A DNA stretch of 64,000 bases, from positions 1-64,000 of the forward strand of contig JAZSIR010000002.1 of assembly GCA_045533905.1 (NCBI GenBank). The letters run 5' to 3'. Below, piece by piece: positions 1-64,000 of the stretch. The DNA comes from Clostridia bacterium. Lineage in GTDB: Bacteria > Bacillota > Clostridia > UMGS1883 > UMGS1540. The translations under genes and the position numbers were made by a program. Numbering within the stretch: the stretch's first letter is position 1; each line of letters begins with the position of its first letter. The notes under the pieces were generated by a model that saw nothing but the letters and a program-made list of their open reading frames with translations, made no database searches and was not told the origin of the DNA.

Positions 1-28
1 CCCCCTTTGGCCACTCGGGAACCCCTCC
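1..28 (-). tRNA. tRNA-Tyr, 5' part only (truncated by window edge)
   Basis: Reverse complement GGAGGGGTTCCCGAGTGGCCAAAGGGGG is the typical Firmicutes tRNA-Tyr acceptor/D-arm start; follows tRNA-Thr; anticodon lies outside the window. Confidence 0.75.
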
Positions 29-35
29 AAATGTC

Positions 36-111
36 TGGAGCTGGTGATGGGACTCGAACCCGCAACCTGCTGATTACAAATCAGCTGCTCTGCCAATTGA
101 GCTACACCAGC
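36..111 (-). tRNA. tRNA-Thr(TGT)
   Basis: 76-nt cloverleaf GCTGGTGTAGCTCAATTGGCAGAGCA-GCTGA TTTGTAA TCAGC-...GGTTCGAGTCC...CACCAGCTCCA with encoded CCA. Confidence 0.96.
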
Positions 112-130
112 GCTTCACGACGCAAGAAAT

Positions 131-160
131 ATGATACCACAGAAATACACTTTTTGTCAA
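131..160 (-). promoter_or_regulatory. sigmaA promoter of the tRNA operon
   Basis: TTGACA-N18-TATCAT with TG extension, just upstream of tRNA-Thr. Confidence 0.65.
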
Positions 161-239
161 GCCTTTTTCTAAAATTTTTTATAAAATCTCCTCTTCCCTT
201 CCTTTTTCCCCGTTTTTTCGGTGTTTATACGGAACAGCA

Positions 240-268
240 GTATAAAAAAACGCCTTTTTGGGAAACTA
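240..268 (+). promoter_or_regulatory. putative forespore (sigmaF/sigmaG-type) promoter of the ger operon
   Basis: GTATA-N15-GGGAAACTA resembles the sigmaF/G consensus; upstream of germination receptor genes. Confidence 0.45.
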
Positions 269-299
269 TCTGCAAGTATCCCGCCAAAAAGGAGTGGCT

Positions 300-1844
300 A
301 TGAACCGACTGTTTTCTTTATTCCATATCTTCGCCGCAAAAAAGGACGTGCCCGGCATAGACCGGGAGCTTTTTGAAAATACAGAAATTGAAGGAAATCT
401 CGAAGTAAACCTTCAAATTGTCCGCACGATTTTAGGGGAAAGCAACGATGTAATTATTCGCCGTTTTTCCTTCGGGCAAGGAAAGCAGAAGGCCGCCGTC
501 ATCTCCATTGACGGCCTTGTAAAGGCGGACCTCGTCGCACTTGAAATCATAAAGCCGCTTTTATACGGTGGCCTTTTAGAAGAGGCCAAAAAGCGGCCAC
601 GGACTATGGAGGCGGTGGCGGCGTGCTATCTGACCGCAGATGACAGCCGCGCCGCAGAGACCTTTGGCGCGCTTTCTACGGGCGTTCTCTCCGGCGATGC
701 CGCCGTTTTGATCGACGGCATAAAAGGCACCCTCATCTTAAACGCCAAGGGATTTCCCCAAAGAAGCGTGGAGGACCCGCAAACGGAATCTGTTCTCCGC
801 GGGCCACGAGAAGGTTTTGTGGAAAACCTTCGCACGAACACTGCACTTCTCCGCCGCAAAATCAAAAGCCCGTTTCTGACCTTTGAAACTGTGACAATCG
901 GCCGGAAAACGAACACCGTCCTCTCCCTCGCGTATGTGCGGAATGTTGCGGACCCTGCACTTATAGAAGAGGTGAAAACCCGCCTTTCCCGAATCGATAC
1001 GGACGGTATACTGGATTCCGGCTACATTGAGCAGTATATCGGAGACGGCGGTTCTCTGTTTTTCACCACGATTGCCAACAGCGAAAAGCCGGATGCCGTG
1101 GCCGGAAAACTCCTTGAGGGACGCGTGGCCATTATTGTGGACGGCTCACCCTATGTGCTGACAGCCCCTGCTTTTTTTGTGGAAACCTTTCAGACCGCAG
1201 AGGACTATTACATCGCGCCGCTTTTCGCATCTACCCTGCGCCTCGTCCGGTTTACGGCCTTTATGATAAGCCTTCTGGCACTTCCCTTATATGTGGCACT
1301 TACCACCTTCCATCAGGAGCTTATTCCCACGGAGCTTCTTTTATCGATGGCCGCGGCCGAGGGAAATACCCCATTTCCTGCCGTGGTGGAAGCACTTCTT
1401 ATGATTGTTGTTTTTGAAATTCTGAAAGAGGCCGGCATACGCCTTCCCCGCCCGGCGGGACAAGCCGTCAGTATGGTAGGCGCCATCATCATTGGCGAAA
1501 CCGCTGTTTCGGCAGGACTCATCGGTGCACCGATGGTCATTGCCGTGGCCATTACCGCCGTTTCTGCCTTCGCCACGCCTGCGCAGGCAAACACATCTAT
1601 GGCGCTTCGTATGCTTTTCCTTCTGCTTGCCGGCATTTTCGGAGGACTGGGCCTTTCTCTCGGGCTCCTTCTCCTCCTCTTTCATCTCAGCTCACTCACT
1701 TCTTTTGGCGTGCCGTACCTCGCTCCCTTCTCCCCCTTCCACGCCATCGACAACAAGGACGCGCTTCTCCGTCTTTCTTTCCGGCGCCTTCTTCTTCGTC
1801 CCTCTCTTCTTGCAAGACGAAACCCGCGCCGCCAAAAGCCATAA
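300..1844 (+). CDS. gerKA: spore germination receptor A subunit (GerKA/GerAA family)
   Basis: Motifs GPREGFVENLRTNTALLRRKI, EKPD, LLEGRVAIIVDGSP, EAGIRLP; ATG 300 after AAGGAG. Confidence 0.92.
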   Translation: MNRLFSLFHIFAAKKDVPGIDRELFENTEIEGNLEVNLQIVRTILGESNDVIIRRFSFGQGKQKAAVISIDGLVKADLVALEIIKPLLYGGLLEEAKKRPRTMEAVAACYLTADDSRAAETFGALSTGVLSGDAAVLIDGIKGTLILNAKGFPQRSVEDPQTESVLRGPREGFVENLRTNTALLRRKIKSPFLTFETVTIGRKTNTVLSLAYVRNVADPALIEEVKTRLSRIDTDGILDSGYIEQYIGDGGSLFFTTIANSEKPDAVAGKLLEGRVAIIVDGSPYVLTAPAFFVETFQTAEDYYIAPLFASTLRLVRFTAFMISLLALPLYVALTTFHQELIPTELLLSMAAAEGNTPFPAVVEALLMIVVFEILKEAGIRLPRPAGQAVSMVGAIIIGETAVSAGLIGAPMVIAVAITAVSAFATPAQANTSMALRMLFLLLAGIFGGLGLSLGLLLLLFHLSSLTSFGVPYLAPFSPFHAIDNKDALLRLSFRRLLLRPSLLARRNPRRQKP

Positions 1845-1855
1845 AAGGAGTTTGT

Positions 1856-2992
1856 ATGAAAAAAGTCGTTCTTTCCTTTCTCTCTGTTCTCCTCTCCCTC
1901 TCCCTCGCAGGCTGCTGGAACCAGCGCGAAATCGGAAAAATTGCCATTGTGATGGGGTTTGCGGTGGATAACGGCGAGAGTGAAGATGAAATTGAAATCA
2001 CCGCACAGATTGCCAATACGCGCACAATCACCGCGGCAAGTGAAGGCGGAGGCGGCGAAGAAAAGCCGTATCTGAACCTTTCCTCGCGTGGGGAATATGT
2101 GTTTCCTTCCATCCGTACTTCCGTTACGAAATCGGGCGCAGAGCTTTATATGGCACATAATTATGTTGTGATTTTCGGGCAGGAAATCGCCAAAAAAGGC
2201 CTCGGGAGCTATATGGACTTTTTCCTGCGCGATCACGAGCTCCGGCTCGATATGCACCTTCTCATCTCGCGCACACGCGGCGCCGATATTTTGGGCACGG
2301 AGACCGGCTTTCAGAGCATTCCCGCCCTCCATATTCACGACCTGATCCGGGCACAGAAGCAGCTTTCCACAGGAATGCCGATTACCGTTTTAGACTTTAT
2401 GAACCGCCTTGCGGCAGACCGCGCTGCACCGCTCATTCCGATTATTGAAGTGGAAAAAAACGATGAGGAGGATGTGCTGCATATGGCCGGCACGGCCGTT
2501 TTCTCGGATGATGTTATGGTAGGGGATCTCGACCCGCGCGAGACACGCGGCTACCTCTGGGCGGCAGGGGACGTAAAAGAGGCTGTGGTGGTCTGCACAG
2601 CCGGGGACGACCACGTGGGTATAGAGGTTCTGCACGCTGCAGGCAGCATCACGCCTGCAATCCACGAAAACGGTGAGCTTTCGATGCGGATTGCCGTCTC
2701 GGCAAAAGGCTCCATAGGCTCCGAACGCGGAAGGCGGGATTTCACCTCTTCGGAAGGCGTAGAAAAGCTTCTCGCCGCGTTTGCCGGCGAAATTGAAGGG
2801 GAAATCCGTGCCTGCCTCGAAAAAGGTAAGGCGCTTCGCGCCGACATTTTCGGTTTCTCCGATGTTTTATATAAAAAACACCCCCGGCTCTGGGAGAAAA
2901 TGAAGGATTCACCCTTTTATGATTTGCCCGTAGAAATCGAGGTTAAAACAAATCTGGATTCTTCCGGGCGCATCAGCGTACCGCTTCGATAG
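1856..2992 (+). CDS. gerKC: spore germination receptor C subunit lipoprotein (Ger(x)C)
   Basis: Lipobox LAGC-WNQREI, DFFLRDHE, ADIFGF motifs; second gene of the operon. Confidence 0.9.
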   Translation: MKKVVLSFLSVLLSLSLAGCWNQREIGKIAIVMGFAVDNGESEDEIEITAQIANTRTITAASEGGGGEEKPYLNLSSRGEYVFPSIRTSVTKSGAELYMAHNYVVIFGQEIAKKGLGSYMDFFLRDHELRLDMHLLISRTRGADILGTETGFQSIPALHIHDLIRAQKQLSTGMPITVLDFMNRLAADRAAPLIPIIEVEKNDEEDVLHMAGTAVFSDDVMVGDLDPRETRGYLWAAGDVKEAVVVCTAGDDHVGIEVLHAAGSITPAIHENGELSMRIAVSAKGSIGSERGRRDFTSSEGVEKLLAAFAGEIEGEIRACLEKGKALRADIFGFSDVLYKKHPRLWEKMKDSPFYDLPVEIEVKTNLDSSGRISVPLR

Positions 2993-3001
2993 GAGGCTTC
3001 T

Positions 3002-4090
3002 ATGTTTTCCACATATCCGCTTATGTTCGGGATAGCCGCTTTTATCGGCGGTTCTTCTCTTTTCACTATCTTTATCACACAAATCGCATTTCAGGACTCC
3101 TGGATCTGTGCTATTTTGGCGCTCGTCCTCTGTTTTCTTGTTGTCAGTATATATCTTGCCCTGGTGCGCCGATTTCCGCGCCTGGGGCTTCTCCAGATGC
3201 ATACCCTCGTATACGGAAAAGCATGCGGGCGATTTATAAACCTTTTATATCTTCTCTTTTGCTTTTTATTTACCGCCGTAAGCCTTCGGAATCTTGGGGA
3301 CTTTTTTATCGGCTATATTATGACGGAAACGCCGATGGCGGTTGTGTTGGTCCTTCTTGCCTGCACTTGCGCTGTGGCGGCACACGGGGGCATTGCGCTC
3401 GTTCTTCGGAATGCCTTCCTCTTCTTCCTTTTTATGTCGCTCGCTCTCCTTACCAATTCCCTTCTCCTGATTCCCAATATGGAGCTTTCCAATTTTCTGC
3501 CCGTCTTCACGCTTTCTGCCTCCACCTATATGAAGGCCTCGTTTATCCTTGCCGCCGCGCCTTTTGGTGAGATTTTTGTGTTTTTAATTCTTCTCCCCTA
3601 TGCCACGCCCGAAGCCGATATCCGGAAAAGCTTTTTATGGGGGCTTCTTCTTGGCGGCCTGTATCTTTTCTTTACATTTTTAAGGGATATTGCGTGCCTT
3701 GGCGTGGCCCTTTCCTATCTGACGGAGCCGACATATGAAGCCGTCCGCCTTATTAATCTTATGGACGTTTTCTCCCGTCTCGAAATCGTGTTTGCCTTCA
3801 CGCTCATCGCGATGCGCGTGTTTAAACTCAGCGTCCTTTTCTGTGCGATACTGCGCAGCTTTGAGGATGTGCGCGCCCGCCCCATAGAAAAACGGGGGCG
3901 CGCGCTCGTCCTCGTTTCCGCCATCTCCATTTTTCTTGCGCTCTACCTTTTCCGCACGGGCATTACGCTCCCCGAATGGTTCCGCGATATCGGCTCCTAT
4001 ATTTTCGCCGTGTTTGAAATGACGCTTCCCGCCTTGACACTTGTGGTAGCAATTGTTCGGAGAAAACACGGCAACCCACAAAGAAACTGA
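3002..4090 (+). CDS. gerKB: spore germination receptor B subunit (GerAB/KB, APC-like membrane protein)
   Basis: Multi-TM; QDSWI, ETP, NFLPV, FSRLE motifs; operon context. Confidence 0.88.
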   Translation: MFSTYPLMFGIAAFIGGSSLFTIFITQIAFQDSWICAILALVLCFLVVSIYLALVRRFPRLGLLQMHTLVYGKACGRFINLLYLLFCFLFTAVSLRNLGDFFIGYIMTETPMAVVLVLLACTCAVAAHGGIALVLRNAFLFFLFMSLALLTNSLLLIPNMELSNFLPVFTLSASTYMKASFILAAAPFGEIFVFLILLPYATPEADIRKSFLWGLLLGGLYLFFTFLRDIACLGVALSYLTEPTYEAVRLINLMDVFSRLEIVFAFTLIAMRVFKLSVLFCAILRSFEDVRARPIEKRGRALVLVSAISIFLALYLFRTGITLPEWFRDIGSYIFAVFEMTLPALTLVVAIVRRKHGNPQRN

Positions 4091-4132
4091 AAAAAAGAGG
4101 CAGAACCCGTCGAAGCAAAGTTCTGGCATAAC

Positions 4133-4164
4133 AAAAAGGCTGTTGCATATGCAACAGCCTTTTC
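4133..4164. terminator. bidirectional intrinsic terminator between gerKB and groEL
   Basis: AAAAAGGCTGTTGCA-TA-TGCAACAGCCTTTT inverted repeat between convergent genes. Confidence 0.8.
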
Positions 4165-4180
4165 CTTTTTGGAATAGCGA

Positions 4181-6141
<1,961 letters not shown>

Positions 6142-6168
6142 TTAGCACTCTCGCCCTCTGAGTGCTAA
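6142..6168. promoter_or_regulatory. CIRCE element (HrcA operator)
   Basis: Perfect TTAGCACTC-N9-GAGTGCTAA upstream of groES. Confidence 0.97.
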
Positions 6169-6377
6169 CAAGGTTAAGTTTACCACATTTTCGCAGTTAT
6201 TCAACACCTATTTTCTTCCGTTTTTGGATAAAAATACATCCTTTTCTCTTTTTTTCTTTTGTTTTCTTTCGTTTTCTTATATTTTAGCATTTTTATCATT
6301 TTTTAATAGAAGAGATTTGCATTTTCACACGGGATATGATATACTACTATAATAAAATTAATATGGAGGTTTTCTCT

Positions 6378-6932
6378 ATGAATGAAGATATCAAAAAGGT
6401 AGCACTCCGCATCCGTGAACTTCGCGAAATTGAAGGCTGCACCACGCACGAAATGGCCGCACGTTTCGGCATCCCGCACGAAACCTATCTCGAATACGAA
6501 AGCGGCACCTCGGATATGCCGATCAGCTTTTTATCGGACGCGGCCGCCTATTTTAATATTCAGGTCTATGAGCTTTTATCCGGCAACAATGCAAAGCTCC
6601 GCATTTACCAGGTTGTAAGAAGCGGTAAGGGGCTCAGCATTGAGCGCAGCAAGCAGTATGACTATCAGCATCTCGCCTACAATTTTGCAGGCAACAAGGT
6701 GCTTCCCCTTCTCGTTACGGTAGCCCCGCAAAAAGGCGATGAGAAACCGCAGACGAATATCCACCGCGGGCAGGAATTTGATTACTGCCTTGAAGGGAAA
6801 ATTTTAATCACTATCGGCGGCAAAGAGGAAATTTTAGAGCCGGGCGACTCGGTGTATTATGATTCTTCCTATCCGCACGGTATGATTGCCCTCGGCGACA
6901 CGCCGGCGAAAATTCTCACGCTTGTAATCTAA
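6378..6932 (+). CDS. XRE-family HTH regulator with C-terminal cupin domain
   Basis: N-terminal HTH (RIRELRE..YLEYESG), cupin motif HRGQEFDYCLEG..PGDSVYYDSSYPH. Confidence 0.88.
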   Translation: MNEDIKKVALRIRELREIEGCTTHEMAARFGIPHETYLEYESGTSDMPISFLSDAAAYFNIQVYELLSGNNAKLRIYQVVRSGKGLSIERSKQYDYQHLAYNFAGNKVLPLLVTVAPQKGDEKPQTNIHRGQEFDYCLEGKILITIGGKEEILEPGDSVYYDSSYPHGMIALGDTPAKILTLVI

Positions 6933-6944
6933 GGAGGCTTTATC

Positions 6945-7736
6945 TTGGATATTTTGCACGATTTACACATACACACAAATATATCGCGGTGCGGACAACC
7001 TTCGGCCACGCCCGCAAAGTATATTGAGCTCGCAAAGGCGCGCGGTATGAAAACCGTCGGCTTTGCAAACCACGTCTGGGACACTGCCGTTTCCCCCGCC
7101 ATCAACAATTGGTACGAAGGGCAGGATATGGCGCCCATTTTAGAAATGGATATCCCGAAAGCAGAAGGCATTCGCGTATTACGCGGCTGCGAAGCTGAAA
7201 TGGACAAAAACGGCGTTTTAGGTCTTTCGGAAGCGGCGGCAAAAAGCCTTGACTATGTGCTTGCGGTACACTCGCACTCCCAGCACGAAGCGGTGATTGA
7301 CGATGCAGTACGCCGCGACCCGAAAAAGCTTGCGGATGTCCTTTGTGAAAGATTTTCTCTCATCACCGAAAATCCTTTGGCTAAATATATTACCGCCATC
7401 GCGCACCCCTTCTTCCCCTCCGGCAACAAAGAGGATTTTGACGAGGTGCTCTTCCGTATTTCCGACGATCGACTCGAAGATCTCTTTGCCGACGCGGTAT
7501 ACCAAAAGATTGCGATTGAATTAAACGCTTCTGCTTTCGCCTCGTATCCGATGCGCGCCATGCACAAAAGCGAACTCTTCCGCGTATATGAAACGGCAAA
7601 GGAATGCGGATGCAAATTCATTTTCGGCACAGATTGCCATGACCCCGAAAAGTACGGCGAGCTTGTGGAAAGGCTCTCCATTTTGGCAGACCTTCTGGAA
7701 ATTACGGAAGCAGACCTTATTCCCCTTGTAAAATAA
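6945..7736 (+). CDS. PHP-domain metallophosphoesterase
   Basis: DLHIHT, GFANH, AHP, ELN, GTDCH metal-binding motifs. Confidence 0.85.
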   Translation: MDILHDLHIHTNISRCGQPSATPAKYIELAKARGMKTVGFANHVWDTAVSPAINNWYEGQDMAPILEMDIPKAEGIRVLRGCEAEMDKNGVLGLSEAAAKSLDYVLAVHSHSQHEAVIDDAVRRDPKKLADVLCERFSLITENPLAKYITAIAHPFFPSGNKEDFDEVLFRISDDRLEDLFADAVYQKIAIELNASAFASYPMRAMHKSELFRVYETAKECGCKFIFGTDCHDPEKYGELVERLSILADLLEITEADLIPLVK

Positions 7737-7749
7737 AAGAGGTGATTCT

Positions 7750-8859
7750 TTGCAGAACCGAAAACCGCGGCTTCTCCGGCAGATGGATCCCTATCTTCTT
7801 CTTTGTGCCGGCGTTGCCTTTATTATGGGACTGATTGCAATCGGAAGCTCCGCCCAGAGTCTTGGGTCTTCCCGCTTTCTGATTGTACAGATTGCCGCCT
7901 TCACCATCGGCGTTTTGCTAATGCTTTTGCTTGTGCGGATTGACTATGACTTTTTAGGGCAGTTGGGCATCGGCGTCTATATTGCAAGCGTCCTCATTCT
8001 TCTCTCCGTTCTCTTCATCGGCACGGGCGGCGAAGAAGTAGGCACGCGCGGATGGATCCGCATAGGCCCCGTTGGTATCCAGCCTTCGGAAATTGCCAAA
8101 ATCGGCTTTATTCTTTCGTTTGCAAAGCACGCCGATTCTGTGCGGGAGGATATTAACCGCCCTGTAACCCTTCTCTTTTTGTGCCTCCACGCCGGTCTTT
8201 TAATCGGCCTTGTGCTTTTGCAGCCCGACTTTGGCACGGCAGTTGTATTCCTCGTGATTTTTCTCGGCATTTTATATGTGGCGGGCCTCAGCCTTAAATA
8301 CTTTGCGGCAGCCGGCGGTCTTTTCGCCATACTTGCGCCGCTTGCCTGGTTTTTCTGGCTTGCTGACTTTCAGAAAAACCGCATCCTCACCTTTTTAAGT
8401 CCCGAACGTGATCCGCTTGGCGCAGGCTACCACGTGCTGCAATCCAAAATTGCGATTGGTGCGGGCGGTGTGCTCGGCCGCGGCATCGGGCAGGGGATTC
8501 AGACACAGCACGGGTATCTCCCCGAAAAACAAACAGACTTTATCTTCGCTGTAATCGGCGAGGAAATGGGGATGTGGGGTACGATGCTTGTTCTCGCCGC
8601 CCTCCTCTTTTTACTGGTGCGATGCTTTATCATCGCTTCCCAGTCGCGCGATGGCTTCGGCGAGCTTTTGGCCGCCGGTGTCGGCTTTATGCTTCTTGCG
8701 CACATTTTTGAGAGCATCGGGATGTGCCTCGGGCTTTTGCCGGTTACGGGCATTCCGCTCCCCTTTGTCAGCTACGGCGGTTCGAATATGCTGGCAAGTA
8801 TTCTGGCGCTTTCGCTTGTGGAAAGCGTGTATATGCGCCGAAAACGAATGCAATTTTAA
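7750..8859 (+). CDS. rodA: SEDS-family peptidoglycan glycosyltransferase RodA
   Basis: RGWI..IQPSEIAK, QPDFGTA, QSKIAIGAGG, LPEKQTDFIF, GIPLPFVSYGGS. Confidence 0.88.
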   Translation: MQNRKPRLLRQMDPYLLLCAGVAFIMGLIAIGSSAQSLGSSRFLIVQIAAFTIGVLLMLLLVRIDYDFLGQLGIGVYIASVLILLSVLFIGTGGEEVGTRGWIRIGPVGIQPSEIAKIGFILSFAKHADSVREDINRPVTLLFLCLHAGLLIGLVLLQPDFGTAVVFLVIFLGILYVAGLSLKYFAAAGGLFAILAPLAWFFWLADFQKNRILTFLSPERDPLGAGYHVLQSKIAIGAGGVLGRGIGQGIQTQHGYLPEKQTDFIFAVIGEEMGMWGTMLVLAALLFLLVRCFIIASQSRDGFGELLAAGVGFMLLAHIFESIGMCLGLLPVTGIPLPFVSYGGSNMLASILALSLVESVYMRRKRMQF

Positions 8860-8877
8860 AGATAGGAAGGTATCGCT

Positions 8878-9771
8878 TTGGAAAATTTTAAATCCGGCTT
8901 TATTGCCATTGTAGGACGCCCCAACGCGGGTAAATCGACCATCTTAAATCGACTCATCGGTGCAAAAATCGCAATCACAACCGCGAAGCCCCAGACGACA
9001 CGGAATCAGATTCTTGGCATTTTAAACCGCGAGGAATACCAGATGGTGTTTGTGGACACGCCCGGTGTGCACCGCCCGAAAACGAAGCTCGGGGATTATA
9101 TGAACCATGCGGCCATGGGCGCTATCGGCTCGGTGGATGCTGCCCTTTTAATGGCCGATGCCGTGCGCGGCTTCGGCGAGCCGGAGGCCCGCATTATAGA
9201 AGAACTGAAAAAGAAACAGATTCCGGCCGTTTTAGGTCTGAATAAAATTGACCGCGTTTCCAGAGAAGCACTTCTTCCGCAGATTGCGGCCTATTCGGAG
9301 GCGTTTGATTTTTCCGCCATTGTGCCGATTTCCGCAAAGACGGGTGACGGTGCAGAGCTTCTTCTTACGGAGCTTGAAAAGTTCCTTATGGAAGGGCCCA
9401 TGTATTATCCTGACGATATGATTACGGATAAAACAGAGCGCGAGATTATGGCTGAATTCATCCGTGAAAAGCTCCTTTCGTATCTCGACCAGGAAATTCC
9501 GCACGGTACGGCCGTTGAAGTTATGGAAATGAAGGACGAGAAGAAGGTTTGCCGCATTTTAGCGGACATTGTGTGCGAAAAAGCCTCTCACAAATCCATT
9601 ATTATCGGCCGCGGCGGCGCGATGCTAAAGCGCGTAGGCACCGCGGCACGCGAAGAGGCAGAAGCCTTCTTCGGCAAAAAAATATTTTTGCAGCTTTTTG
9701 TAAAAGTTAAGGATGACTGGCGAAACAGCGGTTCTATGCTGAAAACGCTCGGTTTCTCTGACAAAGAGTAA
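8878..9771 (+). CDS. era: GTPase Era
   Basis: GRPNAGKST, KPQTTR, DTPG, NKID, C-terminal KH domain. Confidence 0.97.
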   Translation: MENFKSGFIAIVGRPNAGKSTILNRLIGAKIAITTAKPQTTRNQILGILNREEYQMVFVDTPGVHRPKTKLGDYMNHAAMGAIGSVDAALLMADAVRGFGEPEARIIEELKKKQIPAVLGLNKIDRVSREALLPQIAAYSEAFDFSAIVPISAKTGDGAELLLTELEKFLMEGPMYYPDDMITDKTEREIMAEFIREKLLSYLDQEIPHGTAVEVMEMKDEKKVCRILADIVCEKASHKSIIIGRGGAMLKRVGTAAREEAEAFFGKKIFLQLFVKVKDDWRNSGSMLKTLGFSDKE

Positions 9772-9836
9772 GTTTTTCCCACTGATATTCCATCCCGAAA
9801 GTGCAAACAATATCACCGAAAGTGATGGTGATTTGT

Positions 9837-10004
9837 ATGCCCTCTTCCTACTGGGAAGAATTTTGCAAAACGGGTGACCCCGAGTTATATATGAAATTTA
9901 AGGAAGCGGAGGCACTGTATGGAACCGCTGAAAACGACAGGGATCGTACTGCGGGCGAGCCGCGCGAAAAACAGCAGCCTGGCTCTTTCCGTTTTGAGTC
10001 CTGA
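9837..10004 (+). CDS. small YqzL-like protein
   Basis: W..F..TG...Y...K pattern (YWEEFCKTGDPELYMKFKE) and conserved position between era and recO; overlaps recO start. Confidence 0.6.
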   Translation: MPSSYWEEFCKTGDPELYMKFKEAEALYGTAENDRDRTAGEPREKQQPGSFRFES

Positions 10005-10656
10005 TCTTGGTAAAATCAGTATATGGGCGCGCGGCGCGCAAAGCCCTAAAAATCCGATGCACCACGGGTGCACGCTTCTTTCCTACGGCGAATTTGTGCT
10101 TTTGCCGCGCGGAGAGATGTACTCGCTTTCAAGCGCCTCGCCCATTCATTCCTTCTACCGGCTTCGGGAAGATGTGGAAAAGCTTTCCTATGCCGTGTAC
10201 TTTGCAGAGCTCGGCGGCCTGCTGTTTGGCGAAGGCACCGATGCTTCGGAGGCCGTGCGGCTGCTTCTCAACACGCTGCACTATCTCGAGCAGGACCTGA
10301 AAGCACCGCTTGACCTTAAGGTGCTTTACGAAATCCGCCTTATGCAGGCGGCCGGTTTTTCTCCGCACACGGACGGATGCATCCACTGCGGCGCAGAAAA
10401 TACCGTGGCCTTCTCGCCCGAGGCAGGCGGTCTTCTTTGCAGCGCCTGTTCCGCTCTCCCGCCCCTTTCCCGTGCGGCGCACGCACTTCTTTGCGGGTAT
10501 GCGGAAAAAAATCTGAAAACGGCGCTTGATCATACGGGTGGTGACGCCGCCGCAGAGCTTGCGCCTTTGTGCGAGCATTTCGTCCGCCATCACACAGAGC
10601 TTAACCCCAAATCCCTGGCATACTTACACAATATACAGAATATAGTAAATTCATAA
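9919..10656 (+). CDS. recO: DNA repair protein RecO
   Basis: TTGIVLR..GKISIWARGA N-terminus, CxxC..CxxC Zn finger, position after era. Confidence 0.9.
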   Translation: MEPLKTTGIVLRASRAKNSSLALSVLSPDLGKISIWARGAQSPKNPMHHGCTLLSYGEFVLLPRGEMYSLSSASPIHSFYRLREDVEKLSYAVYFAELGGLLFGEGTDASEAVRLLLNTLHYLEQDLKAPLDLKVLYEIRLMQAAGFSPHTDGCIHCGAENTVAFSPEAGGLLCSACSALPPLSRAAHALLCGYAEKNLKTALDHTGGDAAAELAPLCEHFVRHHTELNPKSLAYLHNIQNIVNS

Positions 10657-10674
10657 TCTATAAAGGAGTTTACA

Positions 10675-12261
10675 ATGCAGGAAAAGAAAACCGCTTCCTT
10701 TATCAGCGGCGCCGCCGTACTGATGGCCGCAAACCTTCTCGTAAAGGTGATTGGCCTTGCTTTTAAGGTGCCGCTTACATATTTAATCGGCGAAGAAGGT
10801 ATGGGCCATTTTGCAGATGCCTATACCATCTATACGTGGCTTTTTGTGCTTGCCACCGCCGGCCTTCCCGTAGCCATTTCCAAAATGGTTTCGGAGAGTG
10901 CAGCCCTCGGCAAAACGGCAGAAGTGCGGCGTATTCTGCGCGTAAGCCTTCTGTTTCTTCTCGGACTTGGCGTTTTGGGGACTGCGGTGCTCTTCTTCTT
11001 TGCGGAGCCGCTTGCGCATCTTATCGGGAACCCGCTCGCATCTGCAGGCATCCGCGCTGTGGCGCCTGCGATGCTTTTCGTCTCGCTTATGTCCGCCTTC
11101 CGCGGCTTTTTCCAGGGAAAGCAGGATATGGTGCCTACGGCGGTAAGCGAGGTTTCGGAAGCGCTTGGCAAGCTCCTCTTCGGGTATTTCCTGGCCTCCG
11201 TTTTTCTTTCGCTGGGTGTTGAAATGGGCGCTGCAGGCGCCGTTGCCGGTGTTTCTGCAGGTGCAGGCCTTGGCCTTCTCTCCCTCACCGTTTTGTTCCT
11301 TATAAAAAAGAAGCATCTTTTTGGAAATACTGCCTCCGCCGAAAGTGAAAAAAGCGGCGTGCTTTTCAAAAAGCTCATTTCCATTGCCATTCCCATTACC
11401 ATCGGCGCTTCCGTTTTCAGTCTTACAAGCGTTATTGATATGGCGATGATCAAGCATAATCTTATTGCGGCAGGTTTCTCCCTCGAAGAAGCTGTTCGCC
11501 TCTGGGGCTCCTACTCCGGCTATGCCGTGCCGCTTTTCAATATGCCGCCGGCGCTACTGACGGCAATCAGCATAAGTCTTGTGCCTGCGGTAGCTTCTGC
11601 TTTTATCAGCGGCAGCAAAAAGAAGGCCGAAGCGAGCGTTCTCTCCTCCATCCGGATTACGACGCTCTTTGCCCTCCCCGCATCTGCCGGCATTTCTCTT
11701 TTGGCAACGCCAATCCTCGGGCTTATCTATCATAATACAAACGCTTCCTCTATGCTTTCCATTCTCGGCTGGGCAATCGTGTTCGTTTCCCTTGTGCAGG
11801 TCACAAACGCTATTTTGCAGGCCGTCGGCAAAGTGTATGTACCCGTTTTACATATGATACTCGGCGGCATCTTAAAGATAGGCATCAATTACTTTCTCGT
11901 TTCCAATCCCGAAATTCATATTAACGGCGCGCCCATCGGTACGCTCGCCTGTTATACGCTGATACTGGTATTGAACCTTATCGCCATCCACCGTGTGCTG
12001 CACGTGCGCTACAGCTTCGGCGATATGCTTCTCCGCCCGCTTGTGGCTACCGGTATTATGGGTGGGGTTGTGCTTCTTCTCTACACCTTCTCCCTCCCCT
12101 TTGGCCGCCTTTTCTCCGTTGCCATTCCCATTTTGGGCGGCGTAGTCACATACGGTGCGATGCTTCTATTCCTTCGCGCCATCCGCGAGGAGGATGTTCT
12201 GCTCCTTCCCAAAGGTGAAGCCCTTGCCCGTATTTTGAAGCGAACAAAACTTTTACGATAG
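10675..12261 (+). CDS. MOP-superfamily flippase (SpoVB/YabM polysaccharide biosynthesis protein)
   Basis: ~14 TM; GLPVAISKMVSE, RGFFQG, adjacent to mazG/yabN. Confidence 0.88.
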   Translation: MQEKKTASFISGAAVLMAANLLVKVIGLAFKVPLTYLIGEEGMGHFADAYTIYTWLFVLATAGLPVAISKMVSESAALGKTAEVRRILRVSLLFLLGLGVLGTAVLFFFAEPLAHLIGNPLASAGIRAVAPAMLFVSLMSAFRGFFQGKQDMVPTAVSEVSEALGKLLFGYFLASVFLSLGVEMGAAGAVAGVSAGAGLGLLSLTVLFLIKKKHLFGNTASAESEKSGVLFKKLISIAIPITIGASVFSLTSVIDMAMIKHNLIAAGFSLEEAVRLWGSYSGYAVPLFNMPPALLTAISISLVPAVASAFISGSKKKAEASVLSSIRITTLFALPASAGISLLATPILGLIYHNTNASSMLSILGWAIVFVSLVQVTNAILQAVGKVYVPVLHMILGGILKIGINYFLVSNPEIHINGAPIGTLACYTLILVLNLIAIHRVLHVRYSFGDMLLRPLVATGIMGGVVLLLYTFSLPFGRLFSVAIPILGGVVTYGAMLLFLRAIREEDVLLLPKGEALARILKRTKLLR

Positions 12262-12270
12262 GAGACCTTT

Positions 12271-13047
12271 ATGAAATACACATTCGAAGATTTACTGCAC
12301 GTAATCGAAAAGCTCCGTGCGCCCGGCGGTTGCCCCTGGGATGCTGAGCAGACACACGAGAGCATCAAAAAAAATCTGATTGAAGAAGCATATGAAGCGA
12401 CGGAAGCTATCGACAGCGGAAACGGCGCCGTGATGGCGGATGAGCTCGGTGACCTTCTTCTGCAGATTGTGTTTCATTCGCAAATCGGCAAGGAGGAAGG
12501 CGCCTTTACGATTGACGATGTAACCACTGCGATTTGCGAAAAGATGATTCGCCGCCACCCGCACGTATTTGCGGATGTTACCGTGAAAGACAGCGCTGAG
12601 GTTCTCGCCAACTGGGAAGAAATCAAAAAGAAGGAAAAAGGCCAGCGCTCGCGCACGGAATCGATGCAAACGGTTTCCCGCTATCTGCCTGCCCTAATGC
12701 GCGCAGGCAAGGTGCAGGAAAAGGCCGCAAAGGTCGGCTTTGACCACGCGTGTGCTGCAGACGCGCTTTCTAAGGTGCGTGAGGAAGCGGACGAGCTTTC
12801 TGCCGCACTTCGGGAAAATACGAATGTTTCGGAAGAAATCGGGGATTTGTTATTTGCCGCGGTAAACACGGCACGTCTTGCGGGCGTAGATGCTGAGGAG
12901 GCACTCACCGCCGCCACCGACAAATTCGTCCGCCGCTTTGCTTTTATAGAGGAAACAGCGCATAAAAGCGGAAAAACATTAGATACTATGTCCATAAACG
13001 AAATGGATGATTTGTGGAATTTATCCAAAAATGGCGAAATAAAATAA
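12271..13047 (+). CDS. mazG: nucleoside triphosphate pyrophosphohydrolase MazG
   Basis: LRAPGGCPWDAEQTHES, EEAYE, DELGDLL, RRHPHVF. Confidence 0.96.
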   Translation: MKYTFEDLLHVIEKLRAPGGCPWDAEQTHESIKKNLIEEAYEATEAIDSGNGAVMADELGDLLLQIVFHSQIGKEEGAFTIDDVTTAICEKMIRRHPHVFADVTVKDSAEVLANWEEIKKKEKGQRSRTESMQTVSRYLPALMRAGKVQEKAAKVGFDHACAADALSKVREEADELSAALRENTNVSEEIGDLLFAAVNTARLAGVDAEEALTAATDKFVRRFAFIEETAHKSGKTLDTMSINEMDDLWNLSKNGEIK

Positions 13048-13052
13048 AAAAA

Positions 13053-13079
13053 GAAGGAAAAATTACACAAATGTCGAAT
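13053..13079 (+). promoter_or_regulatory. sigmaH-type promoter of hup overlapping a Spo0A box
   Basis: GAAGGA-N17-GAAT; TGTCGAA 0A box at 13072-13078. Confidence 0.55.
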
Positions 13080-13134
13080 CTCTTATAGTGTGGTGTAAAA
13101 TACCATACAAATACCGTTTTATGGAGGTCGCAAA

Positions 13135-13407
13135 ATGAACAAAAGTGAATTTGTTGCAGCCATTGCAACACAGGCCGGTCTTTCCAAGAAAGATGCTGAA
13201 AGCTTTGTAAACGCTTTCTCTCAGTGCATCACAGGTGCTCTCGCTAAAGATGATAAGGTACAGCTCGTAGGTTTCGGTACATTTGAAACCAGAAAGCGCG
13301 CAGCACGCGAAGGTATTAACCCGCAGACAAAGAAGAAAATCACCATTCCCGCATCCAAGTCCCCGGCATTCAAGGCCGGCAAGGCTCTTCGTGATGCTGT
13401 CAACTAA
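13135..13407 (+). CDS. hup: DNA-binding protein HU
   Basis: MNKSEFV..VQLVGFGTFETRKRAAREGINPQT..PAFKAGKALRDAV. Confidence 0.98.
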   Translation: MNKSEFVAAIATQAGLSKKDAESFVNAFSQCITGALAKDDKVQLVGFGTFETRKRAAREGINPQTKKKITIPASKSPAFKAGKALRDAVN

Positions 13408-13427
13408 AGTTTTTGCATAATAAGAAC

Positions 13428-13460
13428 AAGGCACACGGCCATAAAGGCCGCGTGCCTTTT
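13428..13460 (+). terminator. intrinsic terminator after hup
   Basis: AAGGCACACGGCC-ataaa-GGCCGCGTGCCTTTT hairpin plus T tract. Confidence 0.7.
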
Positions 13461-13495
13461 CATTTTTATAAACTTTTTTTCAAAACTCCCTCAAA

Positions 13496-13528
13496 CTGAC
13501 ATTTTTTTCCTTTCCGGTTTGCTATACT
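13496..13528 (+). promoter_or_regulatory. spoIIE promoter with long (21 bp) spacer
   Basis: CTGACA-N21-TATACT; over-long spacing is characteristic of Spo0A-activated spoIIE/spoIIG promoters. Confidence 0.5.
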
Positions 13529-13563
13529 GATAGGACAAACCGGTAAGAAAGGATGTCTCAATT

Positions 13564-15879
13564 TTGGATTTTGAAGCTCGTGCCGGCGGCCGCACGGCGT
13601 TTTCACGCCTTCGCCCCGCGCAAAAAGTATCTGTTCGTACTGTAGGTTTTTTCCTGTTCGCCTTTCTCCTTTCGAAAGCTTCGCTTTTTGGAGAAATTAT
13701 GCCGTTCGGGGCGGCACTCTATGCCACATTTTACTATACGGCTCCACCCATCGCCATCGGTGCGCTTTCTGTTTCGGCGCTCCTTTTTCCTGAATTTATG
13801 CCCGTGCTTGCCATAAAATATGCCCTTGCCATTCTGCTTTTTTCTTTTATCGCGGCAAAGCACGGGAATATCATTCTCGCTTCACCCCTTTCGCGCGGGG
13901 CCGTGATGGGCGGATGCGTATTCGCTGCCGGGCTCTTTATGCTTTTAGGTGGCCAGCTTCTGATGTATGACTGCTTCCTGCTTGTTCTGGAGGCCGGCAT
14001 TATCACAGCCTCTGTCTGCCTTTTTCAGCATACCCGTATGATTTTCTCGGGCAAAAAAACGCTTTCCTCTCCTTTGGACATGCTCTCCGTTTCCGCCGTC
14101 TCCGGCATCATCATTTTAGGCGTTTCCGGGTTCCTTTTTCTTCTGCCCCTTTCGCTCACCATTCCGCTTTCCGTACTGGCCATTCTTCTTCTGACACACG
14201 AAAGCGGCCTTGAAAGCGGTGCGATCGCCGGCACCACGCTTGGGCTTCTGGCAATGCTCGAAAGCGGAGATCCCGTTTTAGGCGCCTTTGCCACTTCCGG
14301 TATGGCCGCAGGGTATTTTTCAAAATACGGGCGTGCCGGTGCCTCTCTTGCCTTCGTCTGTGCCGCAGCCGCCGTCACCTTCTACACCGGCGGCACCACG
14401 GAGATGGTTCTGCATATTTCCGAAACACTGGCGCCCGCGCTTATCTATCTCGCGATTCCGCCCGGCCTTTTAGGGAAGCTTTCTTCTGCCTCACCACTCG
14501 AAAAAGACCGCCATTCGCGTGCAAGTTCCTTCCTTGTGCACGAACTTCGTGAAAAGGCCGAGGCCTTTTCCAAGCTTTCCTGTGCCTTCACCGATATCAC
14601 AGACAAAAAGCTTTTCGCCACAGGCAGTTCAGCCGCTTCCTTTTTTGAAAAAGCGGTGCGCTATGCCTGCGAAGGGTGTAAAAAATCAGATTTTTGTTGG
14701 AAACAGGAATTTCATCGCACCTATGCTTCCTTTTTTGTGATGCTGGAACTCGCCTGCAAAAAGGGCGAAATCACGCGGGATGACATCCCCATTTCCCTTG
14801 CGGAAAAGTGCATCCGCCCGCCGCTTCTCCCCGAAGCCTTTAATCATATGTATGAAGTGTACCGCACAAGTCTCCTTTGGGAAGCGCGCACAGAGGAAGC
14901 GCGCGGCCTTGTTGCAAGGCAGCTTTCTTCTGTAGCACATATTCTGGAAAGTATGGAAAAAGCCGTGCGACGGGATCTTTTTGAAAACGAAAAGATGGAG
15001 GAAATTTTGCGTGCTTCGTTCGCAGAACGAGGCATCGCCGTGCAGAATCTCTCTGTCCTTGAAGGACGGCGCGGGGCGCTTTCCGTCCAGCTTTGCACCG
15101 ATCCCAAAACACCAGGGAATCTCATTTCGGAAATCGTCTCCAAGGGACTGCGGCTGCCGCTCGAAATCACAAGCGAGCAAGACGGCCACTTCTGTCTCTC
15201 CCCGCATGGTAGGCTTCGCCTGGCCGTCAGCGGAGAAACGAAGGCGCGCGAGGGAAGCCCCAAAAGCGGTGACAATTTTGAAAGTCTTTATCTTGAAAAC
15301 GGCTACTATTTTCTCGCCATATCCGACGGTATGGGTAGCGGGCTTCGGGCTTCCGAGGACAGCCGCGCCGCGCTCAGTATGCTCCGCACCCTTTTCCGCG
15401 CAGGGTTTGATGCCGAAACGGCTGTGGGCCTTGTAAACTCTGTTTTAGTGCTTCGCTCAGCGGAAGATGCCTTTGCCACGCTTGACCTTCTTCTCGTAAA
15501 TACACACAGCCTGGAAGCGGAATTTATGAAGGCAGGCGCCGCTGCAAGCTTTATCCGCCACGGGAAGGATGTGCGCACCTATGCGGCCGGCTCACTCCCT
15601 GCCGGTATGCTCACAAAGCCCGACCTTGCGCACCTTCGCGCAAAACTCGCCCCCGGCGATATGATTGTGATGCTTTCCGACGGCGCGGCGGAGCCCGGCG
15701 CATCTCCCAAAGGCACTGCCTGGGTTTCGGAAGCCATCGCTTCCTATGACGGGGACGACCCGCATGCGCTTATGCAGATTATCCTTCAGCTTGCAAAGGA
15801 AAAAAGTGGCGGACACGTGCGCGATGATATGACCGTGCTTTGCGCCGCCGCACACCGCGCGGAGGATTTTATTGCATAG
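13564..15879 (+). CDS. spoIIE: stage II sporulation protein E (PP2C phosphatase)
   Basis: N-terminal TM block, CxxC..CW region, SGD..SDGMGSG..ATLD..K.GA..SDG..DDMTV PP2C motifs. Confidence 0.93.
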   Translation: MDFEARAGGRTAFSRLRPAQKVSVRTVGFFLFAFLLSKASLFGEIMPFGAALYATFYYTAPPIAIGALSVSALLFPEFMPVLAIKYALAILLFSFIAAKHGNIILASPLSRGAVMGGCVFAAGLFMLLGGQLLMYDCFLLVLEAGIITASVCLFQHTRMIFSGKKTLSSPLDMLSVSAVSGIIILGVSGFLFLLPLSLTIPLSVLAILLLTHESGLESGAIAGTTLGLLAMLESGDPVLGAFATSGMAAGYFSKYGRAGASLAFVCAAAAVTFYTGGTTEMVLHISETLAPALIYLAIPPGLLGKLSSASPLEKDRHSRASSFLVHELREKAEAFSKLSCAFTDITDKKLFATGSSAASFFEKAVRYACEGCKKSDFCWKQEFHRTYASFFVMLELACKKGEITRDDIPISLAEKCIRPPLLPEAFNHMYEVYRTSLLWEARTEEARGLVARQLSSVAHILESMEKAVRRDLFENEKMEEILRASFAERGIAVQNLSVLEGRRGALSVQLCTDPKTPGNLISEIVSKGLRLPLEITSEQDGHFCLSPHGRLRLAVSGETKAREGSPKSGDNFESLYLENGYYFLAISDGMGSGLRASEDSRAALSMLRTLFRAGFDAETAVGLVNSVLVLRSAEDAFATLDLLLVNTHSLEAEFMKAGAAASFIRHGKDVRTYAAGSLPAGMLTKPDLAHLRAKLAPGDMIVMLSDGAAEPGASPKGTAWVSEAIASYDGDDPHALMQIILQLAKEKSGGHVRDDMTVLCAAAHRAEDFIA

Positions 15880-15932
15880 TGCTTCCGCTTTTGGGATAAA
15901 CTACCGAGTAGAAATACGGCCGGAGGTGCAAA

Positions 15933-16187
15933 GTGAAAAGTAAAAAAGTATTCGTTGTAAAAAATTTCAAATCCCCATATATTGAAGAGGCTATTTTTAT
16001 CCTGCGGGAAAATGCGCCTTCGGATGCCGCGCCGCGTGATGCGGTCCTCGAAGCGGAAGCGCTTGTGACGGGGTATCTCTCAGGTCTTTCCGGCCTGATG
16101 CCGCCCCAAAAGAAAAAACGCCGTCTGTTTTTTGCGGCGTGCGCGTTCCTTTCGCTTTCCTCTTTTGTGTGGCTTCTTCTCCGATAG
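15933..16187 (+). CDS. small hypothetical protein with C-terminal TM anchor
   Basis: GGAGG RBS, GTG start; K.V.VVKN..S..IEEAIFILR pattern; possible sigmaF/G-like GCATA-N15-GGATAAACT upstream. Confidence 0.7.
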   Translation: MKSKKVFVVKNFKSPYIEEAIFILRENAPSDAAPRDAVLEAEALVTGYLSGLSGLMPPQKKKRRLFFAACAFLSLSSFVWLLLR

Positions 16188-16199
16188 AGAAGTGAATAT

Positions 16200-16239
16200 A
16201 AAAGGAGCTGTAAAAACCTAAGTTTTTACAGCTCCTTTT
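16200..16239. terminator. bidirectional terminator
   Basis: AAAAGGAGCTGTAAAAAC-ctaa-GTTTTTACAGCTCCTTTT, 18-bp perfect arms between convergent genes. Confidence 0.85.
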
Positions 16240-16241
16240 TA

Positions 16242-17339
16242 TTATGCAATGCCGTGAATATCTTCCCGTAAGATGCGGTATGCCGCTGCTGCAATCGGCA
16301 CGCCGAGGAGCATACCGAGAACGCCGAAAATACCGCCACCGACTGTAATCGCCGCAAGCACCCATATACTCGGAAGGCCTGTCGACGCGCCTACCACGCG
16401 CGGATAAATGAGGTTTCCTTCAAACTGCTGCAGCACCACGATTAAAACGAGGAACATCAGCGCCTCTATCGGGGAAACGGCCAGAATCAGAAGCGCACCA
16501 AGCGCCGCGCCGATATAGGCCCCTGCAATGGGAATTAGCGATGTAAAGGCAATGAGCGCGCCAATCATCGTGGGGAACGGTAAGCCGAAAATAATCATAC
16601 AAACTGTGCAAAGCACGCCGAGAATGACGGCTTCTGTGCACTGGCCCACGATATAGCGATGGAATGCCTCATTCAAAACGCGGCAGACATAAATCGTTTT
16701 TTCGTATGCCCCGGCCGGCAGGTAATGCCTCGCGGCATTTTTCGCCTGTCTTCCGATCGTATCCTTCGAACCAAGGAGATAGATGGAGAAAATAAGACTC
16801 AAAAAGCCCGTGACAGCGCCGGAAATGACGGAGGTTACTACTTTGACCACAACGCCCATCACATCGCCCACACCGCTTGTAAGCGCTTTGGCGATGGCGC
16901 CGATGCGGCTCTGCCAGTCAAAGTTTTCCAAAACGGCAAGAACCTCCGGCGAAAACAGCCTCCATTTTTTCGCCCAGTCCACAATTCTTTGTATTGCACC
17001 GGGGAGTGCCTCAAAAAGGAGCTGAATACAAGAGGACAGCTGCGGGATAATCAGGGCTACTACAAGCGCGATAACGGCAAGGAGCGTGAGAAATGCGCCG
17101 ATAAGGCAGACAGGTCTTCTGCTCTTTGCCAGAAAGCCTTTCTTCTTTTTCGGGAAATAGTGCTTTTCATACCGTACCATTAAAATATTCACAAGGTATG
17201 CCACGATCGCCCCGACCAAAAGCGGGGACGCCGCGCGAAAGAGTGCCGCTAAAAATGCGGCGATTTTTTCCCAGTAATACACAAAAAGATACAAAGCCGC
17301 CACAAGGCCTGCTGTTATGGCATACGTATTCCGTTTCAT
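16242..17339 (-). CDS. AI-2E family transporter (UPF0118)
   Basis: LIPIAGAYIG, QQFEGNLIYPRVVG, GGIFGVLGMLLGVP motifs. Confidence 0.92.
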   Translation of the reverse strand: MKRNTYAITAGLVAALYLFVYYWEKIAAFLAALFRAASPLLVGAIVAYLVNILMVRYEKHYFPKKKKGFLAKSRRPVCLIGAFLTLLAVIALVVALIIPQLSSCIQLLFEALPGAIQRIVDWAKKWRLFSPEVLAVLENFDWQSRIGAIAKALTSGVGDVMGVVVKVVTSVISGAVTGFLSLIFSIYLLGSKDTIGRQAKNAARHYLPAGAYEKTIYVCRVLNEAFHRYIVGQCTEAVILGVLCTVCMIIFGLPFPTMIGALIAFTSLIPIAGAYIGAALGALLILAVSPIEALMFLVLIVVLQQFEGNLIYPRVVGASTGLPSIWVLAAITVGGGIFGVLGMLLGVPIAAAAYRILREDIHGIA

Positions 17340-17408
17340 ATTTCTCCTTTCCGGGGGATGCTTTTTTTTCTTACTATGCCCCGCCTTCTCATCCCATATT
17401 CTCTGTTT

Positions 17409-18008
17409 TCAAAGTGCCACGCCTGTGATGCGGCTGATTTCCTGCCAGAGTTCTTCTTTACCTGTTCCCTTTTCTGCCGAGAACGGAATGAGGGTATCTT
17501 CTTCCGTAAGCGCCAGTGTTTTCCGGATCACTTCCATATGCTCGGGAATCTTGGTAACGCCAAGTTTATCACATTTTGTGGCCACGACCGTAACCTCACC
17601 GAAACGCGATTTAATCCAGCTGTACATCATCGCATCCTGCGCCGTAGGCTTATGCCGGGCATCCACCAAAAGAAGAACGCCGGAAAGCTGCGCACGCGTT
17701 TCGAGATACGTGTTAATCATTTTTGCCCACTTTTCCTGCTCATCCCGGGAAACACGGGCAAAGCCGTAACCGGGCAAGTCTACGAAAAAGAGCGTATCGT
17801 CGATATTATAAAAATTAATGGTAGCCGTTTTGCCGGGGGTTGCACTCGTTCTCGCGAGTTTGTTACGATTTAGGAGCTTATTGATGCAGGAGGATTTTCC
17901 GACATTGGAGCGCCCGGCGAGTGCAATTTCTGCCATAGCCGTCTGCGGGTACTGACGGGGCTGTACCGCGGAAATAGTCAGCGCCGCATTATGAATATTC
18001 AGCTGCAT
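17409..18008 (-). CDS. engB: ribosome biogenesis GTPase YsxC/EngB
   Basis: GRSNVGKSS, ARTSATPGKT, DLPGYG, TKCDK. Confidence 0.96.
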   Translation of the reverse strand: MQLNIHNAALTISAVQPRQYPQTAMAEIALAGRSNVGKSSCINKLLNRNKLARTSATPGKTATINFYNIDDTLFFVDLPGYGFARVSRDEQEKWAKMINTYLETRAQLSGVLLLVDARHKPTAQDAMMYSWIKSRFGEVTVVATKCDKLGVTKIPEHMEVIRKTLALTEEDTLIPFSAEKGTGKEELWQEISRITGVAL

Positions 18009-18637
18009 AAAATCCCTCCCAGCTCTGAAACTGTTTCTACAATGTATTCCGGTTGTATACGGCGAAGGGCATCCTTATCGCCGAATCCGTATAAAACGCC
18101 GACCGTCGGAAGGCCGTTTGCACGGGCGCCCTCCACGTCGTACACCGTGTCCCCCACCATAATGAGGTTTTTTCCTTCCGCCTTCGTTTTGACAAGTGCC
18201 ACTATTTTTTCCTTACTGTCAAGGTTTTTATCCATACCGGCGCCTATAATCTCTTTGAAATAACCGGCAAGTCCCACGTGCGAAAGGAGTGTTTTCGAAT
18301 ACGCCGTCGGCTTTGCCGTGGCCACAAAAAGCTCTTTCCCCGCACGGGAAAGTTCCTCTAGAAGCTCGCGGATGCCTTCGTACGGCGTTGCTTGATATAC
18401 ACCTGTTTGTGTATAATATTCGCGGTATTTTGCCAAAAGCACCTCGGCCGTATCCGCGTCCACCCCGCAGTACTTCTGAAAAGAAGCACGAAGCGGCGGC
18501 CCTACAAACTTTTCGCGCACTTCGTAGGAAAGCGGCGGAAGGGAGAGGGCGGAAAGGGCATACGCCACCCCGTTGGTAATACCGGGCGCGCTGTTTACAA
18601 GCGTGCCGTCCAAGTCAAAAAGAATCGTATCGTACAT
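17999..18637 (-). CDS. HAD-superfamily hydrolase (5'-nucleotidase/phosphoglycolate phosphatase-like)
   Basis: FDLDGTL, VGPPL, ATAK, MVGDTVYD motifs. Confidence 0.9.
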   Translation of the reverse strand: MYDTILFDLDGTLVNSAPGITNGVAYALSALSLPPLSYEVREKFVGPPLRASFQKYCGVDADTAEVLLAKYREYYTQTGVYQATPYEGIRELLEELSRAGKELFVATAKPTAYSKTLLSHVGLAGYFKEIIGAGMDKNLDSKEKIVALVKTKAEGKNLIMVGDTVYDVEGARANGLPTVGVLYGFGDKDALRRIQPEYIVETVSELGGILCS

Positions 18638-18683
18638 ATATATTCTCCTATGGAGAAAGCCGCACAAAGGCGGCCGTTTCTCA

Positions 18684-19082
18684 TTAGTTTCGAATCAGAT
18701 TTCTCCAGTCCAGATCGCCGCGGGAAAGGCCTAAAACCAAAACCTCTGCGGTGGCCATATTCGTAGCAATCGGAATGGTGTGCACATCGCAAAGGCGAAG
18801 CACGGCGGCAACATCCGGCTCATACGGCATTGCCGTCAGCGGATCCTCAAAAAACAAAACGAGGTCAATTTCATTATAGGCAATGCGGGCACCGATTTGC
18901 TGGTCGCCCCCTTCTGCGCCGGATAAAAACTTCTGCACCGGAAGGCCTGTGGTCTCCTCCACAAGGTCACCCGTGCCGGCGGTGGAATACAAATTATGCT
19001 GTACCAAAACGGCTTTATATGCTGTACAGAACTGCACCATGAGTTCTTTTTTCTTATCGTGTGCAATAAGTGCTATATTCAT
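18684..19082 (-). CDS. mgsA: methylglyoxal synthase
   Basis: [44 protein letters not shown]. Confidence 0.95.
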
Positions 19083-19120
19083 ATGTACCCCTCTATTCTG
19101 TCAAAATTTTTATGAAAATC

Positions 19121-19900
19121 CTATTTTCCGCGGGCGAAAAGTCTTCTTTTTTTCAGGCGCATACGAAGAAGCGGCACTTCCTCGCCCTCAAGGCGCCTTG
19201 CAATATTTTTGTATGCCTTGCCTGCGCGGCTTTTTTTGTTCGTGATGCAAAGTGCGCGCCCAAGACTCTGCAGAATTACATTTTCATCCTCGGGCACAAT
19301 CCCCAAAAGCTCTACCCCGAGCCAGTCGAGCACCTCGCCCACGCTCAGCATAATCCCCTTTTTCACAAGTTCGGGACGGGCGCGGTTCAAAATCAGATGG
19401 CTTTTTTCAAGACCCTTTTTCGAAAGCTCCTCCAGCACCTTATCTGCATCCCGCACGGCCGCCGTTTCCGCGATGGTGACCACAAGCGCGCGGTCAGCAC
19501 AGAAAATGGCATTCTGGAAGCCGCGGTCAATGCCTGCGGGAGAATCAATCAGAATATAATCATAGGTATCGCGGAGTTCTTTACATAAAAGCGCCAGTCT
19601 TTCCGGATCCACATCTTCTTTGTTTCGTGTCTGCGATGCGGCCAGAAGGTGAAGATTCGGGATTTCCTCGTGGCGGATGAGTGCCTGCCGCAAGCGGCAT
19701 TTCTGCTCCAGTACATCCACAAGGTCATATACAACTCGTTCATCGAGCCCCAGTGCCACATCCAGGTTACGAAGGCCGATATCGAGATCTAAAACTACGA
19801 CAGATTTTCCCGCCGTTGCAAGTGCCGCAGAAAGGCCCGCTGTGGTTGCCGTTTTCCCTACGCCGCCTTTTCCGGATGCAATTACGACTATCTCACCCAT
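19121..19900 (-). CDS. minD: septum site-determining ATPase MinD
   Basis: SGKGGVGKT, DLDIGLRNLD, DSPAGI, AVRDAD. Confidence 0.96.
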   Translation of the reverse strand: MGEIVVIASGKGGVGKTATTAGLSAALATAGKSVVVLDLDIGLRNLDVALGLDERVVYDLVDVLEQKCRLRQALIRHEEIPNLHLLAASQTRNKEDVDPERLALLCKELRDTYDYILIDSPAGIDRGFQNAIFCADRALVVTIAETAAVRDADKVLEELSKKGLEKSHLILNRARPELVKKGIMLSVGEVLDWLGVELLGIVPEDENVILQSLGRALCITNKKSRAGKAYKNIARRLEGEEVPLLRMRLKKRRLFARGK

Positions 19901-19983
19901 ATTTCCCCTCCATAGAAAGCCTTACTAAAAGTAGTATACCATATTTTTGAAAAAGAGTCTACCCTTTTTCCGGATTTTTTGTT

Positions 19984-22008
19984 TTAAGGCAGAAGCACAT
20001 TCGTCCTCGGAAGCGCTTCGCTCTCCTCCGCCTTTGCGCTGAAATATGTTTCCAGCACATCGCGGACGGCGCGGGCGGCATTCGCCCCGTGCACGCCTTC
20101 TTCAATGACGGCGCACACCGCAACTGTAGGATTATCGTACGGGGCAAAGCCGACGAAAATCGCGTTATCGGCTCTTCCTGCAACCTCGGCCGTACCTGTC
20201 TTGCCGCCAACGGGCACCCCGAAGTCTTCAAAGACGGTGCTCGCCGTGCCCAGTTCTACAACATCGCGCATCCCTTCGAGGATTGCGCGGAGATTTTCGG
20301 GCGCAATATCAATTCTGGACAAAACGGTGGGCTTTGCTTCCTGCACAAGTGTCCCCGTTTCCGAATCGCGTACAGCTTTTACGATATGTGTTTTATACCG
20401 CGTGCCGCCGTTTACAATCGTGGCCAGGTAATTTGCAAGCTGCAAGGGCGTAAAAAGGTTTTTCGACTGGCCGATGGAATACTGGAGCGTGTCACCCGGC
20501 ACCCATTTCTGCCCGTCACGTTCGCTCTGCGCAGGGCTTGCAAGCTTGCCTTTGTTTTCTTCCTCCGTAAGCTCAATGCCCGTAGCCTCGCCAAGCCCTA
20601 AAAGCTGTGCATACGTGCTCATTTTTTCAATCGTGGTGCGCCGCCCGATATCATAGAAGAAATAGTTGCACGAGTGCTTCAAGGCCTCCGAGACATTGAC
20701 CGGGCCGTGTGTAAGCCCCGTGCCTCTGTAAATCCAGCAGGCGGGTTGATAGTCATCAAAATATTTATAAATGCCGAGGTCCTCGATGGTGTCGGTGGGC
20801 GTTATGATGCCCTCCTCAAGCGCCGCCAGCGCCGTTGCCATTTTGAAGGTGGAGCCCGGCTCATACGCGCCGCCGATGGCGCGGTTGAACATTGGGAGAT
20901 TCGGGTCGGTGCTTAAAGATTCGTACTCCTCATAAAAGCGTGCAGGGTCATAGGTCGGGCAGGAGGCAAGCGCCAAAATTTCGCCGGTATTCACATCCAC
21001 GGCCGCGAGTGCGCCGCAAGCGGCGTTTGCGCCGTCCCCTTCTTCATTTATGCTTTCCGCCCGCACATAGGCAATGGCATCCATAAGCGCCTTCTCTGCG
21101 CTTTTCTGCAGTTCCAGATCCAGCGTCAAAACGACATTGTCGCCCATTTTGGGGGCAACCTCCGTTTCCGTGCGGATGGTCTGTCCGTCCACGCTTTTTT
21201 CCACGCGGTTGAGACCATCCTGCCCGCGGAGGAAATCTTCGAGATATCTTTCAACACCCTGCTTGCCGATGATGGCATTCATCGAGTAGTTCTTCTCTCG
21301 AAGGGCTTCATATTCCTCTTTGTAGATGCGCCCCGTCTGCCCGAGAATGTGGGCTGCGGTGCTTCCGTTTGCAAATCGCCGCACGGGCGAGGTTTCAATG
21401 ACAAGCCCCGGAAACTCCAGCTTTTGTTCGAGGAAGCGTGTCATCAGTGTATGCGAAATACCTTCCGCGATGGTGTAAGAGGTTTCGCCGGAAAAGCCGG
21501 TTCTCTCCATTTCATAGCGCTGGCCGATAAGGTCGCGCCGTTCTCCTTCCGAAAGTTCCTGCGGAATTTTATAGCGCTTTGCAAAATGGGCAAGCACCAC
21601 GCTTCTGTCCGCTTCCTTCGGAATCTTATACTGCTCCTTCCAGCTCGCAAGTGCCTCGCCGCTTATGCTGAAGCTGTGTGCCTGCACGGGGAAGCTGTCA
21701 GAAACGGTAGCGCCGTCTGCCTCGCAAAGCTTCAGAATACGGAGAATCAGCGTATTCAGTTCTTCTTCGGGCATACTCTCGGTTTTATAAAGGCGTACAG
21801 CAAAAACCGTTTCACTCGTAACAAGTGCGCGGCCGTTTCTGTCGAGAATTTCGCCACGCGGTGCCTTTACGGCACTCGTTTTGACAAGGCGGAGTCTGCT
21901 TTCTTCCAGATACGCCTCGCCATTTACGACCTGCAAATCCACAAGCCTTGCAAAGACCAGAAAGGCAAATGCAAAAATCAGAAAATAAATAAAACGATAC
22001 CGCTTCAC
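19984..22008 (-). CDS. mrdA: penicillin-binding protein 2 (class B)
   Basis: APRGEILDRNG, EPGSTFK, SCN, GKTGTA; GTG start overlapping the mreD stop (GTGA). Confidence 0.92.
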   Translation of the reverse strand: MKRYRFIYFLIFAFAFLVFARLVDLQVVNGEAYLEESRLRLVKTSAVKAPRGEILDRNGRALVTSETVFAVRLYKTESMPEEELNTLILRILKLCEADGATVSDSFPVQAHSFSISGEALASWKEQYKIPKEADRSVVLAHFAKRYKIPQELSEGERRDLIGQRYEMERTGFSGETSYTIAEGISHTLMTRFLEQKLEFPGLVIETSPVRRFANGSTAAHILGQTGRIYKEEYEALREKNYSMNAIIGKQGVERYLEDFLRGQDGLNRVEKSVDGQTIRTETEVAPKMGDNVVLTLDLELQKSAEKALMDAIAYVRAESINEEGDGANAACGALAAVDVNTGEILALASCPTYDPARFYEEYESLSTDPNLPMFNRAIGGAYEPGSTFKMATALAALEEGIITPTDTIEDLGIYKYFDDYQPACWIYRGTGLTHGPVNVSEALKHSCNYFFYDIGRRTTIEKMSTYAQLLGLGEATGIELTEEENKGKLASPAQSERDGQKWVPGDTLQYSIGQSKNLFTPLQLANYLATIVNGGTRYKTHIVKAVRDSETGTLVQEAKPTVLSRIDIAPENLRAILEGMRDVVELGTASTVFEDFGVPVGGKTGTAEVAGRADNAIFVGFAPYDNPTVAVCAVIEEGVHGANAARAVRDVLETYFSAKAEESEALPRTNVLLP

Positions 22009-22505
22009 AGCCGCACCCCCCTCTCCTTCTTCGGACGGCTGAGTTTTACAATCGGATGGTAGAAAAGAAGCTGGCACACCGCCGTATAGACAGCCGTGGG
22101 AATCATACTGCGAAACAGGGCATACATAAAGTTCCCTTCGCCCCAGATGGTAAATGTAAAGAAGCAAAGAAGTGCTTCACACAAAAGCGAGGCCACGAGC
22201 GTAATGCCTGCAGTAATAAGCGGCGTGTTTTTATAGATGAGCTCTAAAAATGCGCACGCCAGAATGGCCGTAAACATATAAATCAGTGCATAGAAACCGA
22301 AGGTGCGACCCCAGAAAAGGTCCCAAAGTGCACCTGCAAAAAGCCCGTATACCCCTGCCTCCGCCATTTCGCCGGCCACAGCCATAGCGATAACGGTTAC
22401 GAGAAGAAGGCTCGGGGATATATTCCATATTCCGATGTATGTGCCAAGCGTACTGTCAAGAATAAATGCCAGAATGAGTACGAGCACCTTACGGACATGT
22501 CGCAT
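22005..22505 (-). CDS. mreD: rod shape-determining protein MreD
   Basis: Hydrophobic 166 aa, GLFAGALWDL..FGFYAL; between mreC and pbp2. Confidence 0.88.
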   Translation of the reverse strand: MRHVRKVLVLILAFILDSTLGTYIGIWNISPSLLLVTVIAMAVAGEMAEAGVYGLFAGALWDLFWGRTFGFYALIYMFTAILACAFLELIYKNTPLITAGITLVASLLCEALLCFFTFTIWGEGNFMYALFRSMIPTAVYTAVCQLLFYHPIVKLSRPKKERGVRL

Positions 22506-22515
22506 ACTCTGCCTC

Positions 22516-23340
22516 CTACTTCCGAATGACCAACACTTCCGATACGCGGCTGAAATCTACAGCCGGTTCAATGGTAGCTTCATAGTAAAGCCCCTGCGGA
22601 TCCACAGAAAGACTTTTTATTTTGCCGATTAAAATTCCTTCGGGATAAATGCCGCCGAGTCCCGAGGTTTCCACAAAGTCACCCTCCGCGACCTCGGCAT
22701 CGCGGGAGAGGTATGCAAGGTGGCACACGCCCTCTTCCATAAGCTGTACGCTTCCCTCCACCACAGCTAGATCCCCGGTTCTTTCCACAATGCAGCCTGC
22801 CGCACTTTTGGAATCAATAACGGAAATGACACTGCTCCAGGTGCTGCCCACCTCATAGATATAGCCTACAAGGCCTTTATCGGTAATAACAACATCGTTT
22901 TTTGAAAGCCCGTCCCGGGTGCCCTTATCGATTTTGAAGGCACTGTACCACGCGCCCGGATCCTTTGCCACAACGCGCGCACCCACGGTTTCCCATTCAC
23001 CGGCGGACTCCTTCAGCGATAAAAGCCCGCGAAGGCGCTCGTTTTCGTTCCGGAGGGCATAAAGCTCCCGCGTTTCCTCGGAAAGGCGCTGCACCTCCTC
23101 CAAAAGCCGCGCGTTTTCCTCCCGGTACTGCGAATTGGATCGGAAGCGGCTGAAGAAATTACTCGTAGCGGAGCCTATGCTTCTGAATACTTTCTGCACA
23201 GGCGTTACCACAACACCTACCACATCGCCCGCAAAGCCTGCCTTTTCGCCCTGTGCGGTGCTTACGGCCATCAGGATCAAAATCACCGCCGTAACGATGG
23301 CTAAAACAACAAAAAATTTACTTCTGAAAAAATCGGACAT
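22516..23340 (-). CDS. mreC: rod shape-determining protein MreC
   Basis: TM + coiled coil, ENERLRGLL, IDKG..DG, TSGLGGIYPEGILIG. Confidence 0.95.
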   Translation of the reverse strand: MSDFFRSKFFVVLAIVTAVILILMAVSTAQGEKAGFAGDVVGVVVTPVQKVFRSIGSATSNFFSRFRSNSQYREENARLLEEVQRLSEETRELYALRNENERLRGLLSLKESAGEWETVGARVVAKDPGAWYSAFKIDKGTRDGLSKNDVVITDKGLVGYIYEVGSTWSSVISVIDSKSAAGCIVERTGDLAVVEGSVQLMEEGVCHLAYLSRDAEVAEGDFVETSGLGGIYPEGILIGKIKSLSVDPQGLYYEATIEPAVDFSRVSEVLVIRK

Positions 23341-23345
23341 CTCGT

Positions 23346-23924
23346 CTATCTCCTGTTCATCCGTTCAATAAGCCGCTTCGCGGCGGCAAGGGGCAGGCCA
23401 ACCACGTTTTGAAAATCCCCTTCGGTTTTTTCCACAAGGGCACCGCCTTTGCCCTGAATACCGTATGCACCCGCCTTGTCAAGCGGCTCACCCGTTTCTA
23501 CATATTCTGCAATTTCCGCCCCGGAAAGTGTGCGGAAAGTAACAAGCGTTTCCTCGCAGTGCGTAATCAGTTCACCACTTTCGCCGGAAAGAACGGCTAT
23601 CCCCGTATATACGGAATGGGTTCTGCCGGAAAGCATAGAAAGCATACGGATCGCATCTTTCGCATCCTGCGGTTTTCCGAGCACTTTCCCGTCGAGAACC
23701 ACGACCGTGTCGGCGCCGAGCACAAGCCCACGCTCGCCCTTTGCGGCGGCTGCCGCTTTGCTCGCGGCGAGAAGCTGCACCATAAGGCGCGGCGCAATCC
23801 CTTCAAAAACCGATTCATCTATATCTGCCGGCCGCACCGTATGCCGTATGCCTGCCGCCTCTAAAATCTCTCGGCGGCGGGGCGAAGCCGATGCCAGAAC
23901 CAGCGTGGTATCCATTTCGTGCAA
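23346..23924 (-). CDS. maf: Maf nucleotide pyrophosphatase
   Basis: LVLASASPRRREIL, GADTVV, GKP, DKAGAYGIQG, NVVGLP. Confidence 0.96.
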   Translation of the reverse strand: MHEMDTTLVLASASPRRREILEAAGIRHTVRPADIDESVFEGIAPRLMVQLLAASKAAAAAKGERGLVLGADTVVVLDGKVLGKPQDAKDAIRMLSMLSGRTHSVYTGIAVLSGESGELITHCEETLVTFRTLSGAEIAEYVETGEPLDKAGAYGIQGKGGALVEKTEGDFQNVVGLPLAAAKRLIERMNRR

Positions 23925-24109
23925 ACCTATCCCTCTTTCCTATGGGGAAAATTTCCAAAATCTCTACTTATTATACTATAAATTCTCACGAAAAGCAAAA
24001 GATATTTTCAAAAATTAAATACTTTCTTGAAGAGGCAGATAAAAAATCCCGAAAAAACGGCGTTTTTTATACATCTGCGGCATAAGTTTGAAAAAAATCA
24101 AAAAAATGC

Positions 24110-24138
24110 TTTACAAAGTGGGATTTCTGTGGTATACT
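24110..24138 (+). promoter_or_regulatory. sigmaA promoter of tRNA-Gly
   Basis: TTTACA-N17-TATACT with TG extension. Confidence 0.7.
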
Positions 24139-24151
24139 ACCACTTGTACAT

Positions 24152-24227
24152 GCGAATGTAGCTCATCTGGTAGAGCGCCACCTTGCCAAGGTGGAGGTAG
24201 CGAGTTCGAGCCTCGTCATTCGCTCCA
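24152..24227 (+). tRNA. tRNA-Gly(GCC)
   Basis: 76-nt cloverleaf GCGAATG..CCACC TTGCCAA GGTGG..GTTCGAG..CATTCGCTCCA. Confidence 0.96.
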
Positions 24228-24297
24228 GCTATGGCGACGCATTTTCATGCGTCGTTTTTTCATTATTCGGGGAACTCTAAGGAAAGGGGCGCTCATT

Positions 24298-24810
24298 ATG
24301 AAAACAAAAATCACTACAAGAAGCTTGGTTTTTGCCGGGCTTTTAATCGCACTCGAAATTATTTTAACGCGTTTTGTGCAAATTCCTGTGCCTCTTTTTG
24401 AAACCTCGAAGGACCGCATCAGCCTCGGCTTTCTGCCGATAGCCGTTTCCGGCATGCTCTACGGTCCTTTCGGCGGCGGGCTTGTGGCCGCGCTTTCAGA
24501 TATTATCCGCGCCCTTATCTTGCCGCAGGGCGGCGCACTCAATCCGCTTTTCACGCTCACGGCTACGCTTCGGGGTGTATTATACGGGATATTTTTATAT
24601 AAGCGCCCATCCCTCGTTCGTATTTTGATCGTTTCGTTTATCATTTGTATTTTTGTAAATATTGGTCTCAATTCCGCCATCACCGCTTTTTCCTACGGCG
24701 GCACATTCCCAGCACGTGTTCTCACAAAAAGCTGGCCGGCACTTGTAAATTGCCTTTTGCAGGCACTTTTATTACCGGCCGCGCTCCCGCGGATTGAAAG
24801 GAGCCTTTAA
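24298..24810 (+). CDS. ECF transporter S component, folate (FolT) family
   Basis: LLIALEIILTRF, RISLGFLPI..GMLYGP..G..SDII, P.FTL.A..G..YG. Confidence 0.8.
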   Translation: MKTKITTRSLVFAGLLIALEIILTRFVQIPVPLFETSKDRISLGFLPIAVSGMLYGPFGGGLVAALSDIIRALILPQGGALNPLFTLTATLRGVLYGIFLYKRPSLVRILIVSFIICIFVNIGLNSAITAFSYGGTFPARVLTKSWPALVNCLLQALLLPAALPRIERSL

Positions 24811-24814
24811 AGCT

Positions 24815-26071
24815 ATGTACGAAAACCAAAAAGAAATTGACCGCGCCATTTTAGTGGGCGCACATCGCGACCTTCGCGATGCACTTTCCGACACTACGGA
24901 AGAATCTATGCACGAGCTTTCTGAGCTTGCCGAAACGGCAGGCGCAGCGGTCCTCGGCGAAATTGTGCAAAACCGCGACGCGGTTGACAAAGCCACCTAC
25001 ATCGGTGAAGGGAAGCTTTTGGAAGTGCGCGAAATGGCAGAAAATCTCGAGGCCAATCTTCTGATTTTTGACGATGAGCTTTCCGGCTCCCAGCTTCGAA
25101 ACATTGAAAACATCACGGGGTGCCACGTTATCGACCGAAGCGCCCTCATTCTTGATATTTTTGCAGGCCGTGCGCTTTCGGGCGAAGGCAAACTGCAGGT
25201 AGAGCTTGCACAGCTTAAGTACAGCCTGCCGCGGCTTACGGGCGGCTATGCCTCGCTTTCAAGACAGGGCGGCGGCATCGGCACGCGCGGCCCCGGCGAA
25301 ACGAAGCTTGAATCGGACCGCCGTCACATTCGAAGCCGCATCGGCGCACTCGAAAAAGAAATCGAAGAGCTTTCGCGCCACCGCGAATTGCTTCGCGCAA
25401 GAAGGCGCAAAAACGAAGTGCCCACAGCGGCACTTGTCGGTTACACGAATGCCGGCAAATCCTCTCTTTTAAATGCACTCACAGATGCCGGTGTTTTAGC
25501 GGAAAATATGCTTTTTGCAACGCTTGACCCCACGGTGCGCGCACTCGTGATGGAAGACGGACGCGAGTCGCTTCTCATTGACACGGTAGGGTTTATCCGC
25601 AAGCTTCCGCATCATCTCATCGAAGCCTTTAAATCGACGCTGGAGGAAGCCGTTACGGCAGATGTTCTCCTCCACGTCATTGACGCTTCCAACCCCGAAA
25701 TGGAAAACCAGATTTCTGTTGTGGAATCGCTTCTTCTTTCGCTCGGCTGTGAGGACAAGCCGATTATTTCCGTATATAACAAGTGCGACATTGCCGGCTT
25801 TACGCCGCGGCCGTCTCATCCCCAGAAATCCGTATATATTTCCGCCAAAACCGGAGAGGGTCTTCCCGAGCTTTTAAAGATACTCGATGACCTTTTGCCC
25901 GGCAAACGCCGCCGTATGGACCTTTTAATTCCGTATACGGACGGCGGCGCCCTCCATATTCTCAGAACGGACGGCGAGCTTTTATCGGAAGAATACACGC
26001 CCGACGGCATTGCCGTTTCCTGCATGGCAGATGCGGCCCTGTATTCGGCGTTTCAAAAATATCTGCGGTAG
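24815..26071 (+). CDS. hflX: ribosome-splitting GTPase HflX
   Basis: ILDIFA, EGKLQVELAQL.Y.LPRL, GTRGPGETKLESDRR, GYTNAGKSSL, LFATLDPT. Confidence 0.97.
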   Translation: MYENQKEIDRAILVGAHRDLRDALSDTTEESMHELSELAETAGAAVLGEIVQNRDAVDKATYIGEGKLLEVREMAENLEANLLIFDDELSGSQLRNIENITGCHVIDRSALILDIFAGRALSGEGKLQVELAQLKYSLPRLTGGYASLSRQGGGIGTRGPGETKLESDRRHIRSRIGALEKEIEELSRHRELLRARRRKNEVPTAALVGYTNAGKSSLLNALTDAGVLAENMLFATLDPTVRALVMEDGRESLLIDTVGFIRKLPHHLIEAFKSTLEEAVTADVLLHVIDASNPEMENQISVVESLLLSLGCEDKPIISVYNKCDIAGFTPRPSHPQKSVYISAKTGEGLPELLKILDDLLPGKRRRMDLLIPYTDGGALHILRTDGELLSEEYTPDGIAVSCMADAALYSAFQKYLR

Positions 26072-26080
26072 GAGGCTTCT

Positions 26081-26728
26081 ATGCAGAACTACAAAACTGT
26101 GGCAGAGGAAGCCACTTCGGAATTTACAGAAAAACGCTCGCGTTTTATCGCACAGGTAGCACCCGTTAAAAACGAAGACGAGGCGCTTGCCTTTTTAGCC
26201 TCCGTGCGCGCAAAGCACCGTGAGGCACGGCACAACGTGTATGCCTACATCTGCCGCGAAAATAATATCAGCCGCTATAGTGATGACGGCGAACCCTCGG
26301 GAACTGCAGGGCTTCCCGTTTTAAACGTGCTCACGCGGCAGGGACTTACCGACGTGTGCGTGGTGGTTACGCGCTATTTCGGCGGCATTCTGCTCGGTGC
26401 CGGCGGTCTTGCCCGTGCCTACGGCAAAAGCGCGGCGGACGGGGTACTCTCGGCCGGCCTTTGCGAGATGGTCTATTCCACCCGTTTCACCATTACAGTG
26501 GAGTACCCGCAACTTGCCAAAATTCAGCACGTACTTCGCGAGAAAAACTTTCAGATTTTAGATACGGAATTTTTTGAAAAACCTGTGATTACCGCTTGCA
26601 CGGAAGAAGGGCGCGCGGAGGAGCTTCGTGCACTTTTAACCGATACGGCAAACGGCAAAATCGAAATTGCGGAAGGCGAGAGCGAATACTGTGCCCGCCC
26701 TCTTTCCAAAGGAGATATAGAAATATGA
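26081..26728 (+). CDS. YigZ/IMPACT family protein
   Basis: EKRSRFI, ARHNVYAY, SDDGEPSGTAG, VTRYFGGILLGAGGL. Confidence 0.95.
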   Translation: MQNYKTVAEEATSEFTEKRSRFIAQVAPVKNEDEALAFLASVRAKHREARHNVYAYICRENNISRYSDDGEPSGTAGLPVLNVLTRQGLTDVCVVVTRYFGGILLGAGGLARAYGKSAADGVLSAGLCEMVYSTRFTITVEYPQLAKIQHVLREKNFQILDTEFFEKPVITACTEEGRAEELRALLTDTANGKIEIAEGESEYCARPLSKGDIEI

Positions 26729-27219
26729 ACCCGATTCGCGTCTGTTTTACGGGGCACAGAATCATCCCGAAAAAAGATATGGCGCCTCTTCTCGCGGCTA
26801 TACGCGAAACAGTTCGCGGCCTATTGGAGGGCGGCGCCGAAGAATTTCTTACCGGCGGCGCGCTTGGGTTTGACACGCTCGTAGCCGAAGAAGTGCTCCG
26901 CCAAAAGCGCGACTTTCCGGATGCCAAACTTGTGCTCGTGCTCCCCTGCCGTGACCAGGCGGCCCGCTGGACACCGCGGCAAAAAGAAACGTATGCCGCC
27001 ATTTTAGAAAAGGCGGACCGCGTGGAATGTCTTTTTGAAAACTACGTACCCGGCTGTATGCATATGCGAAACCGCTATATGGTGGACCACGCCGATGTAT
27101 GTGCGGCGTACCTCCAAAACGAAAAAAGCGGTACGGCGTACACGGTGCACTATGCCCGCGAAAAAGGCGTTCGCATTTTATTTATTCCTAAAAAGGAGGA
27201 AACTCTATGGGAAATTTAG
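26725..27219 (+). CDS. SLOG-family protein (DUF1273/YspA-like)
   Basis: CFTGHR, GGALGFD, RNRYMVD, SGTAYT motifs. Confidence 0.85.
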   Translation: MNPIRVCFTGHRIIPKKDMAPLLAAIRETVRGLLEGGAEEFLTGGALGFDTLVAEEVLRQKRDFPDAKLVLVLPCRDQAARWTPRQKETYAAILEKADRVECLFENYVPGCMHMRNRYMVDHADVCAAYLQNEKSGTAYTVHYAREKGVRILFIPKKEETLWEI

Positions 27220-28061
27220 CAGACCCGCGTTATATCCGCGCGCTTTGTGAAAAATATAATTTCCGTCTCAAAAAAGCACTCGGGCAAAATTTCTTGCATG
27301 ACCGCTCGGTGCTCGATGCGATTGTGGAGGCGGCCGTACCAGACGGCGGCGGTGCGCTTGAAATCGGCCCCGGCTTTGGCGTTTTGACCGAGGCGCTTTC
27401 TGAGAAAGCCGAAAAGGTCGTAGCGATTGAAATTGACACGCAGCTTCTGCCTGTTCTTTCGGAAACGCTGGCAGCGTGCCCCAACACGCACATTGTTTCA
27501 GGAGACGTTTTAAAGCTTAATCTCCCTGCACTTATAGAAGAACATTTCGGGGATATGCCCGTTTCTGTGGCAGCAAATCTCCCCTACTATATTACCACCC
27601 CGATTCTTCTTGCGCTTCTTTCCCAAAACCTTCCGTTTGAGAGAATTGTGGTTATGATGCAAAAAGAGGTGGCGGACCGCATCATGGCCGCGCCCGGCGG
27701 CAAGGACTACGGCGCACTTACCGTGGCGGTACAATACCGCTGCGATGTTAGCCGCGTTTGCCGCGTGCCTGCTTCGTCCTTTGTGCCGCCCCCGAAGGTG
27801 GATTCGGAAGTGCTTTGCCTTACAAAGCGCGAAAAACCGCGAGCCACGCCGCGGGACGAAGCACACTTCTTCGCTCTTGTCAAGGCCGTTTTCGCGCAAA
27901 GACGGAAAACGCTTGTAAACGGCCTTGCAAATGCCGGCCGTTTCGGCGCAAAGGAAGAAATTTCGGCGGCCGTGGAATCTATGGGTCTTTCCCCCACCGT
28001 ACGCGGCGAAACGCTTTCGATTGAAACGCTCTCCGCCCTCTCGGATGCGCTTTTGAAATAA
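27207..28061 (+). CDS. rsmA: 16S rRNA dimethyltransferase RsmA/KsgA
   Basis: KKALGQNFL, EIGPGFG, ANLPYYITTP, MQKEVA, FVPPPKVDS. Confidence 0.97.
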   Translation: MGNLADPRYIRALCEKYNFRLKKALGQNFLHDRSVLDAIVEAAVPDGGGALEIGPGFGVLTEALSEKAEKVVAIEIDTQLLPVLSETLAACPNTHIVSGDVLKLNLPALIEEHFGDMPVSVAANLPYYITTPILLALLSQNLPFERIVVMMQKEVADRIMAAPGGKDYGALTVAVQYRCDVSRVCRVPASSFVPPPKVDSEVLCLTKREKPRATPRDEAHFFALVKAVFAQRRKTLVNGLANAGRFGAKEEISAAVESMGLSPTVRGETLSIETLSALSDALLK

Positions 28062-28155
28062 AATAAAAATTCCAAAAAAAGTATTGCAAAAGGTAGAAAT
28101 TTGTAGTATACTATAGCGTAAGAAAATTTGAACTTATGCAAAGGAGTGTTTTGAA

Positions 28156-29928
28156 ATGACAACAAACCAGAGTGTCAAAGCATGGCTCGACGATATGGTC
28201 AGCATGTGCAAACCGGACGAAATCGTTTGGATTGACGGCAGCGAAGAACAGCTCGAAGCTCTTCGTCGCGAAGCTGTAGCATCCGGCGAAATCATCAAAC
28301 TGAATGAAGAAAAGCTTCCCGGCTGCTACTACCACAGAACAGCTGAGAATGACGTTGCTCGTGTAGAGGACAGAACCTTTATCTGCGCACGTACAAAGGA
28401 AGAAGCAGGCCCGACCAACAACTGGATGGATCCCGCTGAAATGTACGCAAAGCTTCGCAACCTCTACAACGGCTCTATGAAGGGTCGCACCATGTATGTA
28501 GTTCCCTACTCCATGGGCCCCATCGGCTCCCCGTTCTCCAAGATCGGTATTGAGCTTACCGATAGCATTTATGTTGTTCTCAACATGGCTATCATGACAC
28601 GCGTAGGTGCCAAGGTTATGGAATGCCTCGGTGACAGCGCTGACTTTGTAAAGTGTCTCCACGCAAAGAAGGATGTAAATCCGGAAGAACGCTACATCGT
28701 ACAGTTCCCGCAGGATGCAACCATCTGGTCCATCCAGTCCGCTTACGGCGGCAACGTTCTCCTCGGCAAGAAGTGCTTCGCACTTCGTATCGCTTCTTAC
28801 CTCGGTAAGCAGGAAGGCTGGATGGCAGAACATATGCTCATCCTCGGTCTTGAAAACCCGAAGGGCGAAGTTAAGTACATCGCTGCAGCATTCCCGTCTG
28901 CTTGCGGTAAAACAAACCTCGCTATGCTCATTCCGCCGGAATACCTCAAGGAAAAGGGCTACAAAGTATGGACTGTTGGTGACGACATTGCATGGCTCCG
29001 CATCGGCGAAGATGGCAGACTCTATGCTATCAACCCCGAAGCAGGTTTCTTCGGTGTTGCCCCCGGCACCAGCGAAAAGACAAACTTCAACGCTCTCGCT
29101 TCTACCCGTCAGGGCACAATCTTTACAAACGTTGCTATCAACAATGAAGATATGACTGTATGGTGGGAAGGTCTCGATAAGAACCCGCCGAAGGATGCAA
29201 CCGAATGGAAGGGCTCCGTTGTAGACGGCAAGGAATTCACTGCAGCCGGCAACAAGCTTGCTCACCCGAACTCCCGCTTTACTGCACCGGCTAAGAACTG
29301 CCCCTGCATCTCTCCGGAATTTGAAAATCCCGCAGGTGTTCCGATTTCCGCAATCGTATTCGGCGGCAGACGTGCAAAGACCGCTCCGCTCGTATACCAG
29401 GCAAGAGATTGGGAACACGGTGTATTCGTAGGTGCTACTATGGCATCCGAAACCACCGCAGCTGCTGCCGGTCAGGTTGGTGTTGTTCGCCGCGACCCGA
29501 TGGCTATGAAGCCGTTCGCTGGCTACAACATGGCAGACTACTTTGCACACTGGCTTGAAATGGGCGAAAAGCTTGGCGATAAGGCTCCGTCCATCTTCCA
29601 CGTAAACTGGTTCCGTCAGGACGAAGAAGGCAACTTCATGTGGCCGGGCTTTGGCGACAACATGCGCGTTCTGAACTGGATCCTCGATCGTTGCGAAGGC
29701 AAGGCAGAGGCTACAGAAACTGCAATCGGTTACCTGCCGAAGGCCGCTGACCTTGACCTTACAGGTCTTGACATTGATGCTGCTACTCTCGAAGAACTCC
29801 TCAGCGTTGACAAGGCTGTTTGGAGCGGTGAAGTTGACGGCATCCGCGAATACTTCGCACAGTTTGGCGACAGACTGCCGAAGGCAATCGCTGACCAGCT
29901 CGCTATCCTCGAAAACAACCTCAAATAA
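28156..29928 (+). CDS. pckG: phosphoenolpyruvate carboxykinase (GTP)
   Basis: DVARVE, YGGN.LLGKKCFALR, WMAEHM, AFPSACGKTNLAM, GDDIAW, HPNSRF. Confidence 0.97.
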   Translation: MTTNQSVKAWLDDMVSMCKPDEIVWIDGSEEQLEALRREAVASGEIIKLNEEKLPGCYYHRTAENDVARVEDRTFICARTKEEAGPTNNWMDPAEMYAKLRNLYNGSMKGRTMYVVPYSMGPIGSPFSKIGIELTDSIYVVLNMAIMTRVGAKVMECLGDSADFVKCLHAKKDVNPEERYIVQFPQDATIWSIQSAYGGNVLLGKKCFALRIASYLGKQEGWMAEHMLILGLENPKGEVKYIAAAFPSACGKTNLAMLIPPEYLKEKGYKVWTVGDDIAWLRIGEDGRLYAINPEAGFFGVAPGTSEKTNFNALASTRQGTIFTNVAINNEDMTVWWEGLDKNPPKDATEWKGSVVDGKEFTAAGNKLAHPNSRFTAPAKNCPCISPEFENPAGVPISAIVFGGRRAKTAPLVYQARDWEHGVFVGATMASETTAAAAGQVGVVRRDPMAMKPFAGYNMADYFAHWLEMGEKLGDKAPSIFHVNWFRQDEEGNFMWPGFGDNMRVLNWILDRCEGKAEATETAIGYLPKAADLDLTGLDIDAATLEELLSVDKAVWSGEVDGIREYFAQFGDRLPKAIADQLAILENNLK

Positions 29929-29942
29929 GAAGTGTTTTTAAG

Positions 29943-29975
29943 AAAGGCGCTGCACAAAATGTGCGGCGCCTTTTT
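29943..29975 (+). terminator. intrinsic terminator after pckG
   Basis: AAAGGCGCTGCAC-aaaat-GTGCGGCGCCTTTTT. Confidence 0.8.
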
Positions 29976-30004
29976 AGTGTGTCGATACAGTCGACACACT
30001 AAAA

Positions 30005-30211
30005 AGACTTCGAAAAACGAAGGTATATTTTGCGAAATCGTTTTCGTCGGCGTACGTTGGTACGGCAGAGAACGATTTCGTAAAAAGCAAGAAATGAGGG
30101 AGATTCTTAAAAAATTCCGTCATTCAATTTATACTTCTTTGCGGGCGGAAAACAGTTGCACAAAGTGTTTATGAAAATATTCTTGCGGTAGAGCGCGTTT
30201 TTCGGCAGTCT
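30005..30211. repeat. ~200 bp structured intergenic repeat (MITE-like), copy 1
   Basis: Extensive colinear identity with 40766-40962; imperfect terminal inverted repeats AGACT-TCGAAAAAC / GTTTTTCGGCAGTCT. Confidence 0.85.
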
Positions 30212-30275
30212 GGAAAGACGCTGCAAATTGTGGCGCCTTTTTTGTATGCCTTCTTTCTAAAAAACGAAAAAAGGG

Positions 30276-30304
30276 TTTACAAACTGCTTTCGATGTGATA
30301 AAAT
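30276..30304 (+). promoter_or_regulatory. sigmaA promoter of mgtE, giving a ~200-nt leader
   Basis: TTTACA-N17-TAAAAT with TG extension. Confidence 0.65.
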
Positions 30305-30310
30305 AACTAT

Positions 30311-30509
30311 ATCGGCAAAATATGCCGACAGTACAGTGAAAAGGATGTGAGTTTGTGGACGGATACCCCGGTCGATTATGTGATTTCTATACCTCGGGGA
30401 TGTCTGTTCGCTAACGGCTGCTTCCCCGAAATGGCTTTCGGGCCGGAAGATAAGGCGCAATGCCTTTTGTCTCCGGCTTTGTTGCCGATTTTGAAGGGAG
30501 GCTATTTTT
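30311..30509 (+). promoter_or_regulatory. structured 5' leader of mgtE (candidate cis-regulatory RNA)
   Basis: Several stems plus a terminator-like hairpin at 30442-30483; lacks the M-box consensus. Confidence 0.55.
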
Positions 30510-31844
30510 ATGCTTACAAACATCTTAGAACTTTTGAAAACGCGGCAATTTGCAGCACTTCGCACAGAACTTGCGGAAATTAATATTGTCGACGTTGCAG
30601 AGCTTTTTGACACACTCTCGGAAACGGATTCGGTTCTCGTGTTCCGCCTTCTGCCGAAGGAAACTGCGGCGGACGTATTCAGTTATATGGAGCCCGACGC
30701 GCAACGGCGGATTGTGGAAGGGATTACTGACCACGAGCTTTCGGGTATTATTGACGATCTTTTCCTCGACGACGCGGTTGACTTTATTGAGGAAATGCCG
30801 GCAAACGTGGTAAAGCGTGTTCTGAAAAGTGCAGACGGGCAAAAGCGTGCGCTCATAAACCGCTTCCTCCGCTATGAGGAGGATTCTGCCGGCAGTCTTA
30901 TGACGATTGAGTTTGTCGGTCTCAAAAAAGAAATGACTGTCTCGGCTGCTTTTGAAACGATTCGCCGTACGGGCCCTGATAAAGAAACGATTTACACGTG
31001 CTACGTTATGGACGAAAACCGAAAGCTCGAAGGCATCGTGACCGTCAAGGACCTTCTCTTAAGTGATATGGATGCCCGCATCGGCGACATTATGGACACG
31101 CAGGTTATCTATGTTTCCACCGATGAAGATAAAGAAGCGATTGCAAACATCTTCCAGAAATATGACTTCCTCTCCCTCCCGGTTGTAGACCGCGAGAGAA
31201 GGCTCGTCGGCATCATCACGATTGATGACGCGGTGGAAGTACTCCAGCAGGAAAACACCGAGGACTTCGAGCTTATGGCGGCCGTTACGCCTTCGGAAGC
31301 GCCCTATCTCAAAACCGGTGTTTTCAGCCACGCGAAGCGCCGTGTGGTGTGGCTTCTCCTTCTTATGCTGGCCTCGGCACTTGCCGGCGCCATCTTAACA
31401 CGCTTTCAGAACGCTTTTGCGGTTATGCCCATTTTAGTTACATTTATCCCGATGCTTATGAACACCGGCGGTAATTGCGGCTCGCAGGCGTCAACGCTTA
31501 TCATCCGCGGTCTCTCGCTCGGCGAAATCTGTGGGCGCGATACGCTTCGGGTATGGTGGCGTGAGGTGCGCGTGGCAGTTCTCTGCGGCGTTGCGCTGGC
31601 AATTGTAAACCTTCTCCGCATCTGGATTTTCTATGACGAAGCATTCCTTCTGGGCCTTGTAGTAAGCCTCAGCCTTCTGATGACATGTGTAATTGCCAAA
31701 TCCTTCGGCTGTCTACTGCCCATCGGGGCAAAAAAGCTTGGGCTTGACCCGGCCATTATGGCCTCGCCTATCATTACCACGCTCGTGGATATCTGTGCAT
31801 TGGCCTTATACTTTTCCGTAGCCAAATTCATCCTCCAAATTTAA
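30510..31844 (+). CDS. mgtE: magnesium transporter MgtE
   Basis: MgtE N domain, CBS pair (SAGSLMT..LVGIITIDD), TGGNCGSQ, DPAIMASPIITTLVD. Confidence 0.96.
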   Translation: MLTNILELLKTRQFAALRTELAEINIVDVAELFDTLSETDSVLVFRLLPKETAADVFSYMEPDAQRRIVEGITDHELSGIIDDLFLDDAVDFIEEMPANVVKRVLKSADGQKRALINRFLRYEEDSAGSLMTIEFVGLKKEMTVSAAFETIRRTGPDKETIYTCYVMDENRKLEGIVTVKDLLLSDMDARIGDIMDTQVIYVSTDEDKEAIANIFQKYDFLSLPVVDRERRLVGIITIDDAVEVLQQENTEDFELMAAVTPSEAPYLKTGVFSHAKRRVVWLLLLMLASALAGAILTRFQNAFAVMPILVTFIPMLMNTGGNCGSQASTLIIRGLSLGEICGRDTLRVWWREVRVAVLCGVALAIVNLLRIWIFYDEAFLLGLVVSLSLLMTCVIAKSFGCLLPIGAKKLGLDPAIMASPIITTLVDICALALYFSVAKFILQI

Positions 31845-31856
31845 GAAAAGCAGCGC

Positions 31857-31885
31857 AAAAAGCGGCAAAATTTGCCGCTTTTTTT
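31857..31885 (+). terminator. intrinsic terminator after mgtE
   Basis: AAAAAGCGGCAAA-a-TTTGCCGCTTTTTTT. Confidence 0.75.
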
Positions 31886-32011
31886 GTTTTTCCGCGCGGC
31901 ACCTGTTTTTGGGGTGCCGGGCGGCCTTTTTTTGAAAAAATTCCCTATTTTTTACAGTGTTTTTTCGAATTTTGTAAACCTTAATTTTTACTATAAAACC
32001 GCGCTTTATAG

Positions 32012-32107
32012 TTTTCCACATTTTTTAGCATAACCCCCTCAAAACTATGTGGAAAGTGTGGATAACTTCGCGAATAACTTGAAAAATCGCACTTTTTTTG
32101 TGGAAAA
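32012..32107. promoter_or_regulatory. DnaA-box cluster
   Basis: TTTTCCACA 32012, TGTGGAAAG 32048, perfect TGTGGATAA 32057, TGTGGAAAA 32099 in AT-rich DNA. Confidence 0.65.
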
Positions 32108-32191
32108 CTTTTCTGCCCCTTCTATTCATCATTTTTACTTTCTTGTCATTAGGTTTACATAATTATTTCAATTTTCTTCCAAAAAAATCCA

Positions 32192-32244
32192 TTCGACAAA
32201 AGCAGTGATTTTTCGCGGAAGGAATCGCTTTTTTGGTGCAGAAT
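32192..32244 (+). promoter_or_regulatory. spoIIA promoter: Spo0A box plus sigmaH promoter
   Basis: TTCGACA (reverse 0A box) at 32192-32198; GAAGGA(32218)-N17-GAAT(32241). Confidence 0.75.
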
Positions 32245-32293
32245 ACTCCATTTATCTTTCATTTTTAAGAAAGGTTTGAAAAGGAGGATTTTT

Positions 32294-32629
32294 ATGGAAC
32301 TTACTTGCAAAACTACAGGGCGTGCGCTCGTGGCTTCCCTCTCGGGAGAGCTCGACCATCATAACGCCGCACGTGTGCGCGGAGAACTTGAGAGCCGCTT
32401 TGCCGCTGCGGGCCTGCAAAATCTTATTTTTGACCTTGCCGAGCTCTCTTTTATGGACAGCTCGGGACTTGGCATTTTAATCGGGCGGTTCAAAACGGTT
32501 TCTGCACTCGGCGGCGAGGTGCGGATTGCCGCCCCGAGCGAGCAGGCGGAAAGACTTCTCCGCCTTGCAGGCATTCACAAAATCATTCCGATTTTTCCGT
32601 CGCTTTCGGAAGCGGCGGCAGGACTTTGA
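32294..32629 (+). CDS. spoIIAA: anti-sigmaF factor antagonist SpoIIAA
   Basis: LSGELDHH, FMDSSGLG.LIGRFK STAS motif. Confidence 0.95.
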   Translation: MELTCKTTGRALVASLSGELDHHNAARVRGELESRFAAAGLQNLIFDLAELSFMDSSGLGILIGRFKTVSALGGEVRIAAPSEQAERLLRLAGIHKIIPIFPSLSEAAAGL

Positions 32630-32641
32630 GGAGGTGTACAT

Positions 32642-33061
32642 ATGGAAAACAAAGTAAAAATCATTTTTGATGCGCGCTCCGTAAATGAAGGCTTTGCACG
32701 TGTGGCAGCTGCCGCCTTTGCCGCTTCCCTCGACCCTACGGTGGAAGAAATTGCCGATATTAAAACGGCCGTCAGCGAAGCGGTAACAAATGCTATTATC
32801 CACGGTTATGAAGGGCGTGGCGGACGTGTGTATCTGGAAATGACGGCTCTTGGAAATCTTCTGACTTTTACAATCCGTGACCGCGGGCGCGGTATTGCCG
32901 ATATAGAAAAGGCCATGCGCCCGCTTTATACCTCAAAACCGCATCTTGAAAGAAGCGGTATGGGCTTTACCGTGATGGAAAGCTTTATGGACAGCCTCGC
33001 CGTTTCCTCGGCACCGGGCGCGGGTACGCGCGTTACGATGACGAAGCGCATCCATGGATAA
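32642..33061 (+). CDS. spoIIAB: anti-sigmaF factor SpoIIAB
   Basis: NEGFARV..DPTVEEIADIKTAVSEAVTNAIIHGY..ERSGMGFTVMESFMD. Confidence 0.97.
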   Translation: MENKVKIIFDARSVNEGFARVAAAAFAASLDPTVEEIADIKTAVSEAVTNAIIHGYEGRGGRVYLEMTALGNLLTFTIRDRGRGIADIEKAMRPLYTSKPHLERSGMGFTVMESFMDSLAVSSAPGAGTRVTMTKRIHG

Positions 33062-33785
33062 GGCTACATATGATGCCATCCGCGCCGCCCAAAGCGGCGA
33101 TGCAGCGGCGCTCGAGGCACTTACGAAAGAAAATACGCCGTTAATTCACAGTATCGTCCGCCGCTTTTACGGCCGCGGCACAGATGAGGAGGACCTTTTT
33201 CAAATCGGTGCCATCGGATTTATAAAGGCTGTGCGCGCATTTGACACGGCGCGTGGGCTTGCCCTCTCCACCTATGCAGTACCTATGATTATGGGCGAAG
33301 TGCGGCGGCATCTTCGCGACAATACGATGATAAAGGTCAGCCGCAGCACGAAAGAGCTTGCCGGACGTGCCGCCGCAGCCGCCGGTACGCTTCTGGAAAA
33401 AACGGGCAGGGAAGCGAGTCTCTCGGCTATTGCCGCAGAGCTTGCCGCTCCCGAAGAAGATGTGGCCGCAGCACTTTCCGCCGTGCAGACGCCCGATTCT
33501 CTCGAGCGCCCCATCTGCGACGGAGACGGTCTTTTGATGGACATTCTGGGCAGCGATGAGGATGTGGCGGAGAAAGCCACAAACCGTGCAGCACTCCTCG
33601 CCCTTCTAAATAGCGGGGACCCTACCGAAAAGGAAGTTCTCCTCTGCCGCTTTTTCAAGGACAGGACACAAAGCGAAACGGCCGCCGCTTTAGGCATTTC
33701 ACAGGTGCAGGTTTCTCGTATGGAGAAACGTGCCCTCAAACGGCTGCGCGCTCTTCTGGGCACAGATACACGAGAAAAAGATTGA
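33054..33785 (+). CDS. sigF: RNA polymerase sporulation sigma factor F
   Basis: EDLFQIGAIG.IKA..FD..STYAVPMI.GE, TQSE.A..LGISQVQVSRMEK; third gene of spoIIA. Confidence 0.92.
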   Translation: MDKATYDAIRAAQSGDAAALEALTKENTPLIHSIVRRFYGRGTDEEDLFQIGAIGFIKAVRAFDTARGLALSTYAVPMIMGEVRRHLRDNTMIKVSRSTKELAGRAAAAAGTLLEKTGREASLSAIAAELAAPEEDVAAALSAVQTPDSLERPICDGDGLLMDILGSDEDVAEKATNRAALLALLNSGDPTEKEVLLCRFFKDRTQSETAAALGISQVQVSRMEKRALKRLRALLGTDTREKD

Positions 33786-33816
33786 CAAAAAAACTCTTTT
33801 ATGCTATCCTTAATTT

Positions 33817-34151
33817 GTGAGTAGGTCGGGCAATCGCGGCAGGGCGCACGCCCTGGTGAGGAAAGTCCGAGCACCAAAGGGCAAGGGTGCCAGATAACGT
33901 CTGGTGGAGGCGACTCTAAGGATAGTGTAACAGAAAACAACCGCCGATTTTTCGGTAAGGATGGAAAGGCGAGGTAAGAGCTCACCGGCGGTATGGAGAC
34001 ATACCGGCCGTATAAACCCCACCCGGTGCAACACCGACAGAAGAGATAAGCCGGCCCGGCACTTCTTCGACCGGTGGCTAAAGCCGTATAGCAATATGCG
34101 GCGTAGATAGATGATTGTCTGAGACAGAACTCGGCTTACAGACTTACTCAC
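33817..34151 (+). ncRNA. rnpB: RNase P RNA (type A)
   Basis: GAGGAAAGTCCGAGC, ACAGAAAACAACCGCC, GGTAAGAGCTCACC, AAACCCCACCCGGTGCAA, ACAGAACTCGGCTTA; ends GTGAGTAGGTC/GACTTACTCAC pair; promoter TTGACA-N17-TATCCT at 33782-33810. Confidence 0.97.
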
Positions 34152-34166
34152 CGTTTTGACCCTTTT

Positions 34167-34190
34167 CCCCGCAGAGCCTGCGGGGTTTTT
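34167..34190 (+). terminator. terminator after rnpB
   Basis: CCCCGCAG-agc-CTGCGGGG-TTTT. Confidence 0.75.
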
Positions 34191-34300
34191 ATTGCCCCTT
34201 TCTTAAAATCGACATTTTTCGCCGGATTCGTTTCATTGCAGAAAATTTTTTCCACCGCTTCTTCCGATATCGAAAAAAATGCGGACTTTTCAGGGGATTG

Positions 34301-34329
34301 TTGACTTTTTCTTTTGTGGCAATTATAAT
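34301..34329 (+). promoter_or_regulatory. sigmaA promoter of the dat-pxp-alr operon
   Basis: TTGACT-N17-TATAAT. Confidence 0.7.
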
Positions 34330-34389
34330 GAGAAAAAACGGCTGAATCGGTAGATTTTGCCATAAAAACCTGTAAGGAGATATGTTATT

Positions 34390-35232
34390 ATGAAGAATCT
34401 TGGCTACTACAACGGCAAATTCGGTGAAATCGAAGAAATGTCCGTTCCGATGAACGACAGAGTCTGCTACTTTGGCGACGGTGTATATGATGCAACCTAC
34501 AGCCGCAACTACAAAATCTTTGCGCTGGATGAGCACATTGACCGTCTTTACAATAGCGCCGCCCTTCTCAAAATTGAAATCGCACAGACCAAGGAAGAAA
34601 TGAAGGCCATCTTAAACGAAATGGTCGCTAAGATGGACACCGGCGAAAACTTTGTATACTGGCAGGTAACCCGCGGCACCGGCAAGCGTAACCACGTATT
34701 CCCGACCGACGGCTCCAAGGCAAACCTCTGGATTGCCATTTCCCCGAAGGATATCGTAGACGTATACAAGAAAATTAAGCTTATCACAATGGAAGACACA
34801 CGTTTCCTCCATTGCAATATTAAGACCTTAAACCTCATCCCGTCGGTTATGGCTTCCCAGAAGGCGAAAGAAGCCGGCTGCGACGAAACGGTTCTCCACC
34901 GCGGTGAAAGAGTTACGGAATGTGCGCACAGCAATGTACATATCATTCGTGACGGTATGTTCGTAACTCCGCCGACAGATCACCTCATCCTCCCCGGCAT
35001 TGCCCGCGCACACCTTATCAAGGCTTGCAAAAAGCTCGGCATTGCAGTAGATGAAACACCGTTTACAATGGATGATCTTATGCATGCAGACGAAGTTATC
35101 GTTTCTTCTTCCGGTTCTCTCTGCCTCGCTGCTGAAATCGTGGACGGCAAGCCCGTTGGCGGCCGTGCTCCGGAAATTCTGAAGGCAATTCAGGACGAAG
35201 TTCTCCGTGAATTCATGGAAGCTACAAACTAA
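34390..35232 (+). CDS. dat: D-amino acid aminotransferase (PLP fold type IV)
   Basis: DR..YFGDGVYD, EHIDRL..SA, YWQVTRG..RNH.FP, NIKTLNL, ILPGI.R; the RNH.FP loop is typical of D-AAT rather than IlvE. Confidence 0.82.
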   Translation: MKNLGYYNGKFGEIEEMSVPMNDRVCYFGDGVYDATYSRNYKIFALDEHIDRLYNSAALLKIEIAQTKEEMKAILNEMVAKMDTGENFVYWQVTRGTGKRNHVFPTDGSKANLWIAISPKDIVDVYKKIKLITMEDTRFLHCNIKTLNLIPSVMASQKAKEAGCDETVLHRGERVTECAHSNVHIIRDGMFVTPPTDHLILPGIARAHLIKACKKLGIAVDETPFTMDDLMHADEVIVSSSGSLCLAAEIVDGKPVGGRAPEILKAIQDEVLREFMEATN

Positions 35233-35244
35233 GGAGAAACGAAT

Positions 35245-36309
35245 ATGACACAAAAGGATATTACCATCTTAAACCTCGGTCAGAGCCTTGATGACCTTGC
35301 AAACCTCGACCCGAGAGGCTACGGCGTTTGCAAAATCCTCTACAAGGCATCGAGAGAGCTTGCGGGCGAGCCGACCTGTATGCACGCTGCTAAAAAGCTC
35401 GTTTCGACCGTAAAAGAAGGCGACTTTGTTTATGTTATGACAGGCTTTGTTCTCCGCCCCTATAAAAAGGCGGAAATGGACGGCATTGTAAGCTCGATGC
35501 TCCTTTGCCGCGCACTTGTAAAAGCCTTTGGTGCAAAGCCGGTTATCATTTGCCCCGAGGATAACTATGAAGCTGTGAAGAACCTCGCCGCATGTGTAGG
35601 TCTTCACCTCTTTGAAGACCTTGAGGACCTTCGGAATATTCCCGTTTTGATGGGCGTAGTATGTTTTACAAAGGATGCAGATAAGGCCGCGGCCGAGGCC
35701 GATGAAATCATCGCCAAGATGCCGCCCAAGGCTGTAGTAAGCATTGAATGCCCGGGCGCAAACGCCAAGGGTGTATACCATAACGCAATTGGTCTCGATG
35801 TAACACCGCTGGAAGCGAAGCAGGATGTTCTATTTGAAAAAATTCAGAAGATGGGCGTTTTGAACATTGCCATCGGTGACCTTGGCAACGAAATCGGCAT
35901 GGGTGCGATTCGTGACGCGCTCTGTGCGCACATCCCCTATGCAAGAGAAGGCGCTTGCAGTTGCGGCTGCGAAGGCGGCCTTGCCGTTACAACCGCGGCT
36001 GATAACCTCATCACCGCCACCGTTTCCGACTGGGGCTGCTATGCTATGATTGCGGCTATGGCATTCCTTCTCGAAAACGTAGATGTTATGCATACCGAGG
36101 AGCTTGAAAAGGCCGCCATTATCTGCGCCAGCCGAAGCGGCATGATTGACATGTATGGTTGGCTCATTCCCGCAGTGGACGGATTCGGTCTTGAGATTAA
36201 TCTCCCCATCGTATCCCTTATGCGCGAAATGGTAAAGAGCGCTCTTTCCCTTCGCGAAACCTGCAAAACTTGGTTTGAAAAGGTAGAGGAATTACATTTC
36301 TTCGGCTAA
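35245..36309 (+). CDS. DUF4392 / D-glutamate cyclase-like domain protein
   Basis: TGF..E.DG, IE.PG...G.YH...G, IGD.GNEIGMG, A.VS.WG motifs. Confidence 0.8.
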   Translation: MTQKDITILNLGQSLDDLANLDPRGYGVCKILYKASRELAGEPTCMHAAKKLVSTVKEGDFVYVMTGFVLRPYKKAEMDGIVSSMLLCRALVKAFGAKPVIICPEDNYEAVKNLAACVGLHLFEDLEDLRNIPVLMGVVCFTKDADKAAAEADEIIAKMPPKAVVSIECPGANAKGVYHNAIGLDVTPLEAKQDVLFEKIQKMGVLNIAIGDLGNEIGMGAIRDALCAHIPYAREGACSCGCEGGLAVTTAADNLITATVSDWGCYAMIAAMAFLLENVDVMHTEELEKAAIICASRSGMIDMYGWLIPAVDGFGLEINLPIVSLMREMVKSALSLRETCKTWFEKVEELHFFG

Positions 36310-36333
36310 GCCGGGAAAGGCTTTGGTACTTTT

Positions 36334-37047
36334 ATGGAAAAGGTAAAATTTCTCCCCTCGGGTGACAGCGCCGTTACGGTTTTGTTCTCTACGGAAATAA
36401 ACGAAGAGACCAACCGCAAAATTCGGTATTTAGCTGCACAGATTGAGAAAAAAGGGATTCGCGGCATCCGCGAAAGCGTGCCCACCTTTTGCAGTATTAC
36501 GATTTATTTTGATCCGTTTGTCATCTCGGAGAAAAAAGTAGAAAGAAAAATCCAAAAGATTATAAAAGCTTATAAGGAAGGCTCCGCCGGCACTCGGCGG
36601 GTCTTCCTTATTCCCGTTTGTTACGACGGGGAGCATGCGCCGGATATGGACGATGTATGCACGCTTTGCGGCCTTACAAAGGAAGAGGTAATCGCCATTC
36701 ACTCCGGCACCGATTATCTTATCTACATGCTCGGCTTTTTGCCGGGTTTCCCGTATCTTGGCGGTATGGACCCGCGCATTGAAGCGCCGCGTCTTGACAC
36801 GCCGCGCACCACGATTTTCGAAGGTGCCGTGGGCATCGGCGGCAAGCAAACGGGGATTTACCCTCTCGCTTCCCCCGGCGGTTGGCGGCTTATCGGGCGC
36901 ACACCCTTTAAGGTTTACGACCCTGAAAGAGAAACGCCGATTCTGTATAAAGCCGGCGACTATATCCGTTTTTATCCCATCACAGAAGCAGAATTTGATG
37001 CGATGCGGCAAAACGGATGCGAAATTGAAATCAGGGAGGAACGATAA
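36334..37047 (+). CDS. pxpB: 5-oxoprolinase subunit B (KipI/AHS1)
   Basis: GDSA, IPVCY...PD, GFLPGFPYLG, GAVGIGG.QTGIYP..SPGGW.LIGRT. Confidence 0.95.
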   Translation: MEKVKFLPSGDSAVTVLFSTEINEETNRKIRYLAAQIEKKGIRGIRESVPTFCSITIYFDPFVISEKKVERKIQKIIKAYKEGSAGTRRVFLIPVCYDGEHAPDMDDVCTLCGLTKEEVIAIHSGTDYLIYMLGFLPGFPYLGGMDPRIEAPRLDTPRTTIFEGAVGIGGKQTGIYPLASPGGWRLIGRTPFKVYDPERETPILYKAGDYIRFYPITEAEFDAMRQNGCEIEIREER

Positions 37048-37994
37048 TGTACGCGATGACAATTCTCTCCCCCGGCCCCCTTTCCACGGTGCAGGATGAA
37101 GGCCGCTTCGGCTATATGAGCACCGGTTTTTCGCCCGGTGGTGCCATGGATACAAAGGCCGCAAAAACCGCCAATATCCTCGTGGGCAATGCTCCTATGG
37201 ATGGCGTAATTGAAATGACAGTTATGGGGCTTTCCGCACAGTTTTCGTGCGATACCCTTGTAGCGATTACCGGTGCCGATATGGTACCCGAACTAAACGG
37301 CGAGGCCGTACCGATGTATCGGGCCATCCCCGTGCATGCAGGCGATACGCTCACGATGAAGCTTGCAAAAAGCGGTATGCGTGCCTATCTCGCTGTAGCC
37401 GGCGGCTTTGACCTTCCCACGAGTATGGGCAGTATGTCCACCAATTTAAAATGCGCGCTTGGCGGCATGGAGGGCAGAAAGCTCCAAAGAGGTGACGTGT
37501 TACCGCTTCGCCGCACCATCCCCTCTTTCCCGAAGGATGTGCGCGCAACTTCTCCCGAAACCTATTCGAAGGCGCTCACAGTTCGCGTGATTTTAGGACC
37601 GCAGGATGACTTTTTCACAAAAAAAGGACTCGAGACTTTCCTATCGTGTGCGTATGTGGTCACCGACAAGTCCGACCGTATGGGCGTGCGACTTGACGGG
37701 GAAAAGATTGAGAACAAAAACGGCGTAGATATTATTTCCGACGGCATCGCGACGGGGTCCATCCAAATCCCTGCCTCCGGCACGCCGATTATTATGATGG
37801 CCGACAGGCAAACGACAGGCGGCTATGCAAAAATCGCCACGGTAATTTCTGCGGACCTTCCCAAAATTGCGCAGGCCGCGCCCGGCACGGAAATCCGCTT
37901 TACGGCTATCTCGCAAAAAGATGCCGTTCGCATTCTCCGAAAAGAAGAACTGAAATTAAAAGCACTCGAATACCGTTTGCTTTTTAAAGATTAA
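37047..37994 (+). CDS. pxpC: 5-oxoprolinase subunit C (KipA/AHS2)
   Basis: PG..STVQD.GR.GY...G....GAMD, GPQDD.F, SDRMG.RL.G, ADRQTTGGYAKI. Confidence 0.95.
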   Translation: MYAMTILSPGPLSTVQDEGRFGYMSTGFSPGGAMDTKAAKTANILVGNAPMDGVIEMTVMGLSAQFSCDTLVAITGADMVPELNGEAVPMYRAIPVHAGDTLTMKLAKSGMRAYLAVAGGFDLPTSMGSMSTNLKCALGGMEGRKLQRGDVLPLRRTIPSFPKDVRATSPETYSKALTVRVILGPQDDFFTKKGLETFLSCAYVVTDKSDRMGVRLDGEKIENKNGVDIISDGIATGSIQIPASGTPIIMMADRQTTGGYAKIATVISADLPKIAQAAPGTEIRFTAISQKDAVRILRKEELKLKALEYRLLFKD

Positions 37995-38008
37995 ACGAGG
38001 TGAAAAGA

Positions 38009-38794
38009 ATGGATTATGCAAAAATGTTACCTTCCGAAGTGCGAAAGCTTATTCGTGAAGAAAAAATCACCGGGCAAACCTCGGGTATGTGCGAAACGTA
38101 TGCCCAGGGCAACCTCTTGATTTTACCCCGCGCCGAGGCGTATGATTTTCTCCTTTTTACACAGAGAAACCCGAAGTCCTGCCCCATTTTGGAGGTTGGC
38201 GATGTGGGTAGCCGCCTTGTAAAGAAAATGGCGGATAACGGGGATATTGCAACCGATATTCCGAAATATCGCGTTTGGGAAAACGGCGTTTTGACCGGTG
38301 AATACACAAACGTTTCGCATTTATGGAGAGATGATTTTGTATACTTCCTCATTGGCTGCTCCTTCTCCTTTGAAGGCGAGCTTCTCGCCTCGAACGTGCC
38401 TGTACGCCACATCGAAGAAGGTAAAAATGTGCCGATGTACCTTACGAACATTCCTTGCGAAGAAGCCGGTATGTTTCACGGCAATCTCGTTGTGAGTATG
38501 CGTCCTATGCCCGCTTCCGATGTTATCCGTGCCGTCAGCATCACTTCTTCCATGCCGCGCGTGCACGGCGCACCAATTCACATCGGTGATCCCGAAAAAA
38601 TCGGTATTCGCGACATTATGAAGCCGGACTTTGGCGACAGCGTAACGATTCATGAAGGTGAAATCCCCGTATTCTGGTGCTGTGGTGTTACGCCGCAGTC
38701 GGTTGTAATGAGTGCAAAGCCGCCCATTGCGATTTCCCATGCACCGGGTCATATGTTTATTACCGATGTCAAAAATTCTTTGTTAAAGGACTGA
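38009..38794 (+). CDS. DUF1445 / YcsI (UPF0317) putative hydro-lyase
   Basis: TSG....QGNL.ILP...A.DF..F..RNPK.CP, DIATD.PKY, GCSFSFE, VVSMRP, HGAP.H.GDP, FW.CGVTPQ, HAPGHM. Confidence 0.92.
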
Positions 38795-38802
38795 TTTTTC
38801 GA

Positions 38803-39585
38803 ATGTTTGCAATAGATCTCAACAGCGACCTTGGCGAAAGCTTCGGCGCCTATAAAATCGGCCGGGATACGGATGTGATTCCGCTCGTTTCCTCGGCAAA
38901 CGTAGCTTGCGGTTTTCACGCGGGTGACCCCACCATTATGGCAGAAACGGCAAAGCTTTGTGCTAGTGCCGGCATCGGCATCGGTGCACATCCCGGTTAT
39001 AATGACCTTGTAGGCTTCGGCAGAAGAAATATGAGCGTTTCCCCGAAGGATGTAAAAAACCTTATTATCTATCAGGTGGGAGCCCTCGATGCTTTCTGCA
39101 AGGCAAATGGCATTTCGCTTTGCCACGTAAAGCCGCACGGCGCGCTTTACAATATGGCCGCAAAAGACGTTTCTCTCGCGGAAGCTATTTGCGAAGGTAT
39201 TTATGCCTACAACCCCTCTCTCATTTTGATGGGTCTTTCCGGAAGCTGTATGATTTCCGCCGCCAAAAAGCTTGGTCTCCCCTATGCCGCCGAGGTATTT
39301 GCCGACCGCGCATATGAAGATGACGGCACACTCGTAGCAAGAACAAAGCCGGGCGCTATGATTTCGGATGAGGATGAAGCCGTCTCCCGTGTTATCGGTA
39401 TGATTAAAAATCATAGCGTGACTTCGATAAACGGCAACGAAATCGAAATTTGCCCCGATTCCGTTTGTGTGCATGGCGACAGCGAAAAGGCGCTTCTCTT
39501 TGTAAAGAAAATTCGTGCCGCGCTGGAAAAGGAAAGCATTGCGATAAAGCCGGTTTCCGAAATCGTCGCAGAAAGGGCGAACTAG
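38803..39585 (+). CDS. pxpA: 5-oxoprolinase subunit A (LamB/YcsF)
   Basis: [29 protein letters not shown]...[28 protein letters not shown]. Confidence 0.96.
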
Positions 39586-39586
39586 T

Positions 39587-40747
39587 ATGGATTCTACACA
39601 CGTATATGAAAAATACAGCCGCACGTTTGCGCGCATTGACCTGGATGCAATTTCGCACAATCTGTCCCAGCTCAAAAGCTGCATTGCACCGGGTGTTCGC
39701 GCTATGGCCGTTGTAAAGGCCGACGGCTACGGGCACGGCAGCGTGCGCGTGGCACGGCACATTGAAGAAGATGTGGATTACTTCGCGGTGGCAGAGCTTA
39801 GCGAAGCCATTATTCTTCGCGAAGGCGGCATACAGAAACCGATTTTAATTCTCTCGTATACGAGTCCCCTCCAGTATGATACGCTTCTTTCCTATGACAT
39901 TACGGCCTCGATTTATAACTACGAAGAAGCCGTGGCACTGTCGGAAGCCGCCGAAAAGATGGGAAAACGCGCCTGTGTACATGCAGTTGTAGATACAGGT
40001 ATGGGGCGTATCGGCGTAAAACCCTCCGCGGAAGGTGCCGATATCATAAAGAACATTTCTCTTCTGCCCGGGCTTTATGTGGAAGGGCTTTTCAGCCACT
40101 ACGCCTGTGCGGATTGCGAGAATAAGTGCGATGCGCTTTCACAAACGGCTCTTTTTGACGCGTTTATCGCGCTTTTATCCGAACGCTCGGTTGAAATCCC
40201 GATAAAGCACATCTGCAATAGTGCCGGTACCATGGATTTTACAAAGCAGTATGATATGTGCCGCCTCGGCATTGCGCTCTACGGGCTTTATCCGTCGGAT
40301 GAGATGGATACGGAGAAAATCGAGCTCCATCCTGCGATGGAGGTTGTCAGCCATGTTGTACATACCAAAACGGTACCGAAAGGCTTCCAGATCGGGTACG
40401 GGCATATTTATACAGCACCCGAAGAGCGCCGCGTGGCCACCGTTTGCATCGGCTATGCGGACGGGTTCAACCGCTGCCTCACAGGCGCCGGATATGTGCT
40501 TATTCACGGTAAAAAGGCCCCGATTGTCGGCAAAGTTTGTATGGACCAGATTATGGTCGATATCACCGACATTCCGGACATTTTAGTAGGTGATCACGCC
40601 GTTATCCTCGGCAAAAACGATGGCGCCGTTCTCTCGGCTGAAGACTTTGGCGCGATGTGCCACAGCTTTAACTACGAAGTGGTTTGCACCTTTATGCCGC
40701 GCGTTGAACGGCTTTACTACAAGGGAGAAACGCTTCTCTCAGAGTAA
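39587..40747 (+). CDS. alr: alanine racemase
   Basis: AVVKADGYGHG (PLP Lys), VDTGMGRIG, GLFSH, GYG, GYADG, GKVCMDQ, YEVVC. Confidence 0.93.
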   Translation: MDSTHVYEKYSRTFARIDLDAISHNLSQLKSCIAPGVRAMAVVKADGYGHGSVRVARHIEEDVDYFAVAELSEAIILREGGIQKPILILSYTSPLQYDTLLSYDITASIYNYEEAVALSEAAEKMGKRACVHAVVDTGMGRIGVKPSAEGADIIKNISLLPGLYVEGLFSHYACADCENKCDALSQTALFDAFIALLSERSVEIPIKHICNSAGTMDFTKQYDMCRLGIALYGLYPSDEMDTEKIELHPAMEVVSHVVHTKTVPKGFQIGYGHIYTAPEERRVATVCIGYADGFNRCLTGAGYVLIHGKKAPIVGKVCMDQIMVDITDIPDILVGDHAVILGKNDGAVLSAEDFGAMCHSFNYEVVCTFMPRVERLYYKGETLLSE

Positions 40748-40765
40748 TTCAAAACACAACAAGGC

Positions 40766-40962
40766 AGACATCGAAAAACGAAGGTATATTTTACGAAATC
40801 GGTACGATGGTACAGTAGAGAACGATTTCGTAAAAAGCAAGAAATGACGGAGATTCTCGATGAATCGCCGTCATTAAAATTTATAATTCTTTGCGGGGGA
40901 AGAGGAATACGCAAAGTGTTTATGAGAGTATTCTTGCGGTAGAGCAAGTTTTTCGACAGTCT
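40766..40962. repeat. ~200 bp structured intergenic repeat (MITE-like), copy 2
   Basis: Colinear with 30005-30211 in the same orientation; ends AGACA-TCGAAAAAC / GTTTTTCGACAGTCT. Confidence 0.85.
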
Positions 40963-40963
40963 G

Positions 40964-40995
40964 AAGGCAGAAACGAATCGTTTCTGCCTTTTTAT
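40964..40995. terminator. terminator between alr and pdaA
   Basis: AAGGCAGAAACGA-a-TCGTTTCTGCCTTTTT. Confidence 0.8.
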
Positions 40996-41774
40996 TATTG
41001 CACGTATTCGTCCAAAGAACGGAATTCGTACCCTTCGGCGCGTGCCGAATCAATGATATCCCCAAGTGCTTCGGCATTATCGCGCGATACGGCGTGTAAA
41101 AGAATGACCGCGCCGCCGTGAAGCCCTGCCATCACCTTATTATAGGCATAGGCTTTTCCGCGGCTTTCGTTTTGCGCCCAGTCCTCATATGCAAAGCTCC
41201 AGAAAACGTTGGTGTACCCCATTTTTTGGGTAAGTGCAAGCGTTCGCTCGTTATACTCGCCTTTTGGCGGACGGAGATACCGCATGCTAGCCCCAAACTT
41301 TTCGGAAAATGCGCGCGTAAGACCTACAATCTCTTCTTCCAGCTTTTTGTCGTCCGTCACCGTCGGGAGCGAAGGGTGATTTACAGTATGATTTCCCACA
41401 ATATGCCCTTCCTCCACCATGCGCCCGACAAGATCGGGGTGCGAGTTTAGATAGTCCATTGTAATAAAAAAAGCGGCCGGTACGTTTTTTTCTTTTAACG
41501 TGTCGAGAATCCCGGCGGTGTATCCGTTTTCATACCCTTCATCGAATGTAAGATAGATGCCTTTATCCTCTTTCCCCATGTAAAGGCATCCGTATGTATC
41601 CATAGCCGCAATTTGTTCCGCGGTAAATTCCGGCCTTCCCCCGGGCATACGGCGAAAGCCCCACCCTTCGACGGCTGCCGCAACCGGCGCCGTTTTCTCT
41701 TTTGGCGGTGCTTCTCCTGCCGCGCACCCTGCAAGCAAAAGTGCCGAAAGCGCGAAACTCATCAGCTTTTTCAT
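40995..41774 (-). CDS. pdaA: polysaccharide deacetylase PdaA-like (delta-lactam biosynthesis) lipoprotein
   Basis: Lipobox LAGC; IYLTFDEGYENGYT..ILD.LK, GNHT.NHP, RPPKGEY, FWSFAY.DW, ILLHAVS.DN. Confidence 0.88.
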   Translation of the reverse strand: MKKLMSFALSALLLAGCAAGEAPPKEKTAPVAAAVEGWGFRRMPGGRPEFTAEQIAAMDTYGCLYMGKEDKGIYLTFDEGYENGYTAGILDTLKEKNVPAAFFITMDYLNSHPDLVGRMVEEGHIVGNHTVNHPSLPTVTDDKKLEEEIVGLTRAFSEKFGASMRYLRPPKGEYNERTLALTQKMGYTNVFWSFAYEDWAQNESRGKAYAYNKVMAGLHGGAVILLHAVSRDNAEALGDIIDSARAEGYEFRSLDEYVQ

Positions 41775-42871
41775 ATAATGGCTCCTTTCCGAACAACAAG
41801 CGGGTACGAAGGCGTTCCGGCAAGATGTCTCCCCGCCCGCATCAGGCAATTCTTATCGAAGATTACATTTTCTGCACGGCAATCTGCATCGATATACGTT
41901 TTCTCCATCACAATGCAGTTTTTCAGATGCGCGTTTTTCCCGAGATGTACGCCGCCTGAGAAAATGCAGTTTTCGGCGCGTCCTTCCAGCATACAGCCGT
42001 CCGCTACAATCGAATGGTGCACTTCGGCCGCCTCTCCGTACCGCGTCGGCGCATACTGCCCCGCACGTGTAAAAATCTCCTCTTTTCCGCGAAAAAGAGT
42101 GCTCTGTATTTTTTCATCGAGAAGCCCCATATGCATCTCAAAATAGGCACGGGGGCTATCTACTGTCCATACCCTTCCCTCTTCCGTATGCACATATATA
42201 CGAAGGCTTCCGCGGTAGTGCAGAAACAGTTCCTCTAAAGAGCCGCAAACGCCCGCCTCTTTTGCCCCCGCGAGGAGATCTATAAGAAGGGATTTGGAAA
42301 GGATATACATCCCCATACCGAAAAAACGGCCTTCTGCGTGATGCGGATCAAGTGCCATTTTTTCCACCCTGCCCTCTCTGTCAGCCTCTAAAACGAAGTG
42401 ACGGGAAGGATTCGTACGTCCCGCATGGCAAAGCACTGTCACATCCGCCTCTTTTTCTTTATGAAAAGCAATCGCGCGCGAAAAATTCACATTGCAAACG
42501 GTATTCGCCCGTGCGAGGACTACAAGGCGCTGTCGGCTCTTTGCAAGATACGGAATACTTTCCGAAAGCGTACGCACATCGTCTGTATAAAAAGCGGCGC
42601 CCACGCCTTGCGGCGGGAGAATATGCAATCCCCCGGTCTGTCTCCTGAGGTCCCACGCCTCGCCTGCGCCAAGATATGAAAAAAGAGATGCACATTGTTT
42701 GCCCGTCAAAACGGCAACATTTGTAATGGCGGAATTGGCCATAGCACTGAGTGCAAAATCAATAAGGCGATAGTGCCCGCAAACGGGGAGCGATGCGCCT
42801 GTGCGCTCTGCGCAGAGTTCCCGGAGGCCCCCGCCCGCATTCGTTAGCAGTAGTCCCATCGCATTTTGCAT
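41771..42871 (-). CDS. glgD: glucose-1-phosphate adenylyltransferase subunit GlgD
   Basis: R..ASLP..G.YRLIDF.LS...NS, G..WDL.R..GGL; C-terminal hexapeptide repeats; lacks the GGxGxRL motif. Confidence 0.88.
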   Translation of the reverse strand: MQNAMGLLLTNAGGGLRELCAERTGASLPVCGHYRLIDFALSAMANSAITNVAVLTGKQCASLFSYLGAGEAWDLRRQTGGLHILPPQGVGAAFYTDDVRTLSESIPYLAKSRQRLVVLARANTVCNVNFSRAIAFHKEKEADVTVLCHAGRTNPSRHFVLEADREGRVEKMALDPHHAEGRFFGMGMYILSKSLLIDLLAGAKEAGVCGSLEELFLHYRGSLRIYVHTEEGRVWTVDSPRAYFEMHMGLLDEKIQSTLFRGKEEIFTRAGQYAPTRYGEAAEVHHSIVADGCMLEGRAENCIFSGGVHLGKNAHLKNCIVMEKTYIDADCRAENVIFDKNCLMRAGRHLAGTPSYPLVVRKGAII

Positions 42872-42890
42872 TTCATCTTCCTCCATCCGC

Positions 42891-44018
42891 CTACGGCGTT
42901 TCGCTTTCAACAACGGCAATTTCGCCGTCCTTTTGCGGGCGGATCTGCGCACTGCGGCTAACGCGCGCACCCCTCCCCAATATTGCATTTTCTACACGGG
43001 CACCCTGCCCGACCACAGCACCCGGCAAAAGCACACTGTGCGAAACGGTTGCCCCTTCCAAAACGGTTGTATCCATCGATAAAACGCTTTTTTCCGCCGT
43101 GCCGTACATCCGGCAGCCTTCTGCAAGTATACTGTCCAAAACACGTGCATTTGCCCCAACAAAATGCGGCGGCAAATTTTCCGCGCGGCGCAGAATCGGC
43201 CAGTCGGCATCATAGAGGTCGAAGCGCGGTGGCATTGCCAGAAGGTCCATATTCGCTTCCCATAGGCTTTCGGGCGTGCCTACATCCCGCCAGTAGCCGT
43301 CAAACGTATACGCGGAAAGCTTTTCGCCCGCCGAGAGCATCCGCGGGATGATATTCTTCCCGAAATCGTTTTGTGACGCGGGGTCAAGCGCATCGAGCAT
43401 CAGATACTCCCGAAGCACTTGCCACTCGAATATATACACGCCCATAGAGGCGAGATTCCCCTTCGGCTCTTTCGGCTTTTCCCAAAATGCCGTAATGCGG
43501 GAAGATGTATCCGTTTCCATAATACCAAAGCGCGAAGCCTCCGCTACGGGCACGCGAAGCACCCCAATTGTACCCACAGTACCTGTCCCTTTATGAAATT
43601 CCAGCATTTTCCCATAGTGCATTTTATAAATATGGTCGCCCGATAAAATGAGGACATACCCGGGCGAGAAGCGTTCTATAAAGCCAATATTCTGATACAC
43701 GGCGTTGGCCGTGCCGCAGTACCATTCGCCCTCTCCGCTTTTTTGATACGGCGGCAGGATGTGTACGCCGCCGCGGCTCCGGTCAAGATCCCATGGGCTT
43801 CCGTTTCCGATGTAGGTATTCAGTTCAAAAGGCCGGTACTGTGTCAGCACGCCCACCGTGGAAATCCCGGAATGTGTACAGTTTGAAAGTGTAAAGTCTA
43901 TGATGCGATACTTGCCGCCGAACGAAACGGCCGGTTTTGCTATGTTTCGGGTCAGTGCGCCAAGGCGGCTTCCCTGCCCGCCTGCCAGTATCATGGCAAT
44001 GCATTCTGCACCGTACAA
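42891..44018 (-). CDS. glgC: glucose-1-phosphate adenylyltransferase GlgC
   Basis: [14 protein letters not shown]...[43 protein letters not shown]. Confidence 0.96.
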
Positions 44019-44213
44019 GCTCTCATCTCCCTTCGGCGCGGTTCTTATGGTAGTATATTATTTTTCACTCCCTTTTATGCTCTTTGCACGATTTATTTCC
44101 GCAAAAGGTGTATTCTTATGTTACATTTTTGTTAATTTTATAAAAATTCCTTGCAAAAAGATGAAAAAAAGGTATAATAATAGGTGGGACAATTTTTCAG
44201 AAGGGAGCAAGAT

Positions 44214-45308
44214 ATGGCTAACAGATTTTATCAGAGTGTACTGTATCAGATGAGCGTATCCATTGACCGCAAAGTGGGCCTTTATGAGGATGGCGACTTC
44301 ATTTTTTCTTATCCGGAAGACACTGCACTCCTCCAGCACAGTGCTGAACTTCAGCGTCTTACCGAAACGATGGAAGAACCGCTTCTTTTCGGCGGCTTCA
44401 CCTTCCTTGGATATCCTACGCATTCCACCACCCCTGAGTTTGTTGTTTTTGTAGAAGGGGAAGATGCGGATGCGCTTCGCTATGCGGAAATGATTGCGAT
44501 TTCCGTAAACTCTATGAACCAGTTACATAACGACAGATATGACCGTTCCAACCTTATCCGGAACATCATTTTGGATAATGTCTTGCCGGGAGATATTCTG
44601 GTAAGTGCAAAGGAACTGCACCTTACCTACGATGCACCGCGTGTCATTATGCTTCTCAGAACGAATGACGGCGCTTCGAGCGCACATACGCTTGTGGAAG
44701 TTGTGCAAAATCTCTTCCCCGAAAGAACCCGTGACTTTGTCTTTAGTCTTGACGAGCGTAACACCATTTTGGCAAAAGAGCTTCGCCCCGACACGACAGA
44801 GGTGGAAATCAGCCACCTTGCGCAAACGGTGCTTGACACGGTGAATACGGAAGCATATGCACAGGTTACCATCGGCATCGGCTCCGTAGCCGGCACTATC
44901 AAGGACCTTGCAAAATCCTATAAGGATGCCCGTGTGGCACTTGAGGTCGGCAAGGTGTTTGATACAGATCGCTCGATTATCAACTATGAAAACCTCGGTA
45001 TCGGCCGCCTGATCTACCAGCTGCCGACGACGCTTTGCGAGCTGTTCTTATCTGAAGTATTCAAGAAAGAATCTATCGATGCACTCGATGCGGAAACGCT
45101 TTTCACCATTCAGAAGTTCTTTGAAAACGACCTGAATGTTTCGGAAACTTCCCGCCAGCTGTATGTGCACCGCAACACGCTTGTGTACCGTCTTGATAAG
45201 GTGCAGAAGCTCACAGGTCTTGACCTTCGCATCTTTGACCATGCCATCGTTTTCAAAATCGCACTTATGGTAAAGAGATATCTGACCGCAAGCCCCATGA
45301 AACTGTAA
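44214..45308 (+). CDS. CdaR/PucR-family transcriptional regulator
   Basis: GGDEF-like central domain, C-terminal HTH LNVSETSRQLYVHRNTLVYRLDK..TGLDL; usual position upstream of ftsE in Clostridia. Confidence 0.9.
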   Translation: MANRFYQSVLYQMSVSIDRKVGLYEDGDFIFSYPEDTALLQHSAELQRLTETMEEPLLFGGFTFLGYPTHSTTPEFVVFVEGEDADALRYAEMIAISVNSMNQLHNDRYDRSNLIRNIILDNVLPGDILVSAKELHLTYDAPRVIMLLRTNDGASSAHTLVEVVQNLFPERTRDFVFSLDERNTILAKELRPDTTEVEISHLAQTVLDTVNTEAYAQVTIGIGSVAGTIKDLAKSYKDARVALEVGKVFDTDRSIINYENLGIGRLIYQLPTTLCELFLSEVFKKESIDALDAETLFTIQKFFENDLNVSETSRQLYVHRNTLVYRLDKVQKLTGLDLRIFDHAIVFKIALMVKRYLTASPMKL

Positions 45309-45362
45309 TTCGGATAGGCAAAGCCCTGCGGCTTTGCCTATCTCTGCAAAAAGGAAAAAAGT

Positions 45363-46052
45363 ATGATTTATTTTAACAACGTAACCAAAATTTATGAAGA
45401 TAACAAAGCCGTGGCGCTTGAGGATGTCAGTTTCCATGTGGAAAAAGGCGAATTTGTGTTCCTTGTCGGGCACAGCGGCGCCGGTAAATCCTCCATCATC
45501 CGTATGCTTCTCTGCGAAGAAACACCCACACGCGGTGAAGTTATTATCAACGGCCACAATATCGGCACGCTTACGAGAAAAGAAATCCCCTTTCTTCGCC
45601 GCGAAATCGGCGTAGTTTTTCAGGATTTCCGTCTTTTACCTGCGCGCACGGTGTATGAAAATGTGGCGTTTGCTATGCGCATTGTCGGCGCTTCTTCAAG
45701 ACAGATGCGCCGCCGTATTCCGGAGGTTCTCAATATGGTCGGCCTTTCCCGCAAGGCAAAGGCATATCCCTCCCAGCTTTCGGGCGGTGAACAGCAGCGC
45801 GTTTCCATGGCGCGTGCCCTTGCCAACAATCCGTCTATTCTGATTGCGGACGAGCCCACGGGTAACCTTGACCGCGAAAAGGCCGCCGAAATTATGAAGA
45901 TTTTAGAGGATATCAACAACCGCGGCACCACCATTTTAATGGCCACACACGCAGAAAAGGTTGTAAATGAAATGCATAAACGCGTTATTACGCTTGATAT
46001 GGGTCACCTTATAAGCGACGAATCCGAGGGGGTGTATACAGTTGGCGTTTAG
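45363..46052 (+). CDS. ftsE: cell division ATP-binding protein FtsE
   Basis: [34 protein letters not shown]. Confidence 0.96.
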
Positions 46053-46932
46053 AGAATTCCGCTACTACTGCACAGAAGCTTTCAAAAGTATTTTTTATAA
46101 TTTTCTGATGACGCTTGCAAGCGTCATTACCGTGACGGGCTGTCTCCTGTTCCTCGGCTCCTTCACGCTCTTCAGCCTCAATCTCGGCTACATTGCCGAC
46201 CAGGTGCGCGAAGAATGTAAGATGGTGGCGTATGTAGACCGTTCTTATACCAATGCACAGGCAGAATCGCTCGGCTCTATTCTGACGGAGATTGAAAATG
46301 TTTCCGATATTGATCTGGAAACACGTGCGGAAGCCCTTGAGGGCGCACGTGCCATGCTCGCCGAAGGCGGCCTTTCGCTCGAAGGCTTTGAAGATGACAG
46401 TTTCCTCCGCGCTTCCTACACCATTTCGCTTTCTGACCTCGAGCTCGCCGCAGAAACGGCCGAGCGTATCCGGGGAATTGACGGCATTGAGGAAGTAAGC
46501 CTGCAGCAGGATATTACCGATAATGTACTCCGCACCACGGGCGTTATCAAAGGCGCTCTCATCATCAGTATGTTCGTGCTTGCGCTGATTGCGATTTTTA
46601 TCGTTTCGAACACCATAAAGCTTGCCGTTTTTGCCCGCGAAAAGGAAATTCACATTATGAAGTATGTGGGCGCGACAGACTGGTTTATCCGTTGGCCGTT
46701 CATCATCGAAGGCATTTTTGTAGGGCTTGTGGGCGGTCTCATTTCGCTCCTCGCCTGCATGGCACTTTACGGCGGCATTGCCAATGCCGTGGGTGGTTCC
46801 CCCTGGTTCCCGTTTGACCTTCTCTCGTTCGGTTCCATTTCCAGCTCTCTCGTTCTGGTATTGCTTCTCTTTGGCTCCCTGATGGGTGCGCTCGGCAGTA
46901 TCATTGCCGTAAGAAAGCATCTCAAGGTTTGA
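46042..46932 (+). CDS. ftsX: cell division permease FtsX
   Basis: 4 TM; SNTIKL...AR.KEI.IMK.VGAT.WFIR.PF..EG. Confidence 0.95.
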   Translation: MAFREFRYYCTEAFKSIFYNFLMTLASVITVTGCLLFLGSFTLFSLNLGYIADQVREECKMVAYVDRSYTNAQAESLGSILTEIENVSDIDLETRAEALEGARAMLAEGGLSLEGFEDDSFLRASYTISLSDLELAAETAERIRGIDGIEEVSLQQDITDNVLRTTGVIKGALIISMFVLALIAIFIVSNTIKLAVFAREKEIHIMKYVGATDWFIRWPFIIEGIFVGLVGGLISLLACMALYGGIANAVGGSPWFPFDLLSFGSISSSLVLVLLLFGSLMGALGSIIAVRKHLKV

Positions 46933-46956
46933 GTTTTCCCTCTGAAAGGAGTTCTT

Positions 46957-48135
46957 ATGCATAAAAAAATCCAGAAAAAAATTGTCATCGTCTTTGCGAT
47001 TATAGCGTGTCTTTGTCTTTTGGTGCCGCTTGTAACACCGATTCTTTCGGCACGCGCCGATACCGTGGCAGAGCTGCAGGATAAGCTTTCCGCCGCAGAA
47101 AAGGCACGGAAAGAGGCTGAAGCCGGTCTTTCCAAAGTAAAACAGAATATTTCCAGTGCCCAGTCTAAACGACAGGCACTTGACCTTGAGATTTCCGGCC
47201 TTGAAACGGAAATTTATGAGCTTACGGTGCAGATTGAAGAAAATGAAAAGGCAATCGGCGAGGTTACCCGCGAGCTTGAGGAAGCTGAGAAAGACGCGAA
47301 GGAATATGAAGGCACCTACAAGGAACGTGTGCGCGTAATGTACGAAAGAAGCCACGCCTCCTTCCTGAATATTCTCTTTGGCGCCTCAGACTTTTCCGAC
47401 CTTCTAAAGCGCGTAGAAGTTGTTTCGCAGATTGTGGAATACGACCGCACCGTTATGCAGCGCATGGCAGAAGCCCGTGCAAAAATTGAAGAAAAGAAAA
47501 AGAACCTTGAAGAGGCCAATGCCGTAGTGGAATTAAACCGCGAAATCTTAAATACCAAGAAAGCGGAAATTGATGCAAACAAAGCGGCACTCGGCGCTAT
47601 TATCTTGGATCTCGAATCGGATGCAGCGGCATACCGCGCCGCTCTTGACGAAGCGGACCGCGCCGAAGAAGCGCTTCGTGCGGAAATCCGCGCGCTCTCT
47701 TCCCCGTCCTCTTCCACAACGACCGTTCCGACCGCTGACAGTGGCGGACAGCTTTGCTGGCCCACACCTTCCACAACCTATATCACCTCGCCGTACGGCA
47801 CGCGCTTCCATCCCGTGCAGCAGCGTATGAAAACCCACACGGGCATTGATATCGGGGCCGGCCACGGTGCTTCCATCCTGGCCGCCGAATCCGGCACGGT
47901 GCTTCGCGCAGATTACAACAGCGGCTACGGCAACTACGTTGTTATCGACCACGGCGGTGGCGTGCAGACGCTCTACGGCCACTGCAGTGCACTTTTGGTA
48001 AAAAGCGGTCAGTCTGTCTCCCGCGGGCAGCAAATCGCACTTGTCGGCTCCACCGGCGTTTCCACCGGCCCGCACCTCCACTTCGAAGTACTCATAAACG
48101 GCGCCTATACCGATCCGATGGGATATTTTGATTAA
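46957..48135 (+). CDS. coiled-coil M23 peptidase (EnvC/CwlO-like murein hydrolase)
   Basis: Long coiled coil plus M23 HTGIDIG, TLYGH, TGPHLHFE. Confidence 0.92.
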   Translation: MHKKIQKKIVIVFAIIACLCLLVPLVTPILSARADTVAELQDKLSAAEKARKEAEAGLSKVKQNISSAQSKRQALDLEISGLETEIYELTVQIEENEKAIGEVTRELEEAEKDAKEYEGTYKERVRVMYERSHASFLNILFGASDFSDLLKRVEVVSQIVEYDRTVMQRMAEARAKIEEKKKNLEEANAVVELNREILNTKKAEIDANKAALGAIILDLESDAAAYRAALDEADRAEEALRAEIRALSSPSSSTTTVPTADSGGQLCWPTPSTTYITSPYGTRFHPVQQRMKTHTGIDIGAGHGASILAAESGTVLRADYNSGYGNYVVIDHGGGVQTLYGHCSALLVKSGQSVSRGQQIALVGSTGVSTGPHLHFEVLINGAYTDPMGYFD

Positions 48136-48186
48136 TCGCCACATATACTCTCTATACACATATTCTCGGAAAGGGAGGAAATACTC

Positions 48187-49287
48187 TTGCCCAAAAAACC
48201 GATATATATAACCGCGCTTGTAAGCGCGGTTATAACTATGCTCCTTTGCCTCGGCGTGTGGTTTTTCACGCTCACGGACGCCGATAAGCTGGAAATGCTT
48301 ATCCTGCATCATTATGCCGGCGAGGTGGACCGCGAAACGCTTTCCGCCGGTGCAGCCCGTGGAATGATCGGCGCACTGGACGACAGGCACAGCGTATACT
48401 TTGACGAAGATGAATACGAGCTTTTTATGGAAGATCTTGCCGCTTCCTACACCGGCATCGGTGTGGAGGTGCAACTTTCCGACGGGCGTATGCAGGTAAT
48501 CGCCCCCTTTGAGGGAACGCCTGCTGCCGAAGCGGGCGTTTTAGCAGGGGACTTCATCGAAAAGGTGGATGACATTGTAGTAACCGAGCAGACCTTCGCC
48601 TCGGCCGTTACCTATATGCGCACAAAAGACGACGATGCACCGATTATGCTTTCTATTATAAGAGACGGGATGCCGCTTACAATCACCGTTGTGCGGCGGG
48701 AAATCACGCTGAAAACCGTGACGAGCGAAATGATAGACGATGTGGCCTATATCCGCATCCGCAGTTTTGACGCCCCCACCGCAGGCGAAATGGCAACCGC
48801 TATTGAAGAAGCGGAAAGACGGAACGCGCGCGGCCTTGTGATTGATGTTCGGGATAATCCCGGCGGCTATCTCGAAAGTGTAACTTCCATTTCGGATATG
48901 CTTCTGCCGCGTTGCACCGTGGTATATACGAAGGATAAAAACGACCGCCAGCTATTTTATTTTGAAAGCGATGCGGACTGCACGCCGCTTCCCATCGTGC
49001 TTCTTATAAACGAAAACAGTGCCTCCGCCTCCGAGGTTTTGGCAGGGGCTTTAAAGGATAATAAACGTGCACAGCTTGTAGGTACCAAAACCTTCGGCAA
49101 GGGAAGTGTACAAAACGTATTCCACCTTGGCGACGGCGGTGCCAAAATCACGGTGGCGCACTTCTACACGGCCAGCGGCGCGCGCATTAACGGAAACGGC
49201 GTCGAGCCCACACATCCCGTGGAAAACACAGACCCCAAGGTGGATGCACAGCTTGAAATGGCGCTTTCCCTCCTCCGCGAGGAATAA
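48187..49287 (+). CDS. S41 C-terminal processing peptidase (CtpA/CtpB-like)
   Basis: PDZ GIG, DVRDNPGG, SASASE, GTKTFGKGSVQ. Confidence 0.93.
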   Translation: MPKKPIYITALVSAVITMLLCLGVWFFTLTDADKLEMLILHHYAGEVDRETLSAGAARGMIGALDDRHSVYFDEDEYELFMEDLAASYTGIGVEVQLSDGRMQVIAPFEGTPAAEAGVLAGDFIEKVDDIVVTEQTFASAVTYMRTKDDDAPIMLSIIRDGMPLTITVVRREITLKTVTSEMIDDVAYIRIRSFDAPTAGEMATAIEEAERRNARGLVIDVRDNPGGYLESVTSISDMLLPRCTVVYTKDKNDRQLFYFESDADCTPLPIVLLINENSASASEVLAGALKDNKRAQLVGTKTFGKGSVQNVFHLGDGGAKITVAHFYTASGARINGNGVEPTHPVENTDPKVDAQLEMALSLLREE

Positions 49288-49289
49288 GT

Positions 49290-49318
49290 AAAGGCTCTCC
49301 AAAAGGAGAGCCTTTTTT
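49290..49318. terminator. bidirectional terminator
   Basis: AAAGGCTCTCC-aaaa-GGAGAGCCTTTTTT between convergent genes. Confidence 0.8.
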
Positions 49319-49322
49319 GTTT

Positions 49323-50513
49323 CTACTCTGTATCTCTGCCGGGCACGATAACTTTATCGAGGATATTCGTAAGCTTTGCGATGACCATACCGTAGTTTGT
49401 AATCGGCACGCCCTGTCCCTCGGCCGCCGCAATTCTCGACAGCACGTGGCGGCGGTTAAACATACAGGCGCCGCAATGGATAATGAGGCTATAGGGCGAA
49501 AGGTCTTTCGGAAAATCGTTTCCGCCGACTACATCCACCGACAGCCCTTCCCCCACCTTTTTGCGAAGGAGAACTGGAATTTTCACGCGGCCGATATCTT
49601 CCGAGGCCGGCGCGTGTGTGCAGGCCTCCGCAATCAGAATTCGGTCGTTTTCCGTAAGCCTTTCGATGGCCCCGGCCCCTTCAAGGAAGGTTTTCGCATC
49701 CCCCTTGGCATCGGCAAGTAGGACAGAAAAGGAAGTAAGCGGAATACCTTGCGGCACCTTTTCGTACACCGTCTTAAAAGCCTGCGAATCGGTAATAATA
49801 AGATCCGGCGGCGAAGACAAGCGCCCAAGTGCCGCCTCCATCGTTTCGGGCGTTGTGCAAATCGGAATACAGCCGCGGTCAAGAAGCTCGCGTATCGTCT
49901 GTACCTGCGGCAAAATGAGCCTTCCGCGCGGTGCAGAGGCATCCTGCGGCATTACAAGGAGCACAACATCGCCGGGCTTTGTCACCCGCCCTGTTATGCT
50001 TCTTTCCTCAGCCGCGAACGGCGAGAGGGCAGCGCGAATGTTGGAGAATCCCTCGCCTTTTTTTGCACTTACGCGAAGGAGTGCATTTTCACACACCGCT
50101 TCCGCTTTTTCTGCGGCGGCAGAATCCTCCCCGAGGTCTGTTTTATTCATAACGGGCAAAACGGGGATTTTTTTGGCCTTGCACAAATTGGCCCATTCTT
50201 TCTCCATCTCGCCGAACTCGCCTGCAAAGAGCAGGATGGCCACATCCGTTTTTTCGAGCGCTTCGCGCGTTTTCGAAACGCGAAGTTCCCCAAGCTCGCC
50301 CGTATCGTCATACCCTGCGGTATCGATGAGCACGCACGGCCCTACACCGCGGATTTCCATATTCTTATATACAGGGTCTGCCGTGGTACCGAGTGTATCG
50401 GACACAATAGCTACCTCTTGCCCCGTGAGAGCATTGATAAAGGAGGATTTACCGGCGTTTCGGCGCCCGAAAATCCCGATATGAAGACGCGCTGCGCGCG
50501 GTGCTGTTTCCAT
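49323..50513 (-). CDS. hydF: [FeFe]-hydrogenase maturation GTPase HydF
   Basis: GRRNAGKSS, TT.DPV.K.ME, GRLILPQVQ, ITDSQ, EACTH, HCGACM, TNYG. Confidence 0.97.
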   Translation of the reverse strand: METAPRAARLHIGIFGRRNAGKSSFINALTGQEVAIVSDTLGTTADPVYKNMEIRGVGPCVLIDTAGYDDTGELGELRVSKTREALEKTDVAILLFAGEFGEMEKEWANLCKAKKIPVLPVMNKTDLGEDSAAAEKAEAVCENALLRVSAKKGEGFSNIRAALSPFAAEERSITGRVTKPGDVVLLVMPQDASAPRGRLILPQVQTIRELLDRGCIPICTTPETMEAALGRLSSPPDLIITDSQAFKTVYEKVPQGIPLTSFSVLLADAKGDAKTFLEGAGAIERLTENDRILIAEACTHAPASEDIGRVKIPVLLRKKVGEGLSVDVVGGNDFPKDLSPYSLIIHCGACMFNRRHVLSRIAAAEGQGVPITNYGMVIAKLTNILDKVIVPGRDTE

Positions 50514-50525
50514 AAAAGCCCCTCC

Positions 50526-51938
50526 TTAAAAACGGAAGTCGCGGCTGCCCTCGTGCATACGGGCAATATTTTCCTCCGCAATTTTTCTTACTTTTTCATT
50601 CGGAATCCGCAGGAGTTCATTCGTAATCAGCCCTTCCCCGATTTTCCGTGTTTCGGGCGAGGCGTAATCCTCCAGATATTCCTGCAGCGTCATCAGCGCA
50701 TTCGGCTGGCAGCAGTTGGCAATCTGTCCGGATTTTACGAGCTGCATAAACCGGTCGCCCGTGCGGTTTTCGCGGTAGCAGGCGGTGCAGAAGCTGGGAA
50801 TATAGCCGAGCTTCATCAGCCAGTTTACAACCTCATCAAGCGTACGTCTGTCATCGATCTCAAACTGGATGGACTCGTTATCTTCCTCCGCATAGCCGCC
50901 TACGCTTGTGCGCGAGCCGCCGGAAAGCTGCGAAACGCCGATTTTGAGAAGGCGTTCGCGCATTGAAGCCGATTCTCTTGTCGATACAATCATACCGGTA
51001 TACGGCACCGCGAGGCGGATGACTGCCACAATTTTTTCAAATACATCGTCAGCAACGGCATTGGAAAATTCATCGGCATTAACGCCGTCTGCCGGGCGGA
51101 TACGCGGCACACTGATGGTGTGCGGGCCCACGCCCTTCGCAGCCTCAAGATGCTCCGCGTGCATAAGAAGACCTACAAAGTCATAGCGATAGAGATTGAG
51201 ACCGAACAAAACGCCGATACCAACATCATCAATACCGCCATCCATAGCACGGTCCATCGCCTCTGTATGGTAGGCATAATTGCTTTTCGGACCCGTGGGA
51301 TGGAGCATTTTGTAGTTTTCCTTATGGTATGTTTCCTGGAACAGGATGTACGTGCCTATTTTTGCCTCGTGCAGGGCACGATATGCCTCCACCGTGGTTG
51401 CGGCAATGTTCACATTTACGCGGCGTATAGCGCCGTTTTTGTGCTTTATGCTGTAAATGGTGTCAATACTCTCGAGGATATAGGAAAGCGGCGAATGCAC
51501 GGGGTCCTCGCCCGATTCGAGCGCAAGGCGCTTATGCCCCATATCCTGAAGGGCAATTACCTCTTTGCGGATTTCTTCCTGCGAAAGCTTTTTACGCGGA
51601 ATGGTGCAGTTGCCGTGGTGATACGGGCAATATACACAGCCGTTTACGCAGTAATTCGAAAGGTACAAGGGTGCAAACATAACGATGCGGTTGCCGTAAA
51701 GGCGCATTTTCAGTTCGTTTGCCACCTTGAAAATCCGCGCATTTCTGTCGGGAATCGTGCACTCCAAAAGCACGGCCGCCTCTCTGTGGTCAAGCCCGCC
51801 GCCTTTTTCCGCCTTATCAATAAGCTTATCAATAAGCGTCGCATCTTCTTTGTGCGCATCGGCGTAAAGAAGCGTTTCTTCAATCTCTGCATGGTTTATA
51901 AATTCTTCCGCTTTGGATGATTTAACATCGTATTTCAT
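50526..51938 (-). CDS. hydG: [FeFe]-hydrogenase maturase HydG (radical SAM)
   Basis: FAPLYLSNYCVNGCVYC, GPHTISVPR, C-terminal PSFCTACYR..C.PNA. Confidence 0.96.
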   Translation of the reverse strand: MKYDVKSSKAEEFINHAEIEETLLYADAHKEDATLIDKLIDKAEKGGGLDHREAAVLLECTIPDRNARIFKVANELKMRLYGNRIVMFAPLYLSNYCVNGCVYCPYHHGNCTIPRKKLSQEEIRKEVIALQDMGHKRLALESGEDPVHSPLSYILESIDTIYSIKHKNGAIRRVNVNIAATTVEAYRALHEAKIGTYILFQETYHKENYKMLHPTGPKSNYAYHTEAMDRAMDGGIDDVGIGVLFGLNLYRYDFVGLLMHAEHLEAAKGVGPHTISVPRIRPADGVNADEFSNAVADDVFEKIVAVIRLAVPYTGMIVSTRESASMRERLLKIGVSQLSGGSRTSVGGYAEEDNESIQFEIDDRRTLDEVVNWLMKLGYIPSFCTACYRENRTGDRFMQLVKSGQIANCCQPNALMTLQEYLEDYASPETRKIGEGLITNELLRIPNEKVRKIAEENIARMHEGSRDFRF

Positions 51939-52954
51939 TGGTAGTCTCCTCTCACGGCTAAAATCGTATAGCCCATATTTTCTATTTTGCGGCATACCTC
52001 GGCAATCGGCTCTGCCGCTTTATTATCATAAATTGCATATTGTCCGTGCCGTGCAGGGGGCGAAAGGTTGGGCATCACAACATTGGCACCTGCCGAAATT
52101 CCCTGTTCCCTGCCTCCAGGCGAAAGCGTAGCCAGCGCCGTAGTAGCCGGCAGAAGCGCCCGTCTGTGCATCAGCCGCAAGACAGAAAGGAGCTTGACTG
52201 TAAGGGCAAGGCTTCCCGCCGCCTCTCTTCCAAACGGCGTTTCCTTTTGCGGCAAAAACGGCCCGATACCGATCATATGCGGTTTGAAGTCTTGCAAAAA
52301 CAAAAGGTCCTCCGCGATATTTTCCACCGTCTGATACGGCGAGCCGACCATAAACCCTGCGCCCACCTGATAGCCAAGTGCTTTCAGATTTTCAAGGCAT
52401 GCGATGCGCGAGGAAAGCTGCATCGAAGAAGGGTGTAGTTTTTCATAATGCGCGGGCGTTGCTGTCTCATGGCGCAGAAGGTATCTGTCCGCCCCCGCTT
52501 TGCGAAGCGTTTCGTACGAAGTCGCGCTGCGCTCCCCAAGGGAAAGGGTGACGGCTGCATCGGGGTATTTTTCCTTGAGCTTTCTGATGATACTTACAAG
52601 GCGCGCGTCTGTAAAATATCCGTCCTCACCGCCCTGCAACACAAAGGTGCGAATGCCTTCCCGGTATCCGCTCTCCGCCGAAGCGAGAATTTCCTCCTCC
52701 GTAAGGCGATAGCGCACCGCCTTTTCGTTACTTCTGCGAAGGCCGCAGTAGAAGCAGTCATTTTTACAGAAGCTGCTAATTTCAATAAGACCACGAAGGT
52801 AAATATTTTTCCCGAACACAGCATCCGTCGCCTCGCGCGCCGCAATGCGGATTTCTTCATCAAATTCGTCTCCGGAAAGCAGCGACAGCATATCTTCTTT
52901 TGTAAGCCATTTGCCTTCCACAAGACGGGCAAATGCTTTTTTTGCATCCATCAT
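51935..52954 (-). CDS. hydE: [FeFe]-hydrogenase maturase HydE (radical SAM)
   Basis: RGLIEISSFCKNDCFYCGLR, LQGGED, RYLLRHET, GANVVMPN, Y..Y..K. Confidence 0.95.
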   Translation of the reverse strand: MMDAKKAFARLVEGKWLTKEDMLSLLSGDEFDEEIRIAAREATDAVFGKNIYLRGLIEISSFCKNDCFYCGLRRSNEKAVRYRLTEEEILASAESGYREGIRTFVLQGGEDGYFTDARLVSIIRKLKEKYPDAAVTLSLGERSATSYETLRKAGADRYLLRHETATPAHYEKLHPSSMQLSSRIACLENLKALGYQVGAGFMVGSPYQTVENIAEDLLFLQDFKPHMIGIGPFLPQKETPFGREAAGSLALTVKLLSVLRLMHRRALLPATTALATLSPGGREQGISAGANVVMPNLSPPARHGQYAIYDNKAAEPIAEVCRKIENMGYTILAVRGDYQ

Positions 52955-53196
52955 ATCTTTGCGTAAACGGTTTTCGCCGTCACGCCCTCCAGCATACCAA
53001 GCTTCCCGGAAACGGACGCCGTAACGGCTTCCGGTGCATCCAGAACGACGCTGATGACCGAAATGTTCCGTTCTCTGTACGGGATGCCCATTCTTCCCAC
53101 AATATATTGCCCTGCATCGTGCAGAATCTGATTGATTTTCTCAGCAGAATCCGTGTTTTCCACAATTATGCCGATATGTGCAATTCTGTTTTCCAT
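52951..53196 (-). CDS. TM1266-family iron-only hydrogenase system putative regulator (ACT-like)
   Basis: MENRIAHIGIIVE..N.ILH....IVGRMGIPY...SGKLG.L.GV..K; first gene of the hydEGF operon. Confidence 0.9.
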   Translation of the reverse strand: MENRIAHIGIIVENTDSAEKINQILHDAGQYIVGRMGIPYRERNISVISVVLDAPEAVTASVSGKLGMLEGVTAKTVYAKI

Positions 53197-53210
53197 TGTT
53201 CCTCCTATAC

Positions 53211-53305
53211 AAAAAGGCCGTTCCCCCAAAAAGGCGGAACGGCCATACTACTGCCCTATTTGAAATTCCGCCTTCGCGGTCGGGACGAACCCTTCCTCTC
53301 AGGTT
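53211..53305 (-). promoter_or_regulatory. attenuator leader (terminator/antiterminator) of the hyd maturase operon
   Basis: Terminator GGCCGTTCC..GGAACGGCC-TTTTT and a competing AAGGCGGAA/TTCCGCCTT pairing. Confidence 0.7.
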
Positions 53306-53311
53306 TCTTTC

Positions 53312-53340
53312 AGTATAGCATATTTCGATATATCCGTCAA
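53312..53340 (-). promoter_or_regulatory. sigmaA promoter of the hyd maturase operon
   Basis: TTGACG-N17-TATACT with TG extension. Confidence 0.75.
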
Positions 53341-53345
53341 GCTTT

Positions 53346-54137
53346 TTATTCACCAAGCGCCGCCAGCTCTTTTTTGGCGCAGGCAAGAACGAACGGATAC
53401 GTATTCTTCTGCAGAATTTTCCCGTATACATTTCTGGCTTCCTTCAGCTTACCAAGCTTTGCAAGGCTTCTGGCCTCAAAAAGCTGGAGTCTCGCAAGGG
53501 AATGTCTATCCTCAAATCCGCGGCTTCTCGCAGTTTCCAGAGCGTCCAGCGTTTCTTCATACTTTTCGTCCGCATAATAGAGAAGCGCGCGCGAAAACCG
53601 AACGTGCGCAAGCGAAATCGCCTCGCCCGCCTTTTCAAAAAGCGGTTGTCCCTTCGTATAGGCTGCTTCCGCACGGACCAGCTGCCCGTTTTCCGCACAA
53701 AACGCGGCGAGGTTGCTGTAATACATTGCCCTTGAAATCTTATCGGCAGCGGACATATCCATCGCATCCATCACACGGATGGCCTCTCCATACTCACCCA
53801 TCGCCTCATATCCGACAGCAAGGTTTAAAGAAAGCGTTTCCTTTACCGCACGGTTACGCGTTTTTGCGATTGCCTTTTCGGATTCCCGCACAAACTTTTC
53901 CGGGTCTGCTTCCTTATACAGAATGTCAAGAAGCGTATCGGCGAGCTTTCTTCCGCGGACGCTCCGTATGCCGTAAAAGAGTGCAAGCCCCACGGCCAGT
54001 GCCAGAAAAAGCACAATGCCGAGCATCTGCAAATAGCCTCCTCCCAGAAAAATCAGATAGAAGAAGGAAATACCGAGACCAAGACCTACGGGCGCGCCGA
54101 TTGCAAAGCCTATAAACTGACGCATACGATTATTCAT
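53346..54137 (-). CDS. membrane-anchored TPR-repeat protein
   Basis: Two N-terminal TM helices followed by TPR-like helices (NLA..Y...GEY.EA). Confidence 0.75.
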   Translation of the reverse strand: MNNRMRQFIGFAIGAPVGLGLGISFFYLIFLGGGYLQMLGIVLFLALAVGLALFYGIRSVRGRKLADTLLDILYKEADPEKFVRESEKAIAKTRNRAVKETLSLNLAVGYEAMGEYGEAIRVMDAMDMSAADKISRAMYYSNLAAFCAENGQLVRAEAAYTKGQPLFEKAGEAISLAHVRFSRALLYYADEKYEETLDALETARSRGFEDRHSLARLQLFEARSLAKLGKLKEARNVYGKILQKNTYPFVLACAKKELAALGE

Positions 54138-55309
54138 CGTGCGGCCTCCTGCTTAAGTGCCGCAAGGACTGTCTCAAGGCTTTCGCCGGCAGAAAAACGC
54201 TTGTAGATCGCAAGGATGCGCGCGGTATCGGTAAGGCCGCTGATATCCGCAAGCACCTCGTCTACGGTCTTTTCCGTAAGCACATCATCATACTTAAAGC
54301 AAAGTGCCGCCGCGATTGCCGCTTCGATGTAGATGGAATCCACATTCTGTTCCTGACACATACGGAGTGCACCTACGAGGCGGTCGCCACTCGAAAGCTT
54401 ACGGCGAAGGTCACCGCCGACGCGCTTTACCGTGTCGCCAAGGCCGCGGTTTGCAAAGCGGCGGATGAGATCCTGCACGTGTGCATACAGCGCCGCCGTA
54501 TCGCCATTATGGCGTTTGGCAAGGGCAATGGCAGAAGCCGTCATCGCGCGGATGACCAGAAGCTCCACCGTCGGATTCTCAATAGCCTGCCAGATGTATT
54601 CGCACCCTAAAAGGTCACCAAGATACGCCGTCATCGCATGGCCCATATTGTGGATGTAGAGCTTGCGCTCGATATAGTACGAGAACGGTGCATACCAGAT
54701 TACGTTCTTAATCGGCGGAAATTCGCCGCGAACGGCTGCTTTATCAAGCGGCAGAATGTCATACGCTTCCACACAGACGCGAAGCGGATTTCCCTTTTGC
54801 ATTTCGGGCGTCTGCACCGGCACCATACGGCCGATGGACGCTTCCACAAAACCTACAAGGCTATCAAGCTTTTTGGTTTCTGCTTCCTCTAAGTTCTGGG
54901 CGATTAAATCTCTTAAAACCTTGTCGGCACCGATAAGGTTTTCGCAGATGATAATATTAAACGGTGTATCGTTGCCCTCTTCCCAGCGCTTTTTAAGGCC
55001 GCCTGCGATGGGGGCTGCAATAAACTTCAGAATGTTTACGCCAACGGCTGTGGCCATAACGTCTGCCTTTGCAATCGCTTCCGCTACAAGCTCGGGCTTT
55101 TTACCGTCCACACAGGAAATATTCTCTGCCCATTCCTCGCGCACGCCATCCTCCACCAGAATATCTACGGGATAGCGGTGGGAAGCGTTCATAGCCTCAA
55201 TAACCGTATCGTTTACATCTACAAACGATACTTCATAACCGGACTGCGAAAGGAGAAGGCCAATAAACCCTCTTCCAATATTACCGGCTCCGTACATTAC
55301 TGCGCGCAT
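54134..55309 (-). CDS. mtlD: mannitol-1-phosphate 5-dehydrogenase family protein
   Basis: GAGNIGRGFIG, TAVG, CEN, YIERKLY.HN.GH, RF.N..L.D.V.RVG. Confidence 0.82.
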   Translation of the reverse strand: MRAVMYGAGNIGRGFIGLLLSQSGYEVSFVDVNDTVIEAMNASHRYPVDILVEDGVREEWAENISCVDGKKPELVAEAIAKADVMATAVGVNILKFIAAPIAGGLKKRWEEGNDTPFNIIICENLIGADKVLRDLIAQNLEEAETKKLDSLVGFVEASIGRMVPVQTPEMQKGNPLRVCVEAYDILPLDKAAVRGEFPPIKNVIWYAPFSYYIERKLYIHNMGHAMTAYLGDLLGCEYIWQAIENPTVELLVIRAMTASAIALAKRHNGDTAALYAHVQDLIRRFANRGLGDTVKRVGGDLRRKLSSGDRLVGALRMCQEQNVDSIYIEAAIAAALCFKYDDVLTEKTVDEVLADISGLTDTARILAIYKRFSAGESLETVLAALKQEAAR

Positions 55310-55322
55310 TGTTTCTTCCTCC

Positions 55323-56990
55323 TTATACTTCCGTAATGACCGGCAGAATAACCGGCTTCCGTTTTGTTTTTTCAAAAATGAACTCGCCAAGCATATTGCG
55401 GATGGCTGTTTTCATACCGTTCCAGTCGCCATTCCCATGGCTTTTTGCCGAAAGGACGGCATCGGTCACAATGTCCTTCATTTCCTCAATAAGGTCCTCA
55501 CTCTCGCGGACATAGACAAAGCCGCGGGAGATGATATCGGGCCCTGCAAGAATTTCCTTTTCTGCGGAAAGCGTAACCACGGCCACGATAAGGCCTTCCT
55601 CACCGAGATGCTTACGGTCACGAAGCACAATGTTTCCGACATCGCCGACGCCGCTACCGTCTACAAGCACCTGCCCTGCTGCCACATTGCCGCAGACGGC
55701 GGCGCCGTCCTCCGTCATTTCGAGAACTTCGCCGAGGCCCATAACAAATATGTTTTCCGGTGCCACTCCCATAAGCTCACCCAGCCGCGCGTGGCGCACC
55801 AGATGGCGGTGCTCCCCGTGCACGGGGATGAAGTATTTCGGTTTTACAAGACCGAGCATAAGCTTCAGTTCCTCGCTGCAGGCGTGACCTGAAACGTGCA
55901 CTTCGGCAAGCGATTCGTAAATAACCTCCGCACCCTTTTTGAAAAGCTCATTAATAACGGACGAAACGGCTTTTTCATTACCGGGAATGGGATTTGCAGA
56001 TAAGATAACAATATCCCCGTACCCAATTTCCACACTTTTATGGTCCGAAAATGCCATACGGGTAAGAGCGCTCATCGGCTCGCCCTGGCTGCCGGTAGTA
56101 ACAATGACAAGCTGCTGGGGCTTGAAGCGGTTGATATCCTCAATCGGGATAAGCGTTCCACGCGGGATGTGCAGATAGCCAAGCTCTGTGGCCACTTCGC
56201 ACATCGTCAGCATACTGCGGCCCAAAATGGCCACCTTACGCTTCTGGCGGACGGCGGAATTGACAATCTGCTGAATGCGGTGTACATTTGAAGCGAAGGA
56301 AGCTACGATGATGCGCTTATCCGAAGAGTTTTCAAAAATTTCGTCGAAGCGTTCCCCAACGGTGCGCTCACTCATTGTATACCCTGCGCGTTCCACATTC
56401 GTACTGTCGGAAAAGAGCGCTAAAACGCCTGCTTTTCCAAGATCGCCAAAGCGCGTTAAGTTAATCATTTCACCATTTATGGGCGTGCAGTCAATCTTAA
56501 AGTCGCCCGTGTGCACCAAAACGCCGACGGGCGTGTGAATCGCAACGGCAAGTGCCCCTGCGATGCTGTGGTTTACATTGATGAACTCCACCTTGAAGTT
56601 CTGGCCGATTTTCTTCATGGAGCCGGGCTTTACCGTGCAAAGCTCCACCTCCGAAGCCATACCGTGTTCGCGAAGCTTGTGTTCGACGAGCCCCAGCGTC
56701 ATACGGCTACCGTAAATCGGCGCATTGAAGGTTTTGAAAGCATACGGCACGCCGCCGATATGGTCCTCGTGCCCGTGTGTGAGGATGACGCCGCAAACCT
56801 TCTTCCTATTTTGGGCAATATAAGAAGTGTCGGGAATTACAAGGTCAATCCCGAGCATGCTTTCACTTGGGAAGGCCAGGCCGCAATCTATGACCAGGAT
56901 TTCCTCTCCGTACTCGATTACGGTTACATTTTTTCCGATCTCATCGAGCCCCCCCAGCGGAATAATTTTAAGTTTTTCTTGTTTCGACAC
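55323..56990 (-). CDS. rnj: ribonuclease J
   Basis: PLGGL.EIGKN, THGHEDHIG, GSQGEP, HVSGH, PVHGE. Confidence 0.97.
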   Translation of the reverse strand: MSKQEKLKIIPLGGLDEIGKNVTVIEYGEEILVIDCGLAFPSESMLGIDLVIPDTSYIAQNRKKVCGVILTHGHEDHIGGVPYAFKTFNAPIYGSRMTLGLVEHKLREHGMASEVELCTVKPGSMKKIGQNFKVEFINVNHSIAGALAVAIHTPVGVLVHTGDFKIDCTPINGEMINLTRFGDLGKAGVLALFSDSTNVERAGYTMSERTVGERFDEIFENSSDKRIIVASFASNVHRIQQIVNSAVRQKRKVAILGRSMLTMCEVATELGYLHIPRGTLIPIEDINRFKPQQLVIVTTGSQGEPMSALTRMAFSDHKSVEIGYGDIVILSANPIPGNEKAVSSVINELFKKGAEVIYESLAEVHVSGHACSEELKLMLGLVKPKYFIPVHGEHRHLVRHARLGELMGVAPENIFVMGLGEVLEMTEDGAAVCGNVAAGQVLVDGSGVGDVGNIVLRDRKHLGEEGLIVAVVTLSAEKEILAGPDIISRGFVYVRESEDLIEEMKDIVTDAVLSAKSHGNGDWNGMKTAIRNMLGEFIFEKTKRKPVILPVITEV

Positions 56991-57189
56991 AATATATCCT
57001 CCATATTTATTTTCCGATCATTAATTCCTACGTAGTATACCACTTTTTGCCGTATAAGTCAAGCCTTTCCTTACAGAGATTTTATCCGCCGCGCACGGCT
57101 TCTATTCCTTTTTTATAAAAAAACCCCTTACCTCTTCCCAAACACGTCGATTTATGATATACTCATAAAAAACGGATGGAGGAAGGCGT

Positions 57190-58206
57190 ATGCAAAAAGT
57201 ACTTGTCGGCATGAGCGGCGGCGTGGACAGCACGGCCGCAGTGCTTCTCCTAAAAGAGCAGGGCTACGAGGTGGAAGGGCTCACGCTCTGGCTTTGCGGA
57301 GACGAAAGCGGCCATAAAGAAGCCGCACGCGTAGCCACAGAGCTTGGCATTTCGCATACCACAATCGATATGCGCGCCGAATTTGAAACGCTTGTAAAAG
57401 CACCGTTTTGCGCCGCCTATCAAAAGGGGCAAACGCCGAACCCCTGCGTTTTCTGTAATGCGGGCATTAAGTTTTCCGCTCTCGCCACCTTTGCGGATGC
57501 ACACGATATTCCGTACATTGCCACGGGGCATTATGCAAGGCTTTCCGAGGTAAACGGGCAAAAAGTTTTCGCAAAAAGCGGTGACATCAAAAAAGACCAG
57601 ACGTACTTTTTAAGTCAGGTGCCGCCCGCACTTCTCCCCCGTCTACTTCTTCCGCTCGGCGATTTTACGAAGGACGAAATCCGGAAGAAAGCCGCCTGTG
57701 CCGGTCTTTCTGCCGCTGAGAAAGCGGACAGCCAGGAAATCTGCTTTGTGCCGGAAAATGACTATATTTCGTTTTTGGAGGACACAATGAAGGTCGCCCC
57801 GAAAGAGGGCAAAATTTTAGATGAAAACGGCTATATGGTTGGCCTCCACGAGGGCATCCACCGTTATACCATCGGCCAGCGAAAGGGCCTTGGTGCTTTC
57901 GGGAAAAAGGTGTTTGTGACGGCGATAAACCCCGAAGAGAACACCGTTACCATCGGGGAAAATGCGGCGCTCTTCTCGAAAGGTCTTGTGGCAGAAAACA
58001 TAAATACCTTCCTCCCTATAGAAGGCGAGGTTTCCGTGAAAATCCGCTCTGCCGCACCGTGCACGGAAGCTATATGCCGTATAGAGGGCGCGCGGGCGCA
58101 TATCACCTTCCAAGAGCCGCAACGGGCCGTGACGCCCGGGCAGACCGTGGCGATATACAGAGGGGACGTTCTCCTCGGCGGCGGCACTATCGTTTCCGCT
58201 ATATAA
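57190..58206 (+). CDS. mnmA: tRNA 2-thiouridylase MnmA
   Basis: GMSGGVDS, TPNPC..CN..IKF, ATGHYAR, KDQTYFL, DSQEICF, TPGQ. Confidence 0.97.
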   Translation: MQKVLVGMSGGVDSTAAVLLLKEQGYEVEGLTLWLCGDESGHKEAARVATELGISHTTIDMRAEFETLVKAPFCAAYQKGQTPNPCVFCNAGIKFSALATFADAHDIPYIATGHYARLSEVNGQKVFAKSGDIKKDQTYFLSQVPPALLPRLLLPLGDFTKDEIRKKAACAGLSAAEKADSQEICFVPENDYISFLEDTMKVAPKEGKILDENGYMVGLHEGIHRYTIGQRKGLGAFGKKVFVTAINPEENTVTIGENAALFSKGLVAENINTFLPIEGEVSVKIRSAAPCTEAICRIEGARAHITFQEPQRAVTPGQTVAIYRGDVLLGGGTIVSAI

Positions 58207-58217
58207 TCCCAAAATAG

Positions 58218-58250
58218 AAAGAAGGCATACCAAGTGGTATGCCTTCTTTT
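58218..58250. terminator. bidirectional terminator
   Basis: AAAGAAGGCATACC-aagt-GGTATGCCTTCTTTT between convergent genes. Confidence 0.8.
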
Positions 58251-58261
58251 GTGTCTTTATC

Positions 58262-60394
58262 TTATCTAAAGAGCGAGAGGCTGCGGATTACCGGGCCGAG
58301 TGTGTTTGCAACGGTGGACATCATCTTGATGAAGATGTCAAGTGCAACACCTACAACGTCCTTACGTGTGTCACCAATGGTGTCACCGGTAACAGCTGCC
58401 TTGTGTGCTGCGCTACCCTTGCCGTGGCCTTCGAGAGCGCCGCTTTCGATGTACTTCTTGGCATTATCGAATGCACCGCCGGAGTTACCCATGAAGAGTG
58501 CACGCGGAATTGCGCAAATGGTAGCACCAACTAAGATACCGCCAACAAATTCGAGACCGAAGAAGATACCGCCTACGATCGGGATGAGGAGTGCGAGTAC
58601 GGAGGGCAGGAGCATCTTGCGAAGTGCTTCTTTTGCAGCCATCTGTACGCAGCGGTTGTAGTCCGGCTTTACGGTGCCTTCCAAAACGCCGGGGATGGAG
58701 AGCTGACGGTCGCCTTCTACTGCCATGTACTTTGCAGAGTCAATGGTGTTGTCTGTAAGAAGTGCAGAGAAGTATTCGATCAGAGCACCACCGATGATAG
58801 CACCGGCGATAACAACGAAGGAAGCAATGTTGAGAACCGGTTCGCCTTCGCCTGCGGCGAGGAAGCTCTGTACATAGGCAACGATAAGAGAAACAGTTGC
58901 AAATGCAGCGGAGCCGATAGCAAAGCCCTTACCGATAGCAGCTGTGGTGTTACCTACAGAGTCAAGCTTATCGGTGATTTTACGTACATCTGCATGGAGG
59001 TGGCAGGATTCTGCAAGACCGCCTGCATTGTCAGCAATCGGACCGAAAGCGTCGATAGAAACGGTAGCGCCTACGAATGCGAGCATACCGAGAGCGGAAA
59101 GTGCAATGCCGTATACGCCGCAAATCCAGCCTGCACCAAAGAGTGCAATACCGATAAGAAGAATCGGGAAGAGGCAGGAACGGGAACCTACAGCGTCACC
59201 CTTGGTTACGATGAAGGCTTCGCCTTCGGGTGCCATTTCAGCAAGGCGACGAGTGGGCTTAAAGTCTGCACTTGTGTAGTATTCTGTTAAAGAACCGATT
59301 GCGATACCGCAGATAACGCCGAATACGCTACAGATCCACGGTGTAATCCAGCCGAACTTAAAGACTTCCGGAAGTACCTGACCTGCGAAGGCAAGGTAGG
59401 AAGCACCAAGACCCAAAAGCGAGGTAAGACCTGCAGAAATCCAAGTGGCAAGGTTTAATTCCTTAGAGGGATTGTCGCCCATCTTACGAATGGCTGCATA
59501 GCCAAGACCGATAACGCAGCTGAGCATACCGCAGCCTGCAAGTGTTACCGGGAAAACCCAAGCAGCGTTGAACATTTCAGTTCCGATTACGCCGGTTGTA
59601 AGAAGCGTAATAGCAATCATAATAGCTGCAGACATAGTAGCAACAAAGCTTTCAAGAAGGTCGGAGCAGTTACCGGCAATGTCGTTTACGTTGTCGCCGA
59701 TAAAGTCAGCTACTACGTTCGGCACGCGGCTGTCATCTTCCGGCATGTCGTTACGAACCTTTGCCAAAATATCAGAAGAAATGTCAGCAGCCTTTGTGTA
59801 GTTACCGCCGGCTACACGGTTGAACATAGCAACGAGGGAGCAGCCGAGGGAGTATGTAGTAATACGCATAACAGTAGCATTTGCGCCCATACCTGTTACA
59901 AAGCCTGCGCCCGTTTTCGTTAAAGATTCCGGATCAAGATCCCAGATGAAGAGCACGGCCAAAAGACCGAAAAGACCAAATGCCTGTACGCTCAAACCGC
60001 TGATACTGCCGCCGCAAAGGGCAACTTTGACGGTTTCGCCGATGGAGAGAGATTCCTTCGCCTTGTTTGCAGTGCGTACGTTTGCGTATGTGGCGCTGCG
60101 CATACCGAGAATGCAAACTGCGCTACTCATAAGAGCACCGATAATCAAGGTGAGACCGCTCGTCTTTTCAATGAAAAGGCTGAAAAGAAGAGCAACAACG
60201 AGAACTACGATTGCAATGGCGCGGAATTCCGTCTTCAAAAACGCAGATGCGCCATCACGGATAATGCCAGCCATTTCAACCATTTCTTCTGTGCCTTCGT
60301 TCATCTTGCGAATGCGAACGTAGTTGAAAGCAACGTAAGCGAGCGCAAGTGCAACAACGGCAAACAGAACGCCTAAAATTGTAGAGATATTCAT
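58262..60394 (-). CDS. hppA: membrane-bound cation-translocating pyrophosphatase (K+-dependent type), divergent
   Basis: ~16 TM; TKAAD, PEDD, GDNV.D, DAFGPIADNAGG, LDSVGNTTAAIGKG, DNAKKYIE. Confidence 0.93.
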   Translation of the reverse strand: MNISTILGVLFAVVALALAYVAFNYVRIRKMNEGTEEMVEMAGIIRDGASAFLKTEFRAIAIVVLVVALLFSLFIEKTSGLTLIIGALMSSAVCILGMRSATYANVRTANKAKESLSIGETVKVALCGGSISGLSVQAFGLFGLLAVLFIWDLDPESLTKTGAGFVTGMGANATVMRITTYSLGCSLVAMFNRVAGGNYTKAADISSDILAKVRNDMPEDDSRVPNVVADFIGDNVNDIAGNCSDLLESFVATMSAAIMIAITLLTTGVIGTEMFNAAWVFPVTLAGCGMLSCVIGLGYAAIRKMGDNPSKELNLATWISAGLTSLLGLGASYLAFAGQVLPEVFKFGWITPWICSVFGVICGIAIGSLTEYYTSADFKPTRRLAEMAPEGEAFIVTKGDAVGSRSCLFPILLIGIALFGAGWICGVYGIALSALGMLAFVGATVSIDAFGPIADNAGGLAESCHLHADVRKITDKLDSVGNTTAAIGKGFAIGSAAFATVSLIVAYVQSFLAAGEGEPVLNIASFVVIAGAIIGGALIEYFSALLTDNTIDSAKYMAVEGDRQLSIPGVLEGTVKPDYNRCVQMAAKEALRKMLLPSVLALLIPIVGGIFFGLEFVGGILVGATICAIPRALFMGNSGGAFDNAKKYIESGALEGHGKGSAAHKAAVTGDTIGDTRKDVVGVALDIFIKMMSTVANTLGPVIRSLSLFR

Positions 60395-60469
60395 GCTTTT
60401 TCCTCCTATTCTTTTGTTTTACCAAAAGCCTTACGAAAAGACTTTTGGCATGAAGCATAAATTGTGGAC

Positions 60470-60499
60470 ATTATATCATTTTTTTCCTATTCCTGTCAA
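60470..60499 (-). promoter_or_regulatory. sigmaA promoter of hppA
   Basis: TTGACA-N18-TATAAT. Confidence 0.7.
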
Positions 60500-60570
60500 T
60501 ATAAAATGCTATTTTTTTGCGAAAAATATTTTAATAGGAAGAAACTTTTTCATTTTTGGTCAAAAGAAAA

Positions 60571-60598
60571 GCGAAGTACGCACGAGTGCGTACTTCGC
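60571..60598 (-). terminator. terminator after noc
   Basis: GCGAAGTACGCAC-..-GTGCGTACTTCGC followed by TTTTCTTTT on the minus strand. Confidence 0.75.
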
Positions 60599-60602
60599 CT
60601 CC

Positions 60603-61412
60603 CTATTTATCGATGCGGATAGTGTATTCATAATAGTCTTCAAATTCTGTCTTTTTCGTTTTCGGTGTAACACCTGCTTTCCGTACCATTTCAAGCGCTT
60701 TGTCGATGGTATTTAGGAATATGCGGTAGTCATTTTTCTTGCGGCGCACGCGCGGAGGTGTCTCCTTTTTTTCTTCGGGAATTTCCCCCTCCAAAAGCGC
60801 ATCTATGTAGGCATCGGTTGCACGGACGTTCATATTCTTTTCCACAATCTTCATCAGCGCTTTCCATTGCATTTCCTCATCGGGAAGGCGCAGAAGCGCA
60901 CGGGCGTGGCGTTCGGTGAGCTTATTGTCAGAAACGATTTTTTTAAGATACGGCGAAAGCTTCAGGATGCGGAGCTTGTTGGCGACGGTGGACTGCTTCT
61001 TCCCCGTTTTCATAGCCACTTCTTCCTGCGTCATGCCATGGTCGGCAATGAGGCGGTGGTACCCTTCTGCCTCCTCAAAAAATCCGAGTTCTTTTCTCTG
61101 GAGATTTTCGATAAGCGCGATGACGGCGCTGTCATCATCATTGATATTTAAAATGAGCGCCGGAATGGTGGGTTTTCGAAGTGACTTTGCCGCGCGAAGG
61201 CGCCGCTCGCCCGTGACAAGCTCATATAAATCCCTTGAAATCCGCCGCACGGTAATCGGCTGAATGATGCCGTATTCGCGAATGGAACCGGCAAGTTCCT
61301 CAATGGCGAGATTATCAAACGTCTGCCGCGGCTGATAGGGGTTTGGAATAATCGAATCCACGGGCAAGTGGAACACGCGGTTTTTATCGTCCTGCAATTT
61401 AAAATTTAACAT
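60603..61412 (-). CDS. noc: ParB-family nucleoid occlusion protein Noc-like
   Basis: PNPYQPR, GIIQPI.VR, GERRLRA, ENLQR, QSTVANKLR, TERHARALL; directly after rsmG. Confidence 0.85.
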   Translation of the reverse strand: MLNFKLQDDKNRVFHLPVDSIIPNPYQPRQTFDNLAIEELAGSIREYGIIQPITVRRISRDLYELVTGERRLRAAKSLRKPTIPALILNINDDDSAVIALIENLQRKELGFFEEAEGYHRLIADHGMTQEEVAMKTGKKQSTVANKLRILKLSPYLKKIVSDNKLTERHARALLRLPDEEMQWKALMKIVEKNMNVRATDAYIDALLEGEIPEEKKETPPRVRRKKNDYRIFLNTIDKALEMVRKAGVTPKTKKTEFEDYYEYTIRIDK

Positions 61413-61486
61413 ATATGCATCACCTCGGAAAAATATTACCATATTTTTCCAGCGGTGTAAAGAAAAAATTTCCGACTTCTTTCGTA

Positions 61487-62182
61487 TCAAGAAATCGGAG
61501 ATTTTTGCGGTTTTCCGGCTTTTCTGGGGTACTGGCGCGGCGTTTGTCGCTTTTTCTCAATGACGATGACAACGTGCGACAAGTCCCCCCACGAAACGTC
61601 ACAAATTTCGCGGATTTCTCCGCCTAAAATTTTTATAGCTTTCTCGGCTTTTTCGGCTTCTTCTCTCCCGTCGCGCCCTTTAAGCGCCAAAAATACGCCG
61701 CCGCATTTTACGAGCGGAAGGCAGTATTCGCAAAGAACGGGAAGGTTTGCCACGGCGCGGGCAATTGCCACGTCATACGCCTCGCGATGGGCGCTGTGCC
61801 CTGCATCCTCTGCCCTTGTGTGCACCGTTTCGGCTTTTTCAAGACCAAGTTCTGAAATAACGGTATCTAAAAACGAAAGGCGTTTTGCGAGAGAATCCAT
61901 AAGCGTTACGGAAATATCGTCGCGCACGATTTTTAAAGGAATGCCGGGGAAGCCTGCACCCGTGCCCACATCCGCGACGCTTGCGCCTTCGGGGATAAGG
62001 CGTTGGCAGCTGATGCTATCCACAAAGTGCTTATCCACCACCTCGTCATGCGCGGTGATGGCGGTGAGATTCATTTTTTCGTTCCACTCGATGAGTAGCT
62101 TTTCGTATGCGGAAAATCGGGCGCAAATTTCCTCTGTCGGGTCAATCCCAAAGGAAGCGAGCCCTTTTTTAAGGTTTTCCAT
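61487..62182 (-). CDS. rsmG: 16S rRNA m7G527 methyltransferase RsmG (GidB)
   Basis: WNEKMNLTAI, KHFVDS, DVGTGAGFPGIPL, ARAVA, YPRKAG.P.K.P. Confidence 0.97.
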   Translation of the reverse strand: MENLKKGLASFGIDPTEEICARFSAYEKLLIEWNEKMNLTAITAHDEVVDKHFVDSISCQRLIPEGASVADVGTGAGFPGIPLKIVRDDISVTLMDSLAKRLSFLDTVISELGLEKAETVHTRAEDAGHSAHREAYDVAIARAVANLPVLCEYCLPLVKCGGVFLALKGRDGREEAEKAEKAIKILGGEIREICDVSWGDLSHVVIVIEKKRQTPRQYPRKAGKPQKSPIS

Positions 62183-64000
62183 TTATCTCTTTCCCTTCTC
62201 AAGGTATACAAGGAGCACGCTGATATCTGCCGGCGAAACGCCGGAAATGCGCGAAGCCTGCCCCACATTTTTGGGGCGGTGCTTCGTAAGCTTCTGGCGT
62301 GCCTCTGTGCAGAGGCCGTCCATCTGCATATAGTCAAGTTCTTCCGAAAGTGCCTTGTTTTCAAGCTTTCTAAACTGCTCTACGGCTTTCTTCTGCCGTT
62401 CGATATAGCCTTCGTATTTAATGCGGATTTCCGCTTCGCTCCACACAGGCTTCGAAAGTGCGGGGCGGGTGGTATCGACCGGTGCGAGTGCCGCATAGGA
62501 AATTTGCGGGCGGCGAAGTAAATCGGCAAGGCGAATGCCGGTTTTTAAGGGTTCGCACCCTGCCGCTTCCATAATCTCGGAAAGCTTGGAGGAGGGCGGC
62601 ACGCTGGTTTTCTCAAGACGCAAAATTTCCGCCTCAATCTGCTGCTGTTTTGCAAGGAACGCTTCATACCGCGCCTCTGAAATAAGACCTGCACGGTACG
62701 CTTTCGGCGTAAGGCGTGCATCGGCATTATCTTGGCGAAGGAGCAGTCTATACTCCGAGCGCGAGGTCATCATGCGGTACGGCTCGTTGGTGCCTTTTGT
62801 GACAAGGTCATCAATCAAAACGCCTGTGTAGCCTTCGTCGCGCCCGATGATAAGCGGTTCTTTTCCAAAAATTTTGAGTGCGGCGTTGGCACCTGCCACA
62901 AGGCCTTGGGCCGCCGCTTCCTCATACCCCGAAGTGCCGTTAAACTGGCCCGCGCCGTAAAGACCGCGGATTTCTTTGCTTTCAAGCGTAGCCTCGAGCA
63001 TAAGTGGGTCGCAGCAGTCATATTCAATCGCATACCCCGCGCGCATAATGACAGCGTTTTCGAGGCCTTCTATAGAATGGAGCACTTCCTCCTGCACATC
63101 CTCGGGAAGCGAGGTGGAAAGCCCCGAAACATACATTTCTTCTGTATCAAGACCCATCGGCTCAATAAAGAGCTGATGGCGCTCACGTTCTGCAAAGCGG
63201 ACAATTTTATCTTCAATCGACGGGCAATATCTTGCCCCTACCCCTTCGATTACGCCACTGAACATCGGCGCACGATGAAGGTTGTTTCGGATAATTTCGT
63301 GGGTTTTTTCGTTTGTGTACGTAAGGTAGCAAGCCACCTTATTTTCAAGTTTTCCTTCCGTTTCGTACGAAAACGGCGTAATTTCCTCATCCCCGTACTG
63401 CGGCTCCATTTTGGAAAAATCGAGGCTCCTTCTGGAAATACGCGGCGGTGTGCCGGTTTTAAAGCGGCGAAGCGAAATGCCGAGTTTTTCTATCGACTTT
63501 GCAAGTTCCGCCGCAGGGAACATACCATCAGGTCCGCCCGCGTGGCTATGCTCGCCCGTGATAATTTTTCCGTTTAAATAGGTGCCTGTGGCGATAACCA
63601 CGGCTTTTGCATAAAACGTGGCGCCAAGGTGCGTTTTTACGCCCTTCACTTCCCCGTTTTCTGCCAATATTTCTACTACTTCTGCCTGCCGTACATCGAG
63701 GTTTTCCATCTCCTCCATGCGCCTTTTCATCTCGCGCATGTACGACCATTTATCCGTCTGCGCGCGAAGGGCGTGCACAGCGGGGCCTTTGCCCGTGTTT
63801 AAAAGACGGGACTGCAAAAAGGTGGCATCGGCCGCTTTGCCCATCACGCCGCCGAGCGCGTCAATCTCGCGCACAAGGTGCCCTTTCGCGCTGCCGCCGA
63901 TATTGGGGTTACAGGACATGGAGGCCAAAAAATCAAGGCTCATGGAAAAAAGAAGCGTCTTCGCGCCAATACGTGCGGCTGCGGCCGCGGCTTCGCATCC
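62183..64000 (-). CDS. mnmG: tRNA uridine-5-carboxymethylaminomethyl modification enzyme MnmG (GidA), N-terminus outside window
   Basis: MSCNP.IGG..KG.LV.EIDALGG, RFKTGTPPR, RYCPSIEDK, AGQ.NGTSGYEEAAAQG; frame stays open to the window edge. Confidence 0.97.
   Translation of the reverse strand, partial: GCEAAAAAARIGAKTLLFSMSLDFLASMSCNPNIGGSAKGHLVREIDALGGVMGKAADATFLQSRLLNTGKGPAVHALRAQTDKWSYMREMKRRMEEMENLDVRQAEVVEILAENGEVKGVKTHLGATFYAKAVVIATGTYLNGKIITGEHSHAGGPDGMFPAAELAKSIEKLGISLRRFKTGTPPRISRRSLDFSKMEPQYGDEEITPFSYETEGKLENKVACYLTYTNEKTHEIIRNNLHRAPMFSGVIEGVGARYCPSIEDKIVRFAERERHQLFIEPMGLDTEEMYVSGLSTSLPEDVQEEVLHSIEGLENAVIMRAGYAIEYDCCDPLMLEATLESKEIRGLYGAGQFNGTSGYEEAAAQGLVAGANAALKIFGKEPLIIGRDEGYTGVLIDDLVTKGTNEPYRMMTSRSEYRLLLRQDNADARLTPKAYRAGLISEARYEAFLAKQQQIEAEILRLEKTSVPPSSKLSEIMEAAGCEPLKTGIRLADLLRRPQISYAALAPVDTTRPALSKPVWSEAEIRIKYEGYIERQKKAVEQFRKLENKALSEELDYMQMDGLCTEARQKLTKHRPKNVGQASRISGVSPADISVLLVYLEKGKR

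What the first reader, a model, noticed from the sequence alone, without database searches (positions are those of the whole stretch)
34301..40747. Seven-gene operon dat-DUF4392-pxpB-pxpC-DUF1445-pxpA-alr: candidate D-glutamate / 5-oxoproline stereo-inversion pathway
Seen: seven co-oriented genes with gaps of 0-25 bp behind one sigmaA-like promoter, with no transporter or regulator inside. Established: Alr makes D-Ala; D-amino-acid aminotransferase interconverts D-Ala + 2-oxoglutarate and pyruvate + D-Glu; PxpABC opens 5-oxo-L-proline to L-Glu using ATP; mammalian D-glutamate cyclase (DGLUCY) carries DUF1445 and DUF4392 domains and makes 5-oxo-D-proline. Inference: the two DGLUCY domains occur here as separate genes between a D-Glu-forming module and oxoprolinase. 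This suggests D-Glu -> 5-oxo-D-Pro -> (epimerisation by one DUF, or a D-tolerant Pxp) -> L-Glu, an ATP-driven, MurI-independent route that funnels D-amino-acid nitrogen into L-Glu or controls the D-Glu pool. I know of no description of this full combination in bacteria.
Basis: partly seen in the sequence, partly recalled or inferred. Interest (0 to 1): 0.75.

Follow-up and report, generated by a model that had tools for sequence, protein, structure and literature searches.

The report
Operon flipping D-glutamate to L-glutamate
A spore-forming bacterium in which no glutamate racemase was found packs its only alanine racemase and a D-amino-acid-transaminase-like gene into one gene string with five enzymes that likely turn D-glutamate back into L-glutamate through a ring intermediate, which would give two long-unexplained protein families a testable job.

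Summary
Observation confirmed: seven co-oriented genes, gaps -1 to 24 bp, conserved sigma-A-type promoter. The set recurs in 24 of 45 well-flanked Clostridia loci, in two gene orders. It is two modules. dat+alr is the only D-Glu/D-Ala source found in this genome (no MurI, no MurL), and two sister genomes keep dat-alr alone. The five inner genes do not replace MurI: of 50 carriers, 26 have MurI and 10 a MurL-MurD2-like pair. That favours flow from D-Glu to L-Glu: cyclase (PF14336, six metal ligands intact), an inversion step, then PxpABC. DUF1445 is the best inversion candidate: two near-invariant cysteines (95 of 96), fused to or beside both unrelated 5-oxoprolinase types, and a fold matching the 2-oxoglutarate-sensing NrpR domain (Z 9.8). 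Against: mouse DGLUCY carries this domain yet yields 5-oxo-D-proline. No chemistry was tested. The parts and the split are in print; the pathway was not found in ten searches, but four key papers were not held. This scan has reported the same operon several times on other DNA; the MurI/MurL/Dat breakdown and the NrpR-fold, two-cysteine lead were obtained here.

The parts
34301..34329 (+). sigma-A-type promoter TTGACT-N17-TATAAT, 60 nt before dat
   Evidence: conserved in 6 of 7 same-genus relatives by strict pattern, seventh with 18-nt spacer; not mapped by RNA
34390..35232 (+). dat-like PLP fold IV transaminase, 280 aa; carboxylate trap Y33/R100/H102 and K145 kept, K35 position is Tyr
   Evidence: (TIGR01121 235.5 bits, under cut-off 277.45)
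35245..36309 (+). PF14336/DUF4392 metalloenzyme, 354 aa, likely D-glutamate cyclase; E77 D79 E168 D212 E216 D312; extra CxCxC at 238-242
36334..37047 (+). pxpB, 5-oxoprolinase subunit B
   Evidence: TIGR00370 216 bits over cut-off 145.55
37047..37994 (+). pxpC, 5-oxoprolinase subunit C
   Evidence: TIGR00724 329.7 over 230.2; NF045499 267.2 under 500
38000..38794 (+). PF07286/DUF1445 (YcsI/PxpI family), 264 aa, C120 and C228 near-invariant, NrpR-NRD-like fold; candidate 5-oxoproline epimerase
38803..39585 (+). pxpA, 5-oxoprolinase subunit A; only copy found in the genome
   Evidence: NF003814 367.7 over 226
39587..40747 (+). alr, alanine racemase, K44 and Y271; only full-length Alr found in the genome
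   Evidence: TIGR00492 360.6 over 168
40963..40991 (+). terminator-like hairpin between alr and the convergent deacetylase gene
   Evidence: 13-pair stem, T run; such sites are not enriched over shuffles in the region as a whole (16 vs 14.5)
33818..34185 (+). RNase P RNA and its terminator: upstream boundary, not part of the operon
   Evidence: RF00010 276.5 bits

Best explanation
The operon joins a dat-alr pair, which is the only source of wall D-alanine and likely of D-glutamate found in this genome, to a five-gene module that likely converts D-glutamate to L-glutamate at the cost of one ATP. Steps: Alr interconverts L- and D-Ala (family-level assignment, strong). Dat moves the amino group from D-Ala to 2-oxoglutarate, giving pyruvate and D-Glu (inferred from motif). 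MurD taps that D-Glu for peptidoglycan. The PF14336 metalloenzyme closes surplus or recycled D-Glu to 5-oxo-D-proline (inferred from mouse DGLUCY; about 0.75). DUF1445 inverts C2 of the lactam with its two cysteines as acid and base, giving 5-oxo-L-proline (hypothesis; about 0.4). PxpABC opens it to L-Glu with ATP (established for the family). Net: alanine + 2-oxoglutarate + ATP -> pyruvate + L-glutamate, a one-way drain that salvages D-amino-acid nitrogen and caps the D-Glu pool.
For: Supply role: no PF01177 in G000 (95.5% complete) or in 8 of 8 same-genus genomes, close dat in all 9; 12 of the 13 other genomes of the family have PF01177, and the one that lacks it (G013) has a close dat; MurL not found in G000 or G001-G008, G013; murC/D/E/F present. 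Modularity: dat-alr adjacent without cassette in G005, G007, nested among cassette carriers in a quick dat tree. Not a supply cassette: of 50 carriers 26 have MurI, 10 a MurL-like gene, 13 only a Dat homologue, 1 none found; MurL-like lies beside a MurD-like gene in 10 of 10; MurD2 uses L-Glu and barely D-Glu (PMC8788868, passages); 5 of 5 Clostridium-type carriers have a second alr as well as MurI. Cyclase: all six TON_0340 metal ligands invariant in 78 sequences; mouse DGLUCY makes 5-oxo-D-proline. DUF1445 tied to 5-oxoproline: fused to PF14336 in 49 (+5 with a MurD-like piece), to OPLAH-type oxoprolinase in 10, to PxpC in 3 of 100 long homologues; beside OPLAH-type or Pxp genes on 5 of 6 plasmid stretches opened that show it (not in 55). 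C120+C228 in 66 of 66 locus ORFs and 95 of 96 long homologues, each between a strand and a helix start. Fold match to NrpR NRD: Foldseek E 7.9e-6, Z 9.8, rmsd 4.2, 168 aligned; NrpR binds 2-oxoglutarate (PMC11957540, passage). Single pxpA in G000 and 5 of 5 Clostridium-type carriers, so the normal L-specific role has no other candidate. Same cluster logic in Pseudoalteromonas CF6-2: DUF1445-pxpA-PF14336-Dat-like. ANTAR-like hairpin in 21 of 58 dat leaders vs 0.46 +/- 0.65 in shuffles (pattern set after seeing hits), which would fit nitrogen control.
Against: No activity was measured. Mouse DGLUCY contains DUF1445 yet was reported to give 5-oxo-D-proline with no L-glutamate, and humans excrete mostly the D form; bird and amphioxus DGLUCY keep both cysteines (5 of 5), so my expectation that animals had lost one failed (mouse and human not checked). 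Pfam names PF07286 itself 'D-glutamate cyclase'; which half is catalytic is not settled in what I read. The NRD fold is known as a sensor, not an enzyme. Dat falls under the TIGR01121 cut-off and lacks the K35-type residue linked to 2-oxoglutarate binding. A constitutive drain next to the only D-Glu source needs kinetic separation from MurD that is unshown. 10 of 14 other PF14336-positive class genomes show none of the other six genes near it and 4 of 14 had no PF07286 match. The three cassette-only MurL genomes carry Asp, not Glu, at the recalled MurD2 specificity position, and all MurL-like hits are far under the Xanthomonadales cut-off. The 50 carriers are mostly metagenome bins of unstated completeness and are related, so absences are soft and counts are not independent. 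TON_0340 was read as a weak phosphatase.
Confidence: 0.5

Rival explanations
1. Two parallel repair or disposal systems with no inversion: PxpABC clears 5-oxo-L-proline, while PF14336 with DUF1445 as partner or ligand-sensing subunit interconverts D-Glu and 5-oxo-D-proline (excreting it, or reopening it to D-Glu), as the animal fusion does.
For: Mouse enzyme with both domains gives the D lactam and no L-Glu (14, 124, 125); animal homologues keep both cysteines; 49 DUF1445-PF14336 fusions; NRD-like sensor fold; PF14336 often sits away from pxp genes.
Against: DUF1445 also travels with, and is fused to, both oxoprolinase types without PF14336, which a mere cyclase partner does not explain; tight linkage of cyclase and Pxp in 41-43 of 45 loci and with Dat across phyla; discarding a C5-N compound is costly.
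Confidence: 0.25
2. PF14336 (or DUF1445) is an accessory of PxpABC chemistry, for example a Mn-dependent hydrolase of a phosphorylated glutamate or oxoproline intermediate, or these PxpABC accept both enantiomers so that no epimerase is needed.
For: TON_0340 has Mn-dependent phosphatase activity (kcat/KM 1.9e2 on AMP; PMC5132392); Pxp is thought to go through phosphorylated intermediates (PMC13274462 passage); PxpC here is under the NF045499 cut-off.
Against: That activity is very low; pxpABC works without either DUF in C. difficile; opening the D lactam without inversion would return D-Glu, a futile cycle; does not explain dat and alr linkage.
Confidence: 0.12
3. The cassette runs L to D: L-Glu is cyclised, inverted and opened with ATP to D-Glu, replacing MurI.
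For: All 7 PF14336-positive genomes of the window's family lack PF01177; 24 of 50 carriers lack MurI against 45 of 399 in the class.
Against: G001, G005, G007 lack both MurI and cassette but have dat; 26 carriers have MurI and 10 have MurL-like genes; needs both cyclase and Pxp to have the opposite stereospecificity to their characterised relatives.
Confidence: 0.08
4. Unrelated housekeeping genes (dat, alr) and an ordinary pxp operon came together by chance insertion.
For: dat-alr and the cassette each occur alone.
Against: The seven genes persist in two shuffled orders, with alr inside the cassette in the Clostridium-type order; an independent Dat-like gene joins the same families in Pseudoalteromonas.
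Confidence: 0.03

Closest known systems
Mammalian D-glutamate cyclase DGLUCY / C14orf159 (Ariyoshi 2017, PMC5339696; saw abstract, results, passages, supplement passages)
   Same: Both domains, DUF1445 and DUF4392, are encoded; metal ligands and DUF1445 cysteines are shared with bird and amphioxus homologues.
   Different: Separate, non-adjacent genes; embedded with an ATP-dependent oxoprolinase, Dat and Alr; bacterial PF14336 subfamily has an extra CxCxC; the mouse enzyme stops at 5-oxo-D-proline.
PxpABC 5-oxoprolinase loci, e.g. B. subtilis kip/pxp region with pxpI (passages in bioRxiv 2024.05.01.592088 and PMC13274462; Niehaus 2017 itself not held)
   Same: pxpA, pxpB, pxpC plus a DUF1445 gene (pxpI = ycsI identity recalled; PF07286 rings in B. 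subtilis).
   Different: No transporter or regulator; adds PF14336, Dat and Alr.
TON_0340 of Thermococcus (PMC5132392; saw parts 1-3 of 4)
   Same: PF14336 fold, six acidic metal ligands.
   Different: Read there as a weak Mn phosphatase of unknown substrate; 270 aa without the CxCxC insert; D-Glu was not among the substrates in the parts read.
Alr + D-amino-acid aminotransferase route to wall D-Glu (PMC8788868 passage)
   Same: Supplies D-Glu from 2-oxoglutarate where MurI is missing.
   Different: Here co-located with a predicted D-Glu-consuming module; K35-type residue absent.
DgcN/DgcA D-glutamate pathway of Pseudoalteromonas CF6-2 (Yu 2023; seen only as a citation and one passage in PMC12363236; chemistry recalled)
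   Same: An energy-spending detour that derivatises D-Glu, racemises the derivative and releases L-Glu: works like the proposed route.
   Different: N-acetylation rather than lactam formation; unrelated proteins. The same strain also carries a DUF1445-pxpA-PF14336-Dat-like cluster.
NrpR NRD domain (PDB 3NEK; PF01995)
   Same: Best non-family fold match of DUF1445 by two programs.
   Different: 8-12% identity, rmsd 4.2; NrpR is a 2-oxoglutarate-sensing repressor with a DNA-binding part that DUF1445 lacks.

Membership tests
D-glutamate cyclase DGLUCY | PF14336 domain with six acidic metal ligands | tested here: met
   E77 D79 E168 D212 E216 D312 invariant in 78 of 78
D-glutamate cyclase DGLUCY | DUF1445 and DUF4392 in one polypeptide | tested here: not met
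   separate genes, pxpB and pxpC between them; filed as 'works like', not as a member
D-glutamate cyclase DGLUCY | D-Glu to 5-oxo-D-proline activity | not testable with these tools
   needs assay
Canonical D-amino-acid transaminase | F26, Y31, [VA]33, xYxQ, RxH and catalytic Lys (motif table, PMC10003956) | tested here: met
   F28, Y33, A35, Y90-x-Q92, R100-x-H102, K145
Canonical D-amino-acid transaminase | [KRPT] at position 35, and TIGR01121 cut-off | tested here: not met
   Tyr37; 235.5 < 277.45 bits; still the best family by far, BCAT models score 154 or less
Canonical D-amino-acid transaminase | D-Ala:2-oxoglutarate transamination | not testable with these tools
   needs assay
PxpABC 5-oxoprolinase | PxpA, PxpB, PxpC family genes together | tested here: met
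   NF003814, TIGR00370, TIGR00724 over cut-off; stricter NF045499 under cut-off
PxpABC 5-oxoprolinase | ATP-dependent, L-specific ring opening | not testable with these tools
   needs assay
Alanine racemase | TIGR00492 cut-off; PLP lysine and second-base tyrosine (roles recalled) | tested here: met
   360.6 > 168; K44, Y271
Two-cysteine PLP-independent racemases/epimerases (DapF, proline racemase, MurI) | two conserved cysteines at helix starts (feature recalled) | tested here: met
   C120, C228 in 66 of 66 and 95 of 96; predicted strand-Cys-helix setting
Two-cysteine PLP-independent racemases/epimerases (DapF, proline racemase, MurI) | DapF-like or Asp/Glu-racemase fold | tested here: inconclusive
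   top matches are the family's own structures and NrpR NRD; not filed as a member
Two-cysteine PLP-independent racemases/epimerases (DapF, proline racemase, MurI) | thiols facing across one cleft; racemase activity | not testable with these tools
   no coordinates were available to scripts; measurable on PDB 2PIF/3DB9
NrpR regulators | NRD fold | tested here: met
   Z 9.8, rmsd 4.2, 168 aligned, next unrelated row 5.3; Foldseek E 7.9e-6
NrpR regulators | DNA-binding domain | tested here: not met
   single 264-aa protein, only PF07286 found

The most novel reading that the evidence does not exclude
DUF1445 (YcsI/PxpI, and the N-terminal half of animal DGLUCY) is a two-cysteine 5-oxoproline epimerase built on the NrpR 2-oxoglutarate-sensor fold, and with PF14336 and PxpABC forms an ATP-driven, one-way D-to-L glutamate converter that lets bacteria assimilate alanine and D-amino-acid nitrogen through D-glutamate, under ANTAR-type nitrogen control in many Clostridia.
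Probability: 0.35. Interest if true: 0.85.

Novelty: new variant of a known kind. Interest (0 to 1): 0.62.

Why it matters
It gives a cheap, direct test for two families with solved structures and no settled bacterial function (DUF1445/YcsI and DUF4392), and for the unexplained N-terminal half of human DGLUCY. [quoted passage not shown] It also shows three interchangeable wall D-Glu solutions (MurI, Dat, MurL-MurD2-like) among Clostridia; MurL was listed only for some Proteobacteria and Actinobacteria in the review passages read.

Tried and rejected
Idea that the cassette is tied to loss of MurI: true in the window's family, rejected class-wide (14 of 14 other PF14336 genomes had a PF01177 match; 11 of 14 a MurI-type match by my reading of the list; 26 of 50). 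Idea that animal DGLUCY lost one cysteine: rejected for 5 of 5 named animal proteins. Internal two-fold repeat of DUF1445 by profile comparison: none (probability under 1%, shallow alignment). DapF/proline-racemase-type fold was not among the rows listed. No NRD protein could be obtained for a residue-level comparison: PF01995 in 0 of 301 phylum genomes, PDB profile search did not reach 3NEK, structure paper not held. Atlas search gave no usable hit. Search for PF14336 fusions over 620 aa found none (weak evidence, and later showed such fusions). Displacement of DUF1445 by a hydantoin/Asp-Glu racemase: one plasmid case only, an EutA-like gene; not pursued. No RNA holder was listed for the operon. 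Alanine dehydrogenase is in G000 but 0 of 4 other genomes, so an ammonia-assimilation loop through Ald is not general. The careful dat tree did not finish; the quick tree was used, with four duplicate loci and short hits left out, and its CF6-2 row is mislabelled as lacking the cyclase. Binding between the two DUF proteins was not modelled and stays open. Literature: ten searches showed no paper on this pathway or on DUF1445 activity; one search was swamped by unrelated words and only 40 of 269 rows were seen; Niehaus 2017, Yu 2022, Yu 2023 and Wisedchaisri 2010 were not held, and Katane 2018 (recalled) did not appear, so a published ycsI phenotype or domain mapping may exist unseen; bioRxiv supplements are closed.


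Full report
1. Observation. Pfam and NCBIfam give class IV aminotransferase, PF14336 (DUF4392), PxpB, PxpC, PF07286 (DUF1445), PxpA and Alr. The string is bounded by RNase P RNA with its terminator upstream and a hairpin before a convergent deacetylase gene. The promoter box at 34301-34329 recurs before dat in 6 of 7 same-genus relatives, with an 18-nt variant in the seventh. The host is a spore-forming member of Clostridia, judged from sporulation genes in the window and the labels of the nearest homologues.

2. This genome. It has murC, murD, murE, murF and so should need D-Glu. No Asp/Glu racemase family member was found (genome 95.5% complete; the control rang in 10 of 14), no MurL. The operon's alr is the only full Alr; the only other class IV aminotransferase is an IlvE. 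The same holds across the genus: PF01177 0 of 9, close dat 9 of 9, PF14336 6 of 9; of the other 13 family genomes 12 have PF01177, and G013, which lacks it, has dat at 80% and the cassette. So dat+alr is the only wall supply found. The transaminase keeps F28, Y33, A35, Y90xQ92, R100xH102 and K145, matching five of six elements of the canonical motif table in PMC10003956 (passages), but has Tyr at the K35 position and scores under the TIGR01121 cut-off.

3. Two modules. G002, G003, G006, G008 and G004 (over two contigs) have all seven genes; G005 and G007 have dat directly followed by alr, with no PF14336 or PF07286 match in the genome; G013 has the five inner genes apart from dat. In a quick dat tree G005 and G007 sit among cassette carriers, which points to loss (careful search unfinished). 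The 80 best of 540 genome loci (four duplicate relatives already fetched) give, for the 45 with at least 2 kb upstream and 7 kb downstream: dat 33, pxpB 42, pxpC 42, DUF1445 43, pxpA 41, alr 28, all seven 24. Two orders occur: the window's, and dat-PF14336-DUF1445-pxpA-alr-pxpB-pxpC, often followed by accB-accC, mostly in Clostridium. In an even class sample PF14336 is rare (16 of 399 over cut-off), as is close dat (20 of 399), while MurI is in 354 of 399.

4. Direction. I searched 50 of the 80 carrier genomes, chosen for longer flanks and spread. MurI-type matches: 26 (25 over cut-off, one just under); 24 without. Of those 24, 10 have a MurL-like gene, in 10 of 10 beside a MurD-like gene; 13 have a Dat homologue only; one (G489) had none found. 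Four MurL genomes carry the full seven genes and a single alr; three carry only the five inner genes with no Dat found. MurD2 ligates L-Glu and has extremely low activity with D-Glu (PMC8788868, passages), so such cells would need no free D-Glu; a cassette kept there is better read as consuming D-Glu than making it. Caveats: the hits are 230-277 bits against a cut-off of 700, the three cassette-only genomes have Asp at the recalled specificity position, and completeness of these bins is not given. Five of five Clostridium-type carriers tested have a second alr and one pxpA besides MurI: there the operon is surplus to wall supply. A hairpin with an AAnGnn loop (ANTAR-type; consensus recalled, lead from e1-5179485) lies in 21 of 58 dat leaders, 0 on the reverse strand, 0.46 +/- 0.65 in 100 shuffles (pattern fixed after seeing the hits); the window's own leader lacks it, as fits a housekeeping role here.

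5. The two DUF proteins. PF14336: the six metal ligands of TON_0340 (PMC5132392, parts 1-3) map to E77, D79, E168, D212, E216, D312 and are invariant in 78 aligned sequences. That paper found only weak phosphatase activity and suggested the animal fusion serves sequentially linked steps. Mouse DGLUCY, with both domains, makes 5-oxo-D-proline from D-Glu and no L-Glu (PMC5339696). Elsewhere in Clostridia PF14336 lies near glutamate dehydrogenase (2 loci), wall amidase/M15 peptidase genes (3), mupG (1) and TAXI-type transporters (2) among 15 loci, which fits glutamate and wall recycling but shows that it often stands without pxp. DUF1445: among 100 long homologues, 49 are fused to PF14336 alone, 5 to PF14336 plus a MurD-like piece, 10 to a whole OPLAH-type 5-oxoprolinase, 3 to PxpC (some metagenomic fusions may be artefacts). 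On plasmids it sits by pxp genes or by an OPLAH-type gene with glutamate dehydrogenase, not. Following two unrelated oxoprolinases ties it to 5-oxoproline. C120 (GCSF) and C228 (CGVT) are present in 66 of 66 locus ORFs and 95 of 96 long homologues that cover both, each between a strand and a helix start in a model of pLDDT 83. Both fold searches put the NrpR NRD domain first outside the family (E 7.9e-6; Z 9.8, rmsd 4.2, 168 residues), and NrpR binds 2-oxoglutarate (PMC11957540, passage). A cleft for a five-carbon acid with two thiols is what a lactam epimerase would need, and the C2 proton of an N-acylated residue is easier to remove than that of free glutamate (general chemistry). But the geometry was not measured, the fold is known as a sensor, and animal homologues keep both cysteines while the mouse enzyme was not seen to give L products.

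6. Mechanism and odds. Most likely: L-Ala <-> D-Ala (Alr); D-Ala + 2-OG <-> pyruvate + D-Glu (Dat); D-Glu to MurD, or D-Glu -> 5-oxo-D-Pro (PF14336) -> 5-oxo-L-Pro (DUF1445) -> L-Glu (PxpABC, ATP). Shown: gene content, linkage, residues, absences as found. Inferred: every activity. Odds 0.5 overall; parallel repair without inversion 0.25; accessory or D-tolerant Pxp 0.12; L-to-D supply 0.08; chance 0.03.

7. Known versus new. Each part has a characterised relative. pxpI in the B. subtilis kip region is mentioned in bioRxiv 2024.05.01.592088 (passages), and split GLUCM homologues in gut bacteria are tabulated in PMC12547972 (passage: 0 full-length, 6 split). The D-Glu-using strain Pseudoalteromonas CF6-2 carries DUF1445-pxpA-PF14336-Dat-like genes, but its two papers were not held. 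Ten searches showed no description of the pathway or of DUF1445 activity. Verdict: real, conserved, a new arrangement of known enzyme kinds with one possibly new enzyme; interest 0.62.

Noticed in passing
L184, L185, L186, L191, L203-L209 (G449, G444, G447, G027, G461, G463, G466, G492, G484, G491, G472): MurL-like genes beside MurD2-like genes in Clostridia where no MurI was found, including 6 of 6 genomes of genus g14; the review passages read list MurL only in some Proteobacteria and Actinobacteria.
   Followed up: partly
leaders of dat in 21 of 58 loci, e.g. L074 about 78 nt before the start: ANTAR-type hexaloop hairpin, in L074 overlapping a leader terminator; absent from the window's own leader.
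   Followed up: partly
window 35245-36309, residues 238-242: CxCxC motif in the long PF14336 subfamily (120 of 120 near homologues, 115 of 128 representatives), not in the animal fusions checked; possible extra metal or redox site.
   Followed up: partly
P0314, P0316, P0322, P0324, P0326, P0328: DUF1445 (+PF14336) fused to a MurD-like module.
   Followed up: no
P0319, P0320, P0321, P0327 and 11 more: DUF1445 fused to the PF01035 methylguanine-methyltransferase DNA-binding domain in 15 of 100 long homologues, one labelled Cafeteria; unexplained.
   Followed up: no
L074:2345-4168 and 9 of 45 loci: accB-accC (biotin carrier and carboxylase) follow pxpC in the Clostridium-type order; also on plasmid pxp loci.
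   Followed up: no
L075, L076, L077, L080, L082: DUF3870 gene directly upstream of PF14336 in 5 of 15 class loci.
   Followed up: no
L089:6593-11691: In Pseudoalteromonas CF6-2 the cluster follows a GH3 glycoside hydrolase and lies near an M15 peptidase, suggesting wall recycling.
   Followed up: partly
L093:7821-11259: Two PF14336 genes in one operon with an amino-acid ABC transporter on a rhizobial symbiosis-type plasmid.
   Followed up: no
G199, G272, G368, G284, G035, G489: No MurI-type and no MurL match; G284 has a Dat homologue, the wall D-Glu source of the others is unexplained (some have other PF01177 members).
   Followed up: partly
G000:C11:111000-112106 and C11:80385-81122: Alanine dehydrogenase and glutamate dehydrogenase in the window's genome; with the operon, Ald would give an ammonia-assimilation loop of GS-GOGAT-like cost.
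   Followed up: partly
window 54137-55390 (-): Mannitol-dehydrogenase-family gene between RNase J and hydrogenase maturation genes; 53349-54137 (-) and 6945-7736 (+) had no Pfam match at 1e-10.
   Followed up: no

Follow-up and report, generated by a model that had tools for sequence, protein, structure and literature searches.

A conserved hairpin RNA ahead of H-cluster maturation genes in anaerobic Bacillota and its probable control by TM1266

Introduction

What does a terminator-like hairpin do between the promoter and the first gene of an operon for [FeFe]-hydrogenase maturation? In the window analysed here (the whole 64,000-nucleotide stretch of a Clostridia bacterium contig), the genes TM1266, hydE, hydG and hydF follow a leader of about 110 nt that separates the promoter from the TM1266 start on the minus strand. 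No account of the regulation of [FeFe]-hydrogenase maturation was found in the literature searched. For Thermotoga neapolitana under CO2, a joint rise is tabulated for the TM1266 gene (5.98), hydE (7.52) and hydG (6.39), with little rise of hydF (1.28) (PMC7039931); this table shows that the operon is regulated and does not indicate the mechanism. A first-pass annotation of the window, made from the letters alone, had proposed an OFF switch in the leader, worked either by a ligand or by the TM1266 protein. Here, the leader was compared with its homologues, folded, and followed across genomes with and without the TM1266 gene.

Results

The operon and its leader

The gene names given in the first-pass annotation were correct, as all four products score above their NCBIfam cut-offs. 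The operon and its borders are as follows.

53346, minus strand: stop of the TPR gene, the last gene of the upstream rnj-mtlD-TPR set
52951..53196, minus strand: TM1266-family protein, 81 aa (TIGR03959, 109.3 bits vs. a cut-off of 60.8; PF21699, 105.7 vs. 27 bits)
51935..52951, minus strand: hydE, radical SAM H-cluster maturase (TIGR03956, 477.9 bits)
50526..51938, minus strand: hydG, radical SAM H-cluster maturase (TIGR03955, 884.2 bits)
49323..50513, minus strand: hydF, H-cluster maturation GTPase (TIGR03918, 525.6 bits)
49290..49315, both strands: bidirectional terminator-like stem between hydF and a convergent ctpA-like gene (terminator scan), likely the end of the hyd operon

The genome of the window contains four matches to the [FeFe]-hydrogenase large subunit. 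The window also carries a class A RNase P RNA (33818-34154, plus strand) and tRNA genes (39-111, minus strand; 24152-24224, plus strand), all ordinary. Within the leader, five elements were located.

53312..53340, minus strand: sigma-70-type promoter TTGACG-N17-TATACT with a TG extension (-35 box 53340-53335, extended -10 box 53317-53312)
53271..53303, minus strand: two-fold-symmetric 33-nt hairpin, the predicted anti-antiterminator and predicted TM1266 site (covariation, distribution)
53265..53275, minus strand: switch strand and predicted antiterminator, formed by the 3' side of the first stem (P1) and the next bases (11-pair complement of the terminator 5' arm and loop)
53211..53244, minus strand: intrinsic-terminator-like stem 53244-53216 with a tract of five U at 53215-53211 (folding)
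53201..53206, minus strand: Shine-Dalgarno sequence AGGAGG of TM1266, with the ATG at 53196 (sequence)

The promoter named in the first-pass annotation is present and agrees with the consensus at 10 of 12 positions, which would place the transcription start near 53305. A promoter scan returned 14 promoter-like sites in 12 kb vs. 10.4 ± 3.4 in shuffled sequence, so that the match in the window alone is weak evidence. In 43 of 57 homologous loci, a promoter-like site ended upstream of the hairpin, at a distance of 0-90 nt. A start downstream of the hairpin, with which the annotation had held a switch to be incompatible, was also looked for, and a promoter-like site between hairpin and start codon was found at 3 of the 57 loci only.

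The annotation had further placed an intrinsic terminator between the promoter and the first gene, and folding confirmed it: the stem reached -24.3 kcal/mol (z -4.6), a value equalled by none of 200 shuffles, and the U tract ends 14 nt from the ATG. This stem was absent from the output of a simple terminator scan. Moreover, promoter, hairpin and terminator were retained among relatives whose upstream gene differs. At the sequence level, the locus has the order of an attenuator, with a promoter followed by a terminator-bearing leader before the first gene.

A two-fold-symmetric hairpin is conserved by covariation

TM1266 loci were gathered from 46 of 61 related genomes together with 80 GTDB loci, and a common hairpin was recognised by eye in 22 leaders. 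From its base, the hairpin consists of P1 (3 bp), a GA/RA internal loop, P2 (4 bp), an RA/GA loop, P3 (3 bp) and a variable loop. Both strands read CU-GA-N4-RA-AG, which gives the helix a two-fold axis. It is a single 33-nt helix that lacks any conserved junction and whose loop varies freely; the copy in the window has a mismatch at one P2 position.

In the 22 leaders, 88% of the alignment cells paired, with two-sided changes in 8 of 10 pairs, and this level of pairing was matched by none of 500 shuffles and by no slid register. Pairing amounted to 91% in a set of 54 leaders and to 90% in 22 separate model matches, both sets being biased in that they were chosen with pairing rewarded. A bias-free test was therefore carried out, in which selection by sequence only in 225 loci outside the first model of the hairpin gave 86 matches, chance ones included. 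In these, the central 4 bp of P2 paired in 71% of cells, compared with 39% for shuffled partners (maximum 49%). The two N4 blocks were identical at 25% of positions, which is the chance level, and match length varied from 28 to 35 nt. A direct-repeat operator in the DNA was rejected on these figures, since the N4 blocks pair (71%) instead of repeating (25%).

The fold drawn in the first-pass annotation, a short hairpin within a multi-stem closure, did not survive this comparison as the conserved fold. Across 22 orthologous leaders, it paired in 51% of cells vs. 88% for the long hairpin; none of 500 column shuffles reached the 51%, and one slid control came near on covariation (0.262 vs. 0.306). 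It is a near-equal fold in the window sequence only, where three structures lie close together: the annotated multi-stem fold (-37.9 kcal/mol), the antiterminated fold (-38.2) and the conserved hairpin with terminator (-36.9).

A search of Rfam 15 (4227 families) gave no match to the leader at gathering score, consistent with the earlier view that it does not fit the TPP, SAM-I, T-box, cobalamin, Moco or NiCo consensus, and 8 homologous loci gave no Rfam match either. At E≤10, the window leader matched only PyrR (RF00515; 16 bits vs. 54, E 8.4) and BcKCsr2 (15 bits vs. 40), and both sub-threshold alignments were driven by the terminator. In the literature searched on RNA discovery and hydrogenases, the hairpin was undescribed; the supplement of PMC11109978, with 107 protein-binding and 33 weak riboswitch candidates, lay outside this search and could list the motif, and the text of that paper, as far as covered, does not mention it. 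Term searches found no trace of the hairpin in PMC8632094 (main text and supplementary file) or in the supplementary files of PMC6429828 (main text outside the search), and returned nothing relevant from the portions of PMC2965389, PMC1913097, PMC9431212 and PMC9481103 that were covered. We conclude with high confidence that the element is a real, conserved and uncatalogued cis-regulatory RNA.

The hairpin precedes maturation genes across anaerobic Bacillota

A descriptor search of 116 TM1266 upstream regions located the hairpin in 59 on the sense strand and in 2 on the antisense strand, and none of 232 shuffles contained it; 7 duplicates and 3 loci of insufficient length are left out of the count. 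Conservation of the leader in orthologues, on which the earlier proposal depended, was thus borne out, with covarying stems. At loci outside the motif definition the count was 38 of 71, and a looser descriptor located the hairpin at 19 of 38 TM1266 loci across the phylum and, within the Clostridium subterminale family, at 20 of 30. About half of the TM1266 genes have no hairpin within 350-400 nt. The hairpin precedes H-cluster maturation genes in many anaerobic Bacillota, and tandem copies are common. Hairpin loci were sampled within Bacillota, and a plasmid collection yielded three records, all from Bacillota.

A model search of 150 whole genomes returned 41 matches, of which 21 lay inside open reading frames and 20 between genes. 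Of the 20 intergenic matches, 17 lie before hydG or a TM1266-family gene, and every one of these is from a genome with TM1266. Scoring covered only 81-93 of the several hundred candidates in each genome, and about half of the matches fell in open reading frames; the sensitivity of this search was low, so that it was not used for claims of absence. One copy was found in the genome of the window (150 of about 400 candidates scored).

Several side observations concern the TM1266 gene itself. In many Bacillota (loci L169-L204) there is a second TM1266-like gene, divergent and scoring below the family cut-off; the hairpin was found at none of 24 such paralogues, 12 of the 36 fetched having been dropped as the gene was not located. 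At other loci (L007, L015, L246, L259 and others), TM1266 ends unrelated housekeeping operons without the hairpin, and a distant hydG retains it. At one locus (L075:1631-3246), two unrelated genes, for a P-loop protein and a GNAT acetyltransferase, separate TM1266 from the hairpin-terminator leader; they seem to have been inserted behind the attenuator.

Copies of the hairpin also mark genes beyond the maturases.

L396:305, Acetobacterium bakii: hairpin and terminator before an aspartate ammonia-lyase gene (aspA), then hydF
L395:428 and L320:1835-2818 (A. bakii), L314:5864-8588 (Vescimonas fastidiosa) and L120:1222-1263: hairpin before SsuA/NMT1-like ABC importer or lipoprotein-like genes

A. 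bakii thus has three hairpin copies, before TM1266, before aspA-hydF and before the SsuA-like ABC importer; V. fastidiosa has the hairpin before TM1266 and the SsuA/NMT1-like importer, and Monoglobus pectinilyticus before TM1266-hydG. AspA is described as a partner of HydF that gives the ammonium for the dithiolate bridge (PMC11736057).

Folding supports mutually exclusive structures

The first-pass annotation had noted a 9-nt complement to the terminator 5' arm. This complement is real and extends, with G-U pairs, to 11 pairs (-17.5 kcal/mol), and in the window the 3' end of the hairpin also serves as antiterminator strand. Of 59 homologues, 53 have a terminator-like stem (-8 kcal/mol or stronger) after the hairpin, a count made with no chance control. 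In these loci, the cognate antiterminator duplex averaged -10.7 kcal/mol vs. -8.1 for non-cognate pairs and -6.8 for shuffled ones. The duplex was better than its own shuffles in 26 of the 53; in the remaining 27 no pairing above the shuffles was seen, and in some of them the wrong tandem copy or stem had been paired.

Transcripts ending at the terminator loop, before the 3' arm, were also folded. The antiterminator was dominant in 38 of the 53 and P1 in 8. In the window, clamping P1 raised the probability of the terminator from 0.40 to 0.99. When the terminator was folded complete, read-through was favoured at equilibrium in only 7 of 53 homologues, so a default ON state would have to be kinetic. 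Mutually exclusive folds are conserved in homologues, as judged by the 26 of 53 above shuffles and the antiterminated intermediate in 38 of 53, and the alternation of anti-antiterminator, antiterminator and terminator supports the OFF-switch architecture claimed earlier, at the level of sequence and folding.

The hairpin co-occurs with the TM1266 gene

In a phylum sample of 150 genomes, TM1266 was found above cut-off in 68, HydG in 74 and both in 65. In the TM1266-bearing genomes, 11 of 16 hydG or hydE loci lying apart from the TM1266 gene had the hairpin. Where hydG was present and no TM1266 scored above cut-off, the hairpin was found at 0 of 9 loci, up to 3.5 kb upstream; three of these nine loci represent one genus, and one has a sub-cut-off TM1266 match.

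A family designated f3, in which 37 of 38 genomes have hydG, gave a larger comparison. In TM1266-bearing genomes, where TM1266 lies mostly elsewhere on the chromosome, 19 of 20 hydG loci carry the hairpin (a degenerate copy was scored absent and three TM1266-bearing genomes were left out), compared with 1 of 15 hydG loci in genomes without a TM1266 match. Absence of TM1266 in f3 rests on draft genomes that are 81-96% complete. The single exception is G029 (93% complete). The gene that stands before TM1266 in four congeners is missing there too, which suggests that the lack of TM1266 in G029 is an assembly gap. Within one genus of this family (g12), the hairpin was present at 9 of 10 hydG loci with TM1266 in the genome vs. 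0 of 8 without, and in the C. subterminale family at 5 of 7 vs. 0 of 3. The hairpin is missing from a separate hydG in two Clostridiaceae genomes that have TM1266.

Because kin are not independent, raw Fisher values overstate this co-occurrence. A hydG tree of 35 f3 loci shows 6 changes for either trait. It provides five independent contrasts, of which an average of 3.7 have the motif going with TM1266 and none have it going against (sign test, p=0.125). Co-loss of the hairpin would also arise if TM1266 made or relayed the ligand instead of binding the RNA.

Two further observations were made in this survey. One TM1266-bearing genome has a second hydG without the hairpin (L305, G019:C23), in an upstream context like that of TM1266-less genomes, a possible case of bin contamination or transfer. 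In four others (G216 and G224 with loci L391 and L394, also G225 and G259), TM1266 is present with no HydG match at E≤1e-90; L391 and L394 retain hydE and hydF with the hairpin, an arrangement that would fit uptake of the HydG product.

Terminator-free copies adjoin the ribosome site of hydG

In f3, the hairpin stands mostly at hydG and has no terminator. Examination of 18 hydG-locus matches (17 from f3 and one from the family of the window) showed that in 16 the hairpin directly adjoins the Shine-Dalgarno sequence, with no terminator. For several hydG copies, no more than about 8 nt separate the hairpin from an upstream -10 box; the whole leader then is hairpin plus Shine-Dalgarno sequence, and there is no room for an alternative fold. 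Such hairpins were also found inside operons, between hydE and hydG. A protein bound to a hairpin in this position would block the ribosome; for a ligand, with no rival fold, there would be nothing to switch.

TM1266 has a sensor-type fold

TM1266 is annotated as a 'putative regulator'. The structure model of the window protein (pLDDT 95) resembled 2NZC with a TM-score of 0.93 and the NikR metal-binding domain with 0.86. 2NZC is a four-chain structure of Thermotoga maritima TM1266, titled an uncharacterised protein, and it is the basis on which we infer an oligomeric state. TM1266 is a single domain of 81 aa without the ribbon-helix-helix DNA-binding domain of NikR. The nickel site of NikR consists of three His and one Cys; the window protein has two His and no Cys, so this site is not evidently kept.

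Among the best 120 of 444 longer TM1266 homologues, none has a DNA-binding Pfam domain and 24 are fused to an ABC ATPase. The TM1266 domain is C-terminal in the two fusions checked (P0004 and P0069), and the fusions are Synergistota-named proteins. Importer ATPases can have C-terminal regulatory domains, and by analogy the fusions suggest that TM1266 is a ligand-binding domain, perhaps for an imported substrate. In 44 close homologues, R4, R35 and K75 were invariant and K65, Y40 and Y78 nearly so. These conserved Arg, Lys and Tyr residues could contact RNA, the basic ones being weak evidence in an alignment of close homologues only.

Discussion

The leader is probably an OFF attenuator of transcription of the PyrR kind, in which TM1266 binds the hairpin and turns the H-cluster maturation genes off. 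Without the binder, folding predicts that the 3' strand of the hairpin would pair with the emerging 5' arm of the terminator, so that polymerase reads through; with P1 held closed, the terminator would form. A symmetric TM1266 oligomer may bind the two CU-GA-N4-RA-AG half-sites, one on each strand. The same binding would block the ribosome where the hairpin adjoins the Shine-Dalgarno sequence. A small ligand linked to H-cluster supply may gate the binding, and our best guess for this ligand is a maturation product or precursor that the linked ABC importer could also bring in.

Two systems of Bacillus subtilis offer models for this mechanism. In the pyr operon, the PyrR protein stabilises an anti-antiterminator hairpin and thereby frees the terminator (PMC4347634, PMC1913097). 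The likeness lies in this protein-stabilised logic and in a regulator gene that often stands behind its own site. The leader described here differs in that it scores 16 bits against the RF00515 gathering score of 54 and forms a helix of dyad symmetry that contains two GA/RA loops. The protein predicted to bind it is TM1266 (PF21699), and the genes downstream are those for TM1266 and H-cluster maturation (hydE, hydG, hydF) rather than for pyrimidine biosynthesis. TRAP is a ligand-gated RNA-binding protein that acts both by attenuation and by direct blocking of a ribosome site (PMC4347634), a dual output that we infer for the present hairpin. TRAP belongs to an unrelated protein family and binds single-stranded NAG repeats, whereas the hairpin here is a covarying double helix. 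The fold of TM1266 itself is shared with 2NZC and the C-terminal metal-binding domain of NikR, with the differences that NikR has the ribbon-helix-helix domain and that its nickel site is not evidently kept in TM1266.

The first-pass annotation had left the choice between direct sensing by the RNA and control through TM1266. A riboswitch, in which the hairpin is a small aptamer for a metabolite or ion (SAM, a tyrosine product, Fe2+) and TM1266 is merely co-regulated, would account for an expression platform with mutually exclusive folds, for the tandem copies, as in tandem riboswitches, and for the metabolic gene set under control (hydE, hydG, hydF, aspA and the ABC importer). Leaders of the NiCo/czcD, yybP-ykoY, SAM, TPP and Moco riboswitches share with the present one the 5' position, the terminator and antiterminator before cofactor genes, and the tandem copies. 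Nevertheless, the hairpin has neither the multi-stem aptamer of those classes nor an Rfam riboswitch match, being one 33-nt helix with a variable loop and no conserved junction. Its distribution is not independent of the candidate regulator, as genomes that lack a TM1266 match have it at only 1 of their 27 hydG loci, though hydG is kept there, and the copies adjoining the Shine-Dalgarno sequence have no competing fold. We therefore consider a riboswitch unlikely. Co-occurrence in trans and the minimal ribosome-site versions together favour protein-dependent control by TM1266, as far as comparative sequence data can tell, and nothing in these data speaks for SAM, tyrosine or iron being sensed by the RNA itself.

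Another protein, for example a maturase, might instead bind the hairpin, with TM1266 acting upstream as sensor or partner. Co-occurrence is blind to direct vs. indirect action. TM1266 has a ligand-sensor fold, and its fusion to ABC ATPases is a setting without an obvious RNA role. However, hydG is kept in hairpin-less genomes and so is not sufficient, and no other gene was seen to track the hairpin among those looked at, which fell short of whole genomes. This arrangement seems improbable to us.

An operator in the DNA, with a direct repeat behind the promoter for a transcription factor and a terminator of separate function, is very improbable. A direct repeat is one way to read the two half-sites, which lie close behind the -10 box, and the nearest fold, NikR, is that of a DNA-binding repressor. 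Yet the N4 blocks pair with each other (71% of cells) instead of being identical (25%), and match length ranges from 28 to 35 nt; the motif is strand-specific, covaries with the terminator arm and occurs between genes inside operons at the hydG Shine-Dalgarno sequence, and TM1266, with 81 aa, has no NikR DNA-binding domain. That the terminator merely ends the rnj-mtlD-TPR transcript and the hairpin is non-regulatory is scarcely credible: no terminator-like site is listed between the TPR stop (53346) and the promoter, so that upstream read-through would meet the stem, but promoter, hairpin and terminator are retained while the upstream gene changes, the U tract is only 14 nt from the ATG, and promoters downstream of the hairpin were confined to 3 of 57 loci.

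Control by TM1266 as set out above invites a broader and much more tentative reading. TM1266 might represent the first of a new class of RNA-binding regulators gated by a ligand. Its NikR-type sensor domain would then recognise a two-fold-symmetric RNA helix in place of DNA, respond to an H-cluster precursor or product, and govern a regulon of hydE, hydG, hydF, aspA and an SsuA/NMT1-type ABC importer by attenuation and ribosome blocking; we regard this as possible and rather doubtful. If it were true, anaerobes may import a building block of the hydrogenase cofactor from their surroundings.

A switch bound by TM1266 would, if confirmed, be a new way to control hydrogenase assembly. TM1266, a protein of solved structure and uncharacterised function, gains a concrete candidate target, and the pair to be examined is small, a 33-nt RNA and an 81-aa protein. 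Since the hairpin marks members of the regulon such as aspA and the ABC importer, it also offers a route to the sensed ligand. The finding may bear on the hydrogen metabolism of gut, rumen and industrial anaerobes, and on the tuning of maturase expression for hydrogen production.
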